A stretch of DNA of 63,697 nucleotides, filler included, from 3 parts of 3 records of this genome joined end to end with filler, not necessarily neighbours in it; one strand, 5' to 3'. Positions 1-63,697 are shown, counted from the whole stretch's first letter. A program made the numbers and translations. The notes: generated by a model from the letters alone, not told the origin.

Positions 1-2
1 AT

Positions 3-1172
3 TTAGATTATGTAAATCCGCTTTCTGAAAGTGAAAAGCTCGAGGTTGGTTTACAAGCGATCTTGTTCAACACCGATATTGGTTACAGCAGCACCGGACA
101 ATCCTACAACGCAGAAGGCGATCTGGTTCCTACGCCTAACACGCTTTTTGACTACAGCAGAGATATCTATTCGGCATATGTGACCTACGGAAAAAACTAC
201 GATAAGTGGTCGTATCAAGCCGGGGTGCGTGCAGAGCAGGTGAACGTAGCTGCAGATACCAATAGCGTTCGCGCATTTACCAACGACTACTTTGAGTTGT
301 ATCCTTCGGCTTATATAACCTTTAATCCTTCGGAAAAAAATCAGTATCAGGTAAGTTATAGCCGCAGAATTGATCGCCCGGGCGTTGGGCAGGTCAATCC
401 TATTAGAGAATGGAGTTCACCATTAGTAACCGAATACGGAAACGTGAATTTACGTCCGCAATTTACTAATTCGCTAGAAGCCAATTATACACGTTCTCTG
501 GACAAGGGAAGCATCACCGCCGGTGTGTTTTACCGCATCATTGAAGATCAGATCAACCAGGCGGTTTATGTAGATCGCTTCAATCTGGACCGAATGGTTT
601 TGACCAACGATAATTTTGATTCAACCACTGCATATGGTTTTGAAGTAAGTGCCAATTATAAACCTACCGAATGGTGGAGCTTGAATGCAAGTTTTGATCT
701 GTTTAGCCAGACGCAGACCGGTATTTCTGAATCCTTAGATCCGGACATTGAGAATCCAACGGCAGCTGATATTATGCTTACGGAACGTGAGGTGACCAAT
801 TCTATATTTAACACTCGTATTATCAATAATTTTACGGCTACTCAGCGACTTACCTTTACCGCGTTTGCGATGTTTAGAGGTCCTGCGGAAAGTATTCAGT
901 TTAGAAACAAGTCGATGTTTATGACCAATGTAGGTGCGCGTTATAGCATTTTTGACGGCAAAGGGACCATCAGTTTAAACTACAATGACATTTTTAATAC
1001 GATGAAAGCGCGCTTCACGGCAGTGAGTCCGTATCGCGTAGAGGGTCAGTTCAACTGGGAAAGCAACACGGTATACGTAGGATTTAACTATCGTTTTGGA
1101 GATAGTAAGTTCAGAGCGAAGAAACGCAAAAACCGTGATGACAATGAAAAAGACGGCGGTGGATTATTTTAA
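3..1172 (+). CDS. TonB-dependent receptor / outer-membrane beta-barrel protein, 5'-truncated by the window edge
   Basis: Frame open from position 3 (LDYVNPLSE...). Amphipathic beta-strands, SYSRRIDRP and GNVNLRPQFT motifs, and a C-terminal GFNYRFG typical of Bacteroidota TonB-type barrels. Confidence 0.85.
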   Translation, partial: LDYVNPLSESEKLEVGLQAILFNTDIGYSSTGQSYNAEGDLVPTPNTLFDYSRDIYSAYVTYGKNYDKWSYQAGVRAEQVNVAADTNSVRAFTNDYFELYPSAYITFNPSEKNQYQVSYSRRIDRPGVGQVNPIREWSSPLVTEYGNVNLRPQFTNSLEANYTRSLDKGSITAGVFYRIIEDQINQAVYVDRFNLDRMVLTNDNFDSTTAYGFEVSANYKPTEWWSLNASFDLFSQTQTGISESLDPDIENPTAADIMLTEREVTNSIFNTRIINNFTATQRLTFTAFAMFRGPAESIQFRNKSMFMTNVGARYSIFDGKGTISLNYNDIFNTMKARFTAVSPYRVEGQFNWESNTVYVGFNYRFGDSKFRAKKRKNRDDNEKDGGGLF

Positions 1173-1311
1173 CATAATTTTAATTTTTTTATTATAATTG
1201 TAATAGAATTGAATATTTGGTAACATATAATCAATCAACCTATTAAAACATACGGTTATTGTTTATTAGAGTTAGCCTTCTACAGACGAATAACCAATTA
1301 ATGGGTAAAAA

Positions 1312-1339
1312 AAAACCCGGAGCGCCTGCTCCGGGTTTT
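1312..1339. terminator. Bidirectional intrinsic terminator
   Basis: AAAACCCGGAGC-GCCT-GCTCCGGGTTTT hairpin between convergent genes. Confidence 0.8.
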
Positions 1340-1362
1340 CAATTTTAAAAATAGATTGCTTT

Positions 1363-1755
1363 TTATATTTTCTCCAGCAAGTTTTCGGCTTCTATAGCGC
1401 CGTGGGAAGTGTGATAAGTAACCGTCCCATTTTTGATCAATAACAATTGCGGACTCTCGTGCTGTACGTTGAATTTTGTTGCAATTGCATTACTGATGTC
1501 GCGATGCGCTTTAAGATCCAGAAAATAAGGCTCTAGTTGCTTTTTGTCGTAATTATATGCTTTCTCAAAACTACGTAGAACCATTCTACTGATTCCGCAG
1601 GTGGTACTATGCTTAAAGATTAGCACCGGCACCGCATTAGAAATCTCTACAATTTCATCAAGCTGTTCCATACGCTCGAGTGGGATCCAGTTCATTTCCT
1701 TTATCTCTTCCTTCGCAATATCACGCTGACTTTTAAACATATCAAAAAGTCCCAT
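1363..1755 (-). CDS. ytxJ: Monothiol thioredoxin-like protein YtxJ (DUF2847 family)
   Basis: FKHSTTCGIS and VQHESPQ motifs. Confidence 0.85.
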   Translation of the reverse strand: MGLFDMFKSQRDIAKEEIKEMNWIPLERMEQLDEIVEISNAVPVLIFKHSTTCGISRMVLRSFEKAYNYDKKQLEPYFLDLKAHRDISNAIATKFNVQHESPQLLLIKNGTVTYHTSHGAIEAENLLEKI

Positions 1756-1915
1756 AGTCTTTTCTTTTTAAAGTTTGTTAACGCTTGTAATTCCTAAGCG
1801 GTTGTAAATTTAAGGAAACTAAACCGGCTATTGTATTAAGAATATCCAAAGCCTTTAACCGACAAAAAGACAGCTAATTCCGCACTACAACTGACTAAAC
1901 GTCGGTTTTAACAAA

Positions 1916-1930
1916 TGGTACAGCAATTGC
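1916..1930 (+). promoter_or_regulatory. Putative sigma54 -24/-12 promoter of clpB
   Basis: TGGTACAGCAATTGC has GG-N10-GC spacing and matches TGGCAC-N5-TTGC with one mismatch; lies 26 nt before the clpB ATG. Confidence 0.6.
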
Positions 1931-1956
1931 CATATCAATATCGAAATACAAACACG

Positions 1957-4560
1957 ATGAACTTTAATAATTTCACCATAAAATCACAAGAAGCCATACA
2001 GCAAGCCCAGGCGCTTGCTCAAGGGTATGGCCATCAGCAAATCGAGAATGAGCATATTTTTAAAGCCATTCTAGAAGTTGATGAGAACGTTACTCCGTTT
2101 CTGCTCCAGAAACTGGATGTGAAAGTAAATCTGTTAAAGCAGATTTTAGAGAGCACGCTTACCAGTTTTCCTAAAGTAAGCGGTGGCGATATTATGCTGT
2201 CTCGTGAAGCCGGTAAAACGGTAACCGAAGCTAGCAACATCGCCAATAAAATGAACGATGAGTATGTTTCGTTAGAGCATTTGATCCTGGCGATCTTTAA
2301 ATCGAGCAGCAAGATCGCACAGATCTTAAAAGATCAGGGCGTTACTGAAAAGCACCTCAAAGCCGCGATTGAAGAATTGCGCAAAGGCGATCGCGTAACT
2401 TCGCAAAGCGCTGAAGAAACCTATAATTCGTTAAGCAAATATGCCAAAAACCTTAATCAACTCGCCCGCGACGGGAAGTTGGACCCGGTGATTGGTCGTG
2501 ATGAAGAAATACGCAGAATTCTGCAAATTCTTTCTCGTAGAACTAAGAACAACCCGATTTTAGTCGGTGAACCCGGTACCGGTAAAACCGCGATCGCCGA
2601 AGGGCTCGCCCACCGAATCATCGACGGCGACGTGCCAGAAAACCTTCAAGAGAAACAGATCTGGGCGCTCGATATGGGAGCCTTGATCGCAGGCGCAAAA
2701 TATAAAGGGGAGTTTGAAGAGCGACTTAAAGCCGTGATCAAAGAAGTAACTACCAGTGCCGGTGATATCGTTCTGTTTATAGACGAGATCCATACCCTTG
2801 TAGGTGCCGGTGGTGGTCAGGGCGCGATGGATGCCGCAAATATTTTAAAGCCTGCTTTGGCTCGTGGCGAATTACGTGCTATTGGTGCCACCACGCTTGA
2901 TGAGTATCAAAAATACTTTGAGCAGGATAAAGCTTTAGAGCGCCGCTTTCAGAAAGTGAGTGTTTTTGAGCCGGATACCGAGTCTGCGATTTCCATCTTA
3001 CGTGGGATCAAAGAAAAGTATGAGACGCATCATAAAGTGCGTATCAAAGACAACGCGATCATTGCAGCGGTAGAGCTTTCGCAACGCTATATCACCAACC
3101 GCTTTTTACCCGATAAGGCGATCGACCTGATGGATGAGGCAGCTTCAAAAATGCGTATGGAGATCAACTCCAAGCCCGAAGAGCTTGATGTACTCGACCG
3201 TAAGATTATGCAACTCGAGATCGAGATCGAGGCCATCAAACGCGAGCAGGATGAGAACAAACTCAAGTCCTTACGCGCTGATCTTGCCAATCTTAAAGAA
3301 GAGCGCAACGAGATCAACGCCAAGTGGAAGAGCGAGAAAGATGTGGTAGATAACATCCAGAACGCCAAGCAGGATATTGAAAACTTTAAGCTGGAAGCCG
3401 AACGTGCCGAGCGCGAAGGCAATTATGGTCTGGTAGCCGAGTTACGCTACGGCAAGATCAAGCAAGCTCAGGAAGAGCTCGAGAAATTGCAGGAGCAACT
3501 GGCCGCACAAGCTGATAACAGCCTTATAAAAGAGGAAGTTACCAGTGAAGACATCGCCGAAGTGGTAGCTAAATGGACGGGAATCCCCGTGACCAAAATG
3601 CTGCAAAGCGAGCGCGAGAAATTGTTACACCTCGAGGGCGAACTGCACAAACGTGTGGTAGGCCAGGAAGAAGCGATCATCGCCGTGAGTGATGCGGTGC
3701 GCAGAAGCCGCGCCGGCCTGCAGGATCAAAAACGACCTATAGGTTCGTTTTTATTCCTCGGGACCACGGGTGTGGGTAAAACCGAACTCGCAAAAGCGCT
3801 GGCAGAATACCTGTTTGACGATGAGAACAACATCACCCGTATAGATATGAGTGAATACCAGGAGCGTCACAGCGTGAGCCGTCTGGTAGGCGCACCTCCG
3901 GGATATGTGGGTTATGATGAAGGCGGGCAGTTGACCGAAGCCGTACGTCGCAAGCCCTACAGTGTGATCTTGCTCGACGAGATCGAGAAAGCGCACCCAG
4001 ACACCTTTAATATCTTGTTACAGGTGCTTGACGAAGGTAGACTTACAGACAACAAAGGCCGCCTGGCAGACTTTAAGAACACCATCATCATTATGACCTC
4101 AAATATGGGAAGTCATATCATACAGGAAAAATTTGAAACCATCAAAGATCCTGAGACCGCGATGGAAGGTGCAAAAACCGAAGTGCTGGGGATGTTGAAA
4201 CAAACTATACGCCCTGAGTTTATAAACCGTATCGACGATATCGTGATGTTTACCCCGCTTACGCGAAAAGACATCGAGCAGGTCGTGAGTTTACAACTCA
4301 AAGGCGTGACCCGTATGCTGGCAAAACAAGGCATCACGCTAGATGCTACGGCCGAAGCAATCAAGTTTTTGGCAGACCGCGGTTTTCAACCGGAGTTTGG
4401 TGCACGTCCTGTAAAACGTACCATACAGAAAGAAGTGTTGAACAAACTGTCTAAAGAGATCTTAGGCGGCAAGGTCACCACAGACAGTATCATTTTACTC
4501 GATGCGTTTGATGACGAACTCGTGTTTCGCAATCAGAGCGATCTGGTAGAGAACGACTGA
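1957..4560 (+). CDS. clpB: ATP-dependent chaperone ClpB
   Basis: Clp-N repeats, two AAA+ modules ([16 protein letters not shown]), coiled-coil middle domain and GAPPGYVGY. Start placed at the ATG at 1957 (MNFNNFT). Confidence 0.97.
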
Positions 4561-4581
4561 AGAGCATTGCTCGTATAAACC

Positions 4582-4613
4582 AAAAGCGACATCGTATTGA
4601 TGTCGCTTTTTTT
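4582..4613 (+). terminator. Intrinsic terminator of clpB
   Basis: AAAAGCGACATC-GTATT-GATGTCGCTTTT followed by more T residues. Confidence 0.85.
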
Positions 4614-4789
4614 ATTTTTTATGCAGAAGCGAAAATGAGCACAATTAGTTAATAAATTATTAATAACAATATTGATTTTATGGTAGTTGTGGGTTTTTAA
4701 TTGGATAGTTTTATAAATGTCATAGTATAAACAATAGCGTTTAAAATAAATTGACACATTATAGACTTTCATTTCTAAATCTAATTATT

Positions 4790-5326
4790 ATGGCAAAATT
4801 AAAACGAAATTTCTTTGTGAGTTATCATCACGAAAATGATCAAAAATACGTAAAGGCTTTGCGGAAGTTTAAGAAGGGTATGGAAGTCGCTGATTATTCT
4901 TTAAAGAAAGATATATCAGAATATAAAGATGATGAGATATATAAGATTATAAGGAACAAGATGCGAGCCTGTTCTGTAACTATTGTACTTATTGGAGAAC
5001 GAACAGGACATAGAAAATGGATCGATTGGGAGTTATGGGCATCATTAAGAGCATATAAAAATACCAGAAACTTTAAAAGGTCATTTAGACCCAAAGGGCT
5101 GCTAGCAATTTATTTACCAACAGCAAGTCACTCTGTACCTGAGAGGCTACAAGCCAACATAGATTCTGGGTATGCAGTATCAATGAGATGGAAAAATATT
5201 GAACGTGATTTTGAAAGCAAAATTAATTATGCAATATGGAAAAGAGACCACGCTAGTCACGAGATAAAAAATAATTTAGAACGCTTCGATAGAAATGCGA
5301 TAAATTTTCTTGGGTTTAAAATATAG
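4790..5326 (+). CDS. ThsB-like TIR-domain protein (MTH538/DUF1863 type)
   Basis: RNFFVSYHHEND ... CSVTIVLIGERTGHRKWIDWEL, with the catalytic-type Glu. ATG at 4790 preferred over TTG at 4751. Confidence 0.85.
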   Translation: MAKLKRNFFVSYHHENDQKYVKALRKFKKGMEVADYSLKKDISEYKDDEIYKIIRNKMRACSVTIVLIGERTGHRKWIDWELWASLRAYKNTRNFKRSFRPKGLLAIYLPTASHSVPERLQANIDSGYAVSMRWKNIERDFESKINYAIWKRDHASHEIKNNLERFDRNAINFLGFKI

Positions 5327-5328
5327 AT

Positions 5329-5877
5329 ATGGCAGGAATTAATAGAGCTCATTCATTAAATGAGAGTAAGGCAAGAATTAATTTATCACTAGGTAAAGAA
5401 TGTGTTTTTATAAGTCATCATAAAAGTGATTTAGATGACTGTATAAAGATAGCAGAGTATCTAATGAGGGCTAACATAGATGTTTATTTAGATGAATATG
5501 ATTATGATTTAAAGGAACAGGTACAGAGACAAAACCCTAAGGGTGTTGTTAAATGTATAAGCAAGGGAATAAATAATAGTACTCATATGTTATGTGTATT
5601 ATCAAGCCAAACTATTTATAGTAAATGGGTGCCTTGGGAATTAGGCTATGGTTATGATAAAACAGATTTAGGAGCAATAACTTTAAAAGGTATAGCTGAA
5701 GCATCTCTTCCGGATTACCTAAAGACAGTTAGACTCGTTAGAGGGACTCAATCTCTAAATCAATATATATCGGATGTTTTAGGATACAGCAAGGACTATC
5801 TTAAAATGTATAACAGAATTGATGAGCATTCAAAGCCATCGCATTTTTTGGATAACGTGTTAGATTGGAAACTTTAA
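5329..5877 (+). CDS. TIR-domain protein (TIR_2-like)
   Basis: CVFISHHKSD ... DVYLDEYD ... STHMLCVLSSQTIYSKWVPWELGYG, with the catalytic-type Glu. Confidence 0.85.
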   Translation: MAGINRAHSLNESKARINLSLGKECVFISHHKSDLDDCIKIAEYLMRANIDVYLDEYDYDLKEQVQRQNPKGVVKCISKGINNSTHMLCVLSSQTIYSKWVPWELGYGYDKTDLGAITLKGIAEASLPDYLKTVRLVRGTQSLNQYISDVLGYSKDYLKMYNRIDEHSKPSHFLDNVLDWKL

Positions 5878-5890
5878 ATTAATAAAAATT

Positions 5891-6676
5891 ATGAGTAAAG
5901 AATATTTAATATCAAAATTGTCTTTCAGAAATGATGAGCAATTAATAGACTCTGTAAAGATTGGATTGGTTTCTGGAAATTCTGTTGGGTCATTTGAAAC
6001 AAAGGATAGAAACTGGTTAGTTGATCAGTATAATAGTGGTCATACAATTGGAGGTATATACAAAAAACTTGATGGCACATGGTACAGAAAAGATAGTTTT
6101 AGAGTTGAGGACGGTTACTTTAAATGGGGCTATCTATTCCCTAAAAATATTTCGAAAAGGAATGTTTTTATAAGTTATTACCACAACGACGATCAATTGA
6201 AAAGAAAGCAATTCGATAATCTTTTTGGTGATTTGATTATAAATCAATCAGTAATGTTAGATGAAATTAATGGTGAGAATAGTGACGATTATATTCATAG
6301 GTTAATCAATGAGGGTTATATGAAAGACACTACGGTTCTTACAGTTTTATTGGGACCCAATACTAAGTGTAGAAAACACGTAGACTGGGAAATTGGCGGG
6401 GCTCTTAATGTGAAAGTTGGTGACAGATATGCGGGACTTTTAGGCATAAGGCTTCCATCTCACCCAGATTATGGTTTAGGCACAGATTTCAATCCAGATT
6501 ATTATCCAATAAGATTCGCAGCCAATTTAGAAAGTGGATACGCTGTTCTCGCTGATTGGTCTGAAGATAGAAAAGCTATGCAAGATTTGATCGAACTAGC
6601 ATTTTCAAGACGAAAAGAAATTGATAAAATTAAAAATGCTAGTATTCAAAGACTAGCAGAAAACTCTTGCGAATGA
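5891..6676 (+). CDS. Extra N-terminal domain (DUF3892-like?) fused to a ThsB-like TIR
   Basis: About 85-aa beta-rich N-terminus, then RNVFISYYHNDD ... TTVLTVLLGPNTKCRKHVDWEI; paralogous to 4790-5326. Confidence 0.8.
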   Translation: MSKEYLISKLSFRNDEQLIDSVKIGLVSGNSVGSFETKDRNWLVDQYNSGHTIGGIYKKLDGTWYRKDSFRVEDGYFKWGYLFPKNISKRNVFISYYHNDDQLKRKQFDNLFGDLIINQSVMLDEINGENSDDYIHRLINEGYMKDTTVLTVLLGPNTKCRKHVDWEIGGALNVKVGDRYAGLLGIRLPSHPDYGLGTDFNPDYYPIRFAANLESGYAVLADWSEDRKAMQDLIELAFSRRKEIDKIKNASIQRLAENSCE

Positions 6677-7851
6677 AAAATTTTAAAAGCCCATTATCGA
6701 TATATGTCTTATGGCATCCCGAGTTCAAAGAAGGTACAAGTTATGCTGAAAGTATTTACAATACTTTTAGTGGTGTAAACGGTAATGTAACTCATGCGAA
6801 ATATGATATACCTGTACATTACAGAACACTACCTTTTAAAAATGAAATATTTGCCAAAATACCATTTTCTGAGTCTAAAAGGAATGCTTTAGTTATTTTG
6901 ATAGATGAATATATGTTTAATGATTTTAATTGGACTCAGGCTATAGATGACCTTTTAAAATCAAAGCCATCAAATGCTCGTATTTATCCTGTTTCTTTTA
7001 GCAATTATGCCTTTGATTTAAACCCTGAACATTTAACACCAACTCAATTTATAAGGACTAATCAAAAAGATCCCATTACCGGTAATGAAATAGAAGTTAA
7101 TGATAGAATTATCAAATATAGATTGTTAGAAAGTATTGCTAAGCTTTTATTTAATGTAAAGGATAATTATGATTCTCAAAAAGATAGCGACCCTCCAATA
7201 AGGCTTTTTATCTCCCACGCTAAACAGGATGGAGAAGTTTTAGCTATGAATTTTAGAGATTATATATACAGTAAAACAAAACTGAAGGCATTTTTTGATG
7301 CCAACGATATAGCAGATGGTCATCAGTTTGAGCGGGAAATCAAAAAACATATAGATCATTCAGCATTTGTATTATTTAATACGGATGAATATGCAAATAG
7401 AGAATGGTGTAGAAAAGAAATTATTATTGCTAAGAGGTATAGATGTCCCATCATTGGCGTTATGGATATAAAAAAAGGAGAACAACGAAGTTTTCCCTAT
7501 AGTGGTAATTTCCCTACAATAATCTGGAACGATAATTTTGAGGAAATTATTAATTTGATTTTATCCCAAATCATAAGTGATAAATACAATGAACTTTATT
7601 TAAAATCTATAGTTCAAATGTACGAACTAGAGAACCGTTATTGTTGTTTAGTACTTCCAAAGGCTCCTGAATTATTCAATTATATTGATATAGAAAATTT
7701 TAAAAACGAGGAGAAGGATATGAATTCCCTTATAGTATTATATCCGGATCCTCCTATAGGAATTGAAGAAGTTAGTTTACTAAATGACGTAGACAGGGAA
7801 ATCAAATTTATAACCCCTTTATTATTGCCAACATACATTTCAGAACTATGA
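6673..7851 (+). CDS. Multidomain TIR protein: degenerate TIR-like N-terminal domain, intact TIR, and C-terminal YPDPP domain
   Basis: N-terminal LSIYVLWHP; central RLFISHAKQDG ... FFDANDIADG ... YANREWCRKEI; C-terminal LIVLYPDPPIGIEE. ATGA overlap with the upstream gene. Confidence 0.8.
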   Translation: MKNFKSPLSIYVLWHPEFKEGTSYAESIYNTFSGVNGNVTHAKYDIPVHYRTLPFKNEIFAKIPFSESKRNALVILIDEYMFNDFNWTQAIDDLLKSKPSNARIYPVSFSNYAFDLNPEHLTPTQFIRTNQKDPITGNEIEVNDRIIKYRLLESIAKLLFNVKDNYDSQKDSDPPIRLFISHAKQDGEVLAMNFRDYIYSKTKLKAFFDANDIADGHQFEREIKKHIDHSAFVLFNTDEYANREWCRKEIIIAKRYRCPIIGVMDIKKGEQRSFPYSGNFPTIIWNDNFEEIINLILSQIISDKYNELYLKSIVQMYELENRYCCLVLPKAPELFNYIDIENFKNEEKDMNSLIVLYPDPPIGIEEVSLLNDVDREIKFITPLLLPTYISEL

Positions 7852-8807
7852 AAAAGGAAAATATAGTAACTAATAAAGATTTAGATAAGTTCGTAGCTGA
7901 AGAAATAAAAGAGAACTCTAATCAAAAAGAAATTAATCTATTAAAAGGTCGAAATATTGCCGTCTCCATTAGTGAAAGTCCTGATATAGAAAATTTAGGT
8001 TTTTCATTAGAACATCAAAAAAATCTAATAACAGAAATAACTAGATTTTTGATAATTCACGGGAGTACCTTGGTTTATGGAGGTGATTTACGGCAAAACG
8101 GATTTACAAGGTTATTTTCAACTCTTGTTCATCAATACAGGCCTAGTAAAGAAATTAATAAGAAGTTTTTTAAAAATTATTTTAGTTTTCCAATTCATTT
8201 AAAACTTTCAAGAACTGATGTCTTAGAATTTAAAAAGAATGGTGTTTTGCCAGTTTTAGTTGACCCACCTGAAGACTTAGAAATAGATGAAGATAAATTT
8301 TACGACCCTGTAGGAAATGACAATCTCTTTATTTGGTCAAAAAGCCTTTCTAAGATGAGACACGAGATGCAAAGTAACACAGACGCTCGAATTTTTACTG
8401 GTGGAAGTATTTCCAATTTTAAAGGTAAATATCCCGGTTTATTAGAGGAGTCTTTACTTGCTCTAGAAAGCAATATACCAGTCTATTTTACGGGAATATT
8501 TGGGGGTATAACAATGAAAATAATTGAAGGTCTAGAAGGGAAAAAACCTCAGGAATTAACACTTGAATGGCAATCATCTCAAAATAAAAAATATGAAGAA
8601 TTTGTAAGTTATTATAATTCAAAACAGAGTACAGATCAGATTGATTATGAGCAATGCACTCAATTCTTAAACGCATTTACCTTAGAGCGTTTGAGTCAAA
8701 ATAATGGATTGACAATTGATGAAAATGTAAGACTTTTTAATTCTATACATACGTCGGAAATAATCTTTTTAATTATGAAAGGTCTTCAAAATAAACTATC
8801 AGAATAA
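7848..8807 (+). CDS. Stand-alone SLOG-superfamily protein (SLOG cluster2-like; ThcA-like)
   Basis: IAVSISESPD, LVYGGDLR, SLSKMRHEM, DARIFTGG ... PGLLEE ... PVYFTGIFGG. ATGA overlap with the TIR gene. Confidence 0.8.
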   Translation: MKKENIVTNKDLDKFVAEEIKENSNQKEINLLKGRNIAVSISESPDIENLGFSLEHQKNLITEITRFLIIHGSTLVYGGDLRQNGFTRLFSTLVHQYRPSKEINKKFFKNYFSFPIHLKLSRTDVLEFKKNGVLPVLVDPPEDLEIDEDKFYDPVGNDNLFIWSKSLSKMRHEMQSNTDARIFTGGSISNFKGKYPGLLEESLLALESNIPVYFTGIFGGITMKIIEGLEGKKPQELTLEWQSSQNKKYEEFVSYYNSKQSTDQIDYEQCTQFLNAFTLERLSQNNGLTIDENVRLFNSIHTSEIIFLIMKGLQNKLSE

Positions 8808-9005
8808 TATGATCAAATAGAATATTTATAGTGCTGTTTATCCCAATGCATATAGTGCTGTATCACCCGGTAAAATCAAGTCTTAATTTTCATTACACCT
8901 ACCCCAAAAAACCCACCACCTTCAGGGTCATTTCCTGTAAAAAATAAGAGCGATTTCCTTTTTAAAAAGGGTCAACCGCTCTGATAATGTGACGTATAGC
9001 CTGGC

Positions 9006-9013
9006 TAAGTTTG
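9006..9013 (+). promoter_or_regulatory. Bacteroidota sigmaA -7 element
   Basis: TAAGTTTG (TAnnTTTG) about 30 nt before the ATG at 9043. Confidence 0.55.
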
Positions 9014-9042
9014 TATTAAACGAATCCAAAAAAACTTAAGTT

Positions 9043-9297
9043 ATGCCACATTATGCACAAGGAACTTCAGGATGGACTAAATTAAACGGCTATCAGGCGC
9101 TTTGGGATCCTAAGATCGATCTGGGTAAATTCTATTTTACCACCTTTCAAGGGAAACGCGAAGAAACGCCGTATATGACCGCAGAAAATTTTGCCCGCGT
9201 CATCGACATTCTTAGAAATGAAACGCCGGTTTATGGTAACGCCAGCACCGGCTCGGTCACCACTCAAGCCGAAGAAGTGGGGGAAGAAGAAAGTTAG
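9043..9297 (+). CDS. Small hypothetical protein (84 aa)
   Basis: ATG with an A-rich upstream region, its own promoter element and terminator; C-terminal IDILRNETPVY...EEVGEEES. Confidence 0.7.
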   Translation: MPHYAQGTSGWTKLNGYQALWDPKIDLGKFYFTTFQGKREETPYMTAENFARVIDILRNETPVYGNASTGSVTTQAEEVGEEES

Positions 9298-9344
9298 TCT
9301 TCATAGAATATATAGAGAATTGCTAACAACCAACCAAAACGCAG

Positions 9345-9379
9345 CAACGCCTATATCTTATGATGTAGGCGTTGTTTTT
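9345..9379 (+). terminator. Intrinsic terminator
   Basis: CAACGCCTATATC-TTAT-GATGTAGGCGTTG then TTTTT. Confidence 0.7.
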
Positions 9380-9451
9380 GTTACCGCACTACCTCTCCCA
9401 ATGCCTATAAAATTACCTCAGGTCGAATAAGCTTCAACCAATTGATGCGGA

Positions 9452-9473
9452 TTTGGTGTATATTTACATCAAA
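9452..9473. promoter_or_regulatory. Putative toxin-antitoxin autoregulatory operator
   Basis: TTTGGTGTA-TATT-TACATCAAA, a 9-bp inverted repeat with one mismatch directly before the antitoxin ATG. Confidence 0.55.
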
Positions 9474-9482
9474 CATAATCTT

Positions 9483-9719
9483 ATGGCACGTCAAAGTATT
9501 TCCTTTACAAAACCCAATGATGATTGGTTAAAAGAACAGGTAGACTCTCAAGAATATACCAGTAAAAGTGAACTGATCAATGATCTTGTTAGACAAGCCC
9601 GCAAACAGCAAGCTGAGATAGACTGGATACGCACTAAACTCGACGACGCCGAACAAAACGGCTTTACAAGCGAAAGCAAACAAGAAATTTTAGCTCAGGC
9701 CAAGTCTTCTTTAAAATGA
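9483..9719 (+). CDS. ParD-like ribbon-helix-helix antitoxin
   Basis: MARQSISFT ... EYTSKSELINDLVRQAR; overlaps the toxin start (ATGA). Confidence 0.85.
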   Translation: MARQSISFTKPNDDWLKEQVDSQEYTSKSELINDLVRQARKQQAEIDWIRTKLDDAEQNGFTSESKQEILAQAKSSLK

Positions 9720-10000
9720 ATTACCGGCTTAGCAATACCGCTAAAGAAGATTTAATTCGCATTTACAAATACGGCGTTTACAAATTTGGTAGTGCTCAGG
9801 CTGAGCAGTATTTTGGGAACTTCTTTCTCTATTTTGATCGCATTGCAGAAAATCCATATGCTTTTGAAGCAGTTGATTTTATTAAAAAAGGATACAGACG
9901 TCGCGTTTGCGAAGTAGATAGTATTTATTACAGAATCAATAAAAATACGGTGGAGATTATGACCATCATTGGCAGGCAGGATACTCAAACTAAAATCTAA
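9716..10000 (+). CDS. ParE/RelE-family toxin
   Basis: YRLSNTAKEDLIRIYKYG..KFG..QAEQY ... GYRR ... IYYRI ... VEIMTII. Confidence 0.88.
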   Translation: MNYRLSNTAKEDLIRIYKYGVYKFGSAQAEQYFGNFFLYFDRIAENPYAFEAVDFIKKGYRRRVCEVDSIYYRINKNTVEIMTIIGRQDTQTKI

Positions 10001-10226
10001 TAGTATTCATTTGCTACGCTTAATTCGATATCTATTAGTATTTAATCTATTGATTTGTACAGACCCATCAAAAATCAAAAAAACTACTAGAGTACTAGCC
10101 TCACAGGCGTTATTTCCATATTTGCGCCCATAAAAATCAAATTCCTTTGAAGCATTCCTACCACCCGATCGTTCAGAATAATTGAACCATATTAAAGGTA
10201 GGCAAAGGTGTTATTTTTAAATTTTG

Positions 10227-10249
10227 TTATTTTTATTTATTCTAAATAA
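10227..10249. promoter_or_regulatory. Putative iron-regulator (Fur-like) box
   Basis: TTATTTTTATTTATTCTAAATAA, an AT-rich imperfect palindrome upstream of a siderophore-type TonB receptor; regulator identity is inferred. Confidence 0.45.
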
Positions 10250-10313
10250 AAACATTTTATACATTCGCATCGTAAATTTTAACCTTTAATAACTTTTCAA
10301 AATAACGACGCAG

Positions 10314-12632
10314 ATGAAACAACTAACTACACTGCTCGCCCTAACGCTTCTGAGTTTTTCGTTGTTTGCACAACAAGGAAATGCTATTAGCGGTACGGTA
10401 GTCGACCAAAATGGAAATGCATTGCCCAACGCCAATGTATATCTTGAGAACACCAATTATGGCACCTCTTCTAACGAAGATGGGTTTTATCAAATAAGTA
10501 ATATCAGTAACGGTACTTATGTGCTTATAGTTTCTGAAATGGGTTTTAAAACCTTCACTTCAAAAGCGATCACGATCAATGGCGCAGTAACGCTTAACGT
10601 GAAACTTCAGGAGGATGTGAGCGCACTTGATGACGTGATCATCTCAGGTGCCGGAAAATCTGAATATGTAGAACGCAACCCTTCGGCTTCTTTACGCCTG
10701 CAACAGGATCTTAATAAAATTCCGCAGAACATACAGGTGATTAGCGCAGACGTGATCAAAGATCAGCAAGCCATTAGTATGATGGAAAACATTACCCGTA
10801 ACGTGAGTGGTGCGCAAATGATTGAGCATTGGGGAAATTTTGCACGTATCAATATGCGCGGATTTAGAATTCCGCCGTTTAGAAATGGACAAAATGTGTT
10901 GTCTACTTGGGGACCCCTCGCCGAAGATATGGCGCTTGTAGAACGTATTGAAGTGGTTAAAGGTCCGTCTGCATTTATGCTTTCAAGCGGCGAACCCGGT
11001 GGACTTTATAATGTGGTCACTAAAAAACCTACCGGTATTTCTCACGGTGAAGTTGGCTTAGTGACCGGCAGTTACAACACTTTGAGAGCCACCTTAGATG
11101 TAGAAGGCAAACTTAGCGATGATAATAAATTGCAATACCGCTTTGTAGGTGCAGGTACTACGCAAGAAGCACACCGCGCGTACGAAGACCAAAATCGCTA
11201 TACGTTTGCTCCTTCGGTAAAATACTTGATTGACGATAAAACATCGGTTACTGCGCAATACACGTTTCAGTATTACAAAACCCGTTTAATAGGTTCTGCT
11301 TATGTTTTTGCTCCTGAAGAATACGCCAGCCTCGACAGAGATTTTACTTTAAACGATCCTAAGTTAGGCCCGTCAATTATGAAAGAACATTACGGACTTG
11401 TAAATTTTGAGCATCAGCTTAGCAACAACTGGTCAGTTAGCGCGCAACTTGCGTATCTTAATTATCAGCACGAAGGCTCTAGCCTTTGGTTAGATGGTAG
11501 TTTTGGTGTTCAGGCCAATGGGGATCTAATTCGTCGCGTGAGCATTTGGGATGCCAAAGAAGAGAAAAAACTGGGGCAGGCTTTCGTAAATGGAACCGCA
11601 CAAACCGGTGGCGTGAGTCATAAAATTTTGGGCGGACTTGATTTTGGAAATAGTTCGTATATCGCAGATTGGTCTACCGGAATCAATATTGATACCGAAG
11701 AAAATCCGTTTAATATTTACAATCCGCAACCGGCGGCGATCGCTCCTGTTTTTGACCGTTCTACTCCCCTTACCCAGCGTGCCGTAGGTTATATCACTTA
11801 TGAGTATCTGGCCTATTACGCACAAGATGAATTGGGCTTTTTTAATGATGATTTACGCCTTACCCTTGCCGGAAGGTACACCGAAATGAAGACCAACAGT
11901 TACGGTTCTACCTCTACAGATAAAGTGTTCACCCCGCGTGTCGCAGCTTCCTACTCTATCTTAGACAATTTGAGCGCTTATGCTATGTTTGATCAGTCAT
12001 TTTTACCCACGCAAGGTGCAGATGCCGAAGGAAATTCTTTTGATCCCGTTACTGCCGAAGATATCGAGGGAGGAATCAAATATGAATTTGGCGATGGAAA
12101 ATGGAATGTAGCCGCAGGATACTTCAACATTACCAAAGATAAAATCTTAGTTCCGGGGCCAGATCCTAATTATTCTATTCAGATTGATAGTGATGTAACT
12201 TCTCGCGGGTTTGAATTTGACCTGCGTGGTGAGCTTTTTACCGGTCTGGGTGTTGTGCTTAATTATGCCAACACCAATGTAGAAGATGCAGACGGAAACA
12301 AAGTCGTAGGCTTCTCTAAACACATCACAAACGGATGGTTCAATTATAAGTTTCAAGAACGCGCTTTAGAAGGCTTTGGAGTTTCGCTTGGCTATCAATA
12401 CCTCGTAGATCGCTCTACTTGGGCTTGGGGCGCTGATGGAGAAACCGACCTTCCTGATTACTTCAGAATGGATGGTGCGCTGTCTTGGGAAAACAACAAA
12501 TTCCGCGTGGCACTTAACCTTAACAACCTGTTGAATGAGTACCTCTACAGCGGCGCTGATTATGGCTCGTATGTATATTGGCAAAGTGAGCCGGGTCGCA
12601 ATTTTAGACTCAGCTTTAATTATAAATTTTAG
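10314..12632 (+). CDS. TonB-dependent (siderophore-type) receptor with N-terminal CarboxypepD_reg-like domain
   Basis: Signal peptide, ISGTVVDQNG domain, plug (IPQNIQVIS, ERIEVVKGPSA) and C-terminal PGRNFRLSFNYKF. Confidence 0.92.
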   Translation: MKQLTTLLALTLLSFSLFAQQGNAISGTVVDQNGNALPNANVYLENTNYGTSSNEDGFYQISNISNGTYVLIVSEMGFKTFTSKAITINGAVTLNVKLQEDVSALDDVIISGAGKSEYVERNPSASLRLQQDLNKIPQNIQVISADVIKDQQAISMMENITRNVSGAQMIEHWGNFARINMRGFRIPPFRNGQNVLSTWGPLAEDMALVERIEVVKGPSAFMLSSGEPGGLYNVVTKKPTGISHGEVGLVTGSYNTLRATLDVEGKLSDDNKLQYRFVGAGTTQEAHRAYEDQNRYTFAPSVKYLIDDKTSVTAQYTFQYYKTRLIGSAYVFAPEEYASLDRDFTLNDPKLGPSIMKEHYGLVNFEHQLSNNWSVSAQLAYLNYQHEGSSLWLDGSFGVQANGDLIRRVSIWDAKEEKKLGQAFVNGTAQTGGVSHKILGGLDFGNSSYIADWSTGINIDTEENPFNIYNPQPAAIAPVFDRSTPLTQRAVGYITYEYLAYYAQDELGFFNDDLRLTLAGRYTEMKTNSYGSTSTDKVFTPRVAASYSILDNLSAYAMFDQSFLPTQGADAEGNSFDPVTAEDIEGGIKYEFGDGKWNVAAGYFNITKDKILVPGPDPNYSIQIDSDVTSRGFEFDLRGELFTGLGVVLNYANTNVEDADGNKVVGFSKHITNGWFNYKFQERALEGFGVSLGYQYLVDRSTWAWGADGETDLPDYFRMDGALSWENNKFRVALNLNNLLNEYLYSGADYGSYVYWQSEPGRNFRLSFNYKF

Positions 12633-12660
12633 AACGCTCGTGCTTTGCGTTCTTAAAACA

Positions 12661-12690
12661 GAAAAGCTATCTCTCGCGAGATAGCTTTTC
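12661..12690. terminator. Bidirectional terminator
   Basis: GAAAAGCTATCTC-TCGC-GAGATAGCTTTTC between convergent genes. Confidence 0.8.
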
Positions 12691-12710
12691 ACTTTTTATA
12701 ATAATATTGA

Positions 12711-14903
12711 TTATCCTAAAATAGCTGTTTCTTGCTCCAAGATCATATACGGCTGACGGTAATAGCGCTTGCTCGTCGCTTTATACAAAGCACTAGCCAG
12801 AGCTCCTGCAACCGGTGGCAAACCGGGTTCGCCCAATCCCGTAGGTGCGATTTCGTTTTCTGCGAAAAATACTTCGATCTGTAACGGAGCTTCGTTGTTT
12901 CTGATCAATCGGTAGCGGTCAAAATTCTGTTGTTCGGGCGCCCCGTCTTTAAAGGTTAACTGGCTGTACATCGCGTGTCCTAGTCCGTCTACAATTCCAC
13001 CTTCAATTTGATTTAAAGCGCCTTCTTTATTGACTACAATTCCGCAGTCAACCGCACACCACACTTTTTGCACTACCGGATTTCCGCGATCATCCATCAC
13101 CAGATCGATCACCTGTGCCACATACGAATTGTGACAATAATACGCCGAAACACCACGGTAAACCCCGTCGATCTCGGTTCCCCAATTACTCTTTTCGCGC
13201 ACAAGTTTTAAAACTCCGGCATAACGCTCGGCATCATAATCGTTACGCTCACCAACCGGATTGGCGATCGCATTCTCAAAAAGTTCTAATCTAAAATCAA
13301 TAGGATCTTTACCTGCAGCTTCGGCCACCTCATCGATAAACGATTGCTCTGCTCCTGCGGTAAAATTAGAACGCGGCGCACGCCAGGCTCCTGTTGAAAT
13401 ATTAGTGTCAATACCAAAATTCTCAGCACGATAATTGGCTAGTGTTCCTGCCGGATAACGATCTGCAAACACCGGACTTGATGGAATACCACTCCCTTGC
13501 ACTTCAAAAGCAGTCAGGTTTTTATTGGCATCTAGCGCAGCTTTATATTTTAATGTGTACGAAGGACGATAGGTTCCCTGCGTCATATCATCTTCCCGGG
13601 TGTAAATGAGTTTTACCGGAGCTCCTATTTTTAGCGAAATGGCAGCAGCCTCAAGACCGAAGTTTCCATATAATCTGCGACCAAAACCGCCTCCCATACG
13701 TGTCATATCTACGTGAATGTTATCTTCAGGAATATTGAGCATTGCAGCAGCCGAACCGCGTAAAGCTTCCGGAGTTTGAATAGGCCCGATCAAGCGCGCC
13801 GAATCTGCTTTGACATCGGCAAAAAAGTTCATCGGCTCTAACGTATTATGCGCTAAAAACGACCCGAAATACGTGCGTTCGATCACGGTATCCGCATTGG
13901 CAAAAGCTGCATCAGGATCGCCGTCTTGACGCGCTACTTCTCCCTTTCCTGTAGAAAATACTGAGGCAAATTGCTCTAAATGCGCAGCGGTACTTTCCGC
14001 AGTTGCTTCGGTTTCCCATTCGGCATGTACAGCTTTTTTAGCCTGCATCACCTGCCAGGTGCTTTCTCCTACGACTACGATGAGTTCGTTAAACGCATTC
14101 ACGTCTGCCCAACTTGGGTTTTGTAATGAAGTATCTACGGTAAATACGTCTTTGATTCCCGGCATCGCTTTCGCTTCGCTAGCATCAAAACTTTTAAGTT
14201 TCATTCCAAAAGCGGGTGCGTGAATGAGCATGGCAATCGCTGCGCCCTCTTCCATATAATCTAATCCAAATAAAGGTTTTCCTGTAGCGATCTTAACACC
14301 GTCTACGTTTTTTACCGCAGTCCCAATAAGTTTAAAATCTTTAGGAGCTTTCAGCGGAACTTCTTCCGGTATTTCAATTTTTGAAGCCTCATCAATCAGT
14401 TCTTTGTACGCAATAGTTTTATTGGTAGGTAAATGCTTAACCATTCCTTCTTCGGTCACCAGATCTTCCGCAGGAATATTCCACAGTTTTGCAGCTGCAT
14501 TCACGAATAAATACCGCGCAGTAGCGCCTGCCATACGCAAGCCGTCCCAACCGGCACGAATAGACTGACTTCCTCCTGCGATCTGACGACTGAACTTTTT
14601 AGTATCCAGAGGTGCTTGCTCTACCGTTACCTGATCCCAGGCTACGTCTAATTCTTCGGCCACAATTAGGGGCATTGAGGTTTTTACGTTCTGACCGATT
14701 TCAGGATTGGGTGAAAAAATAGTCACCGTGCCATTCCCATTTATGCGTATGTAAGCATTGAGGTCAAACGCAATATCTTCTGGTTGCACATCGCTTTGAG
14801 CTAAGCCCGAAAACCAACTAAATTGCAAAAGCAGTCCCGCGCCGCCGGCAGCAGAAACTTTTAAAAACGATCTACGGTTGTGTTTTGTCTTTATAAGTGC
14901 CAT
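12711..14903 (-). CDS. Xanthine dehydrogenase-family molybdopterin-binding subunit (isoquinoline 1-oxidoreductase beta-like)
   Basis: Tat-like RRSFLK, EIGQNVKT, GGSQS, MGGGFGRR, GAWRAP and GLGEPGLPP motifs. Confidence 0.9.
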   Translation of the reverse strand: MALIKTKHNRRSFLKVSAAGGAGLLLQFSWFSGLAQSDVQPEDIAFDLNAYIRINGNGTVTIFSPNPEIGQNVKTSMPLIVAEELDVAWDQVTVEQAPLDTKKFSRQIAGGSQSIRAGWDGLRMAGATARYLFVNAAAKLWNIPAEDLVTEEGMVKHLPTNKTIAYKELIDEASKIEIPEEVPLKAPKDFKLIGTAVKNVDGVKIATGKPLFGLDYMEEGAAIAMLIHAPAFGMKLKSFDASEAKAMPGIKDVFTVDTSLQNPSWADVNAFNELIVVVGESTWQVMQAKKAVHAEWETEATAESTAAHLEQFASVFSTGKGEVARQDGDPDAAFANADTVIERTYFGSFLAHNTLEPMNFFADVKADSARLIGPIQTPEALRGSAAAMLNIPEDNIHVDMTRMGGGFGRRLYGNFGLEAAAISLKIGAPVKLIYTREDDMTQGTYRPSYTLKYKAALDANKNLTAFEVQGSGIPSSPVFADRYPAGTLANYRAENFGIDTNISTGAWRAPRSNFTAGAEQSFIDEVAEAAGKDPIDFRLELFENAIANPVGERNDYDAERYAGVLKLVREKSNWGTEIDGVYRGVSAYYCHNSYVAQVIDLVMDDRGNPVVQKVWCAVDCGIVVNKEGALNQIEGGIVDGLGHAMYSQLTFKDGAPEQQNFDRYRLIRNNEAPLQIEVFFAENEIAPTGLGEPGLPPVAGALASALYKATSKRYYRQPYMILEQETAILG

Positions 14904-14909
14904 AATCGG

Positions 14910-15374
14910 TTATTTTTTTGTTGCTGCAAGAGCCACAGCTTTATTGATTCGGGTATAGGTTCCGCAGCGGCAAAGGTTACCGCTCATTGCGTTTTTGATC
15001 TCATCTTCAGAAGGAGTTGCATTGCGATTGAGCAAAGCGGCTGCGCTCATAATCTGGCCAGCCTGACAATATCCGCATTGCGGAACATCAACTTCTACCC
15101 AGGCTTTTTGTACCGGATGATCACCGGTTTCTGAAAGCCCTTCTATCGTAGTAATCTTCATCGAAGCATTTGCGATGGCACTCACAGGCAGCGAACACGA
15201 GCGCACGGCGTTTCCGTTTAAGTGAATGGTGCAGGCTCCACATTGGCCAATACCGCAGCCGTACTTGGTTCCTACCATTTTTAGATGGTCTCGCAACACC
15301 CAAAGAACGGGAGTATTTGCGGCGACATCTACTTGATGTTCTTGCTCGTTAATCATTAGGGAATACTGTGGCAT
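14910..15374 (-). CDS. 2Fe-2S subunit (IorA/CoxS-like)
   Basis: [22 protein letters not shown] and GNLCRCG. Confidence 0.93.
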
Positions 15375-15574
15375 AGCGCATTATTTTTGTGAAACATCTG
15401 TAATTGAGCGCAATAGAAAAGCGCAATGCTTTAAAGTTACTTATTTTAAACGTGCGCCACTTATACTTTTCAAACCAAATCTTAAGCTAGAAGCCTTTAA
15501 AAAATTAGCATTTCCTTACAATTTGAGCTGATTTTATCCGCTGTTAAAGGGCTACTTTTGCCTGAAAATCAACA

Positions 15575-16759
15575 ATGCCGAGAAACTTACGCGCGCTTTT
15601 ATTGGGTCTGCCCCTCTTGCTTTTAGGTATTCAATTGCAAGCGCAAGACACTTCAATTCCCAACGAAACTCCTAAAAAAGGATTTATTTCCCGCTACCTC
15701 AACAGGGTTTTTAACGATACGGTCTCTCAAGAAAAACCACAATTCTTGATCTATCCGGTTTTAGGTATTCGCCCTGAAACAGGTCTGGAATTTGCCGTTG
15801 CGCCGCTCTTTGTGTTCTATGCCAATGAGGACACTAATAACCGACTTAGTGAAATTAATACTTACGCATTTTTTACCTTCAACGGGCAGTATGGAATACG
15901 CATCAATCACGCCGTCTATTCTGATCAGGATAAATGGTTTTTCTTAGGTGATCTAGATGCAGAACGTTTTCCGCTGAAATATTACGGAATAGGAAATGAT
16001 GTTCCTAAAGACAATATTGCACTGGTAGATGCTACGCAAATTCAGATCAAAGAACGGGTGTTGCGCAAGGTTTTGAAGAACTTTTATGTAGGTCTTGAAA
16101 CCGATTTTAGAAGCCTGTCTAATGTTTCTTTTGATGCTCCTGAAGATAGTCAGGAAGCTTTAGACATTGAGCTTCCCTTTGGAGCAGAAGGAACGACCAA
16201 TTTTGGTATGGGCGCCGGTCTTGTTTACGATGCCCGACACAATGTATTGAATGAACGCAACGCCTTCTTTAGCGAATTGGCTTACCTCAATTACAATCCA
16301 TTTTGGAAAAGCGATGTAAAATACCAGACCATCACCACAGACAACCGGTTTTTTACACCCATAGGCAAAAGAGATGTACTGGCAGCACAGGTAATTGGTC
16401 AGTTTAGTTTTGGTGGCGAAGTGCCCTTTAACCAGCTCTCGTACTTAGGCGGTGAGAATATTATGCGTGGTTATTTTAGCGGAAGGTTTAGAGATCGCAA
16501 TCAAGTCGCAGCACAAGTAGAATATCGTTTTCTACCGCTTAAACTGGGTTTTACTGACCGTTTAGGAGCAACTGTTTTTACCGGTGTAGGCGAAGTTTTT
16601 GACGATTGGAACGAGCTGGAGATGAACAAGATCAAATGGTCTGCCGGTGCCGGTGCACGCTTTCTGATCTTTAGAGAAAAAGATATTTTTATTCGCTTTG
16701 ATTATGCGTTTACCAAAGATGGAAATAACTTTTATCTGAGTATAGGAGAAGCTTTTTAG
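15575..16759 (+). CDS. BamA/TamA (Omp85) family barrel-only outer-membrane protein
   Basis: Signal peptide, MRGYFSGRFRD loop and C-terminal YLSIGEAF; TACTTTTG promoter element at 15553. Confidence 0.8.
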   Translation: MPRNLRALLLGLPLLLLGIQLQAQDTSIPNETPKKGFISRYLNRVFNDTVSQEKPQFLIYPVLGIRPETGLEFAVAPLFVFYANEDTNNRLSEINTYAFFTFNGQYGIRINHAVYSDQDKWFFLGDLDAERFPLKYYGIGNDVPKDNIALVDATQIQIKERVLRKVLKNFYVGLETDFRSLSNVSFDAPEDSQEALDIELPFGAEGTTNFGMGAGLVYDARHNVLNERNAFFSELAYLNYNPFWKSDVKYQTITTDNRFFTPIGKRDVLAAQVIGQFSFGGEVPFNQLSYLGGENIMRGYFSGRFRDRNQVAAQVEYRFLPLKLGFTDRLGATVFTGVGEVFDDWNELEMNKIKWSAGAGARFLIFREKDIFIRFDYAFTKDGNNFYLSIGEAF

Positions 16760-16828
16760 TTCTAATTGACCAAAAACTTTCAGACAATCATTTTATAAGC
16801 TTTTGGCTATTCAACCCCTTGCCCACTA

Positions 16829-18385
16829 CTAAAAATAATTTCTGAAGAGCGCCTTACTAATTTCTTCTTGCAATTTATTTTCAGGAGCTTTTCGCTTTAA
16901 TTGATAAGCACGTTCTACACGTTCAGTTGACGGATCGTCGTTCTCTGTCAGATCAAGCTCCAGCGCTCCGTAGCTTAAATACTTCTCATAATCTGGGGTC
17001 TCTGTAGTTTCAACGTAATGGCGCAATTCGTCTAAAGGTTTACCCGCCATTTGAGCGACGGTTTCCCAAAACTCTTCTTCGGTATAGCCGCGCTGTTGTT
17101 CACGAAAATAAGTTTTATACATCGCTCGTATCACATCGTCTAATGACTTTTCATTTTCACTCTCGTGGCGAATGGCAAGATCAAGCAACAGCCCTATAAT
17201 TGGGCCTTTATGATAATAGGAAATTGTTGTGTCATCTGAAACAGCATCGTTATTCAAGAAATGATTCCATACATCATAACTGGAGCGTTCTAAAGACATA
17301 TGCTCTTTCCCCTCTTTATTTTCGATCGCCTGAAAATGACTGCTTAAATACTGCAGCATATCTTCTTCAGTGATCAAATCTGCATCACGCATAATGAGAT
17401 ATTCGTAATACACCGTAAAACCTTCTGCCACCCAAAGCATCGTCGTGTAATTTTCTTTGCTATAGTCAAACGGTCCCAATTCAATAGGCCGTAAAGCTTT
17501 CACATTATACAGGTGAAAATATTCGTGCGTAATAAAATTGAGAAAGGCCTTGTAGTCAGCATCGGATTTAAAATCAAAACTTCCATAGGTGAATACCGCT
17601 TGCGAGTTTGCGTGTTCTAGTCCGCCGCCGCCGGGTTCCATCATAATAAACGCATATTCCTCAAAAGGAATGTGCTGCATTAAATCGGTAGTACGCAAAA
17701 TGATCTCTCGCAAATCTGTTACAAATTGCTGCTCATCTAATCCCTCTGGTGTTGCAACAGCCAGCGTAAACTCTTTACCCAATTGCTGAAACTCTATCAT
17801 TTTCTGATTTCCCAAATAAAACGGACTGTCGTAAAGCACGTCTGCTGATGCAGCGTAAAAAGTGGTTTGATTTACTTTTTCTAGTCCAGTCGCAATGTGC
17901 TCCCAAGTTTCCGGAAGTTGAAAGGTCACTGAAATGGGTGCTTCTTTTTGCCCTTCAGGAAACATAAATATATCGGTGTTCGCCAGAAAAGCCCGACTAT
18001 CCTTTACATTAGATTCTGCTACCGAAGTACGATTGGCATAGACCCTGTAGGTCACTTCTAATTCGGTATTTTTGGGATGCGTGATCGTCCATTTATTTTT
18101 AGAAGTTTTCTTCCAGTCTATTGCAACACCTTTAGAAGCCTGCACCTTAAAATCAATAATATGCGCCGGGTTGTCGAGAATCTTGTAATATCCCGGGGTC
18201 CAAACCGGCAAAACGAGTGTGGTTTTGGTAGTGTCTTGCTGATCAATATGCAAGGTAACTTCAACATAATGCGCTTCTGCCTGAGGAAAGGATAGTTGAT
18301 ACTGCATTTGTGGATCGCCCTTCTGCGCGAAAAGAGTTCCGGAAATCAGAAGAATAACACAAGCCAGATAAACACGTAGAATCAT
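16829..18385 (-). CDS. M61 family metallopeptidase (glycyl aminopeptidase-like)
   Basis: LPVWTPGYY, GGGLEH, HEYFH ... LWVAEGFT and SYYHKG motifs. Confidence 0.9.
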   Translation of the reverse strand: MILRVYLACVILLISGTLFAQKGDPQMQYQLSFPQAEAHYVEVTLHIDQQDTTKTTLVLPVWTPGYYKILDNPAHIIDFKVQASKGVAIDWKKTSKNKWTITHPKNTELEVTYRVYANRTSVAESNVKDSRAFLANTDIFMFPEGQKEAPISVTFQLPETWEHIATGLEKVNQTTFYAASADVLYDSPFYLGNQKMIEFQQLGKEFTLAVATPEGLDEQQFVTDLREIILRTTDLMQHIPFEEYAFIMMEPGGGGLEHANSQAVFTYGSFDFKSDADYKAFLNFITHEYFHLYNVKALRPIELGPFDYSKENYTTMLWVAEGFTVYYEYLIMRDADLITEEDMLQYLSSHFQAIENKEGKEHMSLERSSYDVWNHFLNNDAVSDDTTISYYHKGPIIGLLLDLAIRHESENEKSLDDVIRAMYKTYFREQQRGYTEEEFWETVAQMAGKPLDELRHYVETTETPDYEKYLSYGALELDLTENDDPSTERVERAYQLKRKAPENKLQEEISKALFRNYF

Positions 18386-18705
18386 AAATGGAAATTAATT
18401 GTGCCTGTGAAATTACTCAATCTATCACGAAGAATAGTTGCCGTTTATCCCTAAAATATTCGCAAGAGCTGATACGATGTTAACCTAAAATACATCCCTC
18501 AATTTAAACAACTACCAATCAAGTTAGCGTAGTTTTAAAATACTGAAAGACTATATTCAGTATGTAAATTGAGCATAAGGTGTTTTTAAAGTTTGTCTAT
18601 GAATAAAAAACTATCTAGAACTGAAAAACTTTAGAAAATTCTATCTGTCTTGCTAAATAAGAATGATAATGCTTACTGTAGCCGTATTTCTTTTTAAAAC
18701 TTAGG

Positions 18706-21078
18706 CTATGCTTTATTGATCTTTTTTGTTACTACCGTATGCTCAAAAATCAATCGGATTAAATAGATCCCTGTATTTAAGCTACTCAAATCAATAGTGT
18801 TATTTGATTCTATTTCTTTAATATACCTTCCACTTAAATCAAACACCTCTATTTTTTCAGGTAGTTCATTTGGATACTGAATGGTTAAAAAATCACTTGT
18901 TGGATTGGGATAAAAACTTAAAGAAATAAGATTGGGGTCTTCTATGCTTAAACCACCTCTACACTGTTCTAGAACCTCTTCTTTACTCGAGCAGCCTTCT
19001 TTATTGTAACCGAAAGAAATAATTTTGTCCTCTTCTAAAAATTCACAAATGATCTTTAAATTACAAGTGCTTAGATTGGGATTGTTATAAATTCCTATTG
19101 AACTACCAACGTCTTCAATATTATCTAAAGAACCTATGTAATCTAAATTTTTGTTGTTCCCTAAGTAAAAACGATCGCCTATACTTTTTAAATTCTGAAA
19201 TCCTTCAATTCGCTCAAATCCTTCATTAATATTTATATCTAGACTCTCCCCTATGACAGTCAAATTAGAAAAGCCCTTAAACTCATTAATGTGAGAATAT
19301 GACATCTCAAAACTTACTTCAATATCTTCCAAAGCATCAAACCCAGTAAAGTTTTGAACACTTGTGTTATTTATACGTATCCATCGTATAGAAGTTAATT
19401 TGTTAAAGCCACTGAACTCGGAGATACTTACTTTATAGGTTGAAAAATCTCCCATATAACCTTCAAGATTATTTAACCCTCCTAAATTGATAACCCCGGT
19501 ATTGTATGATATAGACATTGATCCTAGGTGTACGAGACTGTTAAACCCACTAATATCTTCGAGTGCATTTTCACTTAACCTTAAATCACCTTCAATCCTA
19601 TCAATGGTACTGAAGCCTTTAATCGTTTTTAACACAGGATTATTCTCAATTTCCAGACCTCCTCGCAGAATTCTCAATTGATTAAATCCGGATAGCCCCA
19701 TCAAAAATTCATTATCCCAAATCCTGAAATCTCCTGATACTTCTTGAAGTTTCTCAAAACCGTCTACTGCTCTCAAATTGTAACCTGATCTAATTGAAAG
19801 GTTAGAGACCCCAAGGGTTAGTGCATTAAAACCATCTATATTTTCTAAGGCATGTAGGAATAGCATAAATTCTCCTTGTATACTTTCTAATTGCTCGAAT
19901 TGACTCAAAGAGTTGAGTTTAGAATTATACATAAAAGACAAGTTCCCCTCAATTTTTCTTAAGTTATTAAACCCCTCTATTCTTAATAATTCTTCATTCT
20001 TATAAAAAGACAACCCATCTCCTATTGTTTCGATTTCTTCAAATCCAACCACTTGTTCCAAAGTCCTATTATCTTCAAAACTTAAATAACCTCCTATACT
20101 TTGTAGTTTATTAAAACCAAGTATTGCTAGTCCATTCCCTTCGAATTCTAAATTACCTTCAACGTTTTCTAAGTTTTCAAAACCTTCGATTCTCTCTGAT
20201 CGATTGTGTATTATCCTAACAGAGCCTAAAATGTTTTTAATCGTTTCAAAAGCACCTAAGGAACTTAAAGCATGATTATAGCTTATATGTAAATTTCCTG
20301 CTAAGTGACTTAGAGAACTAAATCCATCAAAATTCACAAGATTTTCGCAATCACTGATCGTAAGGTTCCCTTCTACAGTCGCTAATTTTTCAAATCCCTG
20401 TACGTCATTTAGCTGAGTATTATTCTCGATTGTGAGATCACCCCCTAGCCTCTCTAGTTCGTCAAATCCTTTAATCAAATGACTTTCGTTTTGTCTTAAT
20501 TGTAAACTCCCCTCGATCTCCTTTATTGAAGAAAAACCTGAAAATTCAGGTATTCGCGTATAAGCTATATCGACATTTCCTCCTATAGTTTGTAATGCAT
20601 TGATTGAATTTAAAACCTCCGAATCGCCAGTACTACTAAAAATAAAATCTCCACCAACAGACTCTAGATTATCTAATATAGATACCTCATTATTTGTGTT
20701 GTAGGTATAGGTTAAATCATCTCCTATAGAAACTATGCTTTTAAAACCTACAAGTTGATCAACTGTAATATTGGAAATTATTAAGCTACCAGATATGGTC
20801 TCTAAATTATTTAAGCCATCAATATTTATAGTTCCGTCGAAGAATTGAAAAGTCAAAGTCCCATTGACTGCGGTCAGGTTTGAGAAAGCATCCAAATTCT
20901 CAATAGAGCCATTATTATTCATTAATACCAAATCATAATCGAATGTCGTACAATTAGGATAATCAATTTTAAATGCGTCTACATCCTCTTGTGAATATAT
21001 ATAAAGTGTTTGAGGAGGGCACTGCGAAAAAGCTATTGCTGATGAAAATAAAATTAAGAAGAAGTAGATTTTTTGCAT
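18706..21078 (-). CDS. T9SS-secreted receptor-L/leucine-rich repeat protein
   Basis: Signal peptide, many ~25-aa GFxxLxxIxGxLxIxxN repeats and a C-terminal type A sorting domain (FYPNPTSD ... LNTGIYLI ... KKINK). Confidence 0.88.
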   Translation of the reverse strand: MQKIYFFLILFSSAIAFSQCPPQTLYIYSQEDVDAFKIDYPNCTTFDYDLVLMNNNGSIENLDAFSNLTAVNGTLTFQFFDGTINIDGLNNLETISGSLIISNITVDQLVGFKSIVSIGDDLTYTYNTNNEVSILDNLESVGGDFIFSSTGDSEVLNSINALQTIGGNVDIAYTRIPEFSGFSSIKEIEGSLQLRQNESHLIKGFDELERLGGDLTIENNTQLNDVQGFEKLATVEGNLTISDCENLVNFDGFSSLSHLAGNLHISYNHALSSLGAFETIKNILGSVRIIHNRSERIEGFENLENVEGNLEFEGNGLAILGFNKLQSIGGYLSFEDNRTLEQVVGFEEIETIGDGLSFYKNEELLRIEGFNNLRKIEGNLSFMYNSKLNSLSQFEQLESIQGEFMLFLHALENIDGFNALTLGVSNLSIRSGYNLRAVDGFEKLQEVSGDFRIWDNEFLMGLSGFNQLRILRGGLEIENNPVLKTIKGFSTIDRIEGDLRLSENALEDISGFNSLVHLGSMSISYNTGVINLGGLNNLEGYMGDFSTYKVSISEFSGFNKLTSIRWIRINNTSVQNFTGFDALEDIEVSFEMSYSHINEFKGFSNLTVIGESLDININEGFERIEGFQNLKSIGDRFYLGNNKNLDYIGSLDNIEDVGSSIGIYNNPNLSTCNLKIICEFLEEDKIISFGYNKEGCSSKEEVLEQCRGGLSIEDPNLISLSFYPNPTSDFLTIQYPNELPEKIEVFDLSGRYIKEIESNNTIDLSSLNTGIYLIRLIFEHTVVTKKINKA

Positions 21079-21268
21079 AAAGAAATGGTTTAATGCAAAG
21101 TAACATTAATTACATTTAGTAATACAAAATATTTTTTGGTATATTTTTCTTCGAAAATATATAAACCAAAGGCTCTTTATTGTCCGCAATAATTAAAATT
21201 GTAATTCCGTACAAACCTCTCAATTTTCGTAACTTCACGGCTCCTCCTACGCGATTAAATCCAAAGTC

Positions 21269-22486
21269 ATGAAAATCCTGCATACGGCCGACTGGCACAT
21301 AGGCAAAAAACTGCATAAACACTATTTATATAACGATTTTGAACGATTTATTTCTTGGCTGATTGCGGTTATTCAAGAAGAAGCTATCGAACTCGTTTTG
21401 GTCTCCGGAGATGTTTTTGACCTTGCTAATCCTTCCGCCGAAGCGCGCAAACAATACTATAAAGCTTTAAAACAGTTAAGCAACCTCAACTGTAAACTCA
21501 TCATCACCGGCGGAAACCACGATTCGCCGTCGATGCTTGATGCGCCACGCGAAATACTAGAAGCACTTAATGTGCATATCCTTGGCGGAATGCCGGAAAA
21601 TCCGGCAGATTGCTTGATTCCTGTGCAGGGGAAAAAGGAGAACGACGAGCTTGTCGTTGCTGCAATTCCGTTTTTACGGGATGGAGATATTCGTGCGGCA
21701 GAATCTGGCGTTACTTATGAAAACCGCATTGAAGCCATAAGAAAAGGTATTGAAGCGGTCTTTACTCAGGCAGCAGAGCTTTCTAAGCATAAATTTCCCG
21801 GCCTAACGGTGATCGCTATGGGGCATTTGTATGCAGCGGGCATTGAACCTTCAGAGAGTGAACGCGACATACAGATCGGTAATCAGGCTGCCTTTCAGGC
21901 GAGTCAGTTTGGTGATTATTTCAGTTATGTGGCGCTGGGGCATATACATAAACCCCAACGCGTGAGTGCTGCAATTCCCGCATTTTATAGCGGTTCGCCT
22001 TTACCGCTTTCTTTCAGCGAGCGTACCGATGAAAAACGGGTGCTGATTTTAGATACTTCAACGGGTTTTGAACCCAAAAGCGTTGCGATTCCTACGTTTA
22101 GAAAGCTGAACAAAGTGAGTGGCGATCTGGAGCGTATACAAAGCAAATTGCAAGTATTAACATCTGAAGGCGAACTTACCAACCTCATCGAAGTGGAGTT
22201 GATCGAAGAGAACTTTGATGCCAACCGCATTGCACAGCTCGACACTCTGGTTACCGAATTTAATACGCCTGGTCTGGAGATCGTTAAGCATCGGGCGACC
22301 TTTAAAAACCGACTAAAAGCAACCGGAAAATTGTTTGATGCGCAGCAACATCTAGAAGATCTCAAACCGCTGGAAGTTTTTACTAAAATGTTAGAACAAA
22401 ACTCGTATGACGCAGAAACCAAAGCGAAAGTAACTTTGGCATTTCAGGAACTTGTAGAACACCTCAACACCGCAGATCCCGCTTAA
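21269..22486 (+). CDS. sbcD: SbcD nuclease subunit
   Basis: ILHTADWHIG, SGDVFD, GGNHDS and ALGHIH motifs. Confidence 0.93.
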   Translation: MKILHTADWHIGKKLHKHYLYNDFERFISWLIAVIQEEAIELVLVSGDVFDLANPSAEARKQYYKALKQLSNLNCKLIITGGNHDSPSMLDAPREILEALNVHILGGMPENPADCLIPVQGKKENDELVVAAIPFLRDGDIRAAESGVTYENRIEAIRKGIEAVFTQAAELSKHKFPGLTVIAMGHLYAAGIEPSESERDIQIGNQAAFQASQFGDYFSYVALGHIHKPQRVSAAIPAFYSGSPLPLSFSERTDEKRVLILDTSTGFEPKSVAIPTFRKLNKVSGDLERIQSKLQVLTSEGELTNLIEVELIEENFDANRIAQLDTLVTEFNTPGLEIVKHRATFKNRLKATGKLFDAQQHLEDLKPLEVFTKMLEQNSYDAETKAKVTLAFQELVEHLNTADPA

Positions 22487-22487
22487 C

Positions 22488-25400
22488 ATGAAAATATTAA
22501 AAATTGCTTTTAAAAACATCAACTCACTGCGTGGTGAGCACGAGATCGATTTTACTCAAGAACCCTTTTTGCAAAATAGCCTTTTTGCGATCACGGGCCC
22601 AACCGGGAGCGGAAAAACCACGATTCTTGATGTGATCTCTTTGGCGTTATTCAATCACGTGCCGCGTTTGGGGAAAATGAGCACCAACGAGGTGTTGAAA
22701 AAAGGAGCTATTCTTACCCGCAATCAGGAAGATGCGAATGCGCAAATCACCTATCAATGCAATCAAGGGATTTTTACCTCGCGCTGGGAAATTTCGACCA
22801 ACCGAAATGGTAATCTGCGCGATTATCATATGGAGCTTATAAACACAGTAAGCAACGAAATTCTCGATTTAAAAAAATCGGATGTCCCGGGAAAAAATGA
22901 GGAGCTGATCGGTTTGAATTATGATCAGTTTATCAAGTCTGTTGTATTGGCGCAGGGCGAATTTGCCAAGTTTTTACAAGTGCCCAAAAAGGAACGTGGC
23001 GCGCTTCTTGAGAAGATCACGGGCACTGATATCTATCGCAGAATTGGGATGGAAGTGTTTCTTCGGAATAAAGAGCGTGCTAAGGAAATTGATGCTAAAC
23101 GCGCTAAAATTGAGACTTTCAGGGAGCAATTGTTGGAAGAAGATTCGTTCGCAGCAAAGCAAAAAGAAGCTGAAACTTTAGCCGAGAGGCAAAAGGAATT
23201 AAAGCAATCGATCGAACAATTTACCAAAGAGATCGAGCTCAAAAAGAAACTACAAGCCGAAGAACGCGAACTGCAAAAAACACAGAAAGAATTAAGCGAA
23301 GTAGTCGCGCTTCAGGAAAACTTCGAAAAAGAAAAAGGAGATGCACTGAAGCATCACGAGGCAATTCAACTTTTTGCAGAAGAACTCAATCAATGGCAAA
23401 GTTTGCAGGAAAAGCAAAAAGAAAAGCAAACCGAAATCAATAATGCTACGGAAGCTTTAGAAGCTGCAAAAGCCGAACGAGAGCACTTAACGCAACAAAT
23501 TAGCGAGCAATTTAAACTCACGGTCACGCCAACTGATTTTCCGGAAAAAATGGAACGGTATAAAGCGGAAGTCCGTGCCTTGATCGATGAGCGCAATGCC
23601 TTGCGCACCGCTTTCGAAACCAGTAAAAATCCGTTGCAAACGGCAGCTAGGGAATTCGATTTACATTTAGACCTAAAAGATCTCAAAGGTTTTGAAACTG
23701 CTTTACTGGAGAAATTTATGAAGACCAAATCTGCGTATGCAGCTTCAGAGAACCGCTTTGACCTCAAAAATGCTTCGGTAGCAGAACGATTGGCAACAAT
23801 TCAATCCAAACTGAAAAACATCCGCGCAGCTGAGAAAGCACATATGGCTTTAAGCACTTTGCAAAGTCAGCGTAAGGAACGTAATGAAGAATACGTTTCT
23901 CTTCAAAAGCAACAAGCGCAGTTGCCCGAAGAGGTCAAACAACTGAAACAGCAGATCGAGTTGAAAGAAGCTCAGCACATCGCTAAGCAAAAAACGCTGG
24001 AAGTAGCGCAACTGCAAAAACAACTTGAAGATTATCGCAAAGACCTACAAAATAATGAACCTTGTCCGCTTTGTGGTTCCCTTGATCACCCTTTTGCAGC
24101 CCATATTCCGCAAGAAGAAAACGGACTCAAAGCTGCGGTGCTTCAATTAGAACACGAATTAAAAACGCTGAACAAAGAACTCGCGACTAAAGAAAGTTCG
24201 CTTCAGCAATTAACGCAACAAATACAACAGCTCGAACATCGTATAAAAGTTCTTGATGAAGACCTGAGTGCTCTGCAAACCACTTTTGATGCCCAATTCA
24301 AAAACCTGATGCAAACCAAAGGCAGCGCTACGTTTAACGAATTGGAGCTTCAACTGGAACAGCAAGAACAGGAATTAAATTCCGCTGAAAAACTTCAGCA
24401 AAACATTAAAATACTTGCTCAAATTCAGCAGCAAACAACCGATCTAAAAGCGCTCTTGGCAAAGGGGAAAAAGAAAGCAGAAGCAATTTCCGCAGTCTAT
24501 TCCGGTAAAAATTTTGAACAAGACATCAGTCAGATTGAAACCTCTTGGAATCGTAACGAGCAAACCGCAAACCAGCAACAACAGGTGCTCACAGCAGCTA
24601 AAGAAACAGAACGTGATCTTGCAAAAACGTTAGAAAGTCTCACTGCCAGCCTAGTAGGGCAATTGAACAAGAAAGGTTATGAATCTATTGAAGATGCATT
24701 ACAAAAGCGTTTGAATGCCGCAACCGCTCAAACTTGGAAACAAGAGTTAGAAAAGATCAATCAAGATGCTTTACGTTTAAAAACCTTACGCAACAAACTC
24801 ATTGAAGAAATTCAAATCCTAACGGATTCGGCGAGTGAGGCACCACTTGAAAAACTTCAAGAACAGCATCAGGAACAAACAGAAACGCTTCAGCAACACG
24901 AACATTCAGCTTCTGTTTTATCACGCCAACTATTAAATCACAAGGATAATCTGGAGCAGATTAGAAAACTTCAGAAACAGATTGATCAGGAACTTAAAGA
25001 TGGTGAACATTGGTTGATTCTCAATAACCTGATCGGTGATGCGAACGGGAATAAGTTCAATGATTTTGCTCAGGACCTTACACTAGCACAATTGCTACAG
25101 CTGGCAAACAAGCGCCTAAAACATCTTACCGATCGTTATCAAATAGACCAACCGGCAGAGGATGAAGATGATAGTCTGGTTGCAATTGATGAGCATATGG
25201 GCGGGCAACGGCGATCGATCAAAACGCTGAGCGGTGGCGAGACTTTTATTCTAAGTCTGGCTCTGGCCTTGGCGCTATCTGATCTTGCTTCGCGCAATAT
25301 CGAGATCAACAGCTTATTTATTGATGAAGGTTTTGGTACACTCGATCCTGAAACCCTTGATCAAACACTAGACACGCTTGAGGTTCTGCAAGCAGAATCC

Positions 25401-25511
25401 TCAAAAATGATCGGGGTGATCAGCCACGTAGACAGTTTAAAAGAGCGTATCGCAACGCAAATTCAACTCACGCAAAATGGGCAGGGTTATAGTACACTTA
25501 AGGTAGTGTAA
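22488..25511 (+). CDS. sbcC: SbcC SMC-like ATPase
   Basis: GPTGSGKT, long coiled coil, CPLCG zinc hook, LSGGE and FIDEGFGTLD. Confidence 0.95.
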   Translation: MKILKIAFKNINSLRGEHEIDFTQEPFLQNSLFAITGPTGSGKTTILDVISLALFNHVPRLGKMSTNEVLKKGAILTRNQEDANAQITYQCNQGIFTSRWEISTNRNGNLRDYHMELINTVSNEILDLKKSDVPGKNEELIGLNYDQFIKSVVLAQGEFAKFLQVPKKERGALLEKITGTDIYRRIGMEVFLRNKERAKEIDAKRAKIETFREQLLEEDSFAAKQKEAETLAERQKELKQSIEQFTKEIELKKKLQAEERELQKTQKELSEVVALQENFEKEKGDALKHHEAIQLFAEELNQWQSLQEKQKEKQTEINNATEALEAAKAEREHLTQQISEQFKLTVTPTDFPEKMERYKAEVRALIDERNALRTAFETSKNPLQTAAREFDLHLDLKDLKGFETALLEKFMKTKSAYAASENRFDLKNASVAERLATIQSKLKNIRAAEKAHMALSTLQSQRKERNEEYVSLQKQQAQLPEEVKQLKQQIELKEAQHIAKQKTLEVAQLQKQLEDYRKDLQNNEPCPLCGSLDHPFAAHIPQEENGLKAAVLQLEHELKTLNKELATKESSLQQLTQQIQQLEHRIKVLDEDLSALQTTFDAQFKNLMQTKGSATFNELELQLEQQEQELNSAEKLQQNIKILAQIQQQTTDLKALLAKGKKKAEAISAVYSGKNFEQDISQIETSWNRNEQTANQQQQVLTAAKETERDLAKTLESLTASLVGQLNKKGYESIEDALQKRLNAATAQTWKQELEKINQDALRLKTLRNKLIEEIQILTDSASEAPLEKLQEQHQEQTETLQQHEHSASVLSRQLLNHKDNLEQIRKLQKQIDQELKDGEHWLILNNLIGDANGNKFNDFAQDLTLAQLLQLANKRLKHLTDRYQIDQPAEDEDDSLVAIDEHMGGQRRSIKTLSGGETFILSLALALALSDLASRNIEINSLFIDEGFGTLDPETLDQTLDTLEVLQAESSKMIGVISHVDSLKERIATQIQLTQNGQGYSTLKVV

Positions 25512-25553
25512 GACTTTTTACTATAATTGCATCTCTAATTTAAAACTCTCCAA

Positions 25554-26306
25554 ATGTACAAAAACTACATTTTAATTTTTCTTGCTGTCCTTTGTATTCA
25601 ATGTAATTCTGATTCTAATTCTGATGATGATCCAGTAGTAGAAGCCATTCGACTTTTAAAAACCTATGAAGTGACAGGTAGTAGCAATTACAAAGTACAA
25701 TTGTTTTATAATGATGATAAAACACTAGACTATGCGTTATCTGTATCAAGTGAGTTTGAAAATTTTATACAAAAATTTATTTATGAAGATGGTAAACTCG
25801 TAAGATCTGAGATTCGAGATGAAAACAATATATTTCAAAATAACTATGTAGAGTACACCTATATAAATGATCAAATTTTTGAAAGACGAGATTTATATGA
25901 TAATGCGGTGTTGGACGAAACTTATCGCTTTTTCACATCAAACAATCGCATAGATCGAATTGAATATTATGCACAGGAAAATCCCGAATTACGAAACGAA
26001 TTTAGTTTTGTGTATGATATGCTGGGTAATGTCACTAGTGAAACAGATACCAACTTTACAGGAGTAGATTATGAGTTTCAATACAGCTATGACGATAAAA
26101 CTAATCCCTTTAAACATATCAACCCCTACTTTATATTGTGGGAGGATTTTCCATCAAGGATTAATAATCCCACAAAAATTGTACGTTTCAATATAACTGA
26201 TAACACCATAGAAAAAACTACAGATTATACATATATCTATGATGAAAGAGGTTATCCTACACAACAATCTGATGGAACGGATACTGTTAGGTTCACATAT
26301 TATTAA
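25554..26306 (+). CDS. Putative lipoprotein with YD-like beta-strand repeats
   Basis: Signal peptide ending LCIQC followed by NSDSNSDDD; YxYD motifs and YDDKTNPF; AT-rich. Confidence 0.7.
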   Translation: MYKNYILIFLAVLCIQCNSDSNSDDDPVVEAIRLLKTYEVTGSSNYKVQLFYNDDKTLDYALSVSSEFENFIQKFIYEDGKLVRSEIRDENNIFQNNYVEYTYINDQIFERRDLYDNAVLDETYRFFTSNNRIDRIEYYAQENPELRNEFSFVYDMLGNVTSETDTNFTGVDYEFQYSYDDKTNPFKHINPYFILWEDFPSRINNPTKIVRFNITDNTIEKTTDYTYIYDERGYPTQQSDGTDTVRFTYY

Positions 26307-26317
26307 AATAGATAACT

Positions 26318-26710
26318 ATGAATTTTCATACCCGAAAATGGATCAAACCGCAAGACCTTAATCCCAATCGTTCGCTTTTTGGAGGCCGACTTTTAGAATG
26401 GATCGACGAGGAGGCGGCGCTTTACGCCATTATACAATTAGAGAATCCGCGTACGGTTACTAAATATATTTCTGAGATCGATTTTAAGTCCAGCGCGCGT
26501 GAAGGTGATATTGTTGAAATTGGTATCGAACCGGTAAAATTTGGTACCGCTTCCCTTACCTTAAAATGTGAGGTACGTAACAAAATGACCCGCGAGACCA
26601 TAATCACCATCGACAAAATCGTGATGGTTGGCTTAGATGAAAACGGAAATGCCAAACCCCACGGAAAAACAAAAGTTGAATACGTAAAAGACCGTTTAGA
26701 AGACAAATAA
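26318..26710 (+). CDS. Acyl-CoA thioesterase (hotdog fold)
   Basis: DLNPNRSLFGGRLLEWIDE motif. Confidence 0.9.
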   Translation: MNFHTRKWIKPQDLNPNRSLFGGRLLEWIDEEAALYAIIQLENPRTVTKYISEIDFKSSAREGDIVEIGIEPVKFGTASLTLKCEVRNKMTRETIITIDKIVMVGLDENGNAKPHGKTKVEYVKDRLEDK

Positions 26711-26737
26711 GGTCTATCACAAATAGAATTGTTTGCA

Positions 26738-26766
26738 CAAAAAGAGGCTTTTAGCGCCTCTTTTTG
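26738..26766 (+). terminator. Intrinsic terminator
   Basis: CAAAAAGAGGC-TTTTAGC-GCCTCTTTTTG. Confidence 0.7.
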
Positions 26767-26903
26767 CATTCATAATGCTAATAAATGCATACAATAGGGC
26801 AATCGCCGGTTATTCTTTCTAAAGAGGTTTCGGTAATTTAGCAGCCATTAGCGGTTTTGAAGTTTCCTATAAACCATAAAACTCACAAAATTTAATTCAC
26901 TTT

Positions 26904-28295
26904 ATGTTCCCTAAAAGCACATACGTCAATAGACGAGATATTTTAAAACAAACCTTAAAAAGTGGCATCATCCTCTTTCCAGGAAATGGTGAAAGCTCGA
27001 TGAATTATGCCGATAACTGGTATCCTTTTAAGCAGGATAGCAGCTTTTTATATTATACGGGAATCGATCATATTCCTGATCTGTATTTCCTGATCAACAT
27101 CGATACCGGCGAAGAGATCCTCTTCGGAAACAATGCTACTCCGGAAGAAAAAGTTTGGATCGGTTCTGCTGAAAAACTAGAAAGCTTTGCTGAAAAGTCA
27201 GGCTTCAGCGCTGTAAAACCTTTAGATCAGGTAGCTTCTTATCTAAAAACGCAAGTAGCCAAAGGGCAACAGGTGCATTACCTTCCACCCTATCGTTCGG
27301 CTCAAAAAATTGCGATCAGCGAACTTTTAGATATTCCGCTCCAAGAGGTAGAAGCTAACAAATCTGTGGCCTTGATTCAGGCGATCGTTGCTCAGCGCGA
27401 GCGCAAATCGGCTGAAGAATTAATACAACTTGAAGAAGCGGTGAATATTACCCGCAAAATGCACGAATATGCCATCATCAATACTAAAGCGGGAATGACC
27501 GAAATGCAAATGGCAGGTACGCTTAACGGTATTGCAGTAAGCGGTGGCGGTGGACTCGCTTTCCCCATTATTCTAACCAAAGATGGCCAATACCTGCACA
27601 ATCACGCAACCACAGCGGTATTAAATGAAGGCGATCTGGTACTTTGCGATTGCGGCGCGTATAACACGATGGGCTACGGTGGTGATATGACCCGCACCTT
27701 CCCTGCCGGAAAAACGTTCAGTCCGTTGCAAAAAGACGTTTATAATATCGTGCTTAATGCGCACGAGAGTGCCATTGCTGCCTTAAAACCGGGCAAGCGT
27801 TTTAAAGACATTCACTTGCTGGCTTCCAAGAAGCTTGTAGAAGGTCTTACTGATCTTGGCCTGATGAAAGGTGATGCTGACGAAGCCGTTGCTGCCGGAG
27901 CACATACGCTTTTCTTTCAATGCGGTTTGGGTCATATGATGGGCTTAGACATTCACGACATGGAAAATCTGGGCGAGCAATATGTGGGCTATACTCCTGA
28001 GCTGAAGAAAAGCACTGAATTTGGTCTGAAATCCTTACGCTTAGGAAAAGAACTTCAAGAGGATTTTGTACTTACGGTAGAACCCGGTTTGTATTTCAAT
28101 CCGTTCTTGATCGATGAGCGTAGAGCGCAGAAAAAGTATATGGACTTTGTGAATTATGACGAAGTGGAAAAATTCAAATCTTTTGGCGGAATACGCGTAG
28201 AAGAAGATTTTGTCATTACCAAAGACGGAAGCAAACTATTGGGTGAACCACTTGCCAAAACACCTGAAGCCATCGAAAAACTTAGAAATAACTAA
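26904..28295 (+). CDS. Xaa-Pro aminopeptidase (M24B)
   Basis: FKQDSSFLYYTG, DMTRTFP, GHMMGLDIHD, TVEPGLY and GGIRVEED. Confidence 0.92.
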   Translation: MFPKSTYVNRRDILKQTLKSGIILFPGNGESSMNYADNWYPFKQDSSFLYYTGIDHIPDLYFLINIDTGEEILFGNNATPEEKVWIGSAEKLESFAEKSGFSAVKPLDQVASYLKTQVAKGQQVHYLPPYRSAQKIAISELLDIPLQEVEANKSVALIQAIVAQRERKSAEELIQLEEAVNITRKMHEYAIINTKAGMTEMQMAGTLNGIAVSGGGGLAFPIILTKDGQYLHNHATTAVLNEGDLVLCDCGAYNTMGYGGDMTRTFPAGKTFSPLQKDVYNIVLNAHESAIAALKPGKRFKDIHLLASKKLVEGLTDLGLMKGDADEAVAAGAHTLFFQCGLGHMMGLDIHDMENLGEQYVGYTPELKKSTEFGLKSLRLGKELQEDFVLTVEPGLYFNPFLIDERRAQKKYMDFVNYDEVEKFKSFGGIRVEEDFVITKDGSKLLGEPLAKTPEAIEKLRNN

Positions 28296-28298
28296 CCT

Positions 28299-29256
28299 AT
28301 GAAAGCCATAAAACTAGGGCTGCTTTGCTTATTTACAATTGCAGTAAATATTAAAGTAAATGCACAAGACGCCTCTCAATTAACATTAGATCGAATTTAT
28401 TCCTCTGAATTTCGCGGCGAGAGCGCCCGAGCAATAAGTTGGATCAATAATGGAGACGCCTTTGTCACCATCGAACAAACCGAAGACGGCCAAGACCAAC
28501 TCATCAAGTATGAAAGTAAATCAAATGCTCAAGAGATCTTTTTAAGCGCGGAAGCACTAACCCCTTCGGGTGAGGATCAAGCGCTTCAAATTGCTGATTT
28601 CAGCCTTTCAAATGATGAAAGTAAGGTGCTTATTTTCACCAACACCAGTCGAGTTTGGCGCTCAAATACTAAAGGTGATTATTGGGTTTATGATTTAGAT
28701 ACCAAAGCGTTGAAGCAATTGGGTGCGTCGCTTCCTTCGTCCTCGTTGATGTTTGCTAAGTTTTCTGACTCTAATGAAAACGTAGCCTATGTTTCGGGCT
28801 TCAATCTTTATGAAGAGAACTTTAAAACCGGTGAGGTAACCCAGCTTACCAAAGACGGAACGGGCGATATTATCAACGGAACCTTTGACTGGGTTTATGA
28901 AGAAGAATTTGGTGCGCGTGATGGTTTTAGATGGAATGCTGACGGAAAACACATCGCCTATTGGCAGCTTGATGCATCAGAAATCGGGACGTTTTATATG
29001 ATCAACACCACCGATTCTGTGTATGCTAAGCCTATTCCGTTGCAGTACCCCAAAGTGGGTTACGATCCTTCTTCGACTAAAGTGGGCATTGTAAATACTA
29101 AAACTCAAGAGACTACTTGGATTCCGGTTCCCGGTGATCCTGTACAGCATTATTTGCCCGCTTTACAGTGGATTGACGAAGATCTATTGTTGATTCAGCA
29201 GTTGAATCGCAAGCAAAACACGCTGAAGATCTACACCTATGTACCTTCTTCTAAAG
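28299..29256 (+). CDS. Dipeptidyl-peptidase IV (S9B), truncated at the contig end
   Basis: Signal peptide, INGTFDWVYEEEF and YPKVG motifs; runs into the N-linker. Confidence 0.88.
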
Positions 29257-29356
29257 NNNNNNNNNNNNNNNNNNNNNNNNNNNNNNNNNNNNNNNNNNNN
29301 TTAATTAATTAANNNNNNNNNNNNNNNNNNNNNNNNNNNNNNNNNNNNNNNNNNNN
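29257..29356. other. Artificial contig linker
   Basis: N44-TTAATTAATTAA-N44, giving stops in all six frames. Confidence 0.98.
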
Positions 29357-29386
29357 CATTGCATCAATTAAATCTGATTTGTTCAT
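29357..29386 (-). CDS. hup: HU DNA-binding protein, N-terminal fragment cut by the contig end
   Basis: Minus strand reads MNKSDLIDAM, a canonical HU start; TAAATTTG promoter element at 29450-29443. Not in the ORF track. Confidence 0.8.
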
Positions 29387-29576
29387 AATTTTAAAATTTT
29401 AAAAAAATTAAATGTCGGTTAAACTTTTGTTTATTGTCCTAACAAATTTAGACGGATATTTCGTTCACGCAAGCAATAGCGCAGGAAATCACGGTTTATG
29501 TTGATAACTTTAACGTTTTGTTGATAACGGCAAGCATTTTTAACACAATTAAGGCAAATTCCCCGTAGGTCTAGTA

Positions 29577-30542
29577 TTACAACGTTTTAGCTCCGCTTTG
29601 GATGCTAAAACCATTTAGCAAATCTTTGACCGGCATTCGCTTTTTGCCAGAGAGTTGAACTTCGTCTAATCGAATCCACCCATCTTCGGCTGAAACATAC
29701 AGTTTGTCGTGATTTACTTTTATTTTACCGACACTAAGGTTACCTAATTCATTTGATTCTTCAACAGAAGCCAGTGTCGCCTTATAGACTTTTAATTGGT
29801 GCTCTTGAGTATCTCCATTAGTAAAAAGCGTCCAGGCCACAGGATACGGACTCAATCCTCTTATGTGATTGTATACTTGTTTTGCAGGTTGATCCCAATT
29901 GATTCGCGTATTTTCTCGATTGAGTTTATAAGCCGTATGCAATTGTTCTTGTTTAGGCTGAGCGACCGTTTCAACCGGACCTTCCGCTATTAGTTTTACA
30001 GTTTTAAGAATAACCTCGCTACCTAAATGCATAAGCCTGTCATGCAATTCGCCTGCATTTTCTGCTTCAGATATAGCTACTTTTTCTTGAAGAATGATTG
30101 CACCGGTATCTATCTTTTCATCTATAAAAAAGGTAGTCACTCCGGTTTCTTTTTCCCCTTTTATAATTGCCCAATTAATAGGTGCTGCCCCGCGATAATC
30201 TGGCAGCAGTGAAGCGTGCAAATTAAAGGTGCCGTATTCCGGCATTTGCCAAACCACTTCAGGAAGCATTCTAAATGCGACTACGATGTGTAGGTTAGCA
30301 TTCAGACTTTTTAATTCTTCTAAAAAAGCTTCAGACTTTAAATTGGTAGGTTGTAAAACCTTAATGTCTTGAGATAAGGCATACTTTTTTACTGCACTCT
30401 GTTGAATTTTTTGTCCGCGGCCGGCAGGTCTGTCCGGAGCCGTGATGACGCCTACAACCGTATAATTATTTTCGACAAGATTCTTTAAACCGGCAACAGC
30501 AAAATCTGGTGTTCCCATGAAGATTATGCGTAAATCTCTCAT
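29577..30542 (-). CDS. fmt: Methionyl-tRNA formyltransferase
   Basis: IIFMGTPDFA, NLHASLLP.YRGAAPINW and IRGLSPYP. Confidence 0.96.
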   Translation of the reverse strand: MRDLRIIFMGTPDFAVAGLKNLVENNYTVVGVITAPDRPAGRGQKIQQSAVKKYALSQDIKVLQPTNLKSEAFLEELKSLNANLHIVVAFRMLPEVVWQMPEYGTFNLHASLLPDYRGAAPINWAIIKGEKETGVTTFFIDEKIDTGAIILQEKVAISEAENAGELHDRLMHLGSEVILKTVKLIAEGPVETVAQPKQEQLHTAYKLNRENTRINWDQPAKQVYNHIRGLSPYPVAWTLFTNGDTQEHQLKVYKATLASVEESNELGNLSVGKIKVNHDKLYVSAEDGWIRLDEVQLSGKKRMPVKDLLNGFSIQSGAKTL

Positions 30543-32431
30543 ATTCGTTGATATAAATTTGAAGGGGTTATTTTAATTTTCTTCTGCATTAATAGCAGTT
30601 TTAAGCTGCTTAATAGGTCTTCTTCACGCTCTATTTTTAAAACTTCCAAGAGCATTTTAGACGAGCAAGCGCCTTGATTCAAATGTTTTAAAATTTGATC
30701 CGCGAGAGCCAGGGGAGCTTTTGATTTCGTTTTCTTTTGGCAAATATCGCAGATTCCGCAGGCTTCTTGTTGATGTTCTTCAAAATAAGCTAGCAATAGT
30801 TTACTACGACACACCGGCGTTTCAATATAGTGCAACATACTTTTTACCTGATCTACTTTACGCGTGTTTTGCGCGGTTATCGCTTTTGAAATGCGATTGA
30901 TCACAAGATCATCTTCACGCTGCACTAGAAAGGTTATGGCAGTATCGGCTTGGGAGTGCTCATATACAGCCACATTATCTTTATGTAATTGCAAAAGCGT
31001 TTGATGAATTTTAACCAAAGGTACTCCCGCCTTTTTAGCAATTAATGCATGGTCAATGGTAATGGCGTTATCGTAAATTCCGCTATACGTTCTCAACAAG
31101 CTTTTTACGATGGAATCAATTCCCGGATTGCGAATAAGATAATAGGTAAGATTAATTGCAGAAACCGAAAATTGAAGCGTAGCTCTTCGATAAAATTCTT
31201 GACTCAATAAGAGCACGCTATTGCGATCGAGTAACTGAAGCGCATTATAGGTTAGCAATGTATTGAAATCATAGGTTTTGCAGAATTCGGTAAAATCAAA
31301 TCGAAAGGTTTCATGCTCACCTTCTCCGTACGAAATTTGAAAATAGCTATTGAGCTTTTTGTATACCTTTTTAACAAAAGAAACCGAAGGTAATACCTTC
31401 AAAAACTGATTGGTTAAACGGTCTTTATCGCTGTTATTAAATAGAATTACACTGGTTGCTTGTTGACCATTTCTTCCGGCTCTACCGGCTTCTTGAAAAT
31501 AGCTTTCGAGACTTTCGGGCAGTTCTACGTGTATTACGGTTTGCACATCAGCTTTGTCAATACCCATCCCAAAAGCGCTGGTTGCTACCATTACTTGGGT
31601 TTTGTTTTGAGACCAAGCTGCAAAACGTTCCTGGCGCTCGCCATTGCCTAATCCACCGTGGTAAAAATGCGCCGAAATCCCGTATTCGTTTAGAAACTGG
31701 GCAAAATACTGTGCACTTTTTCTGCTACGTACATAGACAATTCCGCTTCCGGGATGTTGCTTAAAAAGCTGAACAATGCGCTGTTGCTTGCTTTCTTCGT
31801 AGAGTACTTTATAAGCGAGATTCTTCCGCTTAAATGAATCTTTAAAAGTGCTTACCTCTTTTAGTGCCAGCTGGGTGGTGATATCTTGCTGTACGGCAGC
31901 CGTGGCGGTAGCAGTAAGCGCTATACACGGAATTTCTTGAAATTGTTCTCTAAACGCTTGAATATTGCGGTAAGCCGGTCTAAAATCGTGACCCCATTGT
32001 GAGATACAATGAGCTTCATCAATTGCCAGCAAATTGATGTTCATTTGTTTGAGGCGTGCTAAAACGAGTTCGTTTTGCAAGCGCTCAGGAGAGAGATACA
32101 GCAGTTTGTAATTACCATAAATGCAATTGTCTAATAAAACATCAAGCTCTTGATATTTGATTCCGCCGGGAATGTGCAAGGCTTTAATTCCTCTTTTTTC
32201 AAGCTGAACCACTTGATCTTTCATTAAAGAGAGCAGGGGAGAGATCACTAAGGTAATTCCCTCTTTGATCACTGCCGGAATTTGATAACAAAGTGATTTT
32301 CCGCCTCCGGTAGGAAGCAACGCAAAGGTGTCTTTGCCGTTTAAGACACTTGTAATGATCTCAAGCTGTTTTGACCGGAATGATGCATAGCCCCAGAACT
32401 TTTGTAAAGCTTCTTGAGGAGTGGTCATCAT
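30539..32431 (-). CDS. recQ: RecQ-family ATP-dependent DNA helicase
   Basis: PTGGGKSLCYQ, DEAHCISQWGHDFRP, QEAGRAGR and Zn-binding CGICDIC. Confidence 0.93.
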   Translation of the reverse strand: MMTTPQEALQKFWGYASFRSKQLEIITSVLNGKDTFALLPTGGGKSLCYQIPAVIKEGITLVISPLLSLMKDQVVQLEKRGIKALHIPGGIKYQELDVLLDNCIYGNYKLLYLSPERLQNELVLARLKQMNINLLAIDEAHCISQWGHDFRPAYRNIQAFREQFQEIPCIALTATATAAVQQDITTQLALKEVSTFKDSFKRKNLAYKVLYEESKQQRIVQLFKQHPGSGIVYVRSRKSAQYFAQFLNEYGISAHFYHGGLGNGERQERFAAWSQNKTQVMVATSAFGMGIDKADVQTVIHVELPESLESYFQEAGRAGRNGQQATSVILFNNSDKDRLTNQFLKVLPSVSFVKKVYKKLNSYFQISYGEGEHETFRFDFTEFCKTYDFNTLLTYNALQLLDRNSVLLLSQEFYRRATLQFSVSAINLTYYLIRNPGIDSIVKSLLRTYSGIYDNAITIDHALIAKKAGVPLVKIHQTLLQLHKDNVAVYEHSQADTAITFLVQREDDLVINRISKAITAQNTRKVDQVKSMLHYIETPVCRSKLLLAYFEEHQQEACGICDICQKKTKSKAPLALADQILKHLNQGACSSKMLLEVLKIEREEDLLSSLKLLLMQKKIKITPSNLYQRI

Positions 32432-32967
32432 AGGGTCATATGCTTTAAAATAAAATCTAAGCGATCTTCGACCGGTACTTTGGGCACTTCAATAGGAGTA
32501 TAACCACAAGAACGATACGTTTTTAAAAGTTCGTCTTGAATTTTTACCGCTTCCTCAAAACTTTCATAGCGCTCTTTGTCAGTTACGTGAATATCGCGCC
32601 ATAAAGGAAGTAAGAATATCTTATCGTAGCGATACGTTGAGTTCGCTTTAGTAAATCGGTCAGGATACTCCTGCCCAATAAAATCCATATAAGCAGACAC
32701 ATCAGGAATACCGCGGTCTATAAAAACATATTCAGCATCAAGGGCACCGGCATCCAAGTATTGCTGTATACGACGTTCTAGCAGTTTATCGCTAAACAGC
32801 AAGGGTTCTGTAAGAAATAATTGCTCAATACCTTCTTGCTGTGCAGCTTTGATCACCTCGCGCGACACTTCATCAAGGCAAGGATAACCCTTTTCTTTTA
32901 GAGCGTTGAGTAAAGTTGTTTTTCCGGTACTGGGGCCTCCTATTAAAACAATGCGTTTTGCTGTCAA
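32428..32967 (-). CDS. AAA_28 / NadR-like P-loop ATPase
   Basis: GGPSTGKTT, FIDRGIPD and ERYESFEEA. Confidence 0.85.
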   Translation of the reverse strand: MTAKRIVLIGGPSTGKTTLLNALKEKGYPCLDEVSREVIKAAQQEGIEQLFLTEPLLFSDKLLERRIQQYLDAGALDAEYVFIDRGIPDVSAYMDFIGQEYPDRFTKANSTYRYDKIFLLPLWRDIHVTDKERYESFEEAVKIQDELLKTYRSCGYTPIEVPKVPVEDRLDFILKHMTL

Positions 32968-33072
32968 GATAAATGCTTTAGGTCTTTTGTATTTTGGCGG
33001 TAAAAATACTCAAATACAAACCGATTAAAAAATTAGCTTTAGAATGGTATCTTTGCACCTCAAAAGAAGGCC

Positions 33073-33363
33073 ATGAGCACAGATAAAAACTCTGAAGAAT
33101 TTTATAAGAAATTAAAAGGCAGACTTGAGGAAACCACACAGTGGCCATCAGCCTACCTTTACAAATTTATCGTCCCGTCTGATAACCAGAAGATTGCTCA
33201 AATTGAAGAAATCTTTGATAATATGGGAGCGGTGATCAATACAAAAGAATCAAGCAAAGGTACTTATACAAGTGTTTCTATAAATGTGCGTATGCAGGAC
33301 CCAGATGCGGTTATTGCAAAATATAAAGAAGTAGCAAGCGTTGAAGGTGTTATTTCGCTGTAA
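33073..33363 (+). CDS. DUF493 family protein
   Basis: WPSAYLYKFIVP and SSKGTYTSVS; TATCTTTG promoter element at 33048. Confidence 0.85.
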   Translation: MSTDKNSEEFYKKLKGRLEETTQWPSAYLYKFIVPSDNQKIAQIEEIFDNMGAVINTKESSKGTYTSVSINVRMQDPDAVIAKYKEVASVEGVISL

Positions 33364-33484
33364 TCGCATAAAATCAGCTTTTAAATTACATTAATTTAAT
33401 TTTGGCCTGTGGGCCTTTCTACAATTTTTAGTACTTTGCCTTATCGTTTCTTTTTAAGAAACTACTTCACTTAAATTTTTACAG

Positions 33485-34111
33485 TTGATAGATCAATTAG
33501 AATATAATACAGAGCGAGAGAAGCTTATTATTCCCGAGTATGGGCGCCATTTACAAAAGATGGTTAATCAAGCCGTTGAAGAAGAAGATGAAAAAAAGCG
33601 CAATATCATAGCGCGCAGTATTATCGCAGTGATGGGTAATTTACAACCACACCTGCGTGATGTGCCTGATTTTCAGCATAAGCTTTGGGATCAATTGTTT
33701 ATCATGAGTGATTTTAAACTAGATGTGGTTTCTCCTTATGACAAGCCTTCTAAAGAAAAACTAGAAGAGCATCCAGATCCTTTAGACTATCCGCAAAATC
33801 ATCCTAAATACCGTTTCTACGGAAACAATATTAAACGTATGATAGATGTGGCGGTGCAATGGGAAAAAGGTCAAAAGCGAGAGGCATTAGAGTTTACCAT
33901 CGCAAACCACATGAAAAAATGCTTCCTGAACTGGAATAAGGATACCGTAGATGACGAAGTGATCTTTAAGCACTTGTTTGAATTGAGTGACGGGCAGATC
34001 AATCTTGCCAAAAAAGACGAAGATCTAAAAGAAGCGCAAAAACTTATGCGCAACAAAAAATCAGGTAAGTCTTACCGAAAAAAATCTGGACGCGGTAAAA
34101 AGCGTTACTAA
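33485..34111 (+). CDS. DUF4290 family protein
   Basis: LEYNTER..LIIPEYGR and HKLWDQL; sits directly before murA. Confidence 0.85.
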   Translation: MIDQLEYNTEREKLIIPEYGRHLQKMVNQAVEEEDEKKRNIIARSIIAVMGNLQPHLRDVPDFQHKLWDQLFIMSDFKLDVVSPYDKPSKEKLEEHPDPLDYPQNHPKYRFYGNNIKRMIDVAVQWEKGQKREALEFTIANHMKKCFLNWNKDTVDDEVIFKHLFELSDGQINLAKKDEDLKEAQKLMRNKKSGKSYRKKSGRGKKRY

Positions 34112-34130
34112 TTTTTAGCAACACATTTTA

Positions 34131-35444
34131 ATGGGAACATTTCAGATAGAAGGAGGGCATCAGCTCAAAGGATCCATCCAGCCTCAAGGTGCAAAAAATG
34201 AAGCCTTACAAATACTTTGCGCGGTTTTATTAACTCCGGAAAAAGTAGTCATTGACAACATCCCAGATATTGTAGATGTCAATAAGCTCATCACTATTTT
34301 GAGCAATCTGGGAGTAAAAATTCAAAAACTAGGTAAAGGCAAATACTCTTTTAAAAGTGATGCACTGCACTTAGAGTATCTAGAAAGTGAACAGTTTAAA
34401 AAAGAAGGTGGCGGTCTGCGCGGTTCTATAATGATCGTTGGGCCTTTACTAGCACGCTTCGGTAAAGGATATATTCCGCGTCCGGGTGGTGATAAAATTG
34501 GACGTAGACGTCTGGATACCCATTTTGAGGGAATGATCAAACTGGGCGCAAAATTTCGATATAATAAAGAAGAACGCTTTTACGGCGTAGAAGCTCCTGA
34601 AGGTTTACGCGGAACGTTTATGCTCTTGGATGAAGCTTCGGTAACCGGTACAGCAAATATTGTTATGGCTGCGGTAATGGCCGAAGGAGAGACCACAATT
34701 TATAACGCGGCTTGTGAACCTTATTTACAACAGCTGTGTAAAATGCTCAATAAAATGGGCGCAAAGATTAGTGGTATTGGTTCAAATATGCTCAAGATCG
34801 AAGGTGTAAAAGCACTTAATGGCTGTGAGCATAGCATTTTGCCTGATATGATTGAGATCGGTTCTTGGATCGGGCTTGCAGCAATGACTAAAAGTGAGAT
34901 TACTATAAAAAATGTAAGCTGGAATGATCTAGGACTTATTCCTGCGACCTTTAGAAAGTTGGGGATCACCGTTGAAAAACGAGGTGATGATATTTTTATT
35001 CCTGCGCATACTGAAGGCTATGAAATTGAAACATTTATTGACGGCTCGTTTATGACCATCAGCGATGCACCTTGGCCGGGGTTCACTCCAGACTTATTGA
35101 GTATTGTTTTGGTAGTTGCAACTCAAGCCAAAGGCGAAGTATTGATTCATCAAAAAATGTTTGAAAGCCGTCTGTTTTTCGTAGATAAATTAATTGATAT
35201 GGGTGCGAAGATCATTCTTTGTGATCCGCATCGCGCGACCGTAATTGGGCACGATTTTAAATCAACTTTAAAAGCTACCACGATGAGTTCGCCAGATATT
35301 CGGGCAGGGATTTCTTTGTTGATCGCGGCATTGAGCGCTAAAGGCACTTCTACTATTCATAACATTGAGCAAATAGATCGCGGTTATGAGAATATTGATG
35401 AACGTCTGAGAGCGATTGGTGCAAAAATCATAAGGACCGCTTAA
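34131..35444 (+). CDS. murA: UDP-N-acetylglucosamine 1-carboxyvinyltransferase
   Basis: GAKNEAL, PGGDKIGRR, ASVTGTAN, SPDIRAG and IDRGYE. Confidence 0.96.
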   Translation: MGTFQIEGGHQLKGSIQPQGAKNEALQILCAVLLTPEKVVIDNIPDIVDVNKLITILSNLGVKIQKLGKGKYSFKSDALHLEYLESEQFKKEGGGLRGSIMIVGPLLARFGKGYIPRPGGDKIGRRRLDTHFEGMIKLGAKFRYNKEERFYGVEAPEGLRGTFMLLDEASVTGTANIVMAAVMAEGETTIYNAACEPYLQQLCKMLNKMGAKISGIGSNMLKIEGVKALNGCEHSILPDMIEIGSWIGLAAMTKSEITIKNVSWNDLGLIPATFRKLGITVEKRGDDIFIPAHTEGYEIETFIDGSFMTISDAPWPGFTPDLLSIVLVVATQAKGEVLIHQKMFESRLFFVDKLIDMGAKIILCDPHRATVIGHDFKSTLKATTMSSPDIRAGISLLIAALSAKGTSTIHNIEQIDRGYENIDERLRAIGAKIIRTA

Positions 35445-35455
35445 CATCGTAAACG

Positions 35456-35506
35456 TATACAAACAAAAAAATCTCGGTATCAAGCCGAGATTTTTTTGTT
35501 TGTATA
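35456..35506. terminator. Bidirectional terminator
   Basis: 22-bp perfect inverted repeat TATACAAACAAAAAAATCTCGG-TATCAAG-CCGAGATTTTTTTGTTTGTATA. Confidence 0.85.
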
Positions 35507-35519
35507 TAGTTCTAGTCGG

Positions 35520-36041
35520 TTACAGTAATAAATCGGCGATATCCTGCCAAGTATCGGCACGGTCAAAACCGTTAGTATTTACATTGTGTGGTGAGGTAAA
35601 TTGAATACCACGACCTTCAAAAGCTGCTAAATTGTAAGAGCGATCATCTATTAAAACGTCACCGCGTAGCACGTGTTTATGACCGCACAAAATGCGATTT
35701 TGCCACGGAATAAAAGGGAAATGTTTATCAAGCCAATCTGCTTTTTCCTCAAGGCTGGTTTTAAATTGCATGGCAGCAGAGGCGATATATAAGTCGTGTT
35801 TCTCGTGTAGTTCACGCATAACCTCCTGGCTGTCTTTCATCACTTTCAGATCGATAAAAAAGCCACGCTCGTTGGCGTGATTGCGTACATAACCCTGATG
35901 AGGTTCGGGCACCATTTGCCACACCTCGTGACCCAGGCAGTCTTCTTTTTTAAGAGTTGCGTTGTATTTGTTGTTGTAGAGGTCAATGTGCGCCTGATAA
36001 GTATCGGCGATCACCTCGTCCATATCTACGAATATTGTCAT
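35520..36041 (-). CDS. 5'(3')-deoxyribonucleotidase (NT5C, HAD family)
   Basis: IFVDMDEVIAD, WLDKHFPFI and LIDDR; start at the ATG at 36041. Confidence 0.9.
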   Translation of the reverse strand: MTIFVDMDEVIADTYQAHIDLYNNKYNATLKKEDCLGHEVWQMVPEPHQGYVRNHANERGFFIDLKVMKDSQEVMRELHEKHDLYIASAAMQFKTSLEEKADWLDKHFPFIPWQNRILCGHKHVLRGDVLIDDRSYNLAAFEGRGIQFTSPHNVNTNGFDRADTWQDIADLLL

Positions 36042-36172
36042 TGTGTAAGGGTTTTGATAAAAAGCCAAAATACGGCATAGCATTGAAAACTAGTTTAAAT
36101 TCACCTTAAAAAATGAGTAATCCTAGGTAACGCAAAGGTTTTAAATAGTTATTTTTAAAAAGAAGCCAATTT

Positions 36173-36469
36173 ATGTGGAAATTTTATCGCGATATTACCC
36201 GTTTTGCTGCATTGTTTGCGTTGGTTTGCATTCCCATAGGAAGTTTAACGAGTGCAACCTTGCTCTTTGGGATCTTAGGCACTCCCGTAGGATTGTTGAT
36301 GTTTCACTATTTTCAAAAGGAAGAATTCTACGGATATTACAATCTGGGATATACTAAGCTGAAATTGATAGGGACTACTTGGTTGGTTAATCTGGCGCTG
36401 ACCCCCGTGCTTTTACTAGTTTCATTTATAATTTTAAAATTGGTACGCCTTGGCGCTATTGCAAGTTAA
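36173..36469 (+). CDS. Small membrane protein
   Basis: Three hydrophobic segments, EFYGYYNLG; overlaps the ABC ATPase gene. Confidence 0.65.
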   Translation: MWKFYRDITRFAALFALVCIPIGSLTSATLLFGILGTPVGLLMFHYFQKEEFYGYYNLGYTKLKLIGTTWLVNLALTPVLLLVSFIILKLVRLGAIAS

Positions 36470-37133
36470 TAATATCACCAAAAGTTTCGGAAAGAAGCAA
36501 ATTCTAGAATCTGCAGATTTTCAGTTGGCAACCGGAGAGATTTTAGGAGTTTTTGGGCGAAATGGTAGCGGGAAAAGCACTTTGCTCACCATTCTATTCG
36601 GTACTCAAACTGCCAAAACCGGAACTATAAAGATCAACGAAACGCAGTATTCCGTCAGGAAACAGATTTGGAATAAAAACCCTATCGTCGCCAATGAACT
36701 TATTGGGTATTTACCACAATTCAGTTTTTTATCGCAATCCTCAAAAGTTTGGGATTTAATTCCCAGATATTTTGAAGGGGCAGCACAAGATTTAATTTTT
36801 AGAGCGCCACGAATGGCTAAAATCGCAAATCGTAAAGTAAACGAACTTTCTTTAGGCGAGCGGCGCTATCTCGAGGTTTTGATTGTTGGTAATTTAAAGC
36901 ATCCATTTCTTTTGCTTGACGAACCTTTTTCGATGGTGGAGCCTTTGTTCAAAGAATTGATTCACGAGTTTTTAAGTTCGTTAAAATCAAAAAAGGGTAT
37001 TTTACTCACTGATCATTACTATCAGGATGTGTGGCAACTGGCAGATCGCAATCTTGTATTAAAGGATGGAAAATTAAAAACTGTAAATGCTTTAGAAGAC
37101 TTGGTTAACGCCGGTTATTTACGAAGTATGTAA
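36450..37133 (+). CDS. ABC transporter ATP-binding protein
   Basis: GRNGSGKST, LSLGE and LLLDEPF. Confidence 0.88.
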   Translation: MALLQVNNITKSFGKKQILESADFQLATGEILGVFGRNGSGKSTLLTILFGTQTAKTGTIKINETQYSVRKQIWNKNPIVANELIGYLPQFSFLSQSSKVWDLIPRYFEGAAQDLIFRAPRMAKIANRKVNELSLGERRYLEVLIVGNLKHPFLLLDEPFSMVEPLFKELIHEFLSSLKSKKGILLTDHYYQDVWQLADRNLVLKDGKLKTVNALEDLVNAGYLRSM

Positions 37134-37143
37134 ACGCTTAATT

Positions 37144-37881
37144 ATGAAAGATAATTTTTCAAACCACGCACAAGATTATGCTAAGTTCAGACCTACGTAC
37201 CCAAAAGCGGTATTCGAATTTTTGTATGATTTACTTCCGGAAAAATTAAATGCTTGGGATGTTGCGACCGGTAACGGGCAAGTCGCTATTGAACTTGCAA
37301 CAAAGTTTCAAAATGTTTTGGCAACCGACTTGAGCGCGCAGCAACTCGCCGAAGCTCCACAGCTGAAAAATGTAACGTATCGAGTTCAAACATCAGAAAT
37401 AGCATTTGATTACGATGCAAAATTTGATCTTATTACTGTTGCTCAGGCAATTCATTGGTTTGATTTTGACAAATTCTATGCGAATGTAAAAGCGCACTTA
37501 GCACCTCATGGTATTTTGGCGGTAATTGGATATTCGGTTTTTGCAACTACCGGAAAATTAAACGAAGTGATTCAGCATTTTTATAAAAACATCACCGACA
37601 AGTATTGGGATCCTGAGCGGCGGTATCTTGATGAACATTACCAAATGATTCCCTTTCCTTTTCAAGAAATTACCGTTCCAAAATTTGAGATGGAAGTCCG
37701 TTGGACAAAAGCTCAGTTTCTAAATTATTTGAACACGTGGTCTGCAGTTAAGCATTATGAAAAGGCAAATGGTCAGAATCCGCTTGAGCTGATTAAGGCA
37801 GATGTTGAGGCCAATTGGGGAAATGCGGTCATACGCAAGTTTAGTTTTCCGTTACTTTTTAGACTAGGGAAGAACACCTAA
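37144..37881 (+). CDS. Class I SAM-dependent methyltransferase
   Basis: YAKFRPTYP, WDVATGNGQ and ITVAQAIHWF. Confidence 0.9.
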   Translation: MKDNFSNHAQDYAKFRPTYPKAVFEFLYDLLPEKLNAWDVATGNGQVAIELATKFQNVLATDLSAQQLAEAPQLKNVTYRVQTSEIAFDYDAKFDLITVAQAIHWFDFDKFYANVKAHLAPHGILAVIGYSVFATTGKLNEVIQHFYKNITDKYWDPERRYLDEHYQMIPFPFQEITVPKFEMEVRWTKAQFLNYLNTWSAVKHYEKANGQNPLELIKADVEANWGNAVIRKFSFPLLFRLGKNT

Positions 37882-38069
37882 TTCTTCTTATTCTTGTTTT
37901 CCTTTTTTTGTTGCCCCGGAGCAAAAGCTTTTGCACTTTGAACTCCATATACTTTTTTGACCTGGCCAGGTGCACTATTATTAGCATTTCTAGAGGTACG
38001 ATAGCTAGAGCAAGAAGCTGAGGGTAAAATCATTGCGCCTAGCGCCAATAGTAAAACAAGCTTTTTCAT
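37878..38069 (-). CDS. Small basic putative lipoprotein
   Basis: MKK plus hydrophobic stretch plus ASC lipobox; APGQVKKVYG..SAK.FAPGQQKK. Confidence 0.7.
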   Translation of the reverse strand: MKKLVLLLALGAMILPSASCSSYRTSRNANNSAPGQVKKVYGVQSAKAFAPGQQKKENKNKKN

Positions 38070-38160
38070 AGTAGTTTTCTTTTAGGTAAAGATAAAAGTG
38101 CAAAAGCGTAGTTTTTTGCGATTTAAGTATTGCTTAATAAAGGTTTAGGAATTTTTAGCA

Positions 38161-39465
38161 TTAGGATACCGCAGCTTTATACGTTTTGAGGCAGCGCTCT
38201 CGAGCCTCTTTATGATCTACCATTTTTTCAGGATAATCATCGGTATCAAATTCCGGCACAAATTCTTTGATGTATTTTTTGTCTTTATCAAACTTGTCTA
38301 CCTGTGTCATCGGGTTGAAAATTCTAAAATAAGGCGCTGCATCTACACCGCTTCCGGCCGCCCATTGCCAGTTACCTACATTGCTTGACTGCTCATAATC
38401 TAAAAGTTTTTCGGCAAAATAGGCTTCGCCCCAGCGCCAATCGATCAATAGGTGTTTGCATAAAAAACTCGCTACCAGCATACGCACGCGATTATGCATA
38501 TAGCCGGTCGTGTTCAGTTGACGCATTCCTGCATCAACCAATAAATAACCTGTTTCTCCTTTTTTCCATTTTTCAAATTCCTTTTTATTGTTGCGCCATT
38601 CAATACGGTCATATTTTGATCTAAAGGCATTATTTACCGTTTTAGGATAATGATATAGAATCTGCATAAAGAATTCGCGCCAAATAAGTTCGCTCCAGAA
38701 AACCGTGTTTTTTTCGGCAATTGCTTTTTTTACCATTTTGCGAACACTCACCGTACCAAAACGCAAATGTGGACCCAAATGCGATGTGCCATCCTGTGCA
38801 GGAAAATTACGGGTATCTTCATAATTCTGTATCAAGGTCGGGGTGACATCATACTCCGGTATTTCAATAGAAGATTTTTTAAAGCCCATATCGCTCAGAT
38901 CAAGATTGGGCAATCTGCTGTTCTGGATTAGATTTTTTAAATGCTGACTGGTATAATGAATTTTTAGATGCTCGTCTTCGTCAAAAATTTCCTGCCATTT
39001 ATTTTTATAAGGCGTGTAAACCACATAAGGATCTCCATCGCCTTTGACCACTTCGTCTTTTTCAAAAATCACCTGATCTTTGAATGTTTTAAAGTCGATA
39101 TCTTCCTTTTTGAGCAACTTTTTTATTTGCTCATCACGCTCAAGGGCATAAGGTTCATAATCGTGATTGGTATATACTGTGTCAATATCGTAGTCCTTAA
39201 CGAGTTGTTTCCATACAGTTTCGGGCTTACCGTAAAATAACGCTAGTGAACTGCCGTGGTCTTCTTGCAATTCGTTGCGCATTTTCTGAAGCGTTTCATA
39301 AATGAACGTTACGCGGGCATCGTCTTTGGGGAGTTCGTTTAAGATTTCCTTGTCAAAAATGAAAATGGGTAAAACCGGATGCCCTCCTTTTAAGGCTTCT
39401 AAAAAACCTACGTTATCATCTAGCCTTAGATCCCTGCGAAACCAAAATATTGAAACTGTACTCAT
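38161..39465 (-). CDS. Deoxyribodipyrimidine photolyase (class I CPD type)
   Basis: WFRRDLRLDDN, ELIWREF, GYMHNRVRM, GNWQWAAG and PYFRIFNP. Confidence 0.94.
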   Translation of the reverse strand: MSTVSIFWFRRDLRLDDNVGFLEALKGGHPVLPIFIFDKEILNELPKDDARVTFIYETLQKMRNELQEDHGSSLALFYGKPETVWKQLVKDYDIDTVYTNHDYEPYALERDEQIKKLLKKEDIDFKTFKDQVIFEKDEVVKGDGDPYVVYTPYKNKWQEIFDEDEHLKIHYTSQHLKNLIQNSRLPNLDLSDMGFKKSSIEIPEYDVTPTLIQNYEDTRNFPAQDGTSHLGPHLRFGTVSVRKMVKKAIAEKNTVFWSELIWREFFMQILYHYPKTVNNAFRSKYDRIEWRNNKKEFEKWKKGETGYLLVDAGMRQLNTTGYMHNRVRMLVASFLCKHLLIDWRWGEAYFAEKLLDYEQSSNVGNWQWAAGSGVDAAPYFRIFNPMTQVDKFDKDKKYIKEFVPEFDTDDYPEKMVDHKEARERCLKTYKAAVS

Positions 39466-39570
39466 AAATTATTTTTTAGGCTTTGTCAAGGCTTTAAGAT
39501 TCTTTAAGTCGGCCTCGAAATTAAAAATTTGTTCCTGTCGAAAGTCTTGTGGACTTACTGTGGAGGTAAT

Positions 39571-40266
39571 TTAGTGAATGTTTAGGGTAGACATTCCGCC
39601 ATCAATACCAAGAATTTGACCGGTTACCCAGCTGCTTTCTTCACTGAGTAAAAATGCGGCCACCTTAGCAATATCCTGCGGTGTTCCCACACGTTTCAGC
39701 GGATGACGTTCATCCATCTTTTCTTTTTTCTTTTCATTGCCCAGTAGGCGAGAAGCCAGTGGTGTATCGGTCAGGCTGGGTGCGATCACGTTGACCCTAT
39801 ATTGTGGTGCATATTCTGCCGCAAGTGCTTTGGCGAAACCTTCAATAGCTCCTTTTGCTGCTGCAACGCTAGTATGAAAAGGCATTCCCATTTTTACAGC
39901 TACCGTACTGAAAAACACCAAACTCGCCTGATCTGATTTTTTCAAACGATCCTCAACTGCTTTCAACGTTTTAATAAGTCCCATAAAGTTTAACTGAAGA
40001 TCTTCGTTAAAGGTTTCTTCAGAAAGCATTTTAAAAGGCTTCAGATTAATAGAACCGGGACAGTATACAAATCCGTCTAAAACATCCGGAAGCGTTTCGG
40101 TGTCTAAAGCGTCTTGAGTTACATCATACTTGATGCGGGTAACATTTTCGGGTAAATCTTCTTCAGTACGTGACGCAACATAAATCGTGTAGTCACTGTC
40201 TAAAGTTTCAATGATGCTCTTGCCGATTCCGTGAGAGCCTCCAATAAGTAGTATATTCTTTTTCAT
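39571..40266 (-). CDS. SDR family oxidoreductase
   Basis: IGGSHGIG, AAAKGAIEG and RVNVIAPS. Confidence 0.9.
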   Translation of the reverse strand: MKKNILLIGGSHGIGKSIIETLDSDYTIYVASRTEEDLPENVTRIKYDVTQDALDTETLPDVLDGFVYCPGSINLKPFKMLSEETFNEDLQLNFMGLIKTLKAVEDRLKKSDQASLVFFSTVAVKMGMPFHTSVAAAKGAIEGFAKALAAEYAPQYRVNVIAPSLTDTPLASRLLGNEKKKEKMDERHPLKRVGTPQDIAKVAAFLLSEESSWVTGQILGIDGGMSTLNIH

Positions 40267-40273
40267 AGCAATT

Positions 40274-40786
40274 TTAATTTAAAATATCTTCTCTTGAAAT
40301 GCCCTCTAAATTCCCTTGCGGTTTCGTGTAGGTACCAAATAGTTCTGTGAGTTTTTGTTCTCTGTATTCAAAAATCTCTTGCAGTTTAGGTTTCACTAAA
40401 AAAGGCTGCACCAATTGTCCTAAGATCCCTGCTGGAACCTTATAATCAACAATATCTTCCATTTCCACACCTCCCGGAATTTCTTTTAAAAAGTGTTTGT
40501 GATGCCATAATGAATAGGGGCCAAAACGCTGCTCATCTACAAAATACTCCAGATGTTTTACGTGCGTGATCTCGGTCACCCACTTCGTATTGATACCTGC
40601 AATAGGCGTCACATTATACTGAATAATCTGACCCGGAAACATTGGGCGATCTGCGCCCGATAAGATTTCAAAACCCATATAATCCGGTGTGATTACTTTT
40701 AGATTTTTAGGATCAGAAAGAAAACTCCACGCTTTTTCTAAGCTAATGGGCAGGTTTTGTTTGGTGTGTAAGGTGTAAATTTTCAT
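40274..40786 (-). CDS. SRPBCC family protein
   Basis: AWSFLSDPKNL, WVTEITHV and FVDEQRFGPY. Confidence 0.88.
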   Translation of the reverse strand: MKIYTLHTKQNLPISLEKAWSFLSDPKNLKVITPDYMGFEILSGADRPMFPGQIIQYNVTPIAGINTKWVTEITHVKHLEYFVDEQRFGPYSLWHHKHFLKEIPGGVEMEDIVDYKVPAGILGQLVQPFLVKPKLQEIFEYREQKLTELFGTYTKPQGNLEGISREDILN

Positions 40787-40873
40787 AGCATTTCAAACTT
40801 TTCAATAAAACGGATTAGGAGTAAACTAGCTTCTAAACCGTTTCTATTGATTTTTAAGTAAATATAAAGGCTA

Positions 40874-40909
40874 TTTTGTTTAACAAAAAGACTATAAAGT
40901 TAAACAAAA
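40874..40909. promoter_or_regulatory. Perfect 11-bp inverted repeat, candidate operator of the SRPBCC-SDR-photolyase operon
   Basis: TTTTGTTTAAC-N14-GTTAAACAAAA. Confidence 0.5.
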
Positions 40910-41202
40910 ATTAAAGTTGATTTTAAAAGGTTCTTCGGGAATACTTCAATTTAAAATCCCATCAAAGAATTTTTGAGGTTGAAGCTTGTCACGAACTGTA
41001 ACTATTTTTCAATTAAAAGCCTCAAGGAATTGAACTTTCGGAAGCAATTTAGATTCAAAAAATAAACTGATCTTAAATTTTAAAACCGACTTAAATCGTA
41101 ATTTGGTAGCTCAAGTTATAACGTTGTAATTCTATTTATTTTTTAAGTAAATTACAGGTTAATGAATTGAATTTAAACACACTACTAATTAATTGTTTTA
41201 AA

Positions 41203-42042
41203 ATGAAAAAAATAATCCTTTCTTGTTTTCTAGCTTTGAGCGCTTTGACTCAGGCGCAAATTCAAACCCCGGCTGCGAGTGCTCACGCCACATTAACCCA
41301 AACGGTGGGACTTACCGAGGTATCTGTAGACTACTCTAGACCTAACAGACGCGGCCGCGAGATCGTGGGTAACTTAGTTCCTTATGGAAAGATCTGGCGT
41401 ACCGGTGCTAATGCAACAACAAAGTTTACGGTAGATAAACCTGTGCGTATCGCAGATAAAGAGCTGGCTGCAGGTACTTATAGTGTTTATACCGTGCCCG
41501 GTGAAGATATGTGGGAAGTAGTTTTTTATACAGATCACAGCAACCCGTTGATCACCGAGTTTGAGGATAGCAAAATCGCATTGCGTACGATGGTAGAACC
41601 CATTGAAATGCCTATGAATATGGAAACGTTTACCATAGTGATCGATGATGTTATGGCAGATAGCGCTGTAATGAGCTTTTTATGGGACAACACTATTGTA
41701 CCGGTAAAATTCTCGGTGAATACTGATGCAGAAGTAATGGCCAATATTGAGCAAGCGCTTCAGGGACCATCGGCGGGAGATTATTATAATGCAGCAGTGT
41801 ATTACTTAAACAGTGGCAAAGATATTCAACAAGCAAAAACGTGGATGGATGAAGCGATGGCAAAAACCGAAACTCCACGATTCTGGCAATTACGTCAGCA
41901 GTCTTTGATCTTAGCGAAAGCCGGAGATAAAAAAGGAGCTATTGAAGCGGCAAAGGCATCTTTAGCAGGAGCTAAAGCAGCAGGCAATGCTGATTACGTA
42001 AAAATGAATACCGATTCACTTAAAGAATGGGGTGGGATGTAA
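41203..42042 (+). CDS. DUF2911 domain protein
   Basis: Signal peptide, VDYSRP and VPYGKIWRTGAN; start at the ATG at 41203. Confidence 0.88.
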   Translation: MKKIILSCFLALSALTQAQIQTPAASAHATLTQTVGLTEVSVDYSRPNRRGREIVGNLVPYGKIWRTGANATTKFTVDKPVRIADKELAAGTYSVYTVPGEDMWEVVFYTDHSNPLITEFEDSKIALRTMVEPIEMPMNMETFTIVIDDVMADSAVMSFLWDNTIVPVKFSVNTDAEVMANIEQALQGPSAGDYYNAAVYYLNSGKDIQQAKTWMDEAMAKTETPRFWQLRQQSLILAKAGDKKGAIEAAKASLAGAKAAGNADYVKMNTDSLKEWGGM

Positions 42043-42063
42043 GCCACATCTAATGCTAATTAT

Positions 42064-42090
42064 AAAAGCCGGGAAATCCCCGGCTTTTTT
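42064..42090 (+). terminator. Intrinsic terminator
   Basis: AAAAGCCGGG-AAATC-CCCGGCTTTTTT. Confidence 0.8.
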
Positions 42091-42184
42091 GTTGGTGTAA
42101 TTTTCAGATTCAAGAGCTCTTAAATTTAATTCCGAATTAAATTAGATTTCGCTCTACGGTTTTTTAGAGTTGCTTTGAGTCAGT

Positions 42185-43156
42185 TTATGCGTACTGAAGG
42201 TTGATCAGCTCACGGACTTCATCAAGCGTACTGATGAGTAATCTACTGAATGCGTAACTCATCAACGGACTCTCTTTTTTCTCCTGCCGAAGGAGCTCAG
42301 CAAAATGTTCGATTTCAAAATAGTAGCCTTTGCCGGTGTATGCAAAATCGTGTTCGATTTTAGTGCCCTCAAGAATTGTGGTTACCTTATCAGTTTGATG
42401 AAAACGGCTGTTTAAGATGAGCATTCCTTTTTCGCAAACAAGTGTTGCTGTGGTTGGGGTTTTCTTTAAAATACTAGAACTTAAAAAAGCTGAAATTCCG
42501 GAGTTGTATTTAAAGGTCATTTCGGTTTCTTCATCAACCCCTGTCTTTCCTATTTTGGCTTTTGCTTCGATATGATCCGGTTTTCCAAAGAGCGCTAGTG
42601 CACAAAAAATAGGATAGATGCCAATATCAAGCAGCGATCCGCCGCCAAGTGCTTTATTAAACAAGCGCCCTTCCGGGTTAAATTCGGCTTCAAAACAAAA
42701 ATCGGCTGCTAGAGTTTTAACCGCGCCATAGCGTCCGCTTTCCAATTCCTGCTGTACAAATTTAAAATGCGGCATAAAGCGCGTCCACAACGCTTCCATC
42801 AACAACGTATCATTGGCTTGAGCTGTTGTGATCATTTCTTCAACTTGTTGGCGATTCATGGCAAAAGGCTTTTCGCACAAAACCGCCTTTTTATGCTGTA
42901 AACAAAGCAAGGTATCCTGATGGTGCCGCACGTGCGGAGTAGCGATATACACCGCATCTACATTAGGGTCTTTTACCAGTTGCTCGTAGCTGTTGTAACA
43001 TTGTGTGGCATTGTATTCAGCGCCAAAATGATCTGCTTTTTCTTGAGAACGTGAGGCAACGGCATAAAGCACAGAGCCTTCAACCTGTTGCAAATCTGTG
43101 GCGAAGCTGTTGGCAATTTTTCCTAAGCCTAGGATTCCCCATCTAATGGTTTTCAT
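42185..43156 (-). CDS. Gfo/Idh/MocA family oxidoreductase
   Basis: WGILGLGKIA, VYIATPH, VLCEKP and GGGSLLDIGIY. Confidence 0.92.
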   Translation of the reverse strand: MKTIRWGILGLGKIANSFATDLQQVEGSVLYAVASRSQEKADHFGAEYNATQCYNSYEQLVKDPNVDAVYIATPHVRHHQDTLLCLQHKKAVLCEKPFAMNRQQVEEMITTAQANDTLLMEALWTRFMPHFKFVQQELESGRYGAVKTLAADFCFEAEFNPEGRLFNKALGGGSLLDIGIYPIFCALALFGKPDHIEAKAKIGKTGVDEETEMTFKYNSGISAFLSSSILKKTPTTATLVCEKGMLILNSRFHQTDKVTTILEGTKIEHDFAYTGKGYYFEIEHFAELLRQEKKESPLMSYAFSRLLISTLDEVRELINLQYA

Positions 43157-43172
43157 ATTATTGATTTATTCG

Positions 43173-44894
43173 TTAAGCGGCAGTCGTACCAGTTTTTGAG
43201 GTGCTTTGAACCAAAAGACTCCAAGCGATCACTGAAGCACAACCTACAACATTGAGCCATAAATAAGGCAGTCTGATGATTTCAAATTTATCAAGACCAA
43301 ACAATGCAAATACGATTAATTGGGTAACGATAGCGCCAATAAATACTGCACGGGATTTGATCTTTTTGATAAAGAATGCAGACATAAAAATCCCTAAAAT
43401 GGTTCCATAGAACAGAGAACCAATGATGTTGACCAGCTGAATGAGATTATCAAAAAGGTTTGCCGTACACGCGATTAAAATGGCGAGAATTCCCCAACTG
43501 AGGGTAAACCATTTTGCAGCATCTACAAAGTGGGCTTCATCCCGATCCTCTTTAAGATTACGCCGGTAAAAGTCAACCGTTGTGGTTGCCGCCAGTGCAT
43601 TAAGTTCTGAAGCCGTAGAAGACATTGCAGCAGATAGAATAACCGCAAGTAGCAATCCAATCAATCCACGTGGAAGGTTGTTGAGGATAAAATGAATGAA
43701 TACATAATCTTTGTCGTTAGTCTCCACATTTTTATCGGCAAGGCCAATGAGCATACGTCCCTGATCTCGCAATTTATTTTCTTCATTGTTGATATTAGCC
43801 AGTGCTGCTTTAGCGCTTACAGTGCTACCTGATTGCACGGTAACTTCTGCCTGAGGGTCAGTCGCTAACAGATGACTCAATTCTGATTTATCAGAACGTA
43901 ACTCGTTAAGCTTAACCTGTAAACCATTGTATTCTTTTTCAAATGGAGTCCCGTGAACAGCTTTGGTTGCTGCGGGGTTAAAATTAAGCGGTGTTGGATT
44001 AAATTGATAAAACACAAAAACCATCACTCCAACCAGAAGAATAAAAAACTGCATAGGCACTTTTAAGAGTCCGTTGAAGATCATACCCAGCTGCATTTCG
44101 CGTAGCGATTTTCCGCTGAGATAGCGCTGCACTTGGCTTTGGTCGGTTCCAAAATAGGAAAGCATTAAAAAAGTTCCGCCTAGAATTCCGCTCCAAAAAG
44201 TATATCTATTTTCAAAATCAAAAGAAAAATCCAGCACGTTAAGCTTTCCGCTTGCGCCGGCAATTTCTAACGCGTTGTTAAAGTTGATGTCTTCAGGTAG
44301 GTAACTTATGATTAGAAAAAATGCAACGAACATTCCTGAGAAAATAATTCCCATTTGTTGTTTTTGGGTAACCGTTACGGCTTTTGTTCCGCCGGAAATC
44401 GTGTAAATAACCACGAGTAACCCAATGATGATGTTCAGCGTATTCAAATCCCATCCTAAAACCGCCGAAAGAATAATTGATGGAGCAAAGATCGTGATCC
44501 CTGCTGCCAAGCCGCGTGATAGCAAAAACAATGCAGAAGCTAGCGAACGTACTCTGAGATCAAACCTGCTTTCAAGATATTCATAAGCCGTATAAACATT
44601 CAGCTTATAATAGATGGGAATAAAAAATATACAGATAATAATAATGGCGATGGGTAGCCCAAAATAGAATTGAACAAATCCCAGACCATCATTGTAGGCT
44701 TGCCCGGGAGTAGATAAAAAGGTGATCGCACTGGCTTGAGTTGCCATTACTGAAAGCCCTACAGACCACCATTTTGATTCGTTACCACCGCGTATATAAT
44801 CCTGAACATTGCGACGACCGCGGGTTCTGTAAACCCCATACAACACAATAAATGCGAGTGTAACTACCAGTACAATCCAGTCAATTGTTTGCAT
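43173..44894 (-). CDS. Sodium:solute symporter
   Basis: Multiple TM segments, ATQASAITF, YFGTDQSQVQRYL and AAMSS. Confidence 0.92.
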   Translation of the reverse strand: MQTIDWIVLVVTLAFIVLYGVYRTRGRRNVQDYIRGGNESKWWSVGLSVMATQASAITFLSTPGQAYNDGLGFVQFYFGLPIAIIIICIFFIPIYYKLNVYTAYEYLESRFDLRVRSLASALFLLSRGLAAGITIFAPSIILSAVLGWDLNTLNIIIGLLVVIYTISGGTKAVTVTQKQQMGIIFSGMFVAFFLIISYLPEDINFNNALEIAGASGKLNVLDFSFDFENRYTFWSGILGGTFLMLSYFGTDQSQVQRYLSGKSLREMQLGMIFNGLLKVPMQFFILLVGVMVFVFYQFNPTPLNFNPAATKAVHGTPFEKEYNGLQVKLNELRSDKSELSHLLATDPQAEVTVQSGSTVSAKAALANINNEENKLRDQGRMLIGLADKNVETNDKDYVFIHFILNNLPRGLIGLLLAVILSAAMSSTASELNALAATTTVDFYRRNLKEDRDEAHFVDAAKWFTLSWGILAILIACTANLFDNLIQLVNIIGSLFYGTILGIFMSAFFIKKIKSRAVFIGAIVTQLIVFALFGLDKFEIIRLPYLWLNVVGCASVIAWSLLVQSTSKTGTTAA

Positions 44895-44895
44895 A

Positions 44896-45003
44896 TCAAG
44901 CGGTGTAGTAATTCATTAATAAAAAGAACAGCACGATATAAACGGCATTCATCACCAAAACCAAGGTGTAATATTTTGACCAGCCTTCTTTTTTAGGTTG
45001 CAT
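44896..45003 (-). CDS. Small single-TM protein (35 aa)
   Basis: MQPKKEGWSKYYTLVLVMNAVYIVLFFLLMNYYTA fills the gap between the PIG-L and SSS genes (alternative ATG at 45006); below the ORF-track cutoff. Confidence 0.7.
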   Translation of the reverse strand: MQPKKEGWSKYYTLVLVMNAVYIVLFFLLMNYYTA

Positions 45004-47501
45004 CATTGTTTTATTTTCTCGTTGTTTTTACCCACTGAAAGCATATTAGCAAACAATCTATATGCTCCGGAAACGCCAGCGGGAAGTTCTCTAAAAAAAC
45101 TCAAACCCGTATAAATATAGTGACCTTTCCCGTATTTTGAGATGAGCAAGCTTCCCTCGCTGGGATCTTCGTTTTTATCGTGTATAGAAAGTACAGGCTT
45201 ATACGCCTCGTCATAGGTGTCAGGGAAATATAAACCGCGTTCTTGTACCCAACCTTCAAAGTCTTTCTCTGTGATCTTGTTGGGGTAATTTAAAATTTCG
45301 GCGTCAGGATCTAAAATAGTAACATCGGCAAATTCGTCGGTTACGCGATCGCTGCTTAAATGCAGTGGGTACGGACCTAAATTTTCAAAGCTAAAACCAC
45401 GTGCGGTGTTATATTGAACGACCATAGTTCCGCCGTTTTCAACATAGTTGAGTAAAATGCGCTGTTTGTATTGTAGTTCTTCAACAACATTATAGGCACG
45501 AACGCCCATCACCACCGCATCAAAATTCTTTAAATTTTCTGTAGTTATTTCTACCGGAGCTATTTCGGCAACTTGATACCCTATCTGACGCAAACTCTCT
45601 GGGATCACGTCACCTGCGCCGGCAATATAGCCGATGTAGCTGCCTTTTTTTGCAATATCCAGACGCACTAATTTGTTCTGTGATGGTAAAACCAAGGTTT
45701 GTAGCGGGATGTGATCGTAATCAATTTTTACAACCTTATCAGTAATTCGTTCACCATTAATGGTCAACTCAGGTTGTAATTCGCCTTCACTGGCATTCTT
45801 AGGCGGAGTGACAGTAAAGGATAGACTTTTAGTTTCTCCTTTTTGACTGATTTGTATTTTTTGTGGATCGCTTACCTTCCAATCTGCAGGAACATTTAAG
45901 GCAACGCTTGCTTCCAAATTATCAATAAAAGCAGTTACATCTGTTTGAATGGTTTTTGGCTGCGCATCCGCGAAAATAATAACCGGGTCTTTAACAGCTA
46001 CCGAAGCTTTTGGCACAATTTCAAAAGGTTCATAAACTTCGCCATCCACACGATCATTGTATTTGTAGACTAGTTTAGTCGTGATTGGGATGCTAACACC
46101 GTTCATAGTCAATTGAAAAACCGCTTTGAATTTCCGTGGTGTTTCGGGTAAACCTATAAGTTTTTGATCGTCAACATTGTACATTCCTACTGAGCCTTCT
46201 TCCGTTAGCCAATAGGCAGTGGTGAGCGTAGCATCTACGGTATTGATAATCAAATCTGTTTTGAAGGTTTCATTTTGATCGAGATCAACAGCCGTCTTAA
46301 ACTCCTTTTCTTCAGGAAGCAAGGTGATCTGCTCTAAGCGGATAGGAAAAGTGCTTCGGTTAATTGCTTCAACACTTACCACGATATTTTGTTGCGCAAT
46401 GGCAGTCTGGGTGTGTGTAGCGGCTTCGAGGTACAAACCGGCACAAGCTTTTATAACTTCGGTAATTTGTTTGGTTTTTAAAGTGCGCCAATATGAATTT
46501 TCTAGTTTTGTGATCAAATCATAGGCTTTGATCAACTGCGGAAGGCTCGCTGACGGATTCTGAAAATCATAATTCTTTTGAACATTCATCAAGATAGCAC
46601 CGATAGCTGCTCCGCCCTGAACACGATTCCAGCTGGTATCAATTCCTTCAAAAAGATTTCCATTTGCCGGAAGATCTCCTTTAAGAAGTTCGAGGTACTC
46701 CACCTGTTCCCCGCGAGTTCCGGTATTACCAAAACCTTGCGATTTGTGCTGACTGCGACTCAATGCAGAAATCTCTGTATTGCTGAGTCCGTATGCAGGA
46801 TAATAGCTTCCTACATCAACTGAAACCAGATTGCTTTTGTCTGCTGCTTCAAACTTTTCACGGCTTCCATAAAACCACCAAGAGGTGTTGAAAAAAAGAC
46901 GTTTAGGCTGCCAGGTGTTAGTTAATTCCAGTTGCTCAGGAAATACATTGGGGTCGCCCACCTTATCAAAGGCAGCAACGCTAAGCATCGCAGAAAGCGT
47001 ATGATGCCCGTGTGTGCTTCCGGGAGAACGATGGTCAAAACGGTTGATAATAATATCCGGCTGAAAATTGCGAATGGCCCAAACCACATCTTTTAAAACT
47101 TCATCCTGCTCCCAGAAGGTTAATGTCTCTTCTGGATTTTTAGAATAGCCAAAATCATTTGCGCGGGTAAAACGTTGTTCGCCGCCGTCAGTACGGCGTG
47201 CGGCAAGCAGTTCTTGTGTGCGAATTACTCCAAGAAGTTCTCTGATTTCCGGACCAATTAAGTTCTGACCTCCATCGCCACGTGTAAGCGAAAGGTAACC
47301 CGTTCTTGCGTGAACCTCATTTGCGAGATACGAGATCATTGCGGTATTTTCATCATCGGGATGTGCCGCCAGATAAAGTGCGGTACCTAAAAAATTGAGA
47401 CTTTTTATTTGCTCAAAAATTTCAGAAGAAGTGGGCTTTTTTGGCTTTTGAGCTTGTAATTGCAGCGAAATGCAGCATAGAAAAACGAATAAAAAGCGCA
47501 T
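45003..47501 (-). CDS. Secreted PIG-L/LmbE family deacetylase (multidomain)
   Basis: Signal peptide, AAHPDDE, LTRGDGGQN and HGHH; C-terminal WVQERGLYF; TATCTTTG element at 47543-47536. Confidence 0.9.
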   Translation of the reverse strand: MRFLFVFLCCISLQLQAQKPKKPTSSEIFEQIKSLNFLGTALYLAAHPDDENTAMISYLANEVHARTGYLSLTRGDGGQNLIGPEIRELLGVIRTQELLAARRTDGGEQRFTRANDFGYSKNPEETLTFWEQDEVLKDVVWAIRNFQPDIIINRFDHRSPGSTHGHHTLSAMLSVAAFDKVGDPNVFPEQLELTNTWQPKRLFFNTSWWFYGSREKFEAADKSNLVSVDVGSYYPAYGLSNTEISALSRSQHKSQGFGNTGTRGEQVEYLELLKGDLPANGNLFEGIDTSWNRVQGGAAIGAILMNVQKNYDFQNPSASLPQLIKAYDLITKLENSYWRTLKTKQITEVIKACAGLYLEAATHTQTAIAQQNIVVSVEAINRSTFPIRLEQITLLPEEKEFKTAVDLDQNETFKTDLIINTVDATLTTAYWLTEEGSVGMYNVDDQKLIGLPETPRKFKAVFQLTMNGVSIPITTKLVYKYNDRVDGEVYEPFEIVPKASVAVKDPVIIFADAQPKTIQTDVTAFIDNLEASVALNVPADWKVSDPQKIQISQKGETKSLSFTVTPPKNASEGELQPELTINGERITDKVVKIDYDHIPLQTLVLPSQNKLVRLDIAKKGSYIGYIAGAGDVIPESLRQIGYQVAEIAPVEITTENLKNFDAVVMGVRAYNVVEELQYKQRILLNYVENGGTMVVQYNTARGFSFENLGPYPLHLSSDRVTDEFADVTILDPDAEILNYPNKITEKDFEGWVQERGLYFPDTYDEAYKPVLSIHDKNEDPSEGSLLISKYGKGHYIYTGLSFFRELPAGVSGAYRLFANMLSVGKNNEKIKQ

Positions 47502-47650
47502 ATTTTAGGATGTTTTGTAGTTGAAGGATCACGTTCAAAGATAGCTAAAACGCTACCTCTATACTTTGGTTTTCGGTTTGTTTAACAAAATACAAAACTT
47601 CAGTGGTATCGTAGAAATCCTTAGGTTTTTTGCTGAAGTTGTATCAAAAA

Positions 47651-48241
47651 TTACGCCGCAAGAAGCTCCTGAAGCAAATCGTATAATTTTTGTGTAGGTA
47701 AGCCCATAACGGTGTTATACGAACCTTCTAATTTCTGGAGGGCGATGTGGCCTATCCATTCTTGAATACCGTATGCCCCGGCTTTGTCAAAAGGTTTATA
47801 TGTTTCAATATAATGCGCTATTTCAGCAGCGGTAAAGGCTCTGAAATACACCTTAGCAGAATCGTGTGCGACTAATTGCTGTTGCGCGGTAGTCACACAA
47901 ACAGAAGAGATTACCTCGTGATGCGTGCCGCTCAACAACTGAAGCATTTCTTTAGCTTCGATAGCATCTTTTGGCTTTCCTAAAGCTTTATTGTTTTTAA
48001 AAACCAAAGTGTCTCCGGTGATCAAAATCTCATCTGCGGTAAGTTGCGCACTAAAAGCTTCAGCCTTTTTTTTGGCGATATATTCAGCGATCTGTGCAGG
48101 CTGCATTCCGTCAGGGTAGCTTTCGTCAATAGGTTTTAACCTGATTTCAAAAGGAACTTCTAAAGATTTGAGCAGTTCTTGACGACGCGGCGATTGCGAG
48201 GCTAAGATGAGTTTTTTGTCGCGAAGTAGGGGCTGTAACAT
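47651..48241 (-). CDS. maf: Maf-family nucleotide pyrophosphatase
   Basis: ILASQSPRR, LGKP, DKAGAYGIQ and VMGLP. Confidence 0.92.
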   Translation of the reverse strand: MLQPLLRDKKLILASQSPRRQELLKSLEVPFEIRLKPIDESYPDGMQPAQIAEYIAKKKAEAFSAQLTADEILITGDTLVFKNNKALGKPKDAIEAKEMLQLLSGTHHEVISSVCVTTAQQQLVAHDSAKVYFRAFTAAEIAHYIETYKPFDKAGAYGIQEWIGHIALQKLEGSYNTVMGLPTQKLYDLLQELLAA

Positions 48242-48242
48242 A

Positions 48243-49178
48243 TTAATATTTTAAAGTAAGTGTAAGCACACCCAAAGATAGAATTCCCAGAAGCATAATC
48301 AACTTTAATAATTTTGAGAGAAAGCTGTAGTGTTTATGTTTTTCGGCATAGCGTGCTTTAATACAGAAGAACACTAAGGGTATGACGATCGCGATAACAA
48401 GATACAAGGAGATCCAAACGTTGGCTTGCAAGTACACATATATATAACCCAGAATTGTAAAAATGTAGATCACAGCAATATATGCCGAAAGCTTAGCAGT
48501 GCGTTCTAAACCTAAAACAATGGGTAACGACTGAATACCTGCTGCATAGTCGCCATTAGCGTCTTCGATATCTTTAATAATTTCCCGAAGAAAGTTGAGC
48601 ATCAACGCAAATACTGCATAATCTTTAAGCACCGAAAGCGGATTAACAAGTTGTTGTTCGTTGCCCTGAAGTACGGGGATGGCATCAAAGACCATCACGA
48701 TACCAATCGCCGAAGCCACAATTGCGCTTACAATAAGATTGCCAATAAGCAGCACGCGCTTTAGAAAATTGGCATATACATAGAGTAGGGCAGAGATCAG
48801 TACAAAAAGGGTGGCGAAATTACCAAAGCCCATTTGGTAACTTAAAAGAAATCCTAAACCTATGCCGCTGATATTTAAAACCAAATAATAATTGAAAGCA
48901 CTATTTTGAGAAAAAGGTGCAGGGATAAAGGTTTTATTAGGCTTGTTAATACGGTCTATCGCCACATCTTGAATGTCATTAATGATATATCCGGCAGCAG
49001 CGATGAATAGGGTCGCAAGACTAAGTATAAAAAAATTGAGATCAGAAAGTGCAGTAGGAAGATTAAGTGCTTTTAAAAAGCCATAATGCACCAAAATCTG
49101 TGTGAGTGCTATTAAAAGCAAGTTTTTATAACGTATAAATTTGAAGAAGGTCAACGGTATGTTTTTGAAAAGCTTCAA
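48243..49178 (-). CDS. UbiA-family prenyltransferase (DGGGP synthase-like)
   Basis: GYIINDIQDVAIDRINKP and REIIKDIEDANGD aspartate-rich motifs; multiple TM segments. Confidence 0.85.
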   Translation of the reverse strand: MKLFKNIPLTFFKFIRYKNLLLIALTQILVHYGFLKALNLPTALSDLNFFILSLATLFIAAAGYIINDIQDVAIDRINKPNKTFIPAPFSQNSAFNYYLVLNISGIGLGFLLSYQMGFGNFATLFVLISALLYVYANFLKRVLLIGNLIVSAIVASAIGIVMVFDAIPVLQGNEQQLVNPLSVLKDYAVFALMLNFLREIIKDIEDANGDYAAGIQSLPIVLGLERTAKLSAYIAVIYIFTILGYIYVYLQANVWISLYLVIAIVIPLVFFCIKARYAEKHKHYSFLSKLLKLIMLLGILSLGVLTLTLKY

Positions 49179-49296
49179 ATATAATAAAATCCCTTATGGA
49201 CGATGCCAAAAGGGATTTTACATATTGTTGCATTTCAGCTAATCTTAGATAATTTGTCTAATAGGCGTAGACCGGCGTTATTAGCAAAACAGATTG

Positions 49297-50031
49297 CTAC
49301 TTTTTACTAACGCTTCCTCCCGAACTCTCGTTAACCGCAACTTGTTGAGGTTCGCCCCAATAGTCAATATCTCCACCGCTGGAGGCATTTGTCGTGATTT
49401 CTTTTGAAACATAGGTGCGTATACTTCCTGCGCTAGAAGCTTCGGCATTGCAAAATTCAGCTTTAAGATCTTTTGCATTAATCGTAGCAGCAGAGCTTGC
49501 ATCAAAATCTAGACGTTGTGCCTGACCATTTAGGCTAAGCGTTCCGGCGCTGCTGGCATCTGCTTCAACATCTCTGATATCTAAGCCTAATTTAACCGTA
49601 GCTGCGCTAGATACATCAAGATTGATCTTATCGCCGGTAAGCACCTCTGCTGCGGTTATATTAGAGGCGCTACTTGCTTTAATGGCTTCTAAAGGTTGTA
49701 CATAAGTTACGTGAATGAGTCTTGAGCTTGCATTACCAATATTTGAGTTGTCTGTAGATTCAATACGTAAGGTGCTTCCTTCATAATGCACGTCAAGATA
49801 TTCTAAAAGATTGTCGTCTACTTCTGCAACTACCTTATAGCTACTGCCTTTTTCAAGTACCACATCCCAGCCGTTGCTGCTGTGCACACGTGTAAAATCT
49901 TGAGTAAGATTTAGGTCTTGGGTAACTACGTTACCGTTACCTTCAATTTGTCCCATTTGCAAATTAAAATCGCAAGAAGTGAGCATTAGGGCGGCAAAAC
50001 CGCTGATGAAAAGTTTAATTAATGTAGTCAT
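49297..50031 (-). CDS. DUF2807 (head GIN domain) lipoprotein
   Basis: LTSC lipobox, GNGNV and repeated ASSA/ASSG beta-helix units. Confidence 0.85.
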   Translation of the reverse strand: MTTLIKLFISGFAALMLTSCDFNLQMGQIEGNGNVVTQDLNLTQDFTRVHSSNGWDVVLEKGSSYKVVAEVDDNLLEYLDVHYEGSTLRIESTDNSNIGNASSRLIHVTYVQPLEAIKASSASNITAAEVLTGDKINLDVSSAATVKLGLDIRDVEADASSAGTLSLNGQAQRLDFDASSAATINAKDLKAEFCNAEASSAGSIRTYVSKEITTNASSGGDIDYWGEPQQVAVNESSGGSVSKK

Positions 50032-50095
50032 AACTGTTGATTTTTGATTGATATTTTAATGGTTCCGTCAAGGATACGATACTCTTTGAGTTTAC

Positions 50096-51862
50096 TTACT
50101 TGATCGTGTCTAACACTTTTAAAACTGTATCGTTTTGAATTTCTGGTCGTACAGCAACTCCATCTTTTTTAGGCTTAGCTTCAGATTTATATTCATAAAC
50201 AGTCCCTGTCGTTAGCGTGTCTTGTTCTGCCTCATCGGCTTTCCATTGAGATTCTTCAATTTCCTCAAGTTCTTCGAGCTCCTCAATAGGTTTCTCGGGA
50301 CAATCAAGGCAGGTCAATTCAGCATTATTCATAAGTGTATGGTAACCCACGTGCTCATAATTTAATAAATCTGAATATCTGTTTCTGTGATAACTCTCGA
50401 TGTTTTTATCGGTGAATAATACAGTGCCTTCAGGAATAGCAAGAATTATATCTACTTCCTGACTGCGGTATTTATTTTTGATTCCGCTAATGAAATAGTT
50501 ATCAAGAAGCAACGTGTTTCCGTCCATTTCAAAATGATATACAATATTGGCAGCACGGTCTTGAGCGGCGTCATATGAATTTCCTTGAGAAGACTTTCTG
50601 ATCATAAGTTTTGCCTCAGGAGAGTCGCTTTTTTGAACACTTAAATTCACATCACGGTTATACAGTACTTTATTTCCTTCGGAATCAGTACGAATTTTCC
50701 AGCTATCGTTATGGTATTTGTACGCGCCATATTGGTTTTGCGTGATCATTTTTACGCTTAGGGTGTCACCGGCTTTTATAGGAAGCACTTCAGAAACCAT
50801 AGACTCGCCTTCAACTGCTGTTGCCATTCCTTGTCGTACACCTAAAACTGCAAGTGCCATTATCGCCACAAACCAAACACCAAGCATCGTTAATTTAGCA
50901 ACGACAGGAATGCGTTTTAAGGTGTTTACAAGTATGCGCAGCCCAAGATAAAAGAGCATAAAAAAGGGAATTCCCACTGCAAAAAAGGTTAGTAAACTCA
51001 ACAACCATAGGGGAGCGCCCGAGGTGTTGACCATATCTACGTAATCTGCAATACTTCCATCAAGAAAATCTAACGTTCCTGCAGAGAAAAGGCCAACAAA
51101 TAAACCAATAAGTGTTGAGCCACCTATAAGTACTAATAGAATACCTATAAACTTTACAAAGACTTTTAAGATAAACATGATGATCTTGCCCAGCGTACCG
51201 GCAAGGGAATTTGCTCCTTTACGAGCTTTGTTTCCATACTTAACATAGTCAACATTTTTAACAGAATCTGCAACGGTGTCAAATCCTTCTTTTACTTTAC
51301 GCTGAATATTGTCTATGTTGACGGGCTTTCCCCGCATTTCCAATTTTTCGGAAGTGCTACGTGCTTCTGGAACAAAAATCCAGAAAGCCGCGTAAATCAA
51401 TATGAATCCGCCCCACGAAAATATCGTCAGTAATACCAGAGCGATACGGATCCAAACAGCATCTATTTGTAAATAGTGGCCAAGACCTGTACATACACCA
51501 CCAATCCACGAAGTATCTGTGTCGCGATACAGTTTTTTTGAAGATGATTTAGTGCTGTTATAAGTATTGTGTACTGGTTCGTCTTCAAAAAGTTCCTCGT
51601 CAATACGGTAATCTTCAGGTTGCCCCATTATATTGATCACTTCATCAACTTCGGTAATACCAATGACTTGACGTTCATTTTTAACACGTTCATTAAAGAG
51701 CTCGGCGATGCGGGCTTCAATATCCTGAATGATTTCTTCACGGCCTTGTGCATCGGTAAAAGAGCGTTTTATCGCATCTAAATAGCGCTGCAATTTTGCA
51801 TAGGCGTGCTCATCTACATGAAAGAAAAGGCCTGCGAGATTAATATTAACTGTCTTATTCAT
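50096..51862 (-). CDS. PspC domain membrane protein
   Basis: MNKTVNINLAG, DIEARIAELF and KKLYRD...IGGVCTGLGHY. Confidence 0.9.
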   Translation of the reverse strand: MNKTVNINLAGLFFHVDEHAYAKLQRYLDAIKRSFTDAQGREEIIQDIEARIAELFNERVKNERQVIGITEVDEVINIMGQPEDYRIDEELFEDEPVHNTYNSTKSSSKKLYRDTDTSWIGGVCTGLGHYLQIDAVWIRIALVLLTIFSWGGFILIYAAFWIFVPEARSTSEKLEMRGKPVNIDNIQRKVKEGFDTVADSVKNVDYVKYGNKARKGANSLAGTLGKIIMFILKVFVKFIGILLVLIGGSTLIGLFVGLFSAGTLDFLDGSIADYVDMVNTSGAPLWLLSLLTFFAVGIPFFMLFYLGLRILVNTLKRIPVVAKLTMLGVWFVAIMALAVLGVRQGMATAVEGESMVSEVLPIKAGDTLSVKMITQNQYGAYKYHNDSWKIRTDSEGNKVLYNRDVNLSVQKSDSPEAKLMIRKSSQGNSYDAAQDRAANIVYHFEMDGNTLLLDNYFISGIKNKYRSQEVDIILAIPEGTVLFTDKNIESYHRNRYSDLLNYEHVGYHTLMNNAELTCLDCPEKPIEELEELEEIEESQWKADEAEQDTLTTGTVYEYKSEAKPKKDGVAVRPEIQNDTVLKVLDTIK

Positions 51863-52199
51863 TGTTTTTTGATTTTTGAGTGGTTACCAGTTGAACGGCT
51901 TTCTGAAGGTCGTCCCAAGTTGATGATAGTTCATTTAAGAAGAGCTTTCCGGTTTCGGTTAAACCATAATATTTACGCGGTGGTCCGCTGGTTGATTCTT
52001 CCCAGCGATAACTCAATAAACCGGCATTTTTAAGTCTGGTAAGTAGGGGATAAATAGTACCTTCAACTACCAGCAACTTAGCGTCTTTAAGTGTGTCTAG
52101 TATTTCAGCTACATAAGCATCTTCATCCTTTAGAATAGAAAGAATGCAATACTCCAGAACACCTTTACGCATCTGTGCCTTTGTGTTTTCAATCTTCAT
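51855..52199 (-). CDS. PadR family transcriptional regulator
   Basis: QMRKGVLE, EGTIYPLLTRL and GPPRKYY. Confidence 0.93.
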   Translation of the reverse strand: MKIENTKAQMRKGVLEYCILSILKDEDAYVAEILDTLKDAKLLVVEGTIYPLLTRLKNAGLLSYRWEESTSGPPRKYYGLTETGKLFLNELSSTWDDLQKAVQLVTTQKSKNNE

Positions 52200-52303
52200 A
52201 GATTCTCATTGTTAAGCGATTAATAACTGTTCGTTTTTTGTCCACATAGTGGAATAATTAATTTGATTGTTTTGAGTGATTTTTACTCAGAATTGAAATG
52301 AAC

Positions 52304-52825
52304 CTAGCTGACTTCAGTTGATGAGTCTGAAGCTGAATCTACAGTAGAAACAGAACGAGGTTTTAAAAAGTTTATAGTTAATGGGTACTTGTAGTCTTCA
52401 CCGTTGCTGGCGCTCATCGCTGCAGAGATTACAGAAAAGAGGGTAACTACAAATAAAGCCAATAGTAATAGACCAAAGACTAAGGCTGTAATGATCAATC
52501 CGCTAGCGGCGGCATTGGGCAATACAAAATGGTCAAACTGAGTCTCGAGGTCAAAATAGCCTTGAGTGTCTACAATATTTATTATCTGATAAATAATAAA
52601 GGGTATGGAAATAAGAACAATACCTATTGCGTAGACAAAAGTGCTCATTTGAAAGTTAAGAGCACGTCTGCCGTGATTATCTACAAATATCGAATCACGC
52701 TTTAAAGCCGCCCAAATAAGTAGTGGCGCGATAAAATTTCCTAACGGAAATATAAATTGAGTAAATACAGATAAGTGAATAAATGTGGCCGTATTTTTTT
52801 GTCCGGTGGTTATGCTATTTTCCAT
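52304..52825 (-). CDS. DUF4870 membrane protein
   Basis: IHLS ... GNFIAPLLIW ... HGRRALNFQ ... YKYPL. Confidence 0.85.
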   Translation of the reverse strand: MENSITTGQKNTATFIHLSVFTQFIFPLGNFIAPLLIWAALKRDSIFVDNHGRRALNFQMSTFVYAIGIVLISIPFIIYQIINIVDTQGYFDLETQFDHFVLPNAAASGLIITALVFGLLLLALFVVTLFSVISAAMSASNGEDYKYPLTINFLKPRSVSTVDSASDSSTEVS

Positions 52826-52970
52826 TGCTTATTATTTTCTTATGCAAATATATATACAAAAGCAGGTATTTTGTATTGCATAGTACTTAAATTTAACTAT
52901 TTATTAACAAAATAAAAATTTAGCAAACTCATTTCTTAAGCCTATTTTTGAAAGAATCAATACTTTAATT

Positions 52971-53426
52971 ATGGCACTTACCCCTAGTAAATTCAACAGT
53001 TTTATAATGTTTAAGCTTCCTTCTGCCTGGTTGTGCGGTGTGCGTGTGAAAGAGATTTCAGAAACTACGTGTAAGACGAGTGTTAAACATAAATGGATTA
53101 ATCAAAACCCATTCAACTCGATGTTTTGGGCAGTACAAGGGATGGCTGCAGAGTTAAGTACCGGAGCGATGGTGATCAATCAAATTAAAGAAAGCGGTAA
53201 AAAGATCTCTATGCTTGTAGCCAACAATAAAGCTTCTTTTACCAAAAAAGCTACCGGCAAGATCATATTTACCTGTAATGACGGTCACAAAATCGCCGAT
53301 GCAATTGAAAAGACAATTGCCACCGGAGAAGGGCAAACATTCTGGATGCAAAGTATAGGAATGAATGAAGATGGAGTAGTGGTAAGTACTTTTGATTTTG
53401 AATGGACGGTAAAGGTCAAGAGCTGA
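52971..53426 (+). CDS. DUF4442 / PaaI-like hotdog protein
   Basis: KLPSAWLCGVR and NQNPFNSMFWA. Confidence 0.82.
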   Translation: MALTPSKFNSFIMFKLPSAWLCGVRVKEISETTCKTSVKHKWINQNPFNSMFWAVQGMAAELSTGAMVINQIKESGKKISMLVANNKASFTKKATGKIIFTCNDGHKIADAIEKTIATGEGQTFWMQSIGMNEDGVVVSTFDFEWTVKVKS

Positions 53427-53530
53427 CAAAAGTGCACGGTTGGTTTAAAGACTTTAGATTGCTTGTAACAATTTAATTGATTCACTTACGTATTAAGTAG
53501 TATCAATCAAATCAAAAAAATCAAATTACA

Positions 53531-54331
53531 ATGACAGCACACGAAATAGATTACCAGATTTACGGCGAAGAAATGCAATACGTAGAGATCGAACTCGATC
53601 CTCAAGAGGGCGTTATTGCCGAAGCCGGCACGTTTATGATGATGGAAGACGGGATCAGGATGGAAACTATATTTGGTGATGGTTCTAAAAACGATTCAGG
53701 CTTACTAAATAAGATCTTTGGGGCGGGTAAACGGTTGCTTACCGGTGAGAGCATGTTTATGACGGTGTTTTATAATGATATTGTAGGGAAGAAAAAAGTG
53801 AGTTTTGCCTCACCATACCCGGGTAAAATTATCCCTATTGATCTGACTAAAAATGGTGGAAAGTTTATCTGTCAAAAAGATGCATTCTTATGCGCTGCTA
53901 AAGGTGTGTCTATAGGAATTGAATTTTCAAGAAAATTAGGTCGCGGACTCTTTGGTGGAGAAGGGTTTATCATGCAAAAATTAGAAGGAGATGGGATGGC
54001 CTTTGTTCACGCCGGTGGAACTACTTATAAAAAAGAATTAGGTCTTGGTGAAAAACTAAAAGTTGATACCGGGTGTATCATTGGTTTTGACCACACGGTA
54101 AACTATGATATCGAGTTTGTTGGCGGGATTAAAAATACCATTTTTGGTGGAGAAGGAGTTTTCTTTGCAACCTTGACCGGGCCGGGAACGGTTTACATTC
54201 AGTCGTTACCTTTTAGCCGTTTAGCAAAACGCGTTTGGGCTGCTGCTCCACAAATGGGAGGTAAAGACAAAGGAGAAGGTAGTATCTTAGGAGGTTTAGG
54301 GGATTTGCTTGATGGGGATAATAGATTTTAA
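53531..54331 (+). CDS. AIM24 / TIGR00266 family protein
   Basis: VIAEAG, CQKDAFL, FGGEGFI and GPGTVYIQSLP. Confidence 0.9.
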   Translation: MTAHEIDYQIYGEEMQYVEIELDPQEGVIAEAGTFMMMEDGIRMETIFGDGSKNDSGLLNKIFGAGKRLLTGESMFMTVFYNDIVGKKKVSFASPYPGKIIPIDLTKNGGKFICQKDAFLCAAKGVSIGIEFSRKLGRGLFGGEGFIMQKLEGDGMAFVHAGGTTYKKELGLGEKLKVDTGCIIGFDHTVNYDIEFVGGIKNTIFGGEGVFFATLTGPGTVYIQSLPFSRLAKRVWAAAPQMGGKDKGEGSILGGLGDLLDGDNRF

Positions 54332-54468
54332 CTTCTAGGAAAGCGGTAGGATTTTAAATTTTTAACATATTATTTTGATTTAAAGCCTTATTTTTAACGG
54401 AATTCCTAGAAAAACCTGTTTATAGCCCAAAATTACCTAACAAAAATTTTAACCTAAACTAATCAAAT

Positions 54469-54666
54469 ATGGCAAGAGCAATGTTTGAGTACACCAAAAC
54501 TATTCTTAAAAAAGTAAGTTTTGACAGTGTACTTTTTTGCAAGGAACTACAAAAAGCAGCAAAGCGATTACTACCGTATGAAATTGAGGAATTGAAAGAA
54601 TGGATTGAAGATTTGGTAAAAACAAATCCAGACCTTAATCAATGTATGATTTATCTCAACGCCTAG
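54469..54666 (+). CDS. Small hypothetical protein
   Basis: MFEYTK.ILKKVSFD..LFCKEL.KA...LLPYE; followed by a terminator. Confidence 0.75.
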   Translation: MARAMFEYTKTILKKVSFDSVLFCKELQKAAKRLLPYEIEELKEWIEDLVKTNPDLNQCMIYLNA

Positions 54667-54673
54667 CACTAAA

Positions 54674-54713
54674 TATTAAAAAAGCGACTCAATTTTGAGT
54701 CGCTTTTTTAATA
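54674..54713. terminator. Bidirectional terminator
   Basis: TATTAAAAAAGCGACTCAA-TT-TTGAGTCGCTTTTTTAATA. Confidence 0.85.
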
Positions 54714-54726
54714 ACTGATAGTTTCT

Positions 54727-55686
54727 TTATTTTCTAAACGCTCCCTGCGTTTGTGGCAACGGACTAATAATTTGTACGTTTTGAAAGGTTATTGCTCCTT
54801 TAACCACCCCGGCAATTGTAGCGCGTAACGCTTCAATAATTTGCATTTTCAATTCGCTTTTATGATACAAGAGACTCACTTCGCGAGCAGGTGCTGGTTC
54901 TTTAAAGTGATGCAGATACTTTTTCTCCTCGTCTTTAATGTCTAAAGTATGCAAGTAGGGTAAAAGCGTCATACCAAGTCCTTCATTCGCCAGCCTTACT
55001 AGTGTTTCAAAACTTCCGCTCTCTAGTGAAAAAGTCTCTTCTTCATAATTGCGATTGGTCTTGCATAGATTGACAACTCCATCTCTAAAACAGTGCCCAT
55101 CTTCTAATAACAGCATGTCATTAAGATCTAAATCTGCGGTGGTTAATTTCTCTATGTTATGCAGTGCATGATTTGCAGGAACGTACGCAACAAAAGGCTC
55201 ATAATATAAAGGACGCTCTTTTATATCTTCAAGCTGAAGCGGGGTAGCTGCGATTGCCGCATCAAGATGACCTTCGGCTAAACGTTCTACAATAGAGTCT
55301 GTAGGCAATTCTTCGATTTTCAGTTTAACCTTAGGATATCGGTTAATGAAATTCCGAAGAAACATTGGGAGTAAGGTTGGCATCACCGTTGGGATTACAC
55401 CAAGTTTAAACTCGCCACCAATAAAACCTTTTTGCTGGTCAACGATGTCTGAAATACGATTGGCCTCATTTACAATATTACGCGCCTGTGTAACAATTTT
55501 GCTTCCTATATCAGTAAGTTCGATAGGTTTTTTGCTTCGGTCAAAAATCAAAATGTCCAGTTCATCTTCTAATTTCTGAATTTGCATACTCAACGTAGGC
55601 TGCGTGACAAATGTCTTTTCCGCAGCCTTAGTAAAGTTTTGATTTTCGGCGACTGCCAAAACATATTTCAATTGTGTGATCGTCAT
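54727..55686 (-). CDS. oxyR: LysR-family H2O2 sensor OxyR
   Basis: LysR HTH (TQPTLSMQI), LLEDGHCFRDGVVNLC with the redox Cys pair, and GMTLLP. Confidence 0.9.
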   Translation of the reverse strand: MTITQLKYVLAVAENQNFTKAAEKTFVTQPTLSMQIQKLEDELDILIFDRSKKPIELTDIGSKIVTQARNIVNEANRISDIVDQQKGFIGGEFKLGVIPTVMPTLLPMFLRNFINRYPKVKLKIEELPTDSIVERLAEGHLDAAIAATPLQLEDIKERPLYYEPFVAYVPANHALHNIEKLTTADLDLNDMLLLEDGHCFRDGVVNLCKTNRNYEEETFSLESGSFETLVRLANEGLGMTLLPYLHTLDIKDEEKKYLHHFKEPAPAREVSLLYHKSELKMQIIEALRATIAGVVKGAITFQNVQIISPLPQTQGAFRK

Positions 55687-55780
55687 AGTGTCTAATTATA
55701 TTTCAAAAATAGGGCGACATATTGATTTTCTCTATATAATTATAAATGAATTTCAGACCATAATAGTTACCTGCCTTTTT

Positions 55781-56191
55781 TTAGAATCTAATTTCTAACT
55801 CCACAGGTTTTTCAGTCAATTCAAATTTACAATCCTCCCAACGTGGAGGTCCCATAGCCATGACATTATTCGATCCGCCATACGCTTCGGTAGGCATTCC
55901 GTTAGTTTCAAAATCCATTTTGCCGTTTCCGTTACTATCATGATAACATAAGATAGCGTAAGTGCCCAGCGGAACATCTTCAAAGGTTACCGTAGTCTTA
56001 CCGTTGGTGATGTTGCTCTCTGCTGCTTTAACCGGAGCAGCTACCATAAAATTATCTTTAGAATAAAGTCCATAACCTACAACGCCTTTGTCGTTGGGGA
56101 CATTATTAATAGTAACTGTGATAGAGCTCGTTTCTTGAGAGTAGCTGATTAAGCTGATAAAAGTCATTAATAGTACAACTGTTGTTTTCAT
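55781..56191 (-). CDS. DUF2141 family secreted protein
   Basis: GTYAILCYHDSNGNGKMD..GMPTEAYGGSNN; start at the ATG at 56191. Confidence 0.85.
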   Translation of the reverse strand: MKTTVVLLMTFISLISYSQETSSITVTINNVPNDKGVVGYGLYSKDNFMVAAPVKAAESNITNGKTTVTFEDVPLGTYAILCYHDSNGNGKMDFETNGMPTEAYGGSNNVMAMGPPRWEDCKFELTEKPVELEIRF

Positions 56192-56421
56192 GATTGTGAT
56201 TTTAAATGAATACTGAAGCAAATGTAAAAGCGCTGTAGAATTATGAGTAAATAGAACTACCCAGTTGTCATATTATAATGATGAATTGTTTTTTAGACCC
56301 AAAAGCGTGAAAATACCCTAGCTGAAAAGTTTTGTTTTGTTATTTGTTCGACTACCGAAGCATTCCAATTGCAGCAGAATGAACTTTTTTCAAAAACTTT
56401 AAGAATGTAACTTCTTGTAAA

Positions 56422-56521
56422 NNNNNNNNNNNNNNNNNNNNNNNNNNNNNNNNNNNNNNNNNNNNTTAATTAATTAANNNNNNNNNNNNNNNNNNNNNNN
56501 NNNNNNNNNNNNNNNNNNNNN
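56422..56521. other. Artificial contig linker
   Basis: N44-TTAATTAATTAA-N44. Confidence 0.98.
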
Positions 56522-56522
56522 T

Positions 56523-57818
56523 CGCAATGCGGCCAAGGGCCTGACCAAACACCTGCCGCGCCAGATCGAAGAAGCCGCCCGCAAGATCGAAGAATATACC
56601 CGCGGTATGGTGACCGGCGGGACCCTGTTTGAAGAAATGGGTTTCTTCTATGTCGGGCCGATTGATGGTCATAATCTGGATCATCTTCTGCCGGTGCTTA
56701 AAAACGTCCGCGATGCGGATGTCGATGGCCCGATCCTTGTTCATGTCGTGACCCAGAAGGGCAAGGGCTATGGCCCGGCCGAAAATGCCGCCGACAAATA
56801 TCACGGTGTCGCCAAATTCGATGTCGTCACCGGCAAGCAGGCCAAGGCCACACCCAATGCACCATCCTACACCAAGGTTTACGGCGAAACGCTGACCAAG
56901 CTTGCCGAAACCGATGACAGGATCACTGCGATCACGGCCGCCATGCCATCGGGCACCGGGGTTAATATCTTTGCCAAACGGTTCCCCGATCGTGCCTTTG
57001 ACGTCGGCATCGCCGAACAGCATGCCGTGACCTTTGCCGCCGGGATGGCGTGCGAGGGATACAAACCTTTTTGCACGCTCTATTCGACCTTCCTGCAACG
57101 CGCCTATGATCAGGTGGTGCATGATGTCGTGATCCAGAACCTGCCGGTCCGTTTCGCCATGGATCGTGCCGGGCTTGTCGGGGCGGATGGCGCAACCCAT
57201 GCCGGGGCCTATGACATTGCCTATCTTGGCTGTTTGCCCAATATCGTTCTGATGGCGGCGGCGGACGAGGCCGAACTGGTCCATATGACCACAACCGCAT
57301 GGGCGATTGATGACCGCCCCAGTGCCTTCCGCTATCCGAGGGGCGAGGGTGTCGGCGTTGAAATGCCGGCCGAGGGCAAGGTTCTTGAAATCGGTAAGGG
57401 CCGCATCCTGCGCGAAGGCGGCAAAATCGCCATCCTGTCCTACGGCACCCGTTTGGCAGAGGCGATGCTGGCCGCCGAAGACCTTGCCGCACGCGGCCTT
57501 CCGGCAACGGTTGCCGATGCCCGCTTTGCCAAGCCGCTTGATCATGCCCTGATCGCCGATCTGGCCCGCAACCACGAAGTCCTGATCACGATTGAAGAAG
57601 GCTCCATCGGCGGCTTTGGCGCAATGGTGTTGCAGCATATGGCAGGGCAGGGATTGCTCGATCACGGGCTCAAAGTCCGCACCATGGCCTTGCCCGACGC
57701 CCTGATCGATCACGACAAGCCCGACATTCAATATGCCAAGGCGGGATTGGATGCGCAAAGCATCGTCAAAACCGCCCTTGGCGCGCTGGGTCTTTCCGAG
57801 GCCAAAGTACGCGCCTGA
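56523..57818 (+). CDS. dxs: 1-deoxy-D-xylulose-5-phosphate synthase, 5'-truncated
   Basis: [41 protein letters not shown] and FRYPRG; frame open from the contig start. Confidence 0.96.
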
Positions 57819-57844
57819 TAGGTCAGGCAAGACCGGTTAACGTA

Positions 57845-57874
57845 AAAACGCCGCCCTGAAAAAGGCGGCGTTTT
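57845..57874. terminator. Bidirectional terminator
   Basis: AAAACGCCGCC-CTGAAAAA-GGCGGCGTTTT. Confidence 0.8.
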
Positions 57875-57898
57875 CTTTGGTCCATCCATCTGCCGGGA

Positions 57899-60139
57899 TC
57901 AGAAATCCGCGGTCAGAGACAGCTTTGCCGTCAACGGTGCCCCCATCGTCAGGTAACCGCCATTCGCCGACGCCCAGTAATCGCTATCCGTGACGTTTTC
58001 GATATTGGCACGGATGGTGACGGGATATTCGTGCACCTCGGTCGTGTACCGCGCACCAAGGTCAAGGCGTGTCCATGACGGGATCGAAAGGGTATTGGTC
58101 GCATTGACATATTGCGATGCCGTGTGAACCGCACGCGCATTGACCGTCGCACCTTTAAGGAACGGCAGGTCATATTCGATGCCAAGCTTGGCAACGTAAT
58201 CGGGAATGCCAATCGGCGTGTTGCCGTCATTGGTGCCGTTCTGGGTATCGGTTAGTTCCGCGTCATAAACCGTGATACCGCCCAGAATGCGGGTGCCGGT
58301 CACAGGCTCGCCAAAGATCTGGAATTCAACGCCGCGGTTCTGCTGCTCGCCGTCTGCGGCAAAGGTGTTGCTGGCATTTTTATAAGAAAACGGCTTGGAA
58401 ATCTGAAACAGGGCGACACTACCGCCAAAGCTGCCGAAATCCGCCTTTGCCCCGATTTCATATTGCTCGGACGTGTATGGGGCCAACTGTTCGCTCGGGT
58501 TGGTCAGGGTGGCGTCACTTGCCGCACTGGCGGCTGTTTCGCCGGGCGACAGGGATTCCATATAGTTGGCATAAACCGACACCTGATCGGTCACATTGCC
58601 GACGATGCCGACCATCGGCGTATATTCGTCCGCGTCATAGTTGCTTGATTGTGCACCGCTGGTCAGATCGAACTGCTTGGTATTGACCGACTGACGGCGA
58701 ATGCCAGCCGTGACGCTGACGCGGTCATCAAGGAAGCTGACGGTATCAGCCAGAAAATAGCTGGTCAGTTCGTTGATATTACGAAGCCCCGGATCGCTCA
58801 GATTGCCTGATGGCGCTGCCAGCGCCGGATAGCCCGTGGGGGTTGGCCCGTAAATATTGCCGGTAAACGCCGACGCACCGGGCGAAAACGCCCATGCCTG
58901 ATGGCTTTTGTTCTGAAGGTAGGAAACCCCGGCATTCAGTTCATGCTTTACCACGCCGGTTTCAAATTTAACGCGCGCACCGGTCAGCGCACTATTGGTC
59001 GTATCTTCGCGAATGATGGTCGAACCGCCATAGGTCATGGTGCCATCAGTACCGGTAATGCGCGGGGTTGAATAAATCCCGGATTCTTCCATGTGGCGGG
59101 TGCCTGCGGCGGCATAGGCCATAAGATAGTCGTTCACATCATGCTCGATCCGTCCCTGGACAAAGCTGTCCTCAAGGTCGGCCCATGTCCCATCCGCATT
59201 GTAATTGTGGCTGGCATCCGGGGCATCGGGGATGTTCGTAAGCGTGCCGAGCAGATTTACCGATGTCCGCCCATGATCAATATTCTTTTCATTATGCCCG
59301 GCATCGACCGTGATGCGGGTATCATCGCCGCGATAATCGAATGACAGCGACCCGATCTGGCTGTTGCGGTCTTCGTCATCGATGGCGGTTTCACCGTCGG
59401 CATATTTCAGATTGGCACGAATGCCGAACTGGTTATCTTTGCCAAAACGCCGTCCGAAATCGACATGCCCGCCGGTCTGGCTGTTCATTTCATAGAATGT
59501 CGTGACACTGGTGATCGGATCATCTGTCGCGCGTTTGGGGATAAGGTTAATGCCGCCGCCAATGCCGCTGCCGCCCGGTGACATGCCGTTGATGAATGCC
59601 GATGCGCCTTTGACAACTTCGACCCGCTCATACATCGACATGTCGATCAACTGGCGCGGTGCCGTGCCATAAAGGCCATCCAGCATCACATCATCACCGT
59701 CAAGAACGAAGCCGCGGATCATGAAGCGGTCACCCGATCCGCCATAGCTGTAGGATGTCAGAACGCCCGGATCGTTATCAACCACATCGGCAAGTGTATC
59801 GGCCTGCTGGTTTTTGATCACTTCGCTGGTATAGCTGGTGATGCTGACCGGGATATCCAGATTGTCCTTGTTGCCCAATATACCGGCCCGGCCACCGGTC
59901 GCGACCTGGCCACCGGCATAGACCGGCGGGGTGGGATCGCCTGCCTGTGATGTGGCGTTGTCCTCGACCCGGATCGGGTCGAGCTTGATGGTATCGTCGG
60001 TTTCGGTCTGTGTGCTGTTTGTGCTGCTCTCCGTCGCGTCCTGCGCATGGGCGGGAAGGGCAACAACAGCAGACATACTGACAGACGCCAGCAATAGCGT
60101 ACTGAATGTATGACGTTTGAAAATTGGTGTGATCGGCAT
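57899..60139 (-). CDS. TonB-dependent siderophore receptor (ferrichrome-receptor-like)
   Basis: Signal peptide, YAGGQVATGGRAGILG, ERVEVVKGA and C-terminal LSLTADF. Confidence 0.92.
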   Translation of the reverse strand: MPITPIFKRHTFSTLLLASVSMSAVVALPAHAQDATESSTNSTQTETDDTIKLDPIRVEDNATSQAGDPTPPVYAGGQVATGGRAGILGNKDNLDIPVSITSYTSEVIKNQQADTLADVVDNDPGVLTSYSYGGSGDRFMIRGFVLDGDDVMLDGLYGTAPRQLIDMSMYERVEVVKGASAFINGMSPGGSGIGGGINLIPKRATDDPITSVTTFYEMNSQTGGHVDFGRRFGKDNQFGIRANLKYADGETAIDDEDRNSQIGSLSFDYRGDDTRITVDAGHNEKNIDHGRTSVNLLGTLTNIPDAPDASHNYNADGTWADLEDSFVQGRIEHDVNDYLMAYAAAGTRHMEESGIYSTPRITGTDGTMTYGGSTIIREDTTNSALTGARVKFETGVVKHELNAGVSYLQNKSHQAWAFSPGASAFTGNIYGPTPTGYPALAAPSGNLSDPGLRNINELTSYFLADTVSFLDDRVSVTAGIRRQSVNTKQFDLTSGAQSSNYDADEYTPMVGIVGNVTDQVSVYANYMESLSPGETAASAASDATLTNPSEQLAPYTSEQYEIGAKADFGSFGGSVALFQISKPFSYKNASNTFAADGEQQNRGVEFQIFGEPVTGTRILGGITVYDAELTDTQNGTNDGNTPIGIPDYVAKLGIEYDLPFLKGATVNARAVHTASQYVNATNTLSIPSWTRLDLGARYTTEVHEYPVTIRANIENVTDSDYWASANGGYLTMGAPLTAKLSLTADF

Positions 60140-60204
60140 GAAAAACCCCAAGGTCGAATTTCCCCGCCCCCCGGCGGGATCGATATGGGGTGCTGATTAT
60201 CACT

Positions 60205-60245
60205 ATTGATAATCAATCTCAATATAAATGATTATTATTATCAAT
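60205..60245. promoter_or_regulatory. Tandem Fur-like boxes upstream of the siderophore receptor
   Basis: ATTGATAATCAATCTCAAT and AATGATTATTATTATCAAT resemble GATAATGATAATCATTATC; an AT-rich patch in GC-rich DNA. Confidence 0.7.
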
Positions 60246-60316
60246 ATCGATGTAATTGTTCAGTTATTCAATCGCGGGGTGGATTGGCGCTGTTTGGCAA
60301 GCCGGGCATGGCCCGC

Positions 60317-61099
60317 TTAATCGGCATAAATCATTTTATGCGTCATGCCGCCGTCAATGCGGGTGGTTTCGCCGGTCATGAAACCGGATTGTTCATGATC
60401 AAGCAGGAAGGCGACCATCTTTGCGATATCATCCGGCGTACCGATGCGGCCCGCCGGGTGTTGCTGGCGGTCGATGTCACGGTGTTGCGGTTCTTCACGG
60501 GCGGATGATTTCTGCCAGTCACCAACTTCGATCCAGCCCGGCGCAATGCCATTGACCCGCACCGCCCCCGAAAGGCTGACCGCCATGGCATGGGTCAAGG
60601 CAACCATGCCGCCCTTTGACGCGGCATAGGCTTCGGTATTGGGTTCGGACTGAAACGCACGGGTCGATGCGATATTGACAATCGCCCCACGGGTTTTGCG
60701 CAAATGCTGTGTCGCATGTTTGGCTGCCAGAAACGCCCCACCCAGATTGACATTGATCACCCGTTGCCAGCTTTCCCAATCCAGATGTTCGAACGATCCC
60801 GAATGCGGGTCGGCAATCCCGGCATTGTTAACCAGTCCGTCAATACGCCCGAACCGGTCGACGGTCTGCTGAACCGCAATGGCAACATCGCGTTCATCGG
60901 AAACATCGCCCTTGAAAAACAGGGCGCGTTCGCGCTGTTCTTCGGAAAGGGCGGTGATGGCTTCATCCCCGGCATCCGCATCCAGATCAAACAGCATGAC
61001 CTTCCATCCCGTCGACAGAAGATGCTGCGTAATCCCCAGCCCCAAACCCTGCGCAGCACCGGTGACGAAGGCGACCTTGGGATCAGGGAAGTTGTTCAT
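60317..61099 (-). CDS. SDR family oxidoreductase
   Basis: TGAAQGLG, LVNNAG, YAASKGG and VNGIAPGW. Confidence 0.92.
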   Translation of the reverse strand: MNNFPDPKVAFVTGAAQGLGLGITQHLLSTGWKVMLFDLDADAGDEAITALSEEQRERALFFKGDVSDERDVAIAVQQTVDRFGRIDGLVNNAGIADPHSGSFEHLDWESWQRVINVNLGGAFLAAKHATQHLRKTRGAIVNIASTRAFQSEPNTEAYAASKGGMVALTHAMAVSLSGAVRVNGIAPGWIEVGDWQKSSAREEPQHRDIDRQQHPAGRIGTPDDIAKMVAFLLDHEQSGFMTGETTRIDGGMTHKMIYAD

Positions 61100-61198
61100 G
61101 TGCTGCTTTGCCCGTATCAAGATGGAAGGAATTGGTGAATTTTATCAACGCATTGAAAATGGACCTGTTCCGGCCCGATGCAACGCATCAGCCGAAAT

Positions 61199-61918
61199 TT
61201 AACCTTGTATCTCGTCTTCCGCCGTTTCCAGTTGATCAAGCAGCGCATGAACGAACCCCATTTGCCGCCCGTCAAGCCCGCGGGCTTTGGCGGCATCCTG
61301 AAGGGCTTCGGTCGCTTCAAGATGCAGGCGGTAATGCCCGGAATTCTGATCAATCCGATCCATGCGTTGCCGTTCATCACCAAAAACCATGCTTTGGCAA
61401 CGCGGCGCACTCGATGATGTAAAGGCCCGGCAGGTCAGGGGGCGAACGTCATAGATCGTGCATCTTTCATCTGCGCCTAGAAGCGGGCAGCGTGCGCGCA
61501 CTTCGGATGTGGTCTTTGCCTGTTCAATGATCCGTGCTGCCTGGGTCAGACGTTCACGCAATGCCTGCTGTTCGTCTGGCGTAAACGCCTTGCGGATATG
61601 CTCGGCAATCAGGCTGGTGACACCGGGCGGCACCGCAACAAACAGGTGGCAGCACGCACTGCATCCATCCCGGCAGTCGCAATGGGGCTGATGCGGAAAA
61701 CTATCCCGAAGGCTTCGCGACGCCGCATCGACCAGTATCATGGCCGCTTTCGCGGCGTCAGTGATGGTCGGGGCCTGTTCAAGCACACGGGCCAGTTCGG
61801 CGCGAAAGCCCGGAAACATCTCCTCGTATCGGCGCGATGCTTCCGCGGTCAGGGCACCGGTTCGGGAAATATCCCCCGTGATCCGGTCGATTGCGTCGTC
61901 AAGTTTTACCATGACCAT
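61199..61918 (-). CDS. YkgJ family cysteine-cluster protein
   Basis: CRDGCSACC ... CPLL...CTIYDVRPLTCR. Confidence 0.85.
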   Translation of the reverse strand: MVMVKLDDAIDRITGDISRTGALTAEASRRYEEMFPGFRAELARVLEQAPTITDAAKAAMILVDAASRSLRDSFPHQPHCDCRDGCSACCHLFVAVPPGVTSLIAEHIRKAFTPDEQQALRERLTQAARIIEQAKTTSEVRARCPLLGADERCTIYDVRPLTCRAFTSSSAPRCQSMVFGDERQRMDRIDQNSGHYRLHLEATEALQDAAKARGLDGRQMGFVHALLDQLETAEDEIQG

Positions 61919-62417
61919 GCGATTGCCTTTATCCCGATCCCTGTCCGCACACCGGACAGGCTGATACGAAACAGCCTGCTAGCCTTGTCCCATCATGATG
62001 GCTTTAGCACCATTTTCCAAGTACGCGGTTACAACCGGCGGTTCCCAAAAAAACTCTGCCAGAATTCCCAACCGGCAGGGTAGTCTGGTGATCCGTAAAC
62101 CCGCCAAAAGATACGCTCCATCGGAACCGGTTCCGGGCCTTGGGCGGGTTTCGGTTCTCCGAACGGTGCGATTGGCTCCTCGCCATAGGTTCCTCGCCGA
62201 ACTGCTTCTCACCCCTCTGGTCGTTCTGCCACTTCCCGCCACCCGATGAAACTCAACCTGCCGTGATCCTCCCATGCTGCCTCCGACGCGTGGTTCCGCC
62301 AAACTTTGCCGCGCTGGCTCCCTCGGCGGATGTCCCCCGTTTGACGAACACGGAAATCCAAACAGCCGACGGACTCCGGCCCGTCGCACCAGCCGCACCG
62401 GACCATTTGCTCCAACA

Positions 62418-62764
62418 GACCCACCTCCCGCCGCTGTTTGCCACCTGCTGCCCAATTCTGCCAGTCGCGGCAAGCGCTGCCGATCACAATTTCGCCGACT
62501 GCCTCACCAACAAGGCGCACCTCTCCCGTTCTGACCTATCACCAGCGGACCCATCACCAGCCGCTGCTTGCCAAATGCTGCCCGACGCAGCCTAGCCGCT
62601 ACCAGATCGCAATCTCGCCATTACTTTGCTAACAAGACGCACCTCTCCCGTCATGACTCATCTCAGCCACCGCTTGCCAGATGCTACCCGGCGCAGCCCA
62701 GCCGCTGCCGATCACAATTTTACCGGTTGCCTTGCCAACAAGGCGCACTTCTCCCGTCTTGACC
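62418..62764. repeat. Three degenerate tandem repeats of about 106-130 bp
   Basis: Core AACAAG(G/A)CGCAC(C/T)TCTCCCGT at 62509, 62631 and 62737; shared CGCT(G/A)CC..ATC(A/G)CAAT and GCC..TTGCCA..TGCT segments. Confidence 0.8.
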
Positions 62765-62785
62765 TTTGGGTGACCTTGGGGTGGG

Positions 62786-62899
62786 TTAGGACACGGGCGC
62801 AAAACCGCCGTAATGGCTTTTCCACCCGCCGGTCATCATCCGGCGATGTTGCCACCGGATCGGTCTGTCTTTGTGCTGCTGCATCATCATCACTTTCAT
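62786..62899 (-). CDS. Candidate 37-aa small protein
   Basis: MKVMMMQQHKDRPIRWQHRRMMTGGWKSHYGGFAPVS lies downstream of the LexA-box promoter and hairpin; no recognisable homology. Confidence 0.3.
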   Translation of the reverse strand: MKVMMMQQHKDRPIRWQHRRMMTGGWKSHYGGFAPVS

Positions 62900-62912
62900 C
62901 TGGCCCCAAACG

Positions 62913-62949
62913 AAAAAACCCGCAAAGCGAATCACGCTTTGCGGGTTTT
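62913..62949 (-). terminator. Intrinsic terminator
   Basis: AAAAAACCCGCAAAGCG-AATCA-CGCTTTGCGGGTTTT; the longer U-tract is on the minus strand. Confidence 0.8.
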
Positions 62950-62981
62950 GGTCCGGGCGCTTTTATCCCGTTGACTTTTCT

Positions 62982-63014
62982 TTTCTACCACAACAAAAAG
63001 AACAAATCAAGAAC
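62982..63014 (-). promoter_or_regulatory. sigma70-type promoter overlapped by an alphaproteobacterial LexA box
   Basis: Minus strand reads GTTC-TTGATTT-GTTC (GTTC-N7-GTTC, 63014-63000), containing -35 TTGATT, then a 17-nt spacer and extended -10 TGG-TAGAAA. Confidence 0.65.
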
Positions 63015-63123
63015 TTTCTTTGGGCTGCTCAAAAAAACACCGGCCAGAATTTCCGACCGGTGAGAGAGTTTGGCTGTCTGCAAGACAGCAGGGAGACACG
63101 GGAAAACGAAACAGAGTACGCAG

Positions 63124-63696
63124 TTACCCGTTGGCGGATTTGCCGGACGGGGTGGCAAAGGTATCGGCATAATCCTTGCGCAGCTGCGCCTTTTGAATTT
63201 TACCCATCGTGTTGCGCGGCAATTCGTCAAGCATCCAGATGCGTTTGGGCACCTTGAATTTTGCAAGCTTGTCCTGGGTGCGTTTGATGATCGCGTCTGC
63301 ATCGGGCTTGGTGCCCTTGGCCGGGACGATCACCCCGGCAACCGCTTCGCCGAAGTCGGGATGCGGGAGGCCAAAGATCGCGACTTCCTCGACCTCGTCA
63401 TATTCGGCGATGATTTCCTCGACCTCCTTGGGATAGACGTTGAAACCACCCGAAATGATCAGGTCCTTGTCGCGCCCGACGATGGTGACATAACCGTCTG
63501 CGCCGATGGTCGCGAGATCGCCGGTGATAAAGAACCCGTCCGTGCGGAATTCGGATGCGGTTTTTTCCGGCATCTGCCAGTAACCCTTGAAAACGTTGGG
63601 TCCGCGAACTTCAAGCACACCGATTTCACCGACCGGCAAAACATTGCCATCCTTGTCGCAAACCCGCGCCTCGATCCCCGGAAGGGTCGGGCCAAC
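63124..63696 (-). CDS. Acyl-CoA synthetase, malonyl-CoA synthetase (MatB)-like, 5'-truncated
   Basis: RGPNVFKGYWQMPEKT, FITGD, GRDKDLIISGGFNVYP and LPRNTMGKIQK. Confidence 0.88.
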   Translation of the reverse strand, partial: VGPTLPGIEARVCDKDGNVLPVGEIGVLEVRGPNVFKGYWQMPEKTASEFRTDGFFITGDLATIGADGYVTIVGRDKDLIISGGFNVYPKEVEEIIAEYDEVEEVAIFGLPHPDFGEAVAGVIVPAKGTKPDADAIIKRTQDKLAKFKVPKRIWMLDELPRNTMGKIQKAQLRKDYADTFATPSGKSANG

Positions 63697-63697
63697 C

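Follow-up and report, generated by a model that had tools for sequence, protein, structure and literature searches.

The question raised by this locus is which component would act as the effector in an operon that encodes four TIR proteins and a lone SLOG protein. The window, a stretch of 63,697 nucleotides made up of three parts of three records of one genome joined with filler, carries five intact co-oriented ORFs on the + strand at 4790-8807, four TIR genes (T1-T4) followed by a stand-alone SLOG gene (Table 1). The genes are tightly packed, as the sequence-only reading had described (2-13 nt gaps or ATGA overlaps). T1 and T2 are 2 nt apart, T2 and T3 are 13 nt apart, T3 and T4 share a 4-nt ATGA overlap, and T4 and SLOG also overlap by 4 nt. 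For T4, the ORF listing gives a longer frame from TTG 6667, versus 392 aa from ATG 6673; the ATG is favoured because 392-aa homologues dominate the match list. The same reading had noted that no SIR2, Macro+TM, caspase or membrane-pore gene lies nearby. We found no SIR2, Macro, caspase or membrane gene among the scanned neighbours of the cassette, and the five cassette proteins themselves proved free of SIR2 in a domain profile search. The genes 3' of the cassette are an 84-aa ORF, ParD/ParE and a TonB-dependent receptor.

Table 1. Features of the cassette and its insertion site, in window coordinates. Roles are predictions.
Feature	Coordinates	Strand	Evidence	Predicted role
clpB	1915-4560		TIGR03346, 1293 bits	
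Terminator-like hairpin of clpB, left edge of the variable island	4582-4610	+	Terminator scan	
Island: DNA missing at the same site in the nearest same-genus genome (G001)	4621-8898		Genome comparison	
T1, ThsB-type TIR, 178 aa	4790-5326	+	PF08937, 8e-19	Phage sensor and signal synthase
T2, small TIR_2-type TIR, 182 aa	5329-5877	+	PF13676, 1.7e-10	Sensor and signal synthase
T3, 261 aa: N-terminal domain (1-90) and ThsB-type TIR (93-191)	5891-6676	+	PF08937, 1.6e-15	Sensor and signal synthase
T4, 392 aa: N-terminal alpha/beta, TIR_2 (residues 181-263) and C-terminal alpha/beta domains	6673-7851	+	PF13676, 6.6e-11	NADase effector subunit
SLOG cluster2 protein, 319 aa	7848-8807	+	PF18163, 6.5e-77, 259 bits	Receptor for NAD-derived signal

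The cassette occupies a variable, cargo-swapping hotspot. Its AT-rich position just after the clpB terminator, remarked on earlier, was confirmed by the hairpin and by a GC content of 0.28-0.35 across the cassette versus 0.44-0.54 in clpB. Homology to the nearest genome, G001, stops at about window position 4620. That genome matches the window at 3600-4620 and again at 8899-9382, with 1.3 kb of other DNA in between, and the same site holds different cargo in two further relatives as well (G023 and G005). The cargo in these relatives is a KAP NTPase, a TIR-STAND protein or a weak RES-like ORF. A search for repeats flanking the island found none. The cassette is present in one of 23 same-genus genomes, where it lies at another site, and a profile search detected PF18163 in only 5 of 401 Bacteroidota genomes.

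The survey of homologue neighbourhoods proposed by the sequence-only reading found the order T1-T2-T3-T4-SLOG kept in nine of ten related loci, located by their SLOG genes, with 39-88% protein identity; this is more than chance would give. The flanks of these loci are unrelated to those of the window. In five of the ten, a type I restriction-modification (R-M) operon holds the cassette, inserted between its hsdS and hsdR genes, and in one locus (L001) genes for a CD-NTase-like protein and for a PLD nuclease also lie upstream of it. More distant loci vary in content. L039 has a T4 without its N-terminal domain and a SLOG alone, directly upstream of an hsdR gene, and no small TIR was detected near the pair. 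T4-SLOG may thus work without separate signal-making TIRs, or T4 may make the ligand itself. L009 and L040 carry extra MazG_C, HMUDK-like and Nmad2 genes, with a dCTP-deaminase-like gene in L009 only, so other effectors may act downstream in some variants. L042 encodes a patatin phospholipase with a fused cluster2-like SLOG, next to a ThsB-type TIR. The R-M embedding and the patchy presence bear out the earlier proposal of a Bacteroidota TIR and SLOG cassette in a setting strongly typical of defence islands, for which phage protection is predicted.

The small TIR proteins resemble the signal-making TIRs of Thoeris. T1 matches the PADLOC ThsB models with E-values down to 1e-11, and the solved structures nearest to it are putative cADPR synthases/ThsB (9vyl, 9b7d, 6lhy). 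T2 matches PADLOC ThsB at 3e-14. The N-terminal domain of T3 (1-90) could not be assigned to a family, and the T3 orthologue in L010 is a 181-aa protein that lacks this domain. The motifs WIDWE, WVPWE, HVDWE and WCRKE are present in the T1, T2, T3 and T4 translations, respectively, and the catalytic-type Glu that the earlier reading had seen in all four TIRs is invariant among their orthologues: W[IV]D[WSA]E in 10/10 for T1, WVP[WF]E in 10/10 for T2, H[VI]DWE in 10/10 for T3 and REWCRxE in 11/11 for T4. The cassette thus contains one of the elements that a broad definition of Thoeris (a signal made by TIRs and an effector activated by it) asks for, a TIR with an intact catalytic Glu. This Glu aligns with ThsB-type structures in T1 and, as part of the T4 motif, with WC..E of plant TIR structures. 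The AlphaFold2 model of T4 (pLDDT 82) has three alpha/beta domains, of which the N- and C-terminal ones show no recognisable family.

That the last gene encodes a SLOG fold alone proved correct. The protein scores 259.1 bits against PF18163 (LD_cluster2; gathering threshold 25.3) over model positions 2-264 of 264, and consists of a core at about 34-230 followed by a C-terminal helical bundle at 239-317. Its AlphaFold2 model (pLDDT 90) has as its top Foldseek match the BcThsA SLOG domain bound to 3'cADPR (E 4e-4), with DprA and the ADPR-binding TRPM2 among the other top matches. Three residues never vary across 18/18 sequences, namely R171, G197 and E201, and they align with BcThsA R371, G399 and E403, which contact 3'cADPR according to the accessible part of bioRxiv 10.1101/2022.05.07.491051. 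BcThsA K388 has no counterpart in this alignment, and the sequence match to the ThsA SLOG is marginal (E 0.09). From alignment and model, the cassette SLOG is predicted to be of the sensor type, with a ThsA-like pocket for an NAD-derived signal.

A candidate for the effector comes from relatives of the last two genes. Three proteins (P0103, P0104 and P0106) consist of T4 residues ~159-385 joined to SLOG residues ~31-317 (BLASTP E 6e-36 to 2e-59, T4 query starts at 159-173). Of 92 longer SLOG homologues, 89 carry a TIR domain by Pfam as their sole partner domain, and T4 and SLOG are collinear in all 14 of the longer homologues sampled. Among the best 150 of 2,781 SLOG-family representatives, 69 are full T4-SLOG fusions and 13 are partial ones, another 65 stand alone, and the remaining 3 are extended at the N-terminus in other ways. 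T4 is directly 5' of SLOG in every related locus examined, and the adjacency extends to the more distant loci L039, L040 and L041. As T4 and SLOG are fused in many relatives, the pair looks like a split TIR-SLOG receptor-effector. The claim that the operon has no effector is probably wrong: the two proteins form a single polypeptide in a large share of relatives, and gene fusion and adjacency suggest that together they probably make up the "missing" killing unit, the T4 TIR being the putative killing domain. Of the idea that several sensor TIRs feed one SLOG, the multi-TIR and SLOG layout stands, and the fusions recast it as three small TIRs plus one effector TIR.

The sequence-only reading had also likened this layout to type III Thoeris. 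In the accessible parts of bioRxiv 10.64898/2025.12.03.692087 and PMC13276650, and in the names of the NCBIfam models NF058525 and NF058526, type III (van den Berg et al., Cell Host Microbe 2024) comprises the SLOG protein ThcA and ThcB TIRs, with the effector renamed ThsD. The same portion of the bioRxiv text defines the type as multiple TIR proteins with a SLOG effector and describes its signalling as uncharacterised. By that definition the architectural parallel is real, as the cassette has several TIR genes, one stand-alone SLOG gene and no other effector domain. Membership did not hold. The NCBIfam models for ThcA (NF058525) and ThcB4 (NF058526) have cut-offs of 110 and 220 bits. The cassette SLOG has no match to NF058525 even at E<=10, whereas bona fide ThcA proteins reach 206 and 248 bits. 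With NF058526, the score of T4 is 47.3 bits and comes from the TIR region alone, at positions 129-216 of the 375 in the profile; a bona fide ThcB4 from genome G386 scores 404.8 bits.

Two Bacteroidota genomes carry bona fide ThcA/ThcB4 loci. G386 has ThcB4, ThcA and one ThsB_TIR, with ThcB4 directly 5' of ThcA; G046 has ThcA and three small TIRs, and a contig end cuts off ThcB4. Together the two loci hold two ThsB_TIR proteins, a small TIR_2, a large three-part TIR_2 and a SLOG, which is the make-up of the cassette. Each of the five cassette proteins has a different best partner among these proteins: in G046, T1 pairs with TIR232 (hhalign 95%), T2 with TIR194 (BLASTP 9e-10; hhalign 97%, E 1e-10) and T3 with TIR191. 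A large TIR directly 5' of SLOG is a further likeness, seen in G386, and one bona fide locus also abuts hsdR. The SLOG proteins differ. Both ThcA proteins belong to PF18180 (SLOG cluster3; 182-190 bits) and are 195-219 aa long, whereas the cassette protein is 319 aa, has the C-terminal helical bundle and matches PF18163 (cluster2) only; its relation to the G386 ThcA is at the superfamily level (hhalign 90.7%, E 1.2e-6). Gene order differs as well, and the N- and C-terminal domains of T4 have no detectable similarity to those of ThcB4. Frequent T4-SLOG fusions are known for the cassette family, which is the family that our fusion survey covered. Because the ThcA and ThcB4 cut-offs are failed and the SLOG is of cluster2 rather than cluster3, we read the cassette as a sister variant of type III Thoeris, with a distant one-to-one relation between the proteins.

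Other known systems offer partial parallels. Type I Thoeris shares with the cassette the ThsB-type TIRs (PF08937, PADLOC ThsB models), the nearest SLOG structure (BcThsA with 3'cADPR) with conserved equivalents of R371/G399/E403, and, in the fused relatives, a predicted NADase domain joined to SLOG. The split T4-SLOG pair looks like an analogue of the SIR2-SLOG ThsA. The cassette differs in that it has four TIR genes, its SLOG is classed by Pfam in cluster2 rather than in the STALD family, and the ThsA with SIR2 and SLOG that defines type I is absent; the putative NADase partner is instead a TIR on a separate polypeptide. CBASS TIR-SAVED effectors reportedly form ligand-induced filaments that activate the TIR NADase (Hogrel et al., Nature 2022). 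They serve here as a working analogy only, for a TIR NADase that is linked to a nucleotide-sensing domain and becomes active on assembly; the cassette sensor is a SLOG, not SAVED, and TIRs, rather than a CD-NTase, would supply its signal. A comparative genomics study (Burroughs et al., NAR 2015) reportedly predicted TIR-SLOG conflict systems. 'TIR-SLOG-based antiviral systems' are named in the accessible part of PMC9503650. The 259-bit match places the cassette SLOG in the family of the Pfam model 'SLOG cluster2', and the present analysis documents the operon of five genes, its place inside R-M operons, and T4-SLOG in both split and fused form.

We lean, by a modest degree, towards a horizontally mobile, Thoeris-type anti-phage signalling cassette that is sister to type III and in which a signal from the small TIRs acts through SLOG on a T4 NADase. 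T1, T2 and T3 would be ThsB-like sensors that convert NAD+ to an ADP-ribose-derived signal upon infection. SLOG would bind this signal in its ThsA-like pocket, and SLOG and T4 would act as a two-subunit receptor-effector, the counterpart of the single fused polypeptide in many relatives. Ligand binding would lead to assembly, turning on the T4 TIR as an NADase, so that NAD+ is depleted and the infection aborted.

The SLOG protein could instead itself be the enzyme or effector, either a LOG-like N-glycosidase that destroys nucleotides or one that converts a TIR product to a toxic or active molecule, with all four TIRs as upstream sensors or synthases. The motif P196-G197-x-x-E200-E201 is invariant, as this would lead one to expect, and LOG-family structures (1rcu, 2a33) are among the fold matches at E of about 0.008-0.015. 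The LOG motif is PGGxGTxxE, whose spacing differs from the G-to-E spacing of the ThsA type. In the cassette protein this spacing is four residues, equal to that of ThsA G399-E403, and both fold and sequence match the non-catalytic ThsA SLOG better than LOG enzymes. Members of other SLOG clades hydrolyse N-glycosidic bonds (N-glycosidases), and according to a proposal by Aravind's group ADPR derivatives are processed by some immune SLOGs (both in the accessible part of PMC9503650); the relatives, however, fuse SLOG to enzymes (TIR, patatin), as is usual for regulatory sensor domains. We consider an enzymatic SLOG unlikely. It is also improbable, in our judgement, that no diffusible messenger exists, with the TIRs as direct sensor-NADases that assemble on phage cues and SLOG as a brake or a setter of the threshold; by binding or removing ADPR-type products present at basal level it would hold T4 inactive until infection. 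The truncated T4 and SLOG of L039, the only such genes detected there, would fit a brake, as would the tight T4-SLOG translational coupling, which resembles that of a toxin-regulator pair. TIRs are also described as NAD+-depleting effectors in several non-Thoeris systems in the accessible part of bioRxiv 10.64898/2025.12.03.692087. It would nevertheless be unusual for T4 to be fused permanently to a protein that only inhibits it, and a signalling role for the small TIRs is hard to avoid, because three additional ThsB-type TIR genes with intact catalytic Glu are kept in 9/10 loci (44-88% identity). SLOG and TIR folds are also found outside immunity, and the operon might have no defence role at all, serving for example in nucleotide/NAD housekeeping or regulation. 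We regard this as very improbable in view of the patchy distribution (1/23 same-genus genomes; PF18163 in 5/401 Bacteroidota genomes), the low GC relative to the flanks, the occupied cargo-swapping hotspot, and the repeated embedding in type I R-M operons with other defence genes adjoining.

Beyond the favoured mechanism of a small-TIR signal, a SLOG receptor and a T4 NADase, we offer a bolder proposal that is tentative and somewhat doubtful. T4-SLOG may represent an unrecognised class of TIR-SLOG receptor-effectors that reads a TIR-made signal other than 3'cADPR and amplifies it via its own TIR, with the small TIRs as exchangeable phage sensors. If this is true, and if ThcB4-ThcA follows the same logic, the effector step of type III Thoeris would be explained. 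Type I restriction has a functionally coupled partner in the anticodon nuclease PrrC, and the repeated insertion of the cassette between hsdS and hsdR would, if the proposal is true, imply a PrrC-like functional coupling of the cassette to this kind of restriction.

The cassette downstream of clpB consists of four TIR genes (T1–T4) followed by a SLOG gene, and all five open reading frames are intact. The sequence-only reading had described this layout, and the coordinates, the gaps and overlaps, the TIR and SLOG Pfam domains and the low GC content bear it out. T1 and T2 are 2 nt apart and T2 and T3 13 nt apart, while T3/T4 and T4/SLOG each overlap by 4 nt. The longest T4 frame begins at a TTG (6667); the alternative ATG at 6673 is favored because homologs of 392 aa predominate among the matches. 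GC content is 0.28–0.35 in the cassette vs. 0.44–0.54 in clpB. PADLOC v2 labels only the TIR genes of the family: it called T1–T3 chiefly ThsB, the TIR partner in Thoeris, and T4 matched best to the candidate model PDC-S66, a single ThsB model also reaching it at 3.2e-07. The SLOG protein is not represented in the PADLOC set. None of the five proteins is named by any NCBIfam model. The catalytic Glu is kept in 10/10 orthologs each of T1, T2 and T3; in T4 the catalytic-type Glu is invariant in 11/11 orthologs and aligns with the WC..E motif of plant TIRs. Among solved structures, T1 is closest to PDB 9vyl, a "putative cyclic ADP-D-ribose synthase TIR1" of 243 aa. Its motif W-I-P-W-E-I-S-Y-S-L matches the ThsB_TIR proteins of the bona fide type III Thoeris loci found here, and 9vyl may be the structure of a type III Thoeris TIR. 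A sigma-70 promoter scan gave a background level of hits (29 vs. 24 expected), with a consensus that may not suit Bacteroidota, and no tRNA genes were found in the window.

Features of the window at the clpB site, with the best type III Thoeris partner of each cassette protein
Feature	Position	Strand	Description	Best type III partner
clpB	1915-4560		directly upstream of the cassette; TIGR03346, 1293 bits	
Terminator-like hairpin	4582-4610		after clpB; terminator scan	
T1	4790-5326	+	178 aa; ThsB_TIR (Pfam)	TIR232; hhalign 95%
T2	5329-5877	+	182 aa; TIR_2 (Pfam)	TIR194; hhalign 97%, E 1e-10
T3	5891-6676	+	261 aa; ThsB_TIR (Pfam)	TIR191; hhalign 64%
T4	6673-7851	+	392 aa; TIR_2 (Pfam)	ThcB4; TIR domain only, E 6e-5
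SLOG	7848-8807	+	319 aa; SLOG cluster2 PF18163, 259 bits (Pfam)	ThcA of G386; hhalign 90.7% (vs. G046 ThcA only 13%)
84-aa ORF	9043-9297		no family match; one residue different in G001	
Terminator-like hairpin	9343-9376		strong; after the 84-aa ORF	
ParD-like antitoxin and ParE toxin	9453-10000		ParD-like 88 aa (PF03693 E 0.0019, below cut-off), overlapping ParE (94 aa; PF05016 7.8e-11) by 4 nt	

The SLOG family comprises 2,781 representatives at 50% identity (E ≤ 1e-3), 938 of them at E ≤ 1e-30. Among the best 150 of the 2,781, full-length T4 and SLOG form one polypeptide in 69, SLOG is joined to a truncated T4 lacking its N-terminal domain in 13, 65 are stand-alone SLOG proteins (some of them fragments), and three have other N-terminal extensions. 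The earlier view that the operon has no effector is probably wrong, given these many fusions to the T4 TIR protein. In 89/92 longer SLOG homologs from a word-index search, the sole partner domain was a TIR domain of Pfam. T4 and SLOG were collinear in 14/14 aligned longer homologs, the REWCRxE motif being kept in 10/14, and three shorter fusions (P0103, P0104, P0106) begin at the T4 TIR domain. The pair also recurs in distant loci: L039 has T4 without its N-terminal domain plus SLOG, adjoining the type I restriction gene hsdR; in L041 the two are fused and follow a T1/T3-like and a T2-like TIR; and in L040 T4 and SLOG share their neighborhood with a ThsB-type TIR and with genes of the MazG_C, HMUDK-like and Nmad2 types. 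The number of small TIRs varies between loci. Given the fusions and this recurrence, T4 and SLOG probably act as one functional unit. A complex prediction for T4 (residues 160–392) with SLOG, alignments unused, scored 0.16 (mark 0.34). The N- and C-terminal domains of T4 gave no hhalign match to T1–T3, the T4 TIR, SLOG or ThcB4, the large TIR protein of type III Thoeris, and Foldseek of the whole chain returned only generic tandem alpha/beta proteins (TM 0.2–0.27). As leads only, ESM Atlas placed the N-terminal part with TIR-annotated clusters (0.90; 142–162 shared features) and the C-terminal part at ≤0.86.

At L009 (287-5873) and L040 (5270-10395), which are of different lineages, genes for MazG/MazG_C, HMUDK_hel (5-hmdU DNA kinase-like) and Nmad2 are interspersed among those for the T4-SLOG pair and a ThsB-type TIR, and L009 additionally has a dCTP-deaminase-like gene. 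These families are familiar from the hypermodification of phage DNA and from nucleotide depletion. The two loci may represent a second variant of the system, larger than the first. The L040 island (genome G093) encodes two more TIR proteins on the minus strand (3866-5119 and 13246-14664), one of which is a 472-aa protein with SIR2_2 and TIR_2 domains.

The assignment of the last gene as SLOG was upheld by a confident AlphaFold2 model (pLDDT 90). Its top Foldseek matches are the SLOG domain of BcThsA, the type I Thoeris SIR2-SLOG effector, with its ligand 3′cADPR (E 4e-4), followed by DprA and the ADPR-gated TRPM2. In a profile alignment of marginal significance (E 0.09), the invariant residues R171, G197 and E201 fall on positions 91, 119 and 123 of chain 7uxs_B, which by our count are R371, G399 and E403. 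These three BcThsA residues contact 3′cADPR according to a preprint (bioRxiv 10.1101/2022.05.07.491051). K388 of BcThsA has no equivalent in the alignment of SLOG to 7uxs_B. A different SLOG architecture occurs at L042 (6203-8421, genome G108), where a 540-aa protein with a weak SLOG cluster2-like domain and a patatin phospholipase domain adjoins a 184-aa ThsB-type TIR gene. Judged by its domains this is a classic sensor-effector layout, and the pair is a candidate Thoeris-like system with a lipase effector.

Type III Thoeris, composed of ThcA (SLOG) and several ThcB (TIR) proteins, has the same make-up of protein types as the cassette. The two differ in that ThcA is a SLOG cluster3 protein (Pfam) of 195–219 aa, whereas the window SLOG is a cluster2 protein of 319 aa carrying an additional helical bundle. 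One source assigns the type III SLOG to the SMF/DprA kind and separates it from STALD (PMC13276650). Against the NCBIfam equivalog models, SLOG had no match to ThcA (NF058525) even at E ≤ 10, and T4 reached 47.3 bits, over its TIR part only, with ThcB4 (NF058526; cut-off 220 bits). Bona fide type III Thoeris was found in 2/401 Bacteroidota genomes. G386 has ThcB4 (404.8 bits), ThcA (206 bits) and a ThsB_TIR protein in this order; G046 has ThcA (248 bits), two ThsB_TIR proteins, a small TIR_2 protein and hsdR, its upstream side ending at a contig edge. Each of the five window proteins has a different best type III partner (table). The one-to-one pattern of the three small TIRs would arise by chance about 2 times in 9, so the E-values carry the weight. 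The likeness to type III noted in the sequence-only reading thus stands for the make-up and the separate partners, and fails for the ThcA and ThcB4 models and the SLOG cluster. From these comparisons we conclude that the cassette is a sister variant of type III Thoeris, not a member.

When one genome per species was scanned with the SLOG alignment of closer homologs, 10 loci were returned. In nine of them T1-T2-T3-T4-SLOG occur in unchanged order (protein identity 39–88%) as a conserved module, and none of the genes flanking the cassette in the window occur in those nine. The tenth (L009) is a 6.1-kb Ignavibacteria contig with T4, SLOG and one ThsB-type TIR. Half of the loci (L001, L002, L003, L008, L010) have the cassette inside a type I restriction-modification (R-M) operon, as hsdM-hsdS-[cassette]-hsdR-ygjP, where ygjP encodes a YgjP-like metallopeptidase. 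This recurrent embedding may reflect co-mobility or functional coupling; prrC, within the prr R-M locus, is a parallel. A bona fide type III Thoeris locus (L033) also adjoins hsdR, as does the L039 pair. Directly upstream of hsdS, L001 (626-3710) encodes a 513-aa CD-NTase-like SMODS + AGS_C protein and a 428-aa PLD-family nuclease. The cassette is present in 1/23 genomes of the window's genus (G009, 84% DNA identity, at a different site), probably the same assembly as L001. PF18163 was detected in 5/401 sampled Bacteroidota genomes, and none of 66 pattern matches from viral contigs scanned with the SLOG alignment was a relative.

The nearest genome (G001) matches the window up to 4620 and resumes at 8899, with different DNA between. 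At this site it has a 305-aa ORF with a weak, sub-threshold RES match, and two other same-genus genomes have a 469-aa KAP-family NTPase (G023) and an 863-aa TIR-STAND protein (G005). Since the same site holds different cargo, the cassette fills a cargo-swapping hotspot, and the spot beside clpB looks like one for defense cargo. We found no direct or inverted repeats flanking the island. The ParD/ParE pair just downstream of the cassette is present at the homologous place in G001 (92% DNA identity), where an IS200-like Y1 transposase gene lies between the 84-aa ORF and ParDE.

The fusions, gene adjacency, fold and analogy to the SIR2-SLOG effector ThsA suggest a mechanism in which T1–T3 would detect infection and produce a signal derived from NAD, SLOG would bind it, and the SLOG-T4 unit would assemble, with the T4 TIR depleting NAD+. 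Against this stand the lack of detected small TIRs at L039, the further nucleotide enzymes in L009 and L040, and T4 terminal domains that match no family by hhalign or Foldseek. SLOG could instead be a LOG-like enzyme; LOG enzymes do appear in the Foldseek ranking, below BcThsA, DprA and TRPM2. A further rival has SLOG restraining TIR NADases without any messenger, which would be compatible with L039. A non-defense role is unlikely for a cassette at a site otherwise holding such cargo as a TIR-STAND protein.

Systems of the multi-TIR plus SLOG kind are already known, published and validated in Pseudomonas. The cassette family is a distinct and sizeable variant, apparently uncharacterized. Literature searches on TIR-SLOG and type III Thoeris, covering main texts other than van den Berg 2024 and Burroughs 2015, brought up no account of the family, though Table S1 of Yirmiya 2025 may contain this configuration. 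Type III Thoeris is a validated defense, its signaling and killing steps being termed uncharacterized in a preprint (bioRxiv 10.64898/2025.12.03.692087), and the present family is a large sister to it, with 2,781 representatives at 50% identity. The fusion of the SLOG receptor to one particular TIR in many members is a natural clue to the effector, and the question becomes whether SLOG controls NAD+ depletion by the T4 TIR. Repeated insertion in type I R-M operons may hint at coupling of restriction with abortive infection. With this family, multi-TIR signaling immunity would reach into the Bacteroidota, marine Flavobacteriaceae among them.

Follow-up and report, generated by a model that had tools for sequence, protein, structure and literature searches.

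The window, by which we mean the whole stretch of DNA analysed (63,697 nucleotides including filler, with 3 parts of 3 records joined and positions counted from the first letter), comes from a marine flavobacterium and carries a five-gene island of the anti-phage type, in which three small TIR genes (g1, g2 and g3) precede the gene of a larger protein with a central TIR domain (g4) and that of a SLOG cluster2 protein (g5; Table 1). The island has a GC content of about 30-33%, as against 43-51% in its flanks, and its left edge lies at about 4621, just 3′ of a terminator-like hairpin that follows clpB. The nearest genome, G001, against which the comparison was made, is 95-96% identical and does not have the island: identity stops at window position 4620, and a different 1.3-kb segment carrying a RES-like gene stands in its place. 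The island is mobile. Its flanks hold no direct repeat of at least 8 nt, only two 10-nt inverted matches, and a ParDE pair adjoins it. A sigma-70 promoter scan, of a kind that does not cover Bacteroidota promoters, gave 29 sites where 25.4 +/- 5.5 were expected, which is the background level. Pfam and PADLOC searches of the operon recovered no effector domain besides those of the TIR and SLOG proteins. We consider it very probable that the five genes constitute a Thoeris-like TIR-SLOG defence island.

Table 1. Coordinates of the island, its genes and domains, and the features on its left flank, in window positions.
Feature	Position	Strand	Description
clpB	1915-4560		upstream of island
terminator-like hairpin	4582..4610	+	3′ of clpB; terminator scan
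low-GC island	4622..8898		4.3 kb; composition profile, G001 comparison and junction sequences
g1	4790-5326	+	178-aa ThsB-type TIR protein; Pfam ThsB_TIR 8.1e-19; PADLOC ThsB models match
g2	5329-5877	+	182-aa TIR protein; Pfam TIR_2 1.7e-10, ThsB_TIR 2.4e-8
g3	5891-6676	+	261 aa; ThsB-type TIR at residues 93-191 after an unassigned 90-aa N-terminus; Pfam ThsB_TIR 1.6e-15
g4	6673-7851	+	392 aa; three domains: N-domain, central TIR, C-domain
g4 N-domain	6673..7152	+	residues 1-160; alpha/beta flavodoxin-like fold (AF2 models)
g4 TIR domain	7186..7572	+	residues 172-300; Pfam TIR_2, homologue alignment, VIA, profile matches
g4 C-domain and stop codon	7573..7851	+	residues 301-392; small alpha/beta unit (AF2 secondary structure); predicted docking on SLOG
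g5	7848-8807	+	319 aa, ATG start; SLOG cluster2 (LD_cluster2, PF18163)

The WxxxE motif of the TIR superfamily is W77..E81 in g1 and W100..E104 in g2, with the glutamate kept in 25/25 and 51/51 homologues, respectively, and the catalytic-type glutamate of g3 is likewise kept in 58/58. As the central TIR of g4 has its glutamate too, all four proteins offer a candidate active site, so that sequence cannot assign the roles of signal maker and killer among them. No NCBIfam model matches g1, g3 or g5. The stop codon of g3 and the start codon of g4 share a 4-nt ATGA overlap at 6673-6676 (read ...gaATGAaaaat).

The longest form of the g4 reading frame opens with a TTG (6667..7851, 394 aa), and we take the ATG at 6673 as the start because it is the one used by close homologues, which are mostly 392 aa long and begin MK.FKSPL. 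The initial annotation had described this protein as an alpha/beta N-terminal domain devoid of an obvious WxxxE, an intact TIR and a C-terminal domain marked by YPDPPIG, and this architecture is borne out throughout. Pfam detects TIR_2 at residues 179-261 (E 6.5e-11) and gives no match in residues 1-170 or 270-392. The central domain displays the invariant motifs LF.SH..D, FFD..D and R243-E-W245-C246..E249, the last of which contains the WxxxE (W245-C-R-K-E249), with W245 and E249 invariant in 39/39 aligned homologues. Its VIA matches include the TIRs of MyD88 (Z 12.8), Cat1 (12.4), BcThsB (11.9) and SARM1 (11.8, 22% identity), its profile matches include AtTIR, BtpA, AbTIR, Roq1 and Cat1, and it weakly matches the PADLOC SAVED_TIR model (8e-5) and short-pAgo TIR models; by profile and fold it resembles enzymatic TIRs. 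In the C-domain, YPDPPIG spans residues 357-363, and P332, E333, Y357, P360, G363 and E366 are invariant. When the whole g4 model was compared with the PDB by Foldseek, all matches had low TM values and were of a tandem Rossmann-like kind (SIS domains, EngA, exostosins), which is uninformative for the individual domains.

The N-domain, recognizable by LSIYVLWHP (residues 8-16), ALVILIDE (72-79) and IYPVSF (105-110), has no glutamate at the WxxxE-equivalent position (W87..I91), and its P47 and R51, which sit in a loop predicted to contact the SLOG protein, are invariant. Its top VIA matches are the TIRs of Cat1 (Z 10.6, rmsd 2.7, 120 aligned), RPS4/RRS1 (10.1) and AtTIR (10.0), TIR-STING is also among its structural matches, and its top Foldseek match is the MAL/TIRAP TIR (3.8e-4). 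hhalign comparisons of the N-domain with the TIR domain and C-domain of the same protein detected no likeness (probabilities no higher than 0.6%), so that the idea of a duplicated TIR draws on the ranking of folds and on a short resemblance, DEY...W, noted by eye. We regard the N-domain as probably a degenerate TIR on the strength of these models. A SLOG clade described as associating with one active and one inactive TIR is presumably a fit for g4; of this proposal the part that stands is the restriction of the glutamate to the central TIR, whereas the TIR identity of the N-domain takes the top structural ranks but is tied within 1 Z by flavodoxin-like folds, such as vWA, REC and flavodoxin itself.

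The g5 protein is a full-length member of SLOG cluster2: PF18163 matches residues 32-296 over profile positions 2-264 of 264, with 259.1 bits (cut-off 25.3) and an E-value of 6.5e-77, in a family for which we collected 2,010 representative clusters at E <= 1e-10. Its invariant residues are S40, S42, G51, H56, E63, Y77, G79, G85, R171, G186, G193, G197, E200, E201, G216, G219 and G220, and they include an invariant Y-G-G-D and P196-G197-x-x-E200-E201. We take these to resemble the LOG motifs, of the GGGxG and PGGxGTxxE type, without being identical to them; judged by sequence, such motifs are common to ligand-binding and catalytic SLOG/LOG proteins. A profile search against PDB sequences produced no relative, its sole match (E 0.33) being due to chance, and g5 itself has no STALD match in Pfam (E <= 0.1), no ThsA match and no matching PADLOC model. 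Its relatives do have weak matches to STALD, the ThsA-type SLOG. As far as the parts of 10.1101/2022.05.07.491051 that treat the ThsA ligand contacts go, these comprise a serine after strand 1, an arginine and a G...E pair four residues apart; the invariant S40/S42, R171 and G197..E201 of g5 are of the same kinds as these 3′cADPR contacts, a match of motifs and not an alignment. A literature search limited to one collection of papers returned no relevant paper on SLOG cluster2 (PF18163/LD_cluster2), PF18180 or ThcB4.

Several lines of evidence tie g4 to g5. The overlap of the g4 stop with the SLOG start codon that the initial annotation had noted is there, as a 4-nt ATGA at 7848-7851 (read ...ctATGAaaaag), and in related loci the spacing is at most 8 nt in all 71 adjacent pairs, with the exact 4-nt overlap in 25 of them. 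The g5 gene follows g4 or is fused with it in 73 of 75 related loci, which are the 80 related loci less four with a contig end directly after g4 and one other (L074). Natural TIR-SLOG fusions, which the initial annotation had proposed as a check, abound: of the 92 proteins with 600-708 aa that match g5, 89 carry both PF13676 and PF18163. One such fusion (P0121, 708 aa) is 65% identical to g4 over its residues 1-389 and 65% to g5, and a more distant one (P0182, 645 aa) is 30% and 37% identical, respectively. Among the best 150 SLOG cluster2 representatives, 69 are of fusion size (600-775 aa), and in each of the ten of these 69 that were scanned the TIR is N-terminal to the SLOG. The order in natural fusions is N-domain-TIR-C-domain-SLOG, and it is common in many lineages. 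Modelling of the pair, likewise suggested at the outset, yielded a complex prediction that passes its controls, with an ipSAE of 0.87 in all three runs against 0.54 for the best control; the mark that we use for complexes is reached by 51/78 solved complexes and 2/108 mismatched pairs. The runs share at least 89% of contacts with partner pLDDT of at least 83, and the predicted interface is formed on the g4 side by the N-domain, including the P47/R51 loop, and by C-domain residues 309-317 and 364-390, and on the g5 side by residues 48-53, among them the conserved L50 and G51. Gene order, fusions and models together support g4 and g5 as a real functional unit, apparently the two halves of one protein.

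Among 185,579 species genomes, 344 have a relative of g4, a patchy distribution. The locus belongs to a family that parallels type III Thoeris and occurs mainly in Bacteroidota. Its relatives are often placed in a type I R-M operon between the hsdS and hsdR genes, and STAND, SIR2-TIR and patatin genes are among their neighbours. Around the constant g4-g5 pair, the number of small TIR genes per related locus varies from zero to four, and 34/79 related loci conserve all three small TIR types together.

We infer for these proteins a defence function and a flow of signal from the small TIRs to the g4:g5 pair. The best reading, if an evenly poised one, is that a signal made by a TIR is sensed by the SLOG protein, which then activates the g4 TIR as an NADase. 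The invariant core of the operon would then be a split TIR-SLOG protein, in which g4, made up of a degenerate TIR, an active TIR and a docking domain, is bound to g5. One or more of g1-g3 would detect infection and convert NAD+ into a signal derived from ADP-ribose; this signal would bind the g5 SLOG pocket; the clamp formed by the N-domain and C-domain of g4 would transmit binding into assembly or rearrangement of g4:g5; and the g4 TIR domains would form an active NADase that depletes NAD+ and stops phage growth. Elsewhere, too, SLOG cluster2 looks like a sensor, to judge from the weak STALD matches of the g5 relatives, the ThsA-like contact residues and a partial SLOG cluster2 region that a type III Thoeris operon carries in fusion, without a TIR, with a patatin phospholipase; this direct fusion fits a sensor better. 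The fusions and the confident predicted interface offer a concrete model of a split sensor-effector, in which a TIR may kill downstream of TIR-made signals. Several points count against this mechanism: the glutamate kept in all four TIRs, the LOG-like invariant residues of g5, its own want of a STALD or ThsA match and of a solved relative by sequence, the nucleotide-related genes and the patatin and nSTAND1 fusions described below, and the conservation of g1-g3 as a set, which looks more like that of fixed subunits or pathway steps than of interchangeable sensors.

A somewhat unlikely alternative is that g4:g5 forms a two-enzyme module for a signal or metabolite, whose TIR would cleave NAD+ or another nucleotide and whose SLOG, as a LOG-type N-glycosidase or phosphoribohydrolase, would process what the TIR releases, yielding either the final signal or a nucleotide that is toxic or depleted, with the small TIRs as further steps or executioners. 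The invariant GGD, PG..EE and R171 of g5 are presumably of the kind that catalytic SLOG/LOG proteins keep. SLOG cluster2 is also found directly behind a TIR in patatin-TIR-SLOG and nSTAND1-TIR-SLOG proteins, that is, even where a patatin effector or a STAND NTPase is present, an arrangement that a simple pair of sensor and killer does not obviously explain. Genes for MazG/MazG_C, HMUDK_hel and Nmad2 are added in 39/79 related loci, and a ThyA-like gene in two; these additions point to nucleotide chemistry beyond NAD+ cleavage and, being present in about half of the related loci, they keep an enzymatic, nucleotide-processing SLOG in play. One associated small TIR has a weak match to Nuc_deoxyrib_tr (2.4e-5, below the cut-off), and Aravind et al. 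predict, in passages of PMC9503650, that some SLOG domains use NAD+ for ADPr-derived signals or cleave ribosyl N-glycosidic bonds. On the other side, the operon in the window has no MazG, HMUDK or Nmad2 genes of its own, an NADase-type domain followed by a SLOG is the order of known sensor-effector proteins, and the TIR-less patatin fusion described above is the better fit to a sensor. The literature search found nothing relevant on Nmad2 or HMUDK.

Extended to the whole five-protein core (three small TIRs, the tandem-TIR protein and SLOG cluster2), such chemistry would amount to a multi-enzyme nucleotide pathway, in which the SLOG would be a LOG-like N-glycosidase docked on the TIR that supplies its substrate, and a nucleotide other than NAD+ would be made or attacked. 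We think this unlikely, but the MazG/MazG_C, HMUDK_hel, Nmad2 and ThyA-like genes suggest modified (deoxy)nucleotides, as in phages with hypermodified DNA, and if it were true, the island would represent a TIR-based defence acting through synthesis or destruction of a modified nucleotide. Should the sensor-effector reading prove wrong, the association with MazG, HMUDK_hel and Nmad2 would direct attention to nucleotides other than NAD+ as substrates of TIR/SLOG chemistry, the more surprising of the two outcomes.

The flow could also run in reverse, with g4:g5 as an infection-sensing or regulated signal generator, its SLOG sensing a cellular nucleotide and acting as an allosteric brake, and one or more of g1-g3 as NAD+-depleting effectors or amplifiers. 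The retained glutamates of g1-g3 and their co-conservation as three distinct types are in line with this arrangement, and a sole invariant part such as g4:g5 would be expected of a central controller; yet g1 and g3 match ThsB_TIR, whose characterised members make signals, and variable numbers of small TIRs around a constant pair are what variable sensors with a fixed effector would look like, and we find it quite improbable. Least credible of all, indeed very improbable, is a non-defensive cluster whose TIR- and SLOG-fold enzymes would serve the metabolism, housekeeping or secondary, of nucleotides or cytokinin-like bases, for while LOG-family SLOG proteins make cytokinin bases (as stated in passages of PMC9503650) and half of the related loci have nucleotide-modification genes, it is at odds with a low-GC island that the near-identical G001 replaces with a RES-like gene, with relatives inside type I R-M operons and beside STAND, SIR2-TIR and patatin genes, with their patchy distribution and with a nearest named system that is anti-phage.

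That system is type III Thoeris (ThcB1-4 and ThcA; van den Berg et al. 2024, Cell Host Microbe 32:1427), which papers citing this work describe as named and validated as defence, with its signalling called uncharacterised. We compared the window with two type III reference loci (L097 and L098) and with the NCBIfam models NF058526 and NF058525, the latter being ThcA, equivalent to Pfam SLOG cluster3 (PF18180). As in the window, the type III loci (e.g., those of S. meliloti and an E. hormaechei plasmid) have small TIRs followed by a protein of about 380-390 aa with a central TIR (ThcB4), in which the catalytic glutamate is kept as in g4, and then by an overlapping or near-abutting SLOG gene; both families are carried by mobile DNA or lie within type I R-M operons. 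The TIR-SLOG layout is thus not new in kind and is less novel than the initial annotation had assumed. The two differ in their SLOG proteins, which belong to cluster2 in the window (319 aa) and to cluster3 in type III (ThcA, about 185 aa): g5 has no NCBIfam match at E <= 0.01, and hhalign relates it to ThcA at 42.7% probability, in the C-terminal motif region only. Similarly, g4 reaches 47.3 bits against the ThcB4 model, over residues 177-264 only, as against a cut-off of 220 and 408-456 bits for genuine ThcB4, and only its TIR domain resembles the ThcB4 profile (96.6% probability, E 6.7e-10), its N- and C-domains having no detectable relation. Since g4 and g5 fail the type III equivalog models, we treat the window's system as a sister variant and not as a member. 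Burroughs, Zhang, Schaffer, Iyer and Aravind are said to have predicted TIR-SLOG systems in 2015 (NAR), in a study from which the Pfam SLOG cluster families reportedly derive, and to have associated SLOG cluster2 with TIR proteins, as predictions only.

The type I Thoeris protein ThsA (SIR2-SLOG/STALD), like g4-g5, places an NAD+-cleaving-type domain N-terminal to a SLOG, in one chain where the window has a split pair and many of its relatives a fusion, and ThsB-type TIR genes of the kind seen in g1-g3 accompany it. Unlike ThsA, g1-g5 have no SIR2 domain (Pfam, E <= 0.1) and no PADLOC ThsA match, and the candidate NADase of the window is a TIR flanked by two extra domains. The TIR-SAVED and TIR-STING proteins of CBASS, in which a ligand drives filament formation and the assembly of the TIR NADase, also combine an N-terminal TIR with a C-terminal nucleotide-sensor domain in one unit; they differ in using SAVED or STING instead of SLOG as the sensor and in relying on CD-NTases instead of TIRs as signal makers. 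On the sensor-effector reading, g4:g5 would be the functional analogue of ThsA, TIR-SAVED and TIR-STING with a TIR as the killer, and if this is right, the model probably explains ThcB4-ThcA too and adds the exchange of SIR2 for TIR to the effectors of Thoeris.

We found that the g4-g5 pair, which encodes a large TIR protein and a SLOG cluster2 protein, is one functional unit, and that the locus around it is very probably a Thoeris-like TIR-SLOG defense island. The genes g1-g5 are closely packed on one strand downstream of clpB and a terminator-like hairpin, with a GC content of ~30-33% as against 43-51% in the flanks, and ATGA overlaps join both g3 to g4 and g4 to g5. The coordinates, motifs and overlap that the initial annotation gave for g4 and g5 are correct, as seen from the ORF positions, the ATGA junctions and the Pfam and PADLOC results; for g5 there were zero PADLOC matches. 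Residues 1-90 of g3 (5891-6160) form an N-terminal extension before its ThsB-type TIR, without a Pfam match, which is retained in g3-type homologues of ~255-269 aa and absent from some g3-type relatives of ~180 aa.

Features of the island and its flanks (window positions), and of the inserts in the nearest relative genome, G001 (positions within L083)
Feature	Position	Strand	Annotation
clpB	1915-4560		upstream of the five-gene operon
Terminator-like hairpin	4582-4610		after clpB
g1	4790-5326	+	small TIR; Pfam ThsB_TIR; PADLOC ThsB
g2	5329-5877	+	small TIR; Pfam TIR_2/ThsB_TIR; PADLOC ThsB
g3	5891-6676	+	small TIR; Pfam ThsB_TIR; PADLOC ThsB
g4	6673-7851	+	392 aa; Pfam TIR_2, only residues 179-261; PADLOC weak TIR matches only
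g5	7848-8807	+	319 aa; Pfam SLOG cluster2 (PF18163), whole profile, E 6.5e-77
84-aa ORF	9043-9297	+	no family match
ParDE type II TA pair	9453-10000	+	just downstream of island; genes overlap
G001 inserts, L083 (G001:C8:486264-489743)	344-1261 and 2467-3027		ORFs

The flanks in G001 are 95-96% identical to those of the window, and the stretch 4621-8898 is absent from it. The island site there holds instead a 1.3-kb segment with a 305-aa ORF displaying a weak RES-domain match (8.7e-5, just under the cut-off), and further along, an IS200-like transposase ORF lies in another insert. The island is hence recent and exchangeable cargo, and the site behind clpB a hotspot for it. The region around the 84-aa ORF is 94% identical in G001, and this ORF thus belongs to the core genome outside the island. 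Of the toxin-antitoxin pair, the ParE toxin (94 aa) matches PF05016 (7.8e-11), whereas the match of the ParD-like antitoxin (88 aa) to PF03693 stays under the cut-off (0.0019).

Using one genome per species, relatives of g4 were recovered in 344 genomes, and we examined the 80 top-ranking loci, which come almost entirely from Bacteroidota. ORF calling gave a g4 in 77 of these 80, with g5 immediately downstream in 71 of the 77; the spacing is at most 8 nt in every adjacent pair (71/71), with the identical 4-nt overlap in 25. Four of the remaining six end at a contig edge right after g4, and L012 and L076 are without g5. The natural TIR-SLOG fusions that the initial annotation proposed looking for do exist: g4 and g5 constitute a single ORF in two loci (L072, 648 aa; L078, 650 aa), and a longer-protein search using g5 as the query yielded 92 sequences of 600-708 aa, 89 of which contain both PF13676 and PF18163. 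One fusion (P0121) is 65% identical to g4 residues 1-389 and 65% to g5, and another (P0182) 30% and 37% to g4 and g5. An exhaustive profile search yielded 2,717 SLOG cluster2 representatives at E <= 0.001 (2,010 at E <= 1e-10); among the best 150, the length fits a fusion (600-775 aa) for 69 and a stand-alone protein for 63, and the TIR is N-terminal to the SLOG in 10/10 fusion-size proteins scanned. Giant fusions ending in TIR-SLOG cluster2 were also observed (P0274, P0335, P0348), namely patatin-TIR-SLOG (1,074 aa), nSTAND1-TIR-SLOG (1,246 aa) and ParA-like-TIR-nSTAND1-...-SLOG (1,569 aa), and around twelve SLOG cluster2 proteins, ~370-445 aa long, bear an N-terminal extension of 60-150 aa with no assignment.

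Modeling of the pair, likewise proposed earlier, supports, without proving, the binding of g4 to g5: run without our own alignments, the complex prediction reached 0.87 in 3/3 runs versus 0.54 for the best control, a mark attained by 51/78 solved complexes and 2/108 mismatched pairs, with a between-run contact agreement of at least 89% and a partner pLDDT of at least 83. The predicted interface involves the N-terminal (residues 1-6, 26-33 and 45-67, where the invariant P47 and R51 lie) and C-terminal (309-317 and 364-390) domains of g4 and residues 24-31, 48-71 (with the conserved L50 and G51) and 291-314 of g5, leaving the catalytic TIR domain of g4 free.

Across 39 homologues with 93-37% identity to g4, the TIR motifs are invariant, including R243, W245, C246 and the WxxxE glutamate E249, and there are further conserved blocks in the N-terminal (P7, W14, P47, R51, R103) and C-terminal (P332, E333, Y357, P360, G363, E366) regions. 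The AlphaFold2 model is confident (mean pLDDT 83.8, pTM 0.86). Its residues 172-300 resemble TIR structures (MyD88 Z 12.8, Cat1 12.4, BcThsB 11.9, SARM1 11.8 at 22% identity), with receiver domains and GTPases coming within about 1-2 Z of these scores; a profile search against PDB sequences retrieved TIR proteins only (AtTIR, BtpA, PdTIR, AbTIR, Roq1, Cat1). The C-terminal domain, a small alpha/beta unit, was not assigned to any family. For the N-terminal domain modeled alone (pLDDT 79.5), the best matches are again TIRs, both by VIA (Cat1 Z 10.6, RPS4/RRS1 10.1, AtTIR 10.0) and by Foldseek (MAL/TIRAP TIR, 3.8e-4), and the position equivalent to WxxxE reads W87...I91. However, vWA, receiver and flavodoxin folds tie with the TIRs within 1 Z, and hhalign detected no similarity between this domain and the TIR domain of g4 itself. 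The suggestion that g4 combines one inactive and one active TIR is hence consistent with the data and not proven.

The 79 loci around the g4-g5 core fall into two operon classes. The TIR-only class (40/79) typically shows the order of the window, g1-g2-g3-g4-g5, and often lies inside a type I R-M operon, with hsdS on one side and hsdR/ygjP on the other; TIR-SLOG operons inserted in this way occur in L001, L002, L025, L032, L058, L072 and others. In the second (39/79; L028, L034, L036, L039, L044, L051, L096 and about 30 more), MazG with MazG_C (PF18722), HMUDK_hel (PF18723) and Nmad2 (PF18753) are interleaved with the core, typically as (TIR)-MazG-(TIR)-g4-g5-HMUDK_hel-TIR-Nmad2, an association that hints at modified-nucleotide chemistry; two loci (L063, L066) add a thymidylate-synthase-like gene. 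The small TIRs number none to four per locus, with all three types in 34/79, and their catalytic Glu (E81, E104 and E167 in g1, g2 and g3) is kept in 25/25, 51/51 and 58/58 homologues, respectively. A Parafilimonas MAG locus (L013, 1901-6995) has a SIR2_2-TIR fusion (471 aa) and a 1,224-aa nSTAND1 NTPase ahead of g4-g5 and a patatin gene downstream, in a dense defense neighborhood.

The most economical reading, for which we see an even chance, is that upon infection the small ThsB-type TIRs would make an ADPR-derived signal that would be bound by the SLOG of g5, whereupon the g4:g5 unit would activate the NADase function of its g4 TIR. We favor it because the TIR is the sole effector-type domain in the operon, because the g4-g5 core is fixed while the number of small TIRs varies, and because the TIR-then-SLOG order copies that of ThsA (SIR2-SLOG), TIR-SAVED and TIR-STING. 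ThsA is described (10.1101/2022.05.07.491051) as holding 3'cADPR by a Ser after strand 1, an Arg and a Lys, and a G...E pair four residues apart; the invariant S40/S42, R171 and G197...E201 of g5 resemble these contacts, as a motif resemblance and not an alignment. The initial annotation had likewise cast g5 as the sensor that switches on g4; this is supported in part, by fusions, coupling and predicted interface, whereas the Glu kept in every TIR and the invariant g5 residues, which would equally suit a catalytic LOG-like enzyme, argue against it. So do the nucleotide-processing genes added in half of the relatives, the frequent conservation of the three small TIR types as a fixed set and the persistence of the TIR-SLOG block in the patatin and nSTAND1 giant fusions, a persistence for which a simple sensor-plus-killer arrangement offers no explanation. 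Among the rival readings, a two-enzyme signal or metabolite pathway is unlikely, a reversed flow decidedly improbable and a non-defense role barely credible. The fusion and interface evidence provides a specific mechanism that can be tested for this family and, if correct, would probably apply to type III Thoeris too.

According to papers citing van den Berg et al. 2024, type III Thoeris pairs a SLOG-domain effector with several TIR-domain proteins, its signaling mode being uncharacterized; a phage inhibitor of unknown mechanism, TadIII-1, is also mentioned. NCBIfam has equivalog models for its large TIR protein (ThcB4, cut-off 220 bits) and SLOG protein (ThcA); g4 scores 47 bits as ThcB4, in the TIR part only, and g5 matches no NCBIfam model at E <= 0.01. 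The genuine reference loci, which are plasmid-borne in Sinorhizobium meliloti and Enterobacter hormaechei, both have several small TIR genes. In each, ThcB4 (380-389 aa; 408-456 bits) has its TIR in the center, and the next gene encodes a ThcA of 187-189 aa assigned to Pfam SLOG cluster3 (4-nt overlap in S. meliloti; 2 nt downstream in E. hormaechei). In profile comparisons the relationship of g4 to ThcB4 is confined to the TIR (96.6% probability, E 6.7e-10), and that of g5 to ThcA is weak (42.7%). A genuine ThcB4 in another genome (G016) is also located behind hsdM-hsdS. The type III operon on an E. hormaechei IncHI2A plasmid (L098, NZ_CP156945.1) includes an extra 538-aa protein (3208-4824) with a partial SLOG cluster2 region (2.1e-8) ahead of a patatin phospholipase that reaches the CBASS_lipase equivalog cut-off, which looks like a second, SLOG-gated effector. 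This fusion, together with weak matches of some g5 relatives to STALD, the ThsA-type SLOG, favors a ligand-sensing role for the SLOG cluster2 family. The concept is already present in the Thoeris and Aravind-group literature. The window operon shares with type III Thoeris the succession of small TIRs, a central-TIR protein and an abutting SLOG, but is built from other families, with SLOG cluster2 in place of the cluster3 of ThcA. Given the same design and different families, we regard it as a sister variant of type III Thoeris and not a member, a SLOG cluster2 counterpart with a split TIR-SLOG core.
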